Shown here one piece after another: positions 1 through 64,000 of a stretch of DNA of 64,000 nt (its first letter is position 1; each line of letters starts with the position of its first letter). The notes beneath the pieces were generated by a model. That model had not been told where the DNA came from. It saw nothing but the letters and a program-made list of their open reading frames with translations, and ran no database searches. The stretch is taken from the NCBI RefSeq assembly GCF_039654945.1, contig NW_027361682.1, positions 24,676,001 to 24,740,000 of the forward strand. Direction: 5' to 3'. The position numbers were made by a program, and so were the translations under genes. Source of the DNA: Dendrobates tinctorius (Eukaryota).

Positions 1-167
1 ATATGTAAATTATATGGATAAACGATAAAGCTGACAATAGTTTTCCACGCAGGGCAGCTTGACACAGATACACAAATAACACAAAATCAACCAGTACGGC
101 AAGTGCCGGTAACTATAGGGCCACGATGTGGCCAACTAAGGGTCATTGGACTACAATTAATGAAGTG

Positions 168-631
168 TCACTTATCAATCTCTGACGTCCTGCAGAGGCG
201 ATGTCTGTTTGGCGTCTCAGCCGCTGGGCCCAGCCGAAGAAGAGTTGTCGTAGGCTTCCGGCAGTCCCCCGCTCGGGTGCTGAGAGGGCGACGTAGGGCC
301 CAAGCTGGTTCCCCGCTGTTGGAGCTGTCCCTTTGGGAGGCGAGGCTGAGGCGGCTGCAGGCCTCAGTGTACCGGCCGCAACCAAGGTCTGGAGCGGGGC
401 AGTGGCGGTCGCGGGTCTCGGCATACAGGCCGCGGGTCTCGGCGTACAGGCCGCAGCCGCAGTATGGAGCGTGGCAGTGCCGGCCACGGGTCTCGGCGTA
501 CAGGCCGCAGCCGCGGTATGACGCGGGGCAGTGCAGCTGCGGGTCTCGGCATATAAGCCACAGCCGCGGTATGGAGCAGGGCAGTGGTGGCCGTGGGTCT
601 CTGCGTATCTCCTCCTCGCGCTGCTTGGCAT
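168..631 (-). pseudogene. Putative small intronless Cys/His/Tyr/Arg-rich repeat protein gene with one frameshift
   Basis: ATG at 631 reads MPSSARRRYAETHGHHCPAPYRGCGLYAETRS; after a 1-nt deletion the same repeat continues in the 168..1046 frame to the stop at 168. Confidence 0.3.
340..610 (-). repeat. GC-rich 54-bp tandem repeat (about 4 units plus a 21-bp partial), reading YAETRGRHCPAPYRGCGL on the minus strand
   Basis: Recurrent gggtctcggcgtacaggccgcagccgcggtatggagc units; unit 2 carries a 1-nt deletion near 533. Confidence 0.85.
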
Positions 632-740
632 GGTCCTCTCCTCCGGTCAGGCGAACTCCCGTCCTGTTTGTCTGGAAGGCACTGACTCCCTCTCGCTCTC
701 CAGAGCCACCTAGACGCCTCCTTCCGGACTCCTGCATTCG

Positions 741-806
741 TTTTATAGTCGCCCCACCCCCTTTCTTTGTCCCCTTTTTGGTATTTTCAGCTCCTCGGGG
801 TCCAAT
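741..806 (-). promoter_or_regulatory. Candidate Pol II core promoter: CCAAT box (802-806), GC box (750-761), TATAAAA (741-747)
   Basis: Minus strand reads ...ATTGG...GGGGGTGGGGCGAC-TATAAAA, followed about 110 nt later by gaccATG at 631. Confidence 0.4.
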
Positions 807-844
807 GATAAGAACCTGATAATTTATTTCCATGGGTCTCTTAC

Positions 845-1000
845 ATTTTACGATTAGCAACCTCCTGAAACTTTTTTCAGCTCTCCGAGAAGACAACGTG
901 CTGCTGAAGTTCTCACTTAATGAAACACCAGTATAATTGGAGAACCATTGAGTCAGCACTTTGCTGTTTCTATAGGAACTCTGCAACATTTCTTTTTTTT
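845..1000 (-). other. Candidate 156-nt internal exon (phase 1-1, open frame), host unknown
   Basis: Acceptor ttttgctatttgtgtggttttcctgcag and donor gtaaga; reads KKEMLQSSYRNSKVLTQWFSNY...RRLLIVK. Confidence 0.2.
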
Positions 1001-1639
1001 CTGCAGGAAAACCACACAAATAGCAAAATTTATGTGATTTTTCCAAGGTTTTTTTGGCCCGGCAAAGGAATAACCTGATTCATTGGCCATCGGCCTCAGC
1101 AGGGGTGTGTACGAGCCTCGCGTGTAATAAAACTCTCATGTAACGGCCGCTTCATATTTACCTTGGCTGCATCGGCCATCCAAATCCTATTTATACTATG
1201 ATTTTAACACGTGAACTGCTCAAATGCAGCTGAGGAAAGACAAATAGGCCTCGGCAAACAGGAGATAGGTTTTATAGGTAGAGAAGGGCAATGTTTCATA
1301 GGGTGAAAGGATGTAAAAGTGATCTCCATTCATTATAATAACCCTATAAGACTATTATCAGCTAATTTGGGATGAGATCTCATCCTGTTCTGTTCCTTGT
1401 AGCCAATTCCAGAGGAACATAAGTCACAGTGTGCATTTTTATAAAGCCATGGAGCTATCCTTTTGTCATAGAGTGACTTAGACTTTCCAGAATTGTATAG
1501 TCCTTGCTCTCCACTCTCTTCAGCCTACTCATCTCAAGTGCATTTATGACATTTCTTCCCTCCTAAATCTTCCCCGTCATCTGTCAGCCATGAAGTAGAG
1601 ACCCCATAACGTTACAGAGCGGGGTCACCAAGTGCTGAG

Positions 1640-2300
1640 GAGTAGACGACAGAAAAGTCACCAACGCTCTGCTGACCCCATAACTGCAGAGTCAAGACCT
1701 GCTCTGGTATAACCTCAGCACAAACACTGCGCCCCTGCCAGGAGCTTCATGGCCGATCAGCTGTATGCCACCTTACATCACCAAGCACAATGCCAACCGT
1801 CGAATGGAGTTGTGTAAAGCCGCCACCACTGGACTCTGGAGTAAATGTGTTCTTTTCAGTGATGGATCACACTTTTTTATCTGACATCTGATGAATGATT
1901 CTGGGTTTGGTGATACCCAGGAGAACATTACCAGTCTGACTGCATTGTGCCCACTGTACCATTTGAGTAGGAATGATTATACTATGGGCTGTTCCTTAGT
2001 TCCAGTGAAGGGAAATCTTAATTCTTCAGAACAAGACATTGTAGACAATTGTAGCTTGCATCTTTGTGGGAACAGTTTGGACAAGTCACAAGACCCTTAT
2101 CTGTTCCCCATGACGGTGCACAAGGTCCATACACACATGGTTGGGGGAAGTTGATGGAAAGATCATGACAGAACACACAAAGCTAACACCTTTGGGATAA
2201 ACTTGACCGGAAATTGAGCTCAGCTTCTCCTCCAACATCAGTGTCTGACTTCATAAATGCTCTTCTGGAGTAAAAGTTCCCACAGACGCCTCTTCTCACT
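1640..2300 (+). mobile_element. Highly degraded Tc1/mariner transposase remnant
   Basis: ccaagcacaatgccaa...gtgtaaagc...ccactggactctggag...ttcagtgatggatcac resembles the Tc1 W..V.FSDES region; many stops and indels; ends approximate. Confidence 0.6.
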
Positions 2301-4166
2301 TCTCTAGGAGCAAATCTCTTCCACACGCCACCGATAAAATGCGCACAGGAACCGTGCACTATGTCAATTTCTGCTGCAAATTCCACATCAAATCCTCAAT
2401 TCTGCCTTGGATTTTGCCTTGGTTTCAAAGTGAAAAACACGCAATCTATTTCACCTGTACAAATTGCGTTGCACGTGACTGCAGCATCATGATCATTAGG
2501 TCTGGTTCGCCCTGTGTTAGAGGGTCACTAGTCAAGGGACCCCCTCTACTATGTGCCTTCATAGTATAAGGGTGCGATGTTCCTAAAATTGCTTCTATGG
2601 TAAAGCTCCTTTTAGAGCCACCCTTGGATTTTATTGACTATAACAGAAAGTTTTTTTGAAGCAGTTGGAAAACATGGAAACTCCAACGTGTCCATATGAT
2701 GATTATAGGATAGATATTATTAGCTCTTCCATTACTATAATATGATGAATTTTATTACTGTCCTCCACATTTCCCTCGCGCGTCTTGTTTGCACCACATT
2801 GACCACAAAAAGCGTCCGGCACGCTTGTGTGTGGATCGAGTTATCCATGTGTGTTTCTCTCTGCTTATCCTGGCACGAGACTATAATATATGCACCATAA
2901 AGGCGTCTGCACTGCTGCTACTGTTTTCGGATTTGTCCGCCCCCACAGTCGGCTAGATTTCGCACTGTCTCCCTCCCAGCAGGACACCGTCTTCGTAATG
3001 CAAGCTACCCAAACAGAAACCCATGCTCACAGATATAGAACTGTTTTGCTTTGCCCATGGCATGGAAGAAAAAGTTTATATTACAGCTACTGGCTTGTGT
3101 CTTTCTTTCTTTTTTTGCTATTTTTTATTATTTTTGCTTTTTTTTTTTGTTTCTTTTTGCCAACTCAATGTGCTACTCTCTCAGGGTGTCACTTAAAACC
3201 ATCACCAAGTTTTGTTTGGAGTGGCACAATTTACACAAGTTACGGTTTCAGCCCCTCAACATGAATCGGGACCTTGTATAATGTCCTAATTTATCTTTAT
3301 ATATGTCAAGAAAGAAGCAGAAAGCCAGATTTTATTTTTCATATTTATTTTTTTCTAACCCGGTTTGTCAAACTTAATATTTTTTTATGTGATGGGATTT
3401 GGAATATGACTGTACCAACCAATTATTAAGAGTTATTCAGACCCAAGATTGTCTGAAAATGTTTTATAAAATGGATTATTTGAAATAAATGGGAAATTAA
3501 ATGAGAGGTGACAGACAGTATTTGGAGTCAAAACAAATATAGTTTTTTTAAATTTTTTATATTTTTTATAGATCTGAAAACACTGTATATATGAAAAAAT
3601 ATATTATCATGCATACAATTCCATGCAACTCAAACAGCCCTTCAAATTATGCAAATTTTTCACAGTTATAAGGTACCTCATGGGAATAGTTCTTCATAGT
3701 ATAGCGGAGTAAGCTGTGAGCAGAGATGAGTGAATTGGTTTGAAGCAAAATAAATTCTCAAATTTTACAAAAAAAAAATCAGATTCTAGCGAATAGAATT
3801 TTTTTAGGGATTCACCTTGTGTAATTTGATAGCCGCAATTTTTGATGATTTGCAGAAGATAAAAGGAAATAACAATACTCTCCTTGTGCTCATCTGTCCC
3901 ACCCACGCAGTTCCCTTCCAGGCAGCGGTTCTTTACTTCTTTGCCACATGCGACATCCTCATCTTTTGTGATTACCACCTCCTAGTTGGCCTCTGGCATC
4001 ATGACACACATTGTGACATCATGACATCGCTCAAGGCGCTGGCTATGATTTGGATGACACATGCCATAACTTAAAATGCCTACTTGGCATCTCAAGCACT
4101 TGTGAAAAGTGAAATAGAAAGAGGGCGCCACATGCAGTGCAGAAGTAAAGAAGACCCCGGAGCATG

Positions 4167-5504
4167 TGTGGCGCCCCTGAGGCTCGGTCGCCACAGAGCT
4201 ACTGCACCTCCTCCTGAGGTGTGGTGCCCCACCATCCAGGTAAGTTGGAGGCTCCTGACCACGCTCCAACACTTGCACCCCACACAACAGAGTAGTTCAG
4301 CAAAGCCACATTGCGGCTCCCTGCTTGGAGTGTAGCAGAGCACCTTTGGTGGCTCCCTGCTTGGAACACGAAATGTGCTGGGAGGCGGGTGGAGTTGAGA
4401 ATACATAAAAGAGCGGGAATGTTTAGAATTTCGGTCAGTCAATCAGGAGGTCAGTCTGGGAGAGGAAGCCACTCAGAGAGGAGTGAGGAAAGAAGATCCC
4501 TGAGAGAGGGATGGAGGAAGGAGGTGCTGCAGCAGACCTCAGTGACCGGGGTCTGCTGGCACGGAAAAAGGAAAGAAGGAGAAAGACATTGAACTGAAAC
4601 CTGATGTTCCATAAGAAAGAAAGACAAGTACGGAACGTAGGAGTAAAAGGGAACATAGAGGACGTGGGTTAGAGGAAGAACCCTGCCTAGAAGTTCTAAG
4701 CGCAAGGCCAGGGCCCGGTCCCTGAGGTTGTACGGGCACTAATGTTTCTGCAGCAGACACCGGTGGAGTAGTGGGCTGTAAATGCACTACTCCCATCTAA
4801 GACTTGGGGGCACAACAGCAACTTGGATAGAGAGCCTAGACTCAGGAGTAAGGAGTCCTTGAAGCAGGCTACAGCTGTCTGCCGTACAAGTAGAGTTCTT
4901 GGGAACATCTGTCAGGAGGAACTCCAGTGTAACTCAGTACTAGGAGTACTTCACACTTAAAGGCGGTATAGAGGAAACGTTCAGAAAGGCACATGTTGGT
5001 GGAGTGTTGGAAGGGAGCATTCCATCTTGCCTGGAGGCTGACTGAGTCCCTGACCCGGAGGACACGGCACGGAGGCAGGCAGCTGTGTGTACTACAGACT
5101 GAGTAAAGCTTTGGAACTACAAGCCATGGTGTCCTCCATTCATTCTTGCGCCAACGCACCCAGCACCACTACATCTGGGTACCAGCTTCTACACCGCTTG
5201 TGCCTCTCCTCTTCCCCTACATCTACACTGCCCTGGGGCTACAGCTCCACCTGTGGGGAGCTTCACCATCTTGGCTGCAACACACCACCAGCCCCAGAGG
5301 ATCTGCATGCAGCGTCGGCCTAACATCTCACTTGCCGAACACCACAGGTGGCGTCACGAACTATTCCATTCACTACATTCTACCATTCAATTTCCCCCCA
5401 TTAATTGGGCGCCCAGGGCCATGAACCGGGTCACCGCTGCTGTGACACATCCCGCCGACACCAGCCGGGTACCAAGTACCCCACAGCCCTGGGAGGGCGG
5501 CCCA
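4167..5504 (+). mobile_element. Gypsy solo LTR, related to the LTRs of the 36359-45680 element
   Basis: Begins TGTGGCGCCCC and ends GGGAGGGCGGCCCA; 4-bp TSD CATG (4163-4166 / 5505-5508); homologous to 7675-8935 and to the reverse complement of 44669-45680. Confidence 0.92.
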
Positions 5505-7674
5505 CATGCTACGCAGGCAACTGAATGGGGGGTTTGGGACAGGTGAGCAGCAAGGTATTTTTTTTTTTGCTCACCGTACTTTTACTGTCCTCTGGGATCG
5601 CTCGAAATTAGGAACACTCGACAAATTTGGGAGAACTGCTGAATTCGGATTTCGGCAAATTCGCTCATCACACAATTGGGATGTCAGTTTTAATTGATTT
5701 GATCATAACTTCATAATCTTTTCTCGAATTGGTGACAGGTTTAGCAACATACCTGCCTCTCTTCCACTTATTTTAATGTTCTACGATGTCAACAAAATAA
5801 ATTATATAAAATATACTAAGGCAACTTTTTGACAATTTTATTTTGGGACAACGTCTAATAGGGCCGCCCAAAAATCAGCATGATATCCAATTAAAAAATA
5901 TTCAATCATCCTGGTTAAAAACAAAGAGTTTTGATGGGATCCCTTTAAGAAAACACTAAGACCCAAAAATTTGTAAATGTCCTTGGAAATCCTCATGTAA
6001 CCTTCTGATTTTCTTTTAACTTGTTTTGTTTTGAATTGCAACTAAATCTGAGAACTGCTATATATAAAGAAAGAACACTCTCCCTACTGTCCTGCCTGTA
6101 ATAAGGGAAAATGTCTTGATATCATGATCCTGCAGAACATGCTGCATACTACAAAACAGAGGGGCAACTATATTTCTTGTTTTTATTTAAAGGGAATTTG
6201 TCAGTCTTTCTGTATGTAATTTGAGAACAGTATGATGTAAGGATAGAAATCCTGATTCCAGGGATGTGTCACTTACTGGACTGATTCCATTTAATAATTC
6301 ACTAATCTAGGTTTAGTGTTTTTTAAAACTATAACTTTAAGCCCTTCCACCAGTTCCTAGGTAGAAATGAAGAGTGCCCAAATACACTTTATTTTCCCTC
6401 TATTTTTCCTTTCTACAAGAAATCCTTTTTCAGAAAAGTTGCAATCTGTTTTGATTTTCATTTTGGTTGTATTTCTTTTAATTGTGTTCTACCTAAAATG
6501 TTATTTCTGTTATATAATGAAAACACATTTGCATTCCCTTTGAACTTGCTCTTTTTTATATTTGTGGTATTAGTAGATTGCTTATAGACGGCACCTTGTA
6601 TTGTATGTTTAGTGGTGTTTTATGTTATTTTTTCTATCTCCCTTTGGATTAGCCGGCAGAATAATATGTCATGAAAAATGTTTGCTTTCTTCTTAATTGT
6701 TTCTAGCACACACTAGAGATCGGTTGCCTGGCCGGTTTCAAGTCTCCAACCTTAATTTAAAGTTCAGCTTCTCTGATCTCATATTCAGAGATAAAACACC
6801 TGGCTGTGACTCTGGAGACATCTAGATGTCTCCCCTCCTTGTATCAAACTGTAGCTTAAAAATATAGTACAGACCATGCCAAGAAAATAGTAAAAATCTT
6901 GCCAAAATCCTCTAATTCACGAAGGCCCATCCATCTACATCAGCTAATATCACTGATGTTTTTCAACAGTAATTAGGTCATAACCACCAAAACTATCTTC
7001 AAAGGTTCTGGTTCTGATTATTAATGATATTCTCAAAATGTATGATTTACTAAGTAATGTGAAGAACAACATACAGTACATAAAGTGGAAAATAGCCAGC
7101 CCAAAACTAATTTGGACTTCCAAAGTCAAGTAAGCAAAACAAAAGGAAAAAACAATGTGTGTATATACCCTAATGAAAATAAATAAGTAAAAAAGCAAGT
7201 GCATTAAATAACATAGGGTACTTGGTAAACACTGTTTTGATAAAAAAAAGTATAAAGCTGTCCCACCACGGCAAGGTGTACCCATTTTAGCACTAGGTAG
7301 GTTTTAACTGTTAGTGTAGTTACTGTCTCAAATGGGTACACTGGTCTGCTAAAGTTTCTTGGGACGATGCCGCCCTCAGGGGCTTGTTCCACAGAGGACT
7401 GTCTGAGTGCTTGAAGGATGCCCTGGCATTACATCTCCCACCTGATTCCCTGGAGGACGCCATGACTCAGGCTGTCCGTATGGACCATAGGCTTCGTGCT
7501 AGAGGGGTGATGCAGCTGGAAACCCTATTATACTTCAGCAAGAGTGAAACACTGTCCATAGCTGAGTCCATGGAAGTGGGTGCTTTCTCGTATAAGGAGA
7601 AGGAGAGGAGACGCCGCCGTGAGAAACAGCTGTGCTTTTATTGCGGGGAATCGGGACACTGCAAGAAGGACTGT

Positions 7675-8935
7675 TGTGGCGCCCCTGAGGGTTCAGTCGC
7701 CACAGAGGTACTGCACCTCCTCCTGAGGTGTGGTACCCCACCATTCAGGTAAGGTGGAGACACCTGACCACACTCCAACACCTGCATCCCACACAACATA
7801 GTAGTGTAGCAAAGCACCCTTTGGTGGCTCCCTGCTTGGAACACGAAGCGTGCTGGGAGGCGGGTGGAGTTAGTTGGCACTAAAAGAGCGGGAAGAGTTT
7901 AGGATTTAGTCAGTCTGACAGAGTCAGTGGAAGAGTGAAGATCCCCTGAGTGGGATTGGTGAAGGAAGTGCTGCAGCCGACCTCAGTGACCTGGGTCCGC
8001 TAGCACAGGCAAGAGACATTGATGAAAAGCCTGACTCTCTCCATAAGAAGGAAGGATTAGTACGGAACGTAAGGAGAGGAGGACTAAGGATTAGGGTTAG
8101 AGCAGAACCCTTCCCAAGTTCACAGCGCAAGGCTGGGGTCCGGTCCCCAAGGTTGTATGGATACTAATGGTCCTGCAGCAGACACCGGAGGAATAGAAGT
8201 TGTCACCACTTTATTCCCACACCAGACTTGGGGGCACAACAGCAACGATAGTGAGCAGGGACTTAGTAGCAAAGAGTCCCCGAAGCAGGCTACAGCTGTC
8301 TACCGTACAAGTAGAGTTCATAGGAACATCTGACAGGAGGAACTCCAGTGTAACTCAGTACTGTGAGTACTTCACTATAGGTGCAAAAGGGAGATGTTCC
8401 GAAAAGGCACATATGTTGGCGGAGTGTTGGAAGGGAGTGCTTCATCTTGCCTGGAAGTTGGCTGAGCCCCTGACCTGGAGGACACGGTACCGAGGCGGGC
8501 ACCTGTATGCTCAACAGACTGTGAGTAAAGCTTTGGAACTACATGCCCTGGTGTCCTCCGCTTATTACTGCACCAACCCACTCAGCACTGCTACATCTTG
8601 GTGTCGGACACTATACTCTCTCCCTTAACACCTATCTTCTTCATCTACTCTGCCCTGGGACTACAGCCCTACCTGTGGAGGGCTACACCTTCATTGCTGC
8701 ACCATACCATCTGTCCCAGAGGATCTGTCTGCAGCGTTGGCTTAACATCTTCATTGCCGAACACCACAGGTGGCGTCACGAATCATTCACTCATAAACTT
8801 TATTCCAACTTCACTTTTCCCCCTTTTACAATGGACGCCCAGGGCCACGGACCGGGTCACAGCTGCCGTGACTTCTCCCATTGAAATCCACCGGGTCCGG
8901 CTCCGAGTACCCCACAGCCCTGGGAGGGCGACCCA
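7675..8935 (+). mobile_element. Gypsy solo LTR inserted at the end of the gag zinc knuckle of the Sushi-like element
   Basis: TGTGGCGCCCC...GGGAGGGCGACCCA with TSD CTGT (7671-7674 / 8936-8939); removing it restores ...KKDC-PSCP. Confidence 0.93.
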
Positions 8936-9296
8936 CTGTCCCTCCTGTCCTTCATCAGCCAAGATGCCGGTAAATGGCTAGGTCTAGGTAGTTGTCGAGG
9001 AGGCTACCCAGCCCCTCAGGTACATTTTTCCTCATTCTTGAAAATTCTGCTGCAGGTGGAATTGCGGGTGGACGATTGTCCTTCGCTTTCTGCGGCTTTT
9101 GTTGATTGCGGTTCATCCAACAATTTGATTAACTCTCGTTTGGTATCTCAATGCAAGATAGGGACAGTTAGGCTTGAGACTCCAGTTAAAGTGGTGGCCA
9201 TTGACTCCTCTCTCCTCACCAAAGAAGCGATTCTCTATGTCTCTGAGATCTTTTCACTCAAGGTGGGCCCAGCTCATGCTGAAAGAATAAGTTGTT

Positions 9297-10060
9297 TTGG
9301 AAAACCTATCTGCTGGGTTGGTGTTTGGGAAGCCATGGTTACAATGCCACAACCAAGTCATCGATTGGGAAACTGGGGAAATTGTTCAATGGGGTCCTAA
9401 CTGTGACAATCTATGTTGCCAATTTGCATTATTGTCTCAACCTGTTAAATCTGTTTCTGTGTCGTCTGTCGGTCTGGAGGGTATTCCGGAGTACCTAAAA
9501 GACTTTGAAGACGTGTTCTCCGAAAGCGAGGCTGAGGTCTTACTACCACATAGACCCTTTAATTACGCCATTGAATTGATTGCTGGGGCTAAATTGCCTA
9601 AAGCCCATCTGTTTAGTTTGTCCGGCCCTGAACGCTTACCCATGAAAGAGTATATCGTGGAAAGTCTCCGCAAGGGGCATATACATCCCTATGTCTCTCC
9701 TGTGGCCGTGGGGTTTTTCTTTGTAAAGAAAAAAGATGGCGGTTTAGGTCCTTGCCTCGACTTTTGGCTACTTAACAAAATTAACACGTACCCTCTTTCC
9801 CTTATTCCAGATTTATGTAGCCAGTTGTCAGGAGCCAAATGGTTCTCCAAACTAGATCTTCATGGAACCTATAATCTGATAAGGGTTCGGGAGGAGGACG
9901 AATTGAAGACTGCATTTCTCACATCTGAGGGGCTCTTTGAAAACCTTGTTATGCCGTTTGGTCTTACTAACGCTCCTGCAATATTTAAAAATTTTATTAA
10001 TGTGGTGTTTTCTGATCTTATTAGTCGTTTTGTTGTTATCTACCTTGATGACATTTTGGC
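9297..10060 (+). pseudogene. pol: Reverse transcriptase fragment (Sushi-like Gypsy pol)
   Basis: ORF 9297..10100 with FFFVKKKDGGL, MPFGLTNAPA and YLDD motifs; truncated just after YLDD. Confidence 0.9.
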
Positions 10061-11093
10061 TTACTTCACTGCTTCCGCCCCGCTCCACAGGTATGTTTGA
10101 GCATAGTTTGTTCAACTCAAGACACGCGCACTGGCTCAGTGAGCGAGTGCAGTGCGGTGTTCCTGACATGTCCTCTATAACTCCCTATTTTATCCCCTAT
10201 TCCTCTTACTTGACTGTTTGCATGCCTGACTCAAGCCCTAGTTATCTGCTATGGTCAATTTGATTCCAAATATTGCTATGTGTCTGGTTTAGCTCATGCA
10301 AATTTGGTTTCATCAGATCAGTTTTTTATTTCTCTAACCCTATGACTCTAATCCTTGACTCTGCTGTGATAGCACAACTACTGTAGGTAAAAGACTACTT
10401 AGGGACTGTAACCAAGAGTGTACCATGAGTTCTTAACTTATAGGTGGGTTAAAAATAAAGGTGACAGCTCACTAAATTTGTCAAAAATGAAACAAAATCA
10501 GACATATTCATATTTCAACAAAATCCTAATTTTTAACGATTATCTTTGAATAAATCCAGTAAATTGGCAGCTGGAAAACTACTATTTTTTGCTGGATTAC
10601 CGAGACAAAGGAAAGGGCTAAAAAAAATCTTATACTCCAATCACCTTGGTCATGACCATACCAGTGCGTTGGTTGATTATTTTATGATTAGCTCTTCTAT
10701 CTTCCTTCCAGCTGGGTCTTCCATTGGTTAGGCCCAATGAATGGCAATGACTGGTGCCACGTGCACGTGACCGAATGTAGCGCAACACATATCTATAGCA
10801 ATCATCGTACCTGGATGGAGAACCCAATAAGATGGAAGATGGAAGACAAATGATAAAAGATGGAGAACAGAGGATAGAATAACTGATCGAAGGACCAAAA
10901 ATAGAAGAACCAATCGTAGGTCTCACTACTTTGGCGTGATCGGGTCATGGAGGACAGGGGAGAGATTATAAAATTTTGTAACCCCCTTCCAGGCCAATTC
11001 AATTCACATCGAATTTATTCAATGTCAACCATATTTCCTTCTTGAATTTAATTTTGGGAGATTCATTAATCTTTACTGAAGACTCCAAATATA

Positions 11094-12730
11094 TAGTTAG
11101 GTTCATATATATTTGGAAAGAGACAACATTTTTCTAATTTTGGTTCTAGACATTACCACAATGAATTTTGAACAAAACAATTCAGATGCAGTTGAAGTTC
11201 AGACTTTCAGCTTTCATTTGAGGGTATCCACATTAAAATTGGATGAAGGGTTTAGGAGTTTCAGCTCCTTAACATGTGCCACCCTGTTTTTAAAGGGACC
11301 AAAAGTAATTGGGCAGATTAAATAATTGTAAATAAAATGTTCATTTCTAGTACTTGGTTGAAAACCCTTTGTTGGCAATGACTGCTTGAAGTCTTGAACT
11401 CATGGACATCACCAGACGCTGTGTTTCCTCCTTTTTGATGCTCTGCCAGGCCTTCACTGGGGTGGTTTTCAGTTGCTGTTTGTTTGTGGGCCTTTCTGTC
11501 TGAAGTTTAGCCTTTAATAAGTGAAATGCATGCTCAATTGGGTTGAGATCTGGTGACTGACTTGACCTTTCAAGAATATTCCACTTCTTTGCTTTAATAA
11601 ACTCCTGGGTTGCTTTGGCTTTATGTTTTGGGTCATTGTCCATCTTTAGTATGAAACGACAACCAATCAGTTTGGCTGCATTTGGCTGGATCTGAGCACA
11701 CAGTATGGCTCTGAATACCTCAGAATTCATTCAGCTGCTTCTGTCCTGTGTCACATCATCAATAAACACTAATGACCCAGTGCCACTGGCAGCCATGCAT
11801 GCCCAAGCCATCACACTGCCTCCGCCGTGTTTTACAGATGATGTGGTATGCTTTGGATCATGAGCTGTACCACGCCTTCACCATACTTTTCTCTTTCCAT
11901 CATTCTGGTAGAGGTTGATCTTGGTTTCATCTGTCCAAAGAATGTTCTTCCAGAACTATGCTGGTTTTTTTAGATGTTTTTTAGCAAAGTCCAGTCTAGC
12001 CTTTTGATTCTTGATGCTTATGAGTGGCTTGCACCATGCAGCGAACCCTCTGTGTTTACTTTCATGCAGTTTTCTCTTATGGTAGATTTGGATATTGAGA
12101 CGCCTACCTCCTGGAGAGTGTTGTTCACTTGGTTGGCTGTTGTGAAGGGGTTTCTCTTCACCATGGAGATTATTCTGCGGTCATCCACCACTGTTGTGGG
12201 CGCCCAGGTCTTTTTGCATTGATGAGTTCACCAGTGCTTTATTTCTTTCTCAGGATGGACCAAACTATAGATTTTGCCACTCCTAATGTTGTAGCAATTT
12301 TTTGGATGGGTTTGTTCTGTTTTTGCAGCTTAAGGATGGCCTGTTTCACCTGCATGGAGAGCTCCTTTGACCGCATGTTTCCTTCACAGCAAAACCTTCC
12401 AATGCATGCACCACACCTCAAATAAACTCCAGGCCTTTTATCTGCTTAATTGAGTGACATAATGAAGGGATTGCCCACACCTGTCCATGAAATAGTCTTG
12501 GAGTCAATTGTCCAATTACTTTGGTCTCTTTAAACCAGGGTGGCACATGTTAAGGAGCTGAAACTCCTAAACCCTTCTTCCAATTTTAATATGGATACCC
12601 TCAAATGAAAGCTGAAAGTCTGAACTTCAACTGCATCTGAATTGTTTAAAATTCATTGTGGTAATGTCTAGACTCTAGAACCAAATTTAGAAAAATGATG
12701 TCTCTGTCCAAATATATATGGACCTAACTG
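11094..12730 (-). mobile_element. Full-length decayed Tc1-like transposon with long (about 200 bp) inverted repeats
   Basis: Ends (c/t)AGTTAGGT..ATATATTTGGA / TCCAAATATATATGGACCTAACTG flanked by TA; transposase pieces MRSKELSMQVKQAILKL and MDNDPKH..SQSPDLNPIEH..GFSTKY. Confidence 0.93.
11347..12376 (-). pseudogene. Tc1 DD34E transposase pseudogene
   Basis: ORFs 11347..11730 and 12239..12421 carry Tc1 motifs; the middle is disrupted. Confidence 0.88.
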
Positions 12731-13203
12731 TACATAGCCCTTGACAGGTTGCAATCCATATCACAACCACTGGATGACTACTCCCAACAGAATAATATAA
12801 AAAATCCAGTAAATTGGAGAAGTCTGGAGCCAAAAGGAAAGGTAAGGAAAGATTGATATGTATCTATAAATGCCGCTCCCATTTTATTGTATTATTATTT
12901 TTATTTTTACATACGCATAATTTAAATATAATTACCAAGTTGGCAATTTTCTACCCTTCTATGGTGACGGGATTTTTAATATTTCAACTGTATTTAAACT
13001 CCTACTAAGAAGAAATGAAACAGAAAGCGTGAGTCATTACTTAGCATTTTGAGTCGACAGATACCCCATTAAAAAAATTGGAGTGAGAACTGAATAAACT
13101 AGAAATTAAATTAGACTCTCAGCAATAATAATGATCGCGATGGATATAAAGCATATACACACACCATATGAAGTCATGTTTCCCTCCTGTCTCATATACT
13201 CTC

Positions 13204-13697
13204 ATCCAAGGGGTAACGTTGCGGAGAGTGACATGTCAAGCATGCCGAGGTGAGGAGACTTTTAAGCTGCAATGGGAAATATGCAAATTGTCTCTTCAGA
13301 GAGGCAGAGGACGAAAACTCTAGTGCCACCTATAGGAAATAGCAATCTTAAAAGTCAATATCACCTCTCTAACGAGCCTTGTCACTTGAGTTAGGATCAA
13401 ACCCAAAACCAAAATCTCAATTTGTAGACACAAAGTGTCAGATTTGGTTTGGTTGGGTGAGAGGCATCTGACCGGGATCCAAGGGGTAACATTGTGGAGA
13501 GTGACATATCAAGCCTGACATGCCGAGGTGAGGAGACTTTTAAGCCTCAATGCCACTCTGGGAAATATGCAGATTGTCTGTACAGAGAAGAAGAGCACTA
13601 GAACTCTAGTGCCACCTATAGGAAGTTTGCTACTTCCTATAGTTGGCACTAGCATGTTAGTCCTCTTCCTCTCTGAAGAGGCAATTTGCATATACTC
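13204..13697. repeat. Directly duplicated ~140-bp unit with a foldback arm, possibly Penelope-derived
   Basis: atccaaggggtaac...ctctagtgccacctataggaa occurs at about 13204 and 13477; the second copy continues into its own inverted complement (about 13633-13697). Confidence 0.65.
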
Positions 13698-14641
13698 TCA
13701 TGACACAGTAGTCTGTCTGGGATAATTAATATTTTGTAAGAACCTACTGCCCTTTTTGACGGTCTCATATCTAATATCTTGAGTATTAATTCCATAAACT
13801 TGCACACAAAAAAACAGCACAAACAGGTTCTGGTTGCAGACTATAAAATCCACCCTAAAGCTACACTTTGAAACACAGTTCAAAAATTTGTGGTTCAAAA
13901 ACCAAGCAGCCGGATGTAACTTTACTTACGATCCCCTGGAGTCAATATTGAGAATGATACCTCGCTCGGAAGAAATAGGTGCCAACTCTTAATATGGCAT
14001 TACTAAAGTAAACCTGTCATTTTCCCGAAAACTCAAGTCTGTATTTTTTATTTTATTTTTTTAAATTACAATCTCCCTGGGGCAAGGGAGGTGAGAGCTA
14101 AAAAAATAAAAAAAAATAAAAAAAGATAATTTTTGTAAAAACAGAATATTATTTGTAGATTTGGACATTGGCCGTCTCTCTGCAGCGCTTAGAGTTTCAT
14201 TTTTATATCAAATATTTATTTGGTTTTTAACATAACTCTTCTGACCACAGAAAATTCAATTACGGAAAACGGCAGCTATCAAATTGATCGACTATGAACA
14301 GGTCTTTATGGAGAGTTGGCAACGGGTTTTCGAAGCTCTGAGAATCCCTTCCTATGTGGAACAGTTATCGCTTGGGACTCATTAGGATTTTGTTCCTACC
14401 TTTTCGTTAGCACTTGTTAACTATTTGCAGACAGCACACATTTTATGGGTAGCTCTCATCATTTTTGGTGGATCAAATTTGCTTTATTTCTAGAAAAAAT
14501 TCTTGTTCCCCGGTGATTTCTAGAAATATAACCCAACTCAATTCACAGGAATTAGGTGCAGTACCGGGCACAGCCATTAAGGAACAGTGGCGCTGTGTTT
14601 GTAAAAAAAACAAAAAACAAAAAACAAAAACAGATCCTTAA

Positions 14642-15304
14642 AGAATAACCATAGTTTTATTTTTTAATAAATCAATAATACAGGTGAAAATAAAAAACTT
14701 TGTAATACATCTTAAAGAAAAATCTGATTCTTGATCCTCTTGTACTGATCCTTCATTCTCAAAACTCGCAGTTCACAGGTAAAATCTGTCTTCAGTGAAT
14801 ACGGACACTCCCATTACTGAAATAAGATATATCAGTTAGTGCTCATAATGTTCTAAGGAGAACTGCAGCAGAATGTCTGTGTCGGCCTCTAGCTCCTCCC
14901 CTCTCCATAGAATCTTATAAGCACTAACTGTCATCTCCTATCTCAATAATGGGAAATCTGTCTACACTGAATACAGATTTTGCAATTACTGAGATAGGAG
15001 ATGACAGCTGGTGCTCATAAAGTTCCATGCAACTTGCAGAAAATTTTAAATGTTTTCCTCTAGCTCCTCCCCCACCATAGAATTTTAAAAGCACCAAATG
15101 TCATCTCCTATCTCAGTAATGGGAAAATCTGTCTTCACAGAAAACAGATTTTAAAGGTTTTCAGTTTTCACCCATGAATTGGGAATGTAAGATCAGTCCA
15201 GGAGAAGAAAAAAGCAAATTTCTCTGATAAGATATTTTGCAAAGCTGCTTATTTTCATGAGTACTATTGATTTATGGAATAAAAATTAAAATGATGGTTA
15301 CACT
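14642..15304. mobile_element. TTAA-targeting palindromic MITE (Kolobok/T2-like)
   Basis: ttaa-AGAATAACCAT...ATGGTTACACT-ttag with long imperfect inverted arms and internal repeats. Confidence 0.7.
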
Positions 15305-16712
15305 TTAGACCTAGTCACAGATAAGCCCTTAATCATGAAGTTACAAAGAAAGATCTCTCGCGGAGCCTTAAATTTGGGGATTTTGTAAAATAAAATTCCA
15401 TTGTAAAACTTTTTAAAATGGTCTTTGGACTAGTGTGATTGTCTTCTAAGCAGAATCTCCCATGAAAGAACCCAACTCGTATATGTATACATCTTACCAA
15501 AATTTGAGACATTTAAGCCGCATCCCCCAAGAAAGGCCAAGAACGCTTTGACAAAATGGCCAAAATGGCCAAATGACCAACTCCCTCTTTTGGGCATGAC
15601 TCAACTAAACCTGGCTCCATTTGGGACTGTCCTGGCAAAATTGGGATTTTTGGCAACTATCAGTGATGTTATCTACTAGCACTGAAGACAAATGTAAACC
15701 CTACAATATATAGTGTCTTATAAAAGTATTCAACCCCTGGACTTTATTTGATTAAAAGAAAAATGTGGATCTCAGACACTTGTGGATTTTATGACTCCTA
15801 CAACCTCCAAGTTGTACAGAGCCAAATACGACATCTACAGGAATTACAATATATGGGGCATGTGATTTTTTTTTATAGTAAACCACAAAGTTTGAGCCCC
15901 CATATGACAGTGTATCTTCTACTAGGTCTGCAGCAATGCCTATCCCCCTCCATCACTTACCAGTATTTGCTCCATACATCTACTAGTGGCTGAGCCTGGT
16001 ACTGCAGTACATTCCAAGCTGTTCAAAGCTGCAGAATGAAGCACAGACACTATAAGGAGCTGACACAAAGAAGAACTCATCAGGGGGTGCTGAAAATAGG
16101 ACTTCCCCCAATATGATATAAATAGTCTATCCTAGTATCGGGACATCATTTTCGTAAAGCTGGAGAACCCCTTTAGGTGGCATATTTTAGCATGATATGG
16201 GTTGCCCTAACTGAACAGTTCCTTTAGGTAGGCCAATTATTAAAGTACTTTTCTTTTTATGAAAACCACACATTGGATAATTAATCTGATTAGTGGACTC
16301 TGACTGCTGGGACCTCCACAGATCACAAAAATGGGCGTCTTAGAATCTCTCGTGAATGTCGCAGTAGTGTCTATCGGTAACTAACGCTCTATTCACTTCT
16401 ATGAGTTTGACCAAGGTTCTCATAGGCAGTGGATGGAGTAGTGGTGACGTATGAATACCATGACTTCATTCACACATGAACAGGGTTCCCCAAGACCCTT
16501 GTGTGCACTTCTGCTTTATTCACATAGAGGACTCAGGACCCCGTGTGATCATTAGATCCCCCACCGATTAGACACTAATAATCTAGGGGGTACATTTTTC
16601 TAAAACCCCTTGAAGTCCCAGAACATGTTTTTTTATAGTATATACTTGACATCTAATTAACTTTTAATAAGGACGTAAGGAAAAATAAGTGTACGGTAAG
16701 TTAACCCTTTCA

Positions 16713-17170
16713 ATGGGTTATGCCCATATTCATCAGTGGGTATTATTGGATAAAGCTTGCAAAGACAACTGATTTTGCATTTTACCGATTATTAAAATTT
16801 TGAGCTGTTCTTGAGATATTGACACGTTTCTTTTGTTTACGGCTCATTGCCTTTAGAGACCGATCACCGCTGCTAGACAGCAGAACATGTGCAGTGCTTA
16901 CTAACCCTTCTTTATTGAGCTTGTAAGCACTGTTTTGAAGCTGGTGAGGATCACTGGAGCGCGGTGTTACTTCCTAATCCCAGCTAGCTTTAGCTCAGTG
17001 CTTACAAGGTAGATGGCAGCGGTGGTCTGTCTCCTAGGCAACCAGCTGTAAACAGATGAAAAGTGTAAATATCTCAAGAACGGCCGCAAATTTTTGAAAG
17101 CAGTAAATTGCAAAAGTGCATGTTTTTACGAGCGCTATCTGACAATATCCAGATGATGGAAAAATCCCTT
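16713..17170. mobile_element. TTAA-type palindromic MITE
   Basis: Inverted arms (gttcttgagatatt / aatatctcaagaac; ttttgca / tgcaaaa) ending ccctttaa. Confidence 0.6.
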
Positions 17171-18302
17171 TAAATTTATTGATTGGTTTCCTTTTTAAAG
17201 CAGGAGAAGTTCCAATGAATTAATAAACGCATCAAGAATTCCCAATTTCCATTAGGTAAGGTTGGATTATATGCATTGTCCCCATTAAAGCTTGGATTTT
17301 TTTTTCAATCTTTGCAGAAAAAAAATATAGACCGAGGAAGAAGAATTAGGATGGAAAAAAAGCCAAATGCAAACGGAGACTGTATAACTCCGATTATTCA
17401 CACACAGGGAAATCTCAATAGAACGTAGACCAAATCCAGACATTTAACTGTTTCCTCTTATGTTCTGCAAGTGAACCCCCCCCCGAGCCGTGATTCGGAT
17501 AGGCTGCTAATGGAGCTGTCATAATGCTATAATGGATCTCCACCAGAAAGCTGCGGATGGCTATTTAACGTTTCAGAACTCGACTTATAAAATCTTCGGT
17601 TACCTTCTTCCCCTCTTTAAGGCCAAGGAGCTAATGGAATTGGAATTGCTTTCGAATGCCGACAGCTTTTTCTAATAAAGGAAAACAGAAACAGGTTTTG
17701 GGTTAATGCTCATATTTGTAACAGGGAGCAGGGGCTCTTCCCCATATGTCCCTATGGATAGTTCTCGAAAAAAGGGAAATTACTGACTAGGCTACACTAC
17801 ATCTTTATTTTTTGCTTCCGATTTTCCTATATCAAGTTCTAATACCACTTTTTTCTGTACTTTTTGACTTACCGTATGTCTCCTTTCAGATTCACTTTCT
17901 GAATCTTAATAAGAAGCTCCGAGGCCCTAATGAAATATTTGGAACAATTTTTCAATATTAGTGTCATCTTTTGTGGCAGAGAGGTCTGTTTGGATCGGCA
18001 GGATGGGGCATGCAGAAATTTAACATGCCTAGTCATTTTTTTTTTTTCATAAGAAATAAGCAGCCACCAGAATTTGGAGACATCGCCTTATATCTTGGCC
18101 AAACAAACCCCCAGCTATTATAAGTATATGGGCATCTTTAATCTCAGAGAACTATAGGCAAAAATGCCAAATATCTCAGGCCATTCCCATTACAAAAAGT
18201 CACACACTGGATCCAAGCTTAATAAAAACCACTCTTAAAAGGCATTGATTTCATAGGAGTGGGTCCCCTTTTTTGAATGGGACCCACTTCTATACTCTGG
18301 AA

Positions 18303-19518
18303 TAGAGTTGAGCGAAACAGGTCGGCCAGATTCATAAGTCGCCGACTTATGCCAAAGTTGGGTTTCGCCAACTGAAACCCGACCATAGCGTGAAGTTGCC
18401 CATGCGGTCGGCAAAACGAGCTCCAAAGTCGGATTTCCCAGAATTCTTGCAGGTGCCTTTTTTTCAGCTAATGAGCAAGGACGTACACTGTGGGCAACGA
18501 GATGACAGTGCAGCGTCCACCACTATCGTAGAGAAGGGCATTGCAGTGATTGGCTTGCTTTGGGGGGGCGTCATAGTGTCTATAAAAGCCCTGACCACCG
18601 ACCTCCATTTTACTTCTACCGATCTTAACAGTAGTGAGAGGTTGCTGTTTATCAGTAGGGAGAGAGTTAGGGCTGTAAAGATATAAGAAGTTCTTATGTG
18701 CTTGTGGTGATAGCAATTGTGCTGTACAGTTAGTGTGCAGTGACAGGCGAGGATTTTCTTGTGTGCAGCAGCGCTGGTTATTAGGCTGCCTGATAGCTGT
18801 ATTGCTGTGTGTACACTGCTGTGCAGACTGCTTTTTACACAGCACTAATACTTTTATTCTTTTTTTCTGCACAGTTACCGACTGTTCATTTTTTCCAACA
18901 CCGTAAAGAGCTGTACGCTCCTCACACACTACCGTGTACCGGCTGGTATCACGGACAAAATACATGCTGACTATCTGTGTGTGACTCCAGAAATAAATAT
19001 GGATATTTAATTTTTCCCCTACACCGTATACAGCTGTACGCTCCTCATACAGTACCGTATATCTGCTGTTTGTATTACGGTCAAATACATACTGAGTGAG
19101 CATCTGTGTGTGACCCTGGAAATATATACGGAGATTTAAATTTTTCCCTACGCCGTATACAGCTGTATGCTTCTGATACAGTACCGTATATCTGCTGTTT
19201 GTATTATGGTGAAATCCATACTGATAGCCAAATAACCCCCAGTTTTCAATGCATTACTATTATTATAAAGTAAATTAAGGTTGACAAGTTTAAGTAATAA
19301 GAATTGATGTCATTGCCATTGAAATGGGCACTGTAGGTGTGTTACTGTCCTCCACTCACTGCCGACTTTTATTCCCCATTGACTTGCATTGGGGTTGGGT
19401 TTCGGTCGGAACTCCGACTTTTGCCGATAGTCGGCCGATTTTGTTCGACTCGACTTGGTAAAGTCGGGTGGTCAGAAATCCGACTTGACCCTCTCGGAGG
19501 CAAAGTCGCTCATCTCTA
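18303..19518 (+). mobile_element. Non-autonomous hAT, an internal-deletion derivative of the 23978-29570 family
   Basis: TIRs TAGAGTTGAGCGA / TCGCTCATCTCTA; 8-bp TSD CTCTGGAA; both ends match the large element in opposite orientation; deletion junction near 19225. Confidence 0.95.
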
Positions 19519-19611
19519 CTCTGGAAGGTTTGGCATGACCATTGTCGCCATTTTATTTTCATGGGTGTCTTGCACTATGATTTTTCTCCCATTGGTCCAA
19601 CCATTTTAATG

Positions 19612-19882
19612 ATCAGGTAGAAGTTGGGAAGACATCCAGAATTGAAAGGACTATAAAAACATGATTTATTAGTAACTATTCATATATCAAAAGTAAAAAA
19701 ATACATATTAACACGCTAGGCCAACGCGTTTTGAAGTAAGGACCTTAGTGATCAAAACGCATAGGAATAGTGGGTTAATTTTTTATTTTTTCACTTTTAA
19801 AATTTTAATAGATACTAAGAAATAATGATTTTATAGTCCTTTTCATTGCGGACGTTGGATGTATTCCTGTCTTCTACCTGAA
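19612..19882. repeat. Degenerate inverted repeat with an ACGCGTTT core, possibly Penelope-derived
   Basis: tcaggtagaag...gaaaggactataaaaacat mirrored by atgattttatagtccttttc...cttctacctga. Confidence 0.5.
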
Positions 19883-21195
19883 CCTTTTCATCCGAGAACC
19901 GGACCATGGTCTCTTTTTGTGCACTATACCCTTATTAGATTGAACGATACATAGACAATGAGAGTTGATACAGAGTTGATATCATCCATGTAAGAGGCCC
20001 CAAGAGGTAATTGGCCCATTTTACCCTCCAAAGCAAGTGGAATTGTGCATTCTTGCACAGGCGCCCTCTTGCCCTCTTCTGTCTGTGTCCACTGTGACCT
20101 CTTGTGATATTTTTTCTTTGCCTTTGTACAACCACTTTAAGTTATATTGTTTAACAAGAACCAAAGCTTGCAATTTGCATCGTAGGAAAAATTTGGTCCT
20201 TAATAACACTATGGTCGCCTTCATATACTATACTGAGGATAATCTGACTGTATGACGATATATTAGAGGAAAGTGCATTCTAGGAATGAAGCACCTAGAA
20301 CTTCACAAAAAAAATTCAGATTCATCAAATTCAAACTTTTAGTGTGAATCCAACAAGATTGCAGCCAGCAGCCATTCTGCTGGATTGTACAAGACTAGAA
20401 AAAAGGATAGAAAAAATAATTTAATAATAATTTGCCAATCACCTGTCACACTGTTGCAGCTCCCTTGCTCCACTGGCTTCTTCCAGCTCTAGTCTGGTCT
20501 TCTTCCATCGGTTCATCTTCCTTCACTTGGTGCCACGGCTTCCTGCTCTAAGTAGGCAAGATACATCATGCATTCACTTCAATGGGAGCCAAGCTGCATT
20601 ACAAGTGAATGACCACTATACCATGCTGTTCCATTGCTGGCTACTGCAGGGTCTGCTAACAACTGATTGGTGGGGGTGCCAGGTGCCATCTGATTTTAAA
20701 GACCAATTTTAATTATGGGCCATCAATATTAAAGGGAACCTGTCAGGTCCCCCATGCCCTCCAACCCAACAGCATTCACCTATGTAGGACTACATTTCCT
20801 GCCTAACCAGCCCTGTATAACTTAATTAATTGAAAACAAGGTTTAAAAAATCATGTATAATGTCCTCGTTTGTTATGCTAATGAGGGCTTTGTCTACTCG
20901 ATGGGACATTAGTTAGCCAGACTAGTCAGCCCTCTCTCCATGTTATCACTCCCATGTACAGTGGAAACAAGGTTTCATACACTATATAAAAAGACACATA
21001 TGCATGTTTTTCTCAATATTTGACATGAAATCAGAATAAATCTTTCCTGTTTTAGGTCAGTTAGGATTACCATTAATATTTGCACAATGCTAGAATAATG
21101 AGATAGAATGTTTTAAGGCATTTTTATTACTTACTGCAAAGTCAAAAGCTTACATACACTAAGATTACTATGCCTTTAAACAATTCTGGACTGCC

Positions 21196-21996
21196 TGTGA
21201 TCAGGTTGCGGGATGCAGTGATGGACAGGAGGCAGAACAAGAGTTAACAGGTTTGTTACAGGGGATGCTCCACTCAGGAAGATAATGAGTTAAGCAGGGA
21301 GTATGGGGAGTGAGATAAAGAAAAGAACAACTGTTTATGAAACAAATAAACTTATCAGTCTACTGGCTTCCTGGCTGTAGAGGCTTGAAATCCCACGATG
21401 GTGCCCACAGGAGTGGCGCGTGAAGTCTCTGGCGGGGTCCTGAAGAAGTTGAGGATCTGGTTCGCGACGAAGGTGGCGTATCCTGGCAGTCCCAAACGAG
21501 GTCCTGTGTTCACGACTCATCGTGCGGAATGCAGCACAGTCTTAAACACCGCCAGAACCTGACTCGGTTTGGCAGTGGCAGAGGGGGAGGAATTACCTGG
21601 CCCTGTGTAAGTCACCAGGTCAGTCTTAGGCGTTACACTCGCAGCAATCACCGGGATGGTACGAGTTGGCTTCTCAGTCACAGGAGCGAGCAGGCACACA
21701 GCAGCTTGCTGCTCAAAGTCAGTGTGTTCGTGTCTCGAGTATCTAGAGCGCGGGCCTACTCTATCACGCTGCTCTAAGGAGGGAGCACAAACCTTCCCCC
21801 GCTGCACACTCTGTCTTCGCACAAAGACTGTCGCTTTCCCGGGCATTGGCCCCTTTTATCACTGACATGCCCCCTGCTGTCGAGTTCAGAGGTCCGTCTG
21901 GGTCAGAAAGCTTTCCCCCGGCATCCATGGTGACAGCCCCAACAGTTCCGGGACCGCTGCAAGACAGGTACCCCTGGTCTGGTCTATCTTCCTACA
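21196..21996. mobile_element. Solo LTR inserted in the Tc1 5' region
   Basis: TGTGATC...CCTACA termini with 4-bp TSD TGCC (21192-21195 / 21997-22000); the Tc1 sequence resumes after it. Confidence 0.82.
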
Positions 21997-22124
21997 TGCC
22001 CATATGATGATGTCACGTATTTGGAAGCTTCTGATTTTTTTGGCAACATATGAGTTAATTAGAGACACACCTGTGGATGTATTTTAATGCACACCTGAAA
22101 CACACTGCTTCATTGTGTAACATC

Positions 22125-23135
22125 ATGGGAAAGTCTCAAGAAATCAGCCAAGATATCAGGAAGGTGAATTGTAGACTTGCACAAGTCTGGTTCATCCTTG
22201 GGTAAAATTTCAAGATACCTGAAGGTGCCGCGTTCATCTGTACAAACAATTATATGAAATTACAAACAAGATGGGAATGTCCAGCCATCCTACTGCTCAG
22301 GCAGAAGACGGGATCTGTATCCCAGAGATGAACGTGCTTTGGTCCGACATGTGCATATGAACCCAAGAACAATGATATGTGAAGATGATGGTGGAAGCTA
22401 GTAAGATTTTGTCAATATCCACAGTGAAACAAGTACTGTATCATCATGGGCTGAAAGGCCACTCTGCCAGTAATAAGCCATTACTCCAAAATAAACATGA
22501 AAAAGCCAGATTATTGTCTGCAAATGCACACAGGAACACAGACCTTAAATTTTAGAGACATATCCTGTGGTCTGATAAAACTAATATTGAACTTTCTGAA
22601 CATAATGACCATCGTTACGTTTGGAGGAAAAAGGGGAGAAGCTTGGAAGCCTAAGAACACCATCCCAACTGTGAAACACAGGGATGGCAGCATCATGTTG
22701 TCGGGTTGTTTTGCTGCAGAATTGACTTCACAAAATAGATGGCATCATGAGAAACAAAGGTTATGTGGCAATAATGAAGCAACATCTCAAGACATCTGCC
22801 TTGAAATTAAAACTTAGGAGGAAATGGGTCTTCCAAATGGACAATGACCCGAAGCATAATGCCAAAATGATAACAAAGTGGCTTAAGGATAATGAAGTCA
22901 ATGTTTTGGAGCGGCCTTCACAAAGCGCTGATCTTAATCCTAGTGAAAATTTATGGGCAAAGCTGAAAAGGCCAGAGCGAGCAAGGCGACCTACAACCCT
23001 GGATCAGTTACACCAGTTTTGTCAAGAGGAATGGGCCCAAATGCTAACCAACTATTGTGAGAAGCTTGTGGAAGGATAACCCAAACGTTTCACCCAAGTC
23101 ATTCACTTTAAGGGTAATGGTACCAAATGCTTATG
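22125..23135 (+). pseudogene. SB-like Tc1 transposase pseudogene
   Basis: ATG at 22125; multiple frameshifts and stops; the DDE C-terminal part lies in ORF 22747..23079. Confidence 0.88.
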
Positions 23136-24415
23136 AAATGTATGTAAACTTTTGACTTTGCAGTAAGAAAAAAAAATGCCTTAAAACATTCTCTCTCATT
23201 ATTCTGGCATCTGACAAATATTAATAATTACGGTAATCCTAATTGACCTAAAATGGGAAAGGTTTATTCTGATTTCATGTCAGATGTTGAGAAAAACATG
23301 CATATGTGTCTTCTTTTATAGTGTATGTAAACTTCTGGCTTCGACTGCAGGAGTGATAACATAATTGTCAGTTGCCGATGTCATCATCAGCTCCTGTAAA
23401 TCTCATGCATACTTGCATTTGTTTGCTCATTTTATTGTTTAAGCTGAGTCAAGCTGTTCTTCGACTCATCCATGGAAGTGAGCTGTCTTCTGCACATCCG
23501 GTCATGCGCACTTTGCCTCTGAAGTCGGGAAGCGCAAACCCAGCGACAGAGGCGGAGTGACGCTGCCGAAATGAGCAGCGTGCATGCGCAATATTTGCAG
23601 GAGCTGATGATGATGTCGGCTCCTGCAAATTATGTTATTACGCCCACAGGGGCGTGATAAAATGGAGAGAGGGCTGACTAGTCTGAAGAAACTAACGCCC
23701 CATCGACTAGTCAAAGCCCTAATTAGCATAGGAAAACAGGGACAATATAAATGCCTTTTCTAAACCTTGATTTCACTGACTAGCATTATGCAGGGCTGGT
23801 TAGGCAGGGAATGAAGTCTACATAGATGAATGCTGCTGGGTTGGAGGGCATGGTGGACCTGACAGGTTCCCTTTAAAGTCCAGTATAACCCCTTTATGGC
23901 TCACCTTTACTTCTGTTGTTAAAGGGGACTGTAATATCAGTTTTGGATTATCTAGTACACCAGACAATGGTAGCTTCTAGAGATGAGCGACTTTGCCTCC
24001 GGGAGGGTCGAATCGGGTTTCGGACCACCCGATTTTACCAAAAGTCGAGTCGAATGAAATCGTCCGACTGTCGGAAAAAGTCGGAGTTTCAACAGAAACC
24101 CGACCCCAATGCAAGTCAATGGGGAATAAAAGTCGGCAGTGAGTGGAGGACAGTAAACACACCTACAGTGCCCATTTCAATGGCAACGACATCAATTCTT
24201 ATTACTTAAGCTTGTCAACCTTAATTTACTTTATAATAATAGTAGCGCATTGAAAACTGGGGGTTATTTGGCTAAAGTTGTGGGGGGGTACAGCCCAGTT
24301 AAGGAAGTGAAAAATCTGGCATATGTTGAGGTGTAGGCTGGACGTTCAGCAGCTGCAAATGGAGGAATTGGAGAAGTCGGAGGAAGAGGACAAAGCGAGC
24401 CATTTTGCTGTCAAC

Positions 24416-27400
24416 CTATGTGTCATCAGGGGAAGATGGTACAAAATCCTTTGAAACCCAGGCATGGTTCATTTTAATGAAGGTGAGATCACCTACATTT
24501 TGGGTTGACAGCCGGGTTCTTCTTTCTGTCAGGATTGATCCAGCAGCACTGAAGACTCTTTCTGATAGCACACTACCAGCAGGGCAAGCGAGCTCCTGTA
24601 AGGCATATTGTGCCAATTCAGGCCAGCTGTCCAGTTTACAGGCCCTGTATAGTCAAAGGGGAATGAACTGTGAGGGAGAACATCGATAGGGGAGTAGAAG
24701 TAATTATGAACCATAGTTGACAACTGCTGTCTTCTGTCTGTTACAATCGATTCAGTATTACCAGTCGTGTGACCGGTACTCGAGAAATCAGTTCACAACA
24801 TGGTCATGAAACCCCTGTCTCAAACGCCACTTCGGCTGTGTGCACCACGAACACCTCTTCCATGTTGCCCAGTATGGCTCGTGGTAGAACCTGCACCGCT
24901 GCTGTATGCTGGGAATGCCTCTAACAGATGGTTTACCAGAGTTGCTTGTTCGCCAATAATAGCTCTAGGTTCTCCTGTGGCATGATGTTCTGTAGTTTGC
25001 CTTTATAGCGTGGATCGAGGATGCTGGCCAACCAGTAGTCATAATCCTTCATAATTTTGGCAATGCGGGGGTCCCTTTTTAGGATCCGCAAGAGATAATC
25101 ACACTTGTGGGCCAATGTTCCAGGTGTCAATGATGCACTGCCAGTGGTGGGTGGAAGAGCACTTTCTGCCAAATCCACATTCCTCCAGTCACGCACAAAC
25201 CCTGTACTTGACCTTGGCAAGCCAACATTTTCTCTTGCCCTCTGAGAAGCATCCTCCTCCCCAAAACAATCATCCCCCTCATCCTCCTCCTCCTCCTCTT
25301 CCTCTTCTTCCTCTACCTCGTCCAGGACAGTTCCCTGAGCAGACAGTGCCTGACTGTCATCAAGGCTTCCCTTCTACTCCTCCTCCGCTGCATACGCCTG
25401 ATTCTTAATATGCATCAAAGTTTGCATGAGCAGACGCATAAGTGGGATGCTCATGCTTATGATGGCGTTGTCTGCGCTTACCAGCCGTGTGCATTCCTCA
25501 AAACACCGAAGGACTTTACAGAGGTCTTTCAGCTTTGACCACTGCACACCTGACAACTCGATGTCTGCCCTCAAACTGCCTGCCCGTGTATCCTCCCACA
25601 AATGCATTACAGCCTACCTCTGTTCGCACAGCCTCTCAACCATGTGCATGGTGGAGTTCCACCTTGTTGCAACGTCTATGATTAGGCGGTGCTTGGGGAG
25701 GTGGAGCGATCACTGCAGCCTCTGCATACGACTGGAGTCTATGGGTGAGCGATGGATGTGCGAGCACATCTTCGCACCTTATGGAGCAGGGCTGGTAACT
25801 GCGGATAATTATTTATGAAGCACTGCACCACCAGGTTCAAGGTGTGAGCCAGGCAAGGTATGTGTTTGAGTTTTGCCAGGGCTATGGCCGCCATAAAATT
25901 ACGTCCGTTATCACTGACTACCTTGCCTGGCTCAAGATGTAGACTGCCCAGCCATGACTCAGCGGTGTGTGTGTTGTTGCCCAAAGACATCATCTTTAAA
26001 ACAGCCTGCTGACGCTTACCACTAGCTGTTCAACAGTGGGACACCTCGTGTGAAACACTGGCAGCTGCGGATGGAGTCCTTGTGCGACTGCGCTCTGTCA
26101 TACATAATAACATAGTTATTAAGGTTGAAGGAAGACTTTATGTCACTCTAGTTCAACCCATATCCTATCCTAACTTGCCCTAACATGTTGATCCAGAGGA
26201 AGGCAAAAAAAACCCATGTGGCAAACAGTAAGCTTCTCATTGGGGAAAAAAATTCCTTCCCCACTCCACATACGGCAATCAGACTAGCTCCCTGGATCGA
26301 CGAGCTTTCGCTTCTGGAGGAGGAGGAGGCGGAGGGTCGAACGCCAACAGCCAACTGTTGCCTATACCATGGGCTACGCAGCACTGTCCCACCGCCGCTG
26401 TCCCCTGTGGACCCTGCATCCACCGTATTCACCCAGTGCGCAGTGATGGACACGTAATGGCCATGGCCATGCCTACTGGCCCATGCATCTGTTGTGAGGT
26501 GCATCTTTCCACTCACTGATTGTTTGAGTGCATAGACAATGCGGTCTTTTACATGCAGGTGGAGCGCAGGTATGGCTTTTCTAGAAAATAAGTGCCGACT
26601 GGGTAGGTCATAGCGTGGGACAGCGTAGGCCATGAGCTCTTGGAACGCTGCGCTTTTAACCAAATGGAAGGGCATCATCTCTAATGAAATCAGTTGGCAA
26701 TGTAGGCGTTCAAAGCCAGTGTACGCGGATGAGAGGATGAGTACTTTCTTGTCTTACTCAGAGTCTCTGCTAGGTTGAGCTGGACTTGAGAGCTGCATAT
26801 GGTGGAACAAGCGGTGGATATGGCGAACTGAGAGGTGGTTGGTGATGGTGGTGGTGATGGCCTAGATGCAGTCTTTTGTTGGAAAAAAAATTGTGACACC
26901 CTGACTGCTTTGGCCTTGTGACGACACCTCAACATTTCTTGCTGGTGGTGTGCTAACCAGTGGGCTTACAGTGGGGGAAGCGATGTAGCGTTGCTGGCTA
27001 CCTTCAGTCAGAGCAGGTGCACGTGTGCTACCTGAGGTTTTGTAGTCCGTCCACGCTTGCAAGTGCATGGTGTTTACATGTCTAAGCATGCAACTGGTAT
27101 TCAAATTTCGGAGATTTTTACCTTGGCTAAAGGTCCTTCCGCGCTTCTTACAGATAACCTTTGCCTCATCAATAGGATTTTGGTCAAAAAAGTGCCACAC
27201 TGCACTCTTCCTACTATGGTAAAAATTTTCAGGTCTTGCATGCTGTGCTAATTTGACCATCTGGCCAAGCTGTCCTGCAACTCTTGTTGTTTTTTTAACA
27301 TGTTTTTGGACTGCTACGGGCCTGCCAGATAACCGCAGCTTTGATGTCGATTCCTGCTGAGGATCCTCCTCCTCTGAGCTATTGCCAGCAGCAACCTCTT

Positions 27401-28073
27401 CCCCCAATGGATGTCAATCCGGGTCAACAACCATCACCTCCTCTTCAATTTCATCTGCACCTTCCTCTGTGTCACCGTGTAAGGTGGTATAGTATGTGGT
27501 AAGGGGCACCTGAGTTTCATCAGGGTCATAATCTGGCTCATTAGACTGCGAGGGCAACGCAGTGCTCTGGGTGAATGTACCAGCAGAATCATATAGCACT
27601 GGCTGTGCATCAGGGCACTCCATGTCATATTTATCTTGCACTGGGGAATTCAGGATTTCACTTGATAACTCAGGCATGGTATGTGAAAAGAGCTCCATGG
27701 AGTAATCTGAATTGTGGCCTGCCGCATCCTTCACTTTTGATGGGGGTGAAGGACACAAGGAAAGGTGTTGTTCCTGACCAGGAGCCTGCACTGACGACTC
27801 AGTGCTTGCAGTTTTTGAAACTTCAGAAGAGGAGGCGATAGAGCTGGAGGCTGTTTTGGCAATGTAAGCCAAAACCTGTTCCTGATGCTCCGGCTTTAAA
27901 AGCGGTTTACCTACTCCTAGAAAAGGGAGCCTTCCAGGCCTTCTGGAGCCAGATGATGATGCAGGCTCAACACCTCCTGCCTTAGGTGCTATTGTGCTTT
28001 TGGCACTACCAGCAGATGCACCACCATCAGTACCAGGTGCGCACCCGCCCACGTCCGCGGCCTCTTCCACCAT
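24416..28073 (-). pseudogene. hAT transposase pseudogene with a long low-complexity N-terminal extension
   Basis: BED finger SAVWHFF..ICKKR..RHVNTMH; HLTTDAW; VSDNGRN; CLAHTLNL; LDPRYK; CPAGSVLSERVFSAAG; fragmented over many ORFs. Confidence 0.92.
26101..26298 (-). mobile_element. 5'-truncated CR1/L2-type LINE 3' end inserted into the hAT transposase
   Basis: acataataacatagttattaaggttgaaggaagac...gttcaaccc tail-like repeat interrupts ctctgtc|gacgagc of the transposase. Confidence 0.65.
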
Positions 28074-28109
28074 ACTTCCTCATGTTTTGGAAAATGTACC
28101 AAAAATACC

Positions 28110-28550
28110 AGCAAATATATGGTACTGTATGAGGAGCGTACAGCTGTATATGGTCTAGGGAAAAATTTAAATCTCCATATATATTTCCGTAGTCACACAC
28201 AGACGCTCACTAAGTATGGATTTCGCCGTAATACAAACAGCAGATATATGGTACTGTATGAGGAGCGTACAGCTGTATACGGTGTAGGGAAAAATTTAAA
28301 TCTCCGTATTTATTTCCAGTCATACACAGAAGCTCACTCAGTATGGATTTCACCGTAATACAAACAGCAGATATACGGTACTGTATGAGGAGCGTACAGC
28401 TGTGTACGGTGTAGGGGAAAATTTAAATCTCCGTATTTATTTCCGGAGTCACACACAGATAGTCAACATGTATTTGTCCGTGATACCAGTTGGTACACGG
28501 TAGTGTGTGAGGAGCGTACAGCTATATACGGTGTGGGAAAACATGAACAG
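28110..28550. repeat. Subterminal tandem repeat (about 128 bp, about 3.4 copies) of the hAT
   Basis: Repeated ggtactgtatgaggagcgtacagctgtatacggtgtagggaaaaatttaaatctcc; also present at about 18890-19225. Confidence 0.88.
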
Positions 28551-28702
28551 TCGGTAACTGTGCAGAAAAAAAGAATAAAAGTATTAGTGCTGTGTAAAAA
28601 GCAGTCTGCACAGCAGTGTACACACAGCAATACAGCTATCAGGCAGCCTAATAACCAGTGCTGCTGCACACAAGAAAAGCCTCCCCTGTCACTGCACACT
28701 AA

Positions 28703-29107
28703 GGGTACCGTTACACCTAGAGATGCACCAGCGATCCCGACCAGCGATATGACGCGGTCAGGATCACTGGTGCATCGCTAGGTGGTCGCTAGCGAGCTGC
28801 CAAACAGGAAGATCTCACCAGCGACATCGCTGGGGACGGGGATCGCTACTTACCCGTCAGACGCGGCGATCCTGCGTCCTCCCGCCCGGCTCCACGCGTC
28901 GCTCGTCTCTCCACAGGAAGCGCCGCAGGAAGCTGACGACGAGGAATGATCCAGGAGCTTCTCGCGCGATCAGCGATAATCAGCGGGGGAGCGGGTCGGA
29001 GGTAAGTATCACATGCAGCGATATCGCTAGCAATATCGCTATAACGTCACAAAATCGGTGACTTTACAGCGATATTGCTAGCAATATCGCAGTGTGTAAC
29101 GGGGGCT
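28703..29107 (+). mobile_element. PIF/Harbinger-like MITE inserted in the hAT
   Basis: taa-GGGTACCGTTACAC...GTGTGTAACGGGGGCT-tga; the empty site is visible in the 18303-19518 copy (about 18730); relatives at 47321 and 51620. Confidence 0.85.
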
Positions 29108-30507
29108 TGACAGTACAGCACAATTGCTATCAGCACAAGCAGATAAGAACTTCTTATATCTTTACAGCCCTAACTCTCTCCCTACTGATAAACAGCAACC
29201 TCTCCCTACTGTTAAGATCGGCAGAAGTAAAATGGAGGTCGGCGTTCAGGGCTATTATAGACACTATGATGCCCCCCCAAAGCAAGCCAATCACTGCAAT
29301 GCCCTTCTCTACGATGGTGGTGGACACGTCACATGTCATCTCGTTGCCCACAGCGTACGTCGTTGCTCATTGGCTGAAAAAAAGGCACCTGCAAGCATTC
29401 CGGGAAATCTGACTTTGGTGCTGGTTTTTCCGACCGCATGGCCGACTTCACGCTATGGTCGAGTTTCGGTCGGCGAAACTCACGCCATGGTCGGGTGCCA
29501 GTCGGCGAAACCCGACTTTGGCAAGAGTCGGCGACTTATGAATCTGGCTCACCTGTTTCGCTCAACTCTAGTAGCTTCTTCTTTATGGTATGGGGCTCAC
29601 CAAAGACCCTAAATTCTATTTTCAATAGAAGAGTCTTGGCAGAGAGAAACGGCTAAAAATAGAGAAAGTGTTCACATTTCTTTTTTCCTCTCGCACTCCG
29701 CTTGGTTCCTGCTTGTGTTACTTCTCCATCGTCATTACATTTACTGTGTTTATTTGTTCTTGGTTCTCGGGGAACAAGCTGAGCGGTGGGTTTACTGGAA
29801 AACCCTTGTTTTTCTTTCCTTTCACCGGTTAATGCGAGGGGTGTTCCCCAAAAATGCAGTCTTTATCTTGTGCGTTAGGGCAACATCCAGAACCGAACAG
29901 GTGTGGTATCCAAATTAAAAGTGGGATCTGACCCAAACATATCAATATAGGGCACCACATACACATTCCAGCCTTGCAGGGAAACATACTGTATCTTGTA
30001 TGGGTTACCATAGCAGGAAAAAGAGCACTAAAGTCTAAAACAAACTTTTCTTTTTCCCTTTTTTTTTATTTTAAAAGACCTTAAGAAACAGCCTGTCCCA
30101 TGCAGCCATGCAGAAGAGATTTAAGAGATTTAAGAAAAGTAACATGAAATTTAAGGTCACAGAAACATCTGACTTTCTCTAGAAGAACAAACCAGAAAGT
30201 GGTAATTAACTTTACGGCTAAGGCACACGACCGATTATATCAGACGTGTGCCATCTATAGTATTCACGGATAATACTCGTACCCATGATATTGTATGGGG
30301 CTGTTCACACGTCCAATTTTTTCATCGGGCCAGTTGGAAAAAACAGAGATATGTCTGATTTTGATCCAAGTGTCAGAAAAACAGCAGACCACACTTGGAT
30401 GTCATCCGATTGTAGTCCAATTTTCAGAATGGAGGTGGGGAAACTTTTGTATTCTCTCCGCCTCTGAGAAAAACTGATACCATTCTGGTCAAACTCTGTT
30501 CAGAGTA

Positions 30508-31650
30508 GAAGCGTAGCTAGGGGTTCAGCTCAGTGTGGGGCAAAACATGTGAATGGGCCTCTAACTGGTAAGCCTGATGGTGGTACACCCTGATTGTTGG
30601 TATAAGAGAACCTCAGCAGTTGACTATGCGGTTACATAAAATAAATCTTTACACAAAGATGAGTACAGATATTATATAGTGAGTGACCATATAGTGATAG
30701 ATTTTAGTCAGGCTGAACATACAGTACAAGTGATTATAGTATATTTATACATAGTAACTTACAGATGAGGTTTCTGATGGAGACGTTTACTTTTGCCGTG
30801 TTTCAATCTGGCCCACACCAACATGACAACTTCTCCAGCCATGACTCATCTGCTCTTTTATAAATGATATTCCTACAGCTCCACCATATACAGTATGTTG
30901 GGCCAACAGCTCCTCTATACACAGTATGATGGGCCTACAGCTCCCTTATACAGAGTATGGTGTTCCCATAGCTCCTCTATATACAGTTTAATGGGCCCAC
31001 AGCTCATACACAGTATGGTAGGCTCATAGCTTCCTGATATACTTTATTGTGGGTCCACAGCTCCACTATATACAGTTTAGTGTCCCCATAGCTTGCCTAT
31101 ATTCAGTATGATGGGCCGCAGCTTCCCTATACATGGTATGATGGGCCCACAACTTCGCTACACACAACATAATACCCCCACAGCTCACCTATACATAAAA
31201 TCAAGTCCCCACTGCTCCTTTAAAACACAGTATATTGACAACAACAGTATCCCTCACACTGTATAATTGCCCCCACAGTAGAATCCATAATGTAAAATGG
31301 CCACCACACAGTAAAATGACCTTCACAGTAGTCCTCACACTTTGATGACCTCCACAGTATCACTGTATAATGGCCCCTGCATTAGTTCCCACACTGTATA
31401 ATGGCCCTCAGAGTAGTCCCCACACTGTATGATTGCCCCCACATTAGCCCCCAAACTGTACAATGTTCCTCGCATTGACCCCCTAAACTGTATAATGGCA
31501 CTCATATTAGCCACAAAACTATATAATGGCCCCTACATAAGCTCTGAAACTGTACAATGGTCCCAATATAAGACCTAAAACTGTATAATGGTCCTCACAT
31601 TAGCCCCCAATCTGTATAATGACCCCCAGCATTAGCCTTCACACTGGTAG
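30508..31650 (+). mobile_element. Truncated non-autonomous hAT-like element with internal minisatellite (about 30880-31640)
   Basis: Starts agaagcgtagctagggg, like the 58380 element; contains cacagtatgatgggcccacagctc and actgtataatggcccc repeats. Confidence 0.6.
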
Positions 31651-31871
31651 CACACTTTACAATAGCGTTAATAAACACACCCCTTGGGTGGGTTTGGAGG
31701 TAACTAGTTCCTGACACATTGAACCAGCACCTCAGCAGTATCACTGCTGATTAACACACACATAAATCTCCATCTCAATGCCACCCACCTTGAGATACAT
31801 AATGGTCATTCCGTATTTCGCCTTTCATCCACTCTCCTGGGACATCCATACAGCGCCCCCTAGCGGACACA

Positions 31872-32866
31872 GTGGTCACTACACCACAGGGCTTTATGGA
31901 AAGTGGGGAGGTCAGGGAGGTCTTGACTAATGTTCAGGACTTGTTGGCTAGGTTGGATCGTGGGATAGTTGAGCAGGGGCATTTATCGGCTTGGGTGGGT
32001 CAGCAAGTGATGGGATATTTTCGCCTGGTCAGAACAGAGGAAGTGGTAGTTTTGCTGGCTGAACCTGTCTCTGTTTCGGTACAAACTGAGAAAGAAAAGG
32101 ATTGTCGGATTCACTTAGATGACAGGGCACATGGGGAGGTTTATGTGTGTTTTGAAGGTACATTGGGTGCACATCTTAAGGAGATTAGGGAGCGGATTTG
32201 GAAGGATGAGTATGTGGAATTTTTTTCTTTGCTTCCTCTGGAGAAATTTAATTTGGACAAGGGTAGGAAGGATGACAGTAAGAAAGAGGATGAGGAGAAG
32301 CGGAGGTGTAGTCTGATCCCCCAGACGTTTATTAATTGGCTTCAGGTTTTTGCAATTTTGGCCAGCGTTATAGGGGAAAAGGAGCCTGAAAATTGTTCTG
32401 AGTTATTTTGCTATATGGATTCCATTGGGGAGGCATATAGAGTATACGGGGCAGCCGTGGCTCAGGTATGATGAGCAATTTAGGCAGTGGAAGGCTATTC
32501 AGCCGGCGCTCAGGTGCGACCAAAAGGACATCGGGCTTTGGTTGCGAGTTATGGCGCAGTATAAGTTCGGCCATTCCTTTCTGGGGGGCTGGAATCCCCG
32601 GCCAGGTTAATCAGCCCAGTTCTTCAGGGTCCACAAGTCAATTGGGACAACCAAGGGGGCACAAATTGGGCTTGTGTTGGCAGTTCAATGAAAGGCAGTG
32701 CAAATTTGGAGCCAACTGCAAATTTAAGCATCTTTGCTCCCATTGCAGTGGCTCCTCTCATGGGGCCACTACATGTTTCCGAAAAGTTAAGTCAAAGTCG
32801 CGGGGCGATAATCCTCAAGGGGGAGACATCGGTGAAGCTGGAAAGGATGGCCCCTTATCTAAGTAG
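31872..32866 (+). pseudogene. DIRS gag-like ORF1 (frameshifted)
   Basis: IRERIWKDEYVEFFSLL..WLQVFAILASVI..WLRYDEQFR..C3H zinc finger. Confidence 0.85.
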
Positions 32867-33911
32867 GTATCTAGATAAAATTAAGGTAGAGTTGTTGCTT
32901 TCTAGTTTTAAAGAGGGTTTTGTGACCCCGGCACCCCCGTTTGCTGTTCCTCGGGTCATTAAAAATGTGCGGTCGGCGGTGTTGTACAGTGAGGTGGTAT
33001 CAGAGAAATTGCATAAGGAGTTGTCTTTGGGACGCATGGCTGGTCCTTTCGCAGAGCCGCCTTTTGAGGATCTGGTTGTTTCGCCTTTGGGAGTTGTGGC
33101 TAAAAAGGAGGCAGGAAAATTTAATTTGATCCTTCATCTGTCTTATCCTCGGGGGCTGATGGTTAATGATGGTATTGAAACTGAGCTCTGCTCTGTGGTT
33201 ATGCATCATTTGATGAAGCTGTGGCATGGGTTTATAAGTTCGGCAGCGGGGCCCTCTTGGCTAAGACAGATTTTGAGTCAGCTTTTCAGTTGCTGCCGGT
33301 TCATCCGAACAGTGTTAAACTGTTAGGTTGTTTTTGGGCTGTCGTCTGAACTTAAAGGAGATTTGGATGTTTGGAGTACATTTTTGGAGGATTATAACAG
33401 CCGTTCGTTGCTTATGGAGGAGGTGGTTGACAATGATACTCTAGAATTGTTTACTGATGCATCAGGAGGGATCGGTTTTGGTGCTTACTTTAAGGGCCAG
33501 TGGTGTGCGGCTAAGTGGCCAGTGGCTTGGATTTCTTCTGGTTTGGTAAAAAGCATTGCGTTGCTGGAGATCTTTCCAATTTTGGTGGTGGTGCATTTGT
33601 GGAGACAGGAGTTCCGTGACAGGTGAATTCGTTTTAACTATGACAACATGGGAGTGGTTTGTGCAATCAATTGTCTGACTGCGTCGTCACCTCCGGTTGT
33701 GCGGGTGCTGAGGCAGTTGATCCTATACTGTTTGGCTTTGAATTCTCATGTGACGGTGTCTCATGTGCCAGGGGTCCACAATTCCATCGCTGACTCTTTT
33801 TCTTGCTTACAGTTTGATCGTTTTCATTTGTTGGCTGCAGAGGCGGAGGTCATCGGATTGGAGTGCCCTGCGGAAATCTGGAATGTGGTCTCTGGGATGC
33901 TGAGTCGTTGA
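32800..33911 (+). pseudogene. DIRS RT/RNase H; the RT core including YxDD is deleted near 33340
   Basis: AKTDFESAFQLLPVHP..LLG joins directly to ELKGDLDVWSTFL and the RNase H motifs. Confidence 0.85.
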
Positions 33912-34801
33912 TACGGTCATCGTTGGCTACCAAGACTTGGGAGACTTATCAGGCAATCTAGTCTTTCTGGGAAGGCTTGTTAGCTAGGAGATCCTGTAGG
34001 CCGGGGGTGGATGATAAAGTGGGGATTTTGTTGTCTTGGTTGAGTAGAGGAGATTTGGAGGGTTGGTCATCTGCGAAAGTGTGGCGTGTTATGGCAGCCC
34101 TGGCTTTTGGTTTTAAATTGCGGGGTCAGCGGGATTTGTCCAAAGTCTTTTTGGTAATAAAACAGGCACTCAAAGGGTTTCCGCTGGAAGCATAGCCATG
34201 AGGACTTGAGGCGTCCAGTGACTTTTAATCTGTTGTAAAGAATGGGAGGAGTTTTAATTTCTTTCTGTTTGTCGGATTTTGAGCTTTGCCTTTTTAGGTT
34301 GGCTTTTCTTTAGCCTTTTTTGGGATGCTGAGAGTAGGTGAGTTGGTTTCTTCTAGCAATAAAGGGATGGGGGGCTGTTAGCTAGGGATGTGTTTTTGTC
34401 ATCCAGACAAGTGAAGTTTTGGTTGCGCTGTTCGAAATCGGATCAGGAGGGAGGGAAGGGAGAGGTGTATTGTGTTGAGTTTGGTTGATGGTTCGGTTAT
34501 GTGTCTGGTTGGTTGTCTGAAGCGTTTTTGGTCTTTCAGACTGAGTAGGGATGGAGCCCTGTTGTGTCATGCTGATGGTTCCATTTTATCTCGGTATCAG
34601 TTCATGGTGATTTTTAGGAAGGCTGTTAAATTGTTGGGCTTGGATGAATCTCGTTTTGCTCCTCACTCTTTTAGCATTGGGGCTGCAACGGAGGCAGCAT
34701 TGGGAGGATTGGGTGCTGATGCTATTTGGCATATTGGAAGGTGGCAGTCCAATAGGTATCGTGTTTATATGAGGTCGCAAGGGGCGGTAGAGAAATTTTA
34801 A
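33897..34801 (+). pseudogene. DIRS tyrosine recombinase
   Basis: FFGMLRVGEL, SKSDQ.G.G, HSFSIGAATEA, IGRWQSNRYRVY; stops and frameshifts. Confidence 0.88.
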
Positions 34802-34871
34802 TGTCTTATGTGCTCTCATTTGTTTTTTGCTGTGTTTTTGTTGTTTATTGTTGTTGTTTGTTTTTTCCCAG

Positions 34872-35472
34872 GTTCTTCACCATTACTTGTGTGGATATTC
34901 GGCCATTCCTATGTCCAATTGGGTGCCTTATGGGCTGACGTGCGGAAGGAGGGTAGACAGCTTGGCCTTGCATGAAGATTGGCGGTGGTCCCTTGGCTCG
35001 GATTTAGTGGGATGGCCTGGAACAGGGTCTTACGTGAGATTCATAATAGTGTTCATTGGATAGTGCTCCGGACATTTTGGTTCTGCACGTCAGCGGTAAC
35101 GATTTGGGCGTTAGGCCTTTCAGACAATTAGTTAGAGGCGTAAAACAGGATTTATTACAGTTATGGCTTTTGTATCCGGGTTTGACTATTGTGTGGTCGG
35201 AGATAGTGCCACGTAAACGTTGGCATCATATGAGGTCTTTGGTTAAAATTGACAAGGCGAGGATAAAGGTTAACAAAGCTGTGTCTTCCTTTGTGTCTAG
35301 AAACGGGGATGTTGCTGTGAGGCATTTTGAATTGGAAAAAGGGGAGGGTGAATTTTGGCTGACTGATGGGGTTCATTTAAATTCAGTGGGTAGCGACATT
35401 TGGGCTCTCGGTTTGCAGGAGGACATCGAAAGGGTCATAAATTTTCGGTTTGGTGGGGTCTCGAGCCTTTGA
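34872..35472 (+). pseudogene. SGNH/GDSL-type hydrolase ORF of the DIRS element
   Basis: Block I WIFGHSYV, block II GFSGM, block III HVSGNDLG, block V DGVHLN; one stop and one frameshift; no ATG, preceded by ttttttcccag. Confidence 0.82.
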
Positions 35473-36084
35473 GGTGTTCAAGGGCCCTCGTTGTGGCGGT
35501 TGGGGGGAGTCCTTGAAGTTGGTCGAAATTGGTCTGGGGGATCCATTGGCATATGGGTCCTCCGTTTTGGGAGTTTAACATGGTGGATCTGGTGAATTTT
35601 TTGGAGAGGAGTTCTGGCAGGGGTGATCGGATCCCCTGGTATTCTATTTTGACAATGGTACCCCCTCTGGGGGTTTTGATGCTCCTGAGCCAGTATGGTA
35701 ATGGCTGGGAGTAAAATATAGTGTGATGTTATGGTCACTTTTTGCATGGGTAATCACCAGATTCTTGGGAGCTTCAAGGACTCCTCCTAGAATAATGTTT
35801 TTTATTTTAATGTTTATTGTTTGTTAAATAAAGGCTGCTGTGGCCATAACATTCCAAAGAATTTGGTGTCTCGGCTTTTATTCAAAGGGGTATCAAGGAT
35901 TAGCTGGCGAATTGAGTAAGAGGAAGTTTGAGTGTGCCTGTCCATACACTTTCATGAATCCTCGACAATGCCAATGTCAAGCACACAGCTATATAGTAAG
36001 GCAAGAAATCGCCTTGCTTTCTGTGTCCATTAACTGGTTCAAATACTGGAGTCTTGTGCGGTGCTCCTATATACAGTAGGTTTT

Positions 36085-36358
36085 GGTGGTGTTTCCAGTA
36101 TGGTCCTGTGTGATTAAGATGGCACTAAGATGCCCTATGGGAAGAATACTGGCTGGTGGGGGAAATGTTATGCTGGGAAACCATGGGTCCTGCAGGCATC
36201 ATGTGGATTTGACATGTACCACCTCTTCATGGTGATGCCTCTTTCGGTAGAATAATGGTCTGTCAGAATGATCTGAGGAACATGACAAAGAGACCAAGGT
36301 GATGACTTGTCTTTAAAATGCCCAGGACTCAATCTGATTGATCTGTTGGATGTGCTAC
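36085..36358 (+). mobile_element. Old Tc1 remnant, the target of the Gypsy insertion (continues at about 45685-45780)
   Basis: gaggaacatgacaaagag..ctcaatctgattga..ggatgtgctac|aaaatgaagtctgatccatgga resembles a Tc1 C-terminus. Confidence 0.55.
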
Positions 36359-61360: not shown

Positions 61361-62104
61361 ACCTGGTAAACCCCTCCTTACCCCACACATAAACTTCTCA
61401 TCCAGCGCACCATGACAACTAGCACACTAGCACAGCAGAGTCCTGCAGAGTGCATACAGTCAGTGAGGCTCCTGATCATGTGACCTCGACTCCTCCCCTC
61501 CTGTGACCTCATCACAGGTCCTGTGGCCGAGAAGAGAACATAGCGGCAGAGAGCAGGGAGATGATCGATTCTCCCTGCTCTGCCGCAGATACAGTTTGCA
61601 GTAGTGTAAATCCGTGTGGGACCCCTCAGAGCGCGGGGTCCGGGGCCACCACCCCCTCTGCCCCCCCAGTAGCTACGCTACTGCTCCTTCTCCCATAAAT
61701 ATTGTTATCCTCTTAATATATTGCAGTCATGATTTTATATAGCACTGTGCACTTACAAATTGCGCATTTTGCTCTTCTATCCAGGTAATACTCTTTTACA
61801 TTAGATCCATGACATTACGTGATTAAAAACTAACAGGAGCTCAATTTTCCCTGTATGAGTCATGAGTTACTGCAAAAGTCTGCGCAAGGAGGAGCAGAGC
61901 AACTGGTTCAGGAGTTGAAGAAAGAAATGATTTCTGCAGGGACAAGAGCCTTCCTGTTTTTACATAGAGGAGTGAAAACAGAATAATTAACTGGGTAGAA
62001 AGGGAAAATGAGCAATTGCAAGTACACCGTGCCATATAATATGATTATTGCAATATATTAAGAGGATAAAAACTTTGACAGGAGTGCTTCTTTAAAAAAT
62101 ATAC

Positions 62105-62288
62105 TGACTATGATACTGCCTCCTATGTACAATAATATAACTACTATAATAGTGCCTCCTATGTACAATTATATAACTACTATAATACTGCTCCTATGTA
62201 CAAGAGTATAACTACTGTAATAATGTCCCTATGTTCAAGAATATAACTACTATAATGCTGTCTCTATATACAAGAATATAACTACTAT
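62105..62288 (+). repeat. Tandem repeat of about 35 bp (tacaagaatataactactataatactgctcctatg)
   Basis: About 5 copies, ending at the LTR insertion. Confidence 0.92.
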
Positions 62289-63213
62289 TGTCATGATCCC
62301 AGTGCATGTTTTTGAGCTGCAAGGCAAAGGGTTAATGTCTGGAGCTCAGTGCAGGTTTTGACCTGCACACCTAGGGTTAATGATTGTGGCCTCTTTCTGG
62401 TTCTGGGAGAGCTTCTTAAACCCCCGGGAAGCTCCAATCCCTGCCAGTTATACTTTTGCCTTCGGCCGAGTGTGCTGACCTCTGTGTGCCTGTGCCTGTT
62501 CATTGTTATAGCTTGTTTATATGGTTCTGACCCGGTTCTGTTTCCCCTTGTGAGTTTGCCTGTTGATTCTGTACTGTGCTATCCTCTCTGTGTATGACTC
62601 ATTGCCTGTTATCTGACTACTCTCTGCTCGCCCCTCTTGTACCTTGCAGCTATCTCTGTGTATGACTCATTGGCTACGTCCTGACTATCCTCCCTGTCTA
62701 TGCCCTTTGGTAACTTTGTCTCGCAGTTACCCTGCTAGGAGTTATCTTGCAGCTCCTACCTCTGTGGAGTTTAGGCCACGCCCCTAGCAGTCACGTGCTT
62801 CAGGTCCTGAGGCTCTGAAGTACGCACCTACTCGGCTGCTGCCCGCTCCACAGGTATCTTTGAGCGCAGTTCGCTTTACTCAGGACACGCGCACTGGCTC
62901 AGTGAGCAAGTTCAGTGTGGTGTTTGTGACATTATAACTGGCCTGCTATATTTTTTTTCTTTCATCTCTTCTGCAGCATGGACCCAATGTGTGCTTTATC
63001 TGAGTAGGTGAAATGCTTGACTCAGTCGCTGCAGAAGCTTAGTTTGGAACACCAAGCTCTTGCCCAGTCCCAACGGCGGGTTGAGGACTCAGTTCAGGGG
63101 GTACTTTCCGCAGGCTTCCAGCAGGTGGGGAATAGAGATGTCATTTTAGTCCCACCTGAATCCTCGGTTAAATTGCTAGATACGTTTACTGGTAACAAAG
63201 ATGATTTCAGAGC
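62289..63213 (+). mobile_element. 5' LTR (62289-62931) and gag start of a Sushi-like Gypsy, cut by a hAT
   Basis: TGTCATGA...TGTGACA; 3' part matches 10060-10168; ATG 62978 MDPMCALSE*VKCL..PPESSVKLLDTFTG. Confidence 0.85.
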
Positions 63214-63525
63214 TAGAGTTGAGCGACTTTTGCTTTTTTAGGGTCGCGTTTCGTTTCGTGAAACCCGACTTTTCCAAAAGTCGGGTCGAGCAAGATCGTC
63301 CGATTATAGGGAAAAGTCGGGGTCGTCCCGAAACACGAAACCCAATGTAAGTCAATGGGGAATAAAAGTCGGCAGTAAGAGGAGGACAGGAAACACACCT
63401 ACAGTGCCCATTTGAATGCCAAAAGCATCAATTCTTCTTACTTAAGCTTGTCAACCTTAATTAACTTCATAATACAAGTTACGCACTGAAAAATGGGGGT
63501 TATTTGGCTAAAGTTGTGGGGGGGG
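63214..63525. mobile_element. hAT terminal fragment related to the 23978 end
   Basis: TAGAGTTGAGCGACTTT...gtcaatggggaataaaagtcggcag...ggctaaagttgtggggg. Confidence 0.88.
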
Positions 63526-63526
63526 A

Positions 63527-64000
63527 GGGCTGGCTCCAGGTTTTCATGTGCCCTGGGCGAAAGAGCGCCCCTTTAACACATACCACAACTCATCATGCTC
63601 CGATACGGCAGAGAAATAGCGGTATAGTACAATGAAAAATACTTCACTTTTTACATCTCATGATGAGGCCCATCTATTTCTCCATACAGAATCATTGGTC
63701 CCATATAATGTTTGAAGCAGTATATGATGAGCTCCACATAATGCTACAGTGTATGTTGGTCCCCATGGATGAAGCTCCACTGTGTTATGGGCCCAAATAA
63801 TGCTCCAAACATAATGGGCCCCATTTCTAATGCTCTAGTGTATAATGGGCCCTGTAAATGCTGCTCCAGTGTCTGATGTCCACCTTTGGAATGTTCCAGT
63901 GTATGGTGGGCCCCATCTATCATTCTCCAGAGTATAGTGCTCCCCAAAAATTGCTGTCCCAACATAGAAAACAATCAAATAAGTCTCCTCGCTAGGGAAT
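63527..64000 (+). mobile_element. Another non-autonomous DNA-transposon fragment with a minisatellite, running off the window
   Basis: agggctggctccagg start; tataatgggcccc repeats. Confidence 0.5.

What the first reader, a model, noticed from the sequence alone, without database searches (positions are those of the whole stretch)
34338..35472. DIRS/Ngaro retrotransposon carries an ATG-less SGNH hydrolase ORF behind a strong 3' splice site
Seen: all four SGNH blocks (GHS, G, GND, DGVH) lie downstream of the tyrosine recombinase. There is no start codon, but a long T-rich tract ending ttttttcccAG (34871) opens directly into the frame in phase 1 (xGT TCT TCA CCA TTA CTT GTG TGG). Known: some Ngaro-group elements encode an SGNH-like domain whose role is unclear. 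Inferred: the domain is expressed by splicing. A consensus donor AG|GTGAGT at 34338, in the YR LRVGE motif, is also phase 1. That splice would fuse the recombinase N-terminal half to the hydrolase and remove most catalytic YR residues, a possible regulatory or packaging isoform.
Basis: partly seen in the sequence, partly recalled or inferred. Interest (0 to 1): 0.7.

Follow-up and report, generated by a model that had tools for sequence, protein, structure and literature searches.

The report
Dead Ngaro copy keeps conserved splice acceptor

Summary
The SGNH blocks, the T-rich tract ending in CAG at 34869-34871 and the GTGAGT at 34338 are all present, and both sites are phase 1.

Two parts of the observation fail:
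- The SGNH frame has an in-frame ATG at 34808.
- The "ORF" is broken by a TGA at 34973 and a frameshift near 35036-35056.

The whole copy is dead. It has no ORF1 N-terminus, about 170 residues are deleted from the RT, and the YR carries many stops.

Comparison with seven Ngaro copies from six other frog species supports the acceptor:
- The CAG is invariant in 8 of 8 copies.
- Five of the seven have an in-frame stop and no ATG just before it.
- Gene models in all six species use it (RefSeq models in five).

GGTGAGT occurs there in only 2 of 8 copies, and no model uses it.

The models instead use a conserved phase-1 donor in ORF1 (G|GTGAG, 7 of 7), or a donor a few codons into the YR. A second conserved acceptor lies in front of the YR. 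One B. gargarizans locus has both an ORF1-N::YR and an ORF1-N::SGNH isoform.

I could obtain no RNA evidence for this genome. Other first-stage notes on this genome had already proposed ORF1-to-SGNH splicing on other copies.

The parts
31685..31888 (.). Unrelated high-copy repeat bounding the truncated 5' end of the Ngaro copy
   Evidence: Contigs of three runs pile up only here and run on into unlike sequence after 31888. No ORF1 N-terminal homology lies upstream.
31896..32496 (+). ORF1 (gag-like) core remnant. The N-terminal leader carrying donor D1 is missing.
   Evidence: tblastn against the Leptodactylus L005 ORF1 core gives 75% identity, with a frame change near 32443.
32441..32863 (+). 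CCCH zinc-finger part of ORF1
   Evidence: Pfam zf-CCCH, E = 1e-4.
32928..33337 (+). RT N-terminal part, ending at an internal deletion of about 170 residues (RT core missing)
   Evidence: Residues 186-357 of the L005 RT/RH have no counterpart. The matches abut at 33337/33339.
33339..33908 (+). RT C-terminus and RNase H remnant (one stop)
   Evidence: tblastn, 54% identity to L005.
33791..33812 (+). Acceptor A2: pyrimidine-rich codons of the RNase H motif ADSFSCLQ, ending in CAG at 33810-33812 in front of the YR
   Evidence: CAG is present in 8 of 8 copies. Third codon positions are pyrimidine in 40 of 48 cases against a 53% background. Used by the B. gargarizans model P0047.
33813..34801 (+). 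Tyrosine recombinase remnant with several stops; stop codon TAA at 34799-34801
   Evidence: Translation. Pfam Phage_integrase, E = 1e-3, on 34415-34798. The N-terminal S-L-A-T-K-T-W motif starts at 33920.
34338..34346 (+).
   Evidence: Score 6.7, but GGTGAGT occurs at this site in only 2 of 8 copies.
34808..34810 (+).
   Evidence: Five of seven other copies have an in-frame stop and no ATG before the acceptor.
34811..34871 (+). T-rich tract and acceptor A3 (CAG at 34869-34871); the exon starts at 34872 in phase 1
   Evidence: CAG is invariant in the alignment of 8 copies. Used by gene models in six other frog species.
34872..35472 (+). SGNH/GDSL esterase remnant: all four blocks present, TGA at 34973-34975, frameshift near 35036-35056, stop at 35470-35472
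   Evidence: Pfam PF13472, E = 7e-4. 55-69% identity to frog homologues. Block coordinates.

Best explanation
Window 31.9-35.5 kb holds a dead, 5'-truncated copy of an anuran Ngaro-type tyrosine-recombinase retrotransposon. Its gene order is ORF1, RT/RH, YR, SGNH esterase.

The T-rich tract ending in CAG at 34871 is the relic of a real, family-wide 3' splice site, which I call A3.

In intact relatives the SGNH domain has no conserved start codon of its own. It is expressed from spliced subgenomic mRNA in one of two ways:
- A phase-1 donor in the N-terminal part of ORF1 (D1, G|GTGAG) is joined directly to A3.
- D1 is joined to a second phase-1 acceptor at the end of RNase H (A2). A short exon follows, then a donor a few codons into the YR (D2) is joined to A3.

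The product is an ORF1-N::SGNH fusion. Using D1 to A2 without D2 gives ORF1-N::YR.

Shown here: the conservation of the sites, the phases, and the exon structure of the public gene models. Inferred: that these models reflect real transcripts and proteins.

In this copy D1 is missing, the D2 positions have no GT, and the SGNH frame is broken, so nothing functional can be made. The GTGAGT at 34338 is a by-product of the codons for G-E-L.
For: - A3: CAG is invariant in 8 of 8 copies within an otherwise 60%-identical stretch. It is always phase 1 and lies 11-23 nt before the W codon of the W-I-F/L-G-H-S motif.
- In 5 of 7 other copies an in-frame stop lies 13-28 nt before the AG with no ATG between.
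- Gene models use A3 in Bufo bufo, B. gargarizans, X. laevis, Dendropsophus, Pelobates and Leptodactylus.
- D1 (G|GTGAG, phase 1) is found in 7 of 7 copies. It follows a T-A-P motif in five of them.
- A2 is present in 8 of 8 copies, with a pyrimidine bias at synonymous sites.
- One RefSeq locus, LOC122926745, has isoform X1 = ORF1-N::YR (XP_044134153.1) and X2 = ORF1-N::SGNH (XP_044134154.1). Dozens of similar loci exist.
- The copy is dead.
Against: - I saw no RNA reads. The only runs listed for this organism are small, held as contigs only, and do not cover the YR or SGNH.
- No contig assembled from public sequencing runs with a spliced junction turned up in the protein searches. Those hits are all of the unspliced type.
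- The evidence behind the RefSeq models could not be inspected.
- D2 differs between species and is absent from the Leptodactylus copy, the nearest relative found.
- About half of the unspliced ORF calls from other frogs do begin at an ATG inside the T-rich tract.
Confidence: 0.72

Rival explanations
1. One reading: the donor at 34338 in the YR L-R-V-G-E motif is joined to 34872, giving a fusion of the YR N-terminal half to SGNH as a regulatory or packaging isoform.
For: - It has the best donor score in this copy and is phase-matched.
- One Bufo model (P0052) does join a donor deep in the YR to A3, so donors inside the YR are sometimes modelled.
Against: - GGTGAGT occurs at this site in only 2 of 8 copies, and synonymous positions vary freely.
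- No model uses this site. The P0052 donor lies elsewhere.
- The YR upstream in this copy is full of stops.
Confidence: 0.05
2. The SGNH gene has its own start (ATG 34808 here). The T-rich tract then encodes a hydrophobic signal or anchor peptide, and translation follows reinitiation or leaky scanning.
For: - In-frame ATG at 34808.
- About a dozen unspliced ORF calls from other frogs start at an ATG in the tract and have hydrophobic N-termini.
Against: - The ATG position and the peptide length are not conserved (6-50 residues).
- Five of seven DNA copies have an in-frame stop and no ATG before the AG.
- T-rich DNA gives F/L/V/C-rich peptides in any frame.
Confidence: 0.07
3. The SGNH domain is made by stop-codon readthrough of the YR, or by a frameshift from it.
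For: YR and SGNH share one frame, separated by a single stop, in the window and in the X. laevis copy.
Against: The frames differ in the Leptodactylus, Dendropsophus and Bufo copies.
Confidence: 0.03
4. The gene models are annotation artefacts, and the conserved tract plus CAG serves another purpose, such as a replication or recombination signal.
For: - No direct RNA evidence here.
- One non-RefSeq model (P0001) pairs the acceptor with an ad hoc donor.
Against: - Three separate sites (D1, A2, A3) are conserved, all in phase 1.
- Several isoforms are modelled per locus, and some chimeric models reach host exons 80 kb away. From my own knowledge, the NCBI pipeline builds such models from aligned transcripts.
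Confidence: 0.1

Closest known systems
Amphibian Ngaro-like elements with an SGNH ORF (e.g. Repbase DIRS-53_XT and DIRS-54_XT; Goodwin & Poulter 2004, as cited in PMC9210276)
   Same: Gene order ORF1, RT/RH, YR, SGNH. No methyltransferase. The host is a frog. The hydrolase has no proven function.
   Different: The published descriptions treat the SGNH as a fourth overlapping ORF and do not mention splicing (no occurrence of 'splic'). A review quoted in PMC13003380 proposes ribosomal frameshifting for the YR. The comparison here points to spliced ORF1-N fusions instead. The window copy is truncated and broken.
Esterase domain of ORF1p in CR1/L2-type LINEs (ZfL2-1 ORF1p, PDB 4C1B; PMC3905857)
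   Same: It is the best solved-structure match to the Ngaro SGNH profile (E = 2.4e-11). It is an SGNH fold carried by a retrotransposon. After splicing, the Ngaro domain would also sit in an ORF1-derived protein.
   Different: In LINEs the esterase is encoded contiguously within ORF1. Here it lies 3.5 kb downstream and would be joined by splicing. That paper lists the CR1, RTEX and Penelope clades and does not mention Ngaro or DIRS.
Spliced subgenomic mRNAs of retroviruses and some LTR retrotransposons (my own knowledge)
   Same: One 5' donor in the first gene is joined to alternative downstream acceptors to express distal genes.
   Different: Here all junctions are in phase 1 inside coding sequence, so the distal proteins inherit a long ORF1 N-terminal module rather than only a leader.

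Membership tests
Ngaro-type YR retrotransposon (order DIRS) | RT/RNase H followed by a tyrosine recombinase on the same strand | tested here: met
   The RT/RH matches the Leptodactylus element, and the YR C-terminal motifs and the Pfam Phage_integrase hit are present. All are degraded.
Ngaro-type YR retrotransposon (order DIRS) | No methyltransferase domain between RH and YR | tested here: met
   The RH motif ends at 33812 and the YR frame opens at the same place, so there is no room for another domain.
Ngaro-type YR retrotransposon (order DIRS) | Split direct repeats (A1 ... B1 A2 B2) | tested here: inconclusive
   No such repeats were found in 28-40 kb. However, the copy lacks its 5' end, so A1 cannot be present.
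Ngaro-type YR retrotransposon (order DIRS) | SGNH ORF downstream of the YR, as in amphibian Ngaro | tested here: met
   literature.
SGNH/GDSL hydrolase | Blocks I (GxS), II (G), III (GxND) and V (DxxH) | tested here: met
   GHS, GFSG, GND and DGVH, at the coordinates given and aligned.
SGNH/GDSL hydrolase | Significant match to the family model or to solved members | tested here: inconclusive
   Against Pfam PF13472 the window fragment scores 20.6 bits and intact relatives about 31 bits; the cut-off is 32.9. The profile of the family does hit many SGNH structures.
SGNH/GDSL hydrolase | Intact reading frame | tested here: not met
   TGA at 34973-34975 and a frameshift near 35036-35056.
Functional 3' splice site (A3) | Pyrimidine tract plus YAG, conserved in position and phase | tested here: met
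   (8 of 8 copies).
Functional 3' splice site (A3) | Junction reads in RNA | not testable with these tools
   Only contig-only runs of uncertain type were offered, and they do not cover the site. The indirect support is the gene models.
Functional 5' splice site at 34338 | Conserved GT in related copies | tested here: not met
   GGTGAGT in 2 of 8 copies.

The most novel reading that the evidence does not exclude
Frog Ngaro elements run a retrovirus-like alternative-splicing programme. One phase-1 donor in ORF1 is joined to two phase-1 acceptors, so that both the recombinase and a LINE-ORF1p-type esterase are made as fusions to a conserved ORF1 N-terminal module. This would replace the published assumptions of overlapping ORFs and ribosomal frameshifting.
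Probability: 0.6. Interest if true: 0.65.

Novelty: new variant of a known kind. Interest (0 to 1): 0.5.

Why it matters
Ngaro elements with a hydrolase have been known for two decades, but how the distal genes are expressed, and what the hydrolase does, is still open. The literature I could reach assumes overlapping ORFs and frameshifting.

Three findings give a concrete, testable expression model:
- A conserved donor and two conserved acceptors are all in the same phase.
- Public gene models join ORF1-N to either the YR or the SGNH.
- The closest solved structure is the esterase of a LINE ORF1 protein.

The model also suggests that the esterase acts as part of an ORF1-type particle protein, as in CR1/L2 LINEs.

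The window copy itself is an ordinary dead relic.

Tried and rejected
- My first idea was that ATG 34801 or 34808 starts a signal peptide, shifted by an indel. I rejected it as the general mechanism because most other copies have a stop and no ATG there.
- RNA evidence: the look-up of sequencing runs listed only three small runs, held as contigs and only guessed to be RNA. Read laying showed cover only over a repeat at 31685-31888 and no joint at 34338 or 34871. This says nothing either way.
- I looked for spliced transcripts among contigs assembled from public sequencing runs, using three protein word searches. Only unspliced-type ORFs were found.
- There is no second Ngaro copy in the window for a within-genome comparison.
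- The Goodwin & Poulter 2004 and Poulter & Butler 2015 papers are not held. The Xenopus paper has no supplements held.
- The homologous D1 and D2 positions in the window have no GT.
- I did not build or search the joined (spliced) product of the window's exons. Exons were handled separately, by reference.

Full report
**What is in the window**

Translating 30.0-35.7 kb in three frames shows one plus-strand retroelement. Its parts, in order:
- an ORF1 (gag-like) core with a CCCH zinc finger, 31896-32863
- RT and RNase H, 32928-33908
- a tyrosine recombinase ending at TAA 34799-34801
- an SGNH/GDSL esterase ending at TGA 35470-35472

It is the only such copy in the window.

The copy is dead:
- It has no counterpart of the roughly 250-300 residue ORF1 N-terminus seen in relatives.
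- An unrelated high-copy repeat abuts it at 31685-31888.
- About 170 residues of the RT core are deleted at 33338.
- The YR has several stops.
- The SGNH has a TGA at 34973-34975 and a frameshift near 35036-35056.

**Checking the observation**

Present as described:
- All four SGNH blocks: GHS 34901-34909, GFSG 35000-35011, GND 35095-35103, DGVH 35365-35376.
- The tract 34811-34868 is 78% pyrimidine and ends in CAG at 34869-34871. The next exon would begin at 34872 with two bases of a Gly codon, which is phase 1.
- GTGAGT at 34338 lies in the codons GTA GGT GAG TTG of L-R-V-G-E-L, also phase 1.

With a rough splice-site matrix written from memory, these are the only strong donor and the only strong acceptor in the copy.

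Two statements are wrong:
- There is an in-frame ATG at 34808-34810.
- The SGNH frame is not open.

**Relatives**

The SGNH fragment finds frog proteins of 200-230 residues at 50-69% identity. I fetched seven loci from six species:
- Bufo bufo (L001, L006)
- B. gargarizans (L004)
- Xenopus laevis (L002)
- Dendropsophus ebraccatus (L003)
- Leptodactylus fuscus (L005)
- Pelobates fuscus (L007)

All are Ngaro copies with the same gene order.

**The acceptor is real at family level**

- In an alignment of the 90 nt before the SGNH domain, the CAG is invariant in 8 of 8 copies, while the surrounding non-coding sequence is poorly conserved.
- The G of the AG is always the first base of a codon in the SGNH frame.
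- In five of the seven other copies an in-frame stop lies 13-28 nt before the AG with no ATG between. The tract is therefore not coding there.
- Mapping the public proteins onto the DNA shows that every model uses this acceptor.

**The donor is not the one proposed**

At the L-R-V-G-E site only the window and L004 read GGTGAGT. The others read GGG GAA, GGC GAA, GGT GAA or GGG GAG. The GT is therefore a synonymous-site accident, and no model uses it.

The models use two other donors:
- **D1.** G|GTGAG in phase 1, in the N-terminal part of ORF1. A phase-1 G|GTGAG is present in 7 of 7 copies, following a T-A-P motif in five of them. Direct D1-to-A3 joining is seen in L006 and L007, with introns of about 3.5 kb.
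- **D2.** A phase-1 donor 11-30 codons into the YR. It sits either at S-L-x-x-G|T-W (L003, L004) or at Y/H-G|K-A-W (L001, L002).

The window and the Leptodactylus copy (the nearest relative found) have no GT at either D2 position. The window has lost the D1 region.

**A second acceptor and a wider programme**

The B. gargarizans model P0047 has three exons:
- ORF1 residues 1-220
- a 41-residue exon beginning at an acceptor inside the RNase H motif A-D-S-L-S-R-L-Q
- the SGNH exon

All junctions are phase 1.

That acceptor, A2, is present in 8 of 8 copies, at 33810-33812 in the window. In the six codons before the CAG, 40 of 48 third positions are pyrimidines. The background in the RT/RH frame is 53%. 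These copies are related to one another, so this is not an independent-sample statistic.

Further RefSeq models show three products:
- full ORF1-N::SGNH proteins, 418-523 residues
- variants that include the small exon
- ORF1-N::YR proteins, 549-553 residues

For LOC122926745, isoform X1 is the YR form (XP_044134153.1) and X2 is the SGNH form (XP_044134154.1). Dozens of loci in the two Bufo species, and one in Hyperolius, follow this pattern.

From my own knowledge, the NCBI pipeline builds alternative isoforms from aligned transcripts. I could not inspect that evidence.

**What the esterase resembles**

A profile of the family matches solved SGNH enzymes. The best match is PDB 4C1B (E = 2.4e-11), the esterase domain of the ORF1 protein of the zebrafish LINE ZfL2-1. 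That enzyme is a weak esterase that binds acidic phospholipids (PMC3905857).

Splicing would place the Ngaro esterase behind an ORF1 N-terminal module. That module itself carries conserved motifs: an N-terminal helix-like motif and an Arg/Pro-rich R-P-P-A-R-L-S-P-E motif, seen in Bufo, Leptodactylus and Hyperolius. My suggestion that the fusion targets the esterase to the element's particle is inference.

**Literature**

- The SGNH ORF of amphibian Ngaro elements is known, with no proven function, and is described as a fourth overlapping ORF. The Xenopus study does not mention splicing.
- A review quoted in PMC13003380 proposes programmed frameshifting for the YR.
- I found no paper describing Ngaro splicing. 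The two primary sources are not held.

**Limits**

- No RNA evidence could be had for this genome.
- No spliced contig assembled from public sequencing runs was found.
All comparisons are between natural copies.

**Verdict**

The acceptor half of the finding is right and reflects a conserved feature. The donor half and the 'no ATG' claim are wrong. The copy itself is an ordinary relic.

Other first-stage notes on this genome had already proposed ORF1-to-SGNH splicing on other copies. The cross-species comparison here agrees with them.

Noticed in passing
window 30855-31640: Long array of degenerate 31-nt tandem units directly upstream of the truncated element.
   Followed up: no
window 36587-38155: 47-nt inverted repeats, 96% complementary, 1475 nt apart, beginning TACAGTCATGGCC. 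They look like the ends of a Tc1/mariner-type transposon.
   Followed up: no
window 31685-31888: Very high-copy short repeat in the three runs laid. The contigs diverge after 31888, which marks the 5' break of the Ngaro copy.
   Followed up: partly
L006 7148-7264 and 87610-87708; proteins P0045, P0048, P0051: Some Bufo models leave the SGNH exon through an internal donor and continue into distant host or other transposon exons (an NXPE-like gene, a Tc1 transposase). This suggests that Ngaro splice sites are being exonised.
   Followed up: partly
L005 2669-2718 and the homologous region of L003: Donor D1 is followed 50 nt later by a conserved pyrimidine tract plus CACAG|G, all inside ORF1. It is too short for a normal vertebrate intron, and its role is unknown.
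   Followed up: no
L005 5241-5350: In the Leptodactylus copy the YR frame has no ATG between the last stop and the conserved N-terminal motif. This fits expression of the YR through acceptor A2.
   Followed up: partly
   Followed up: no
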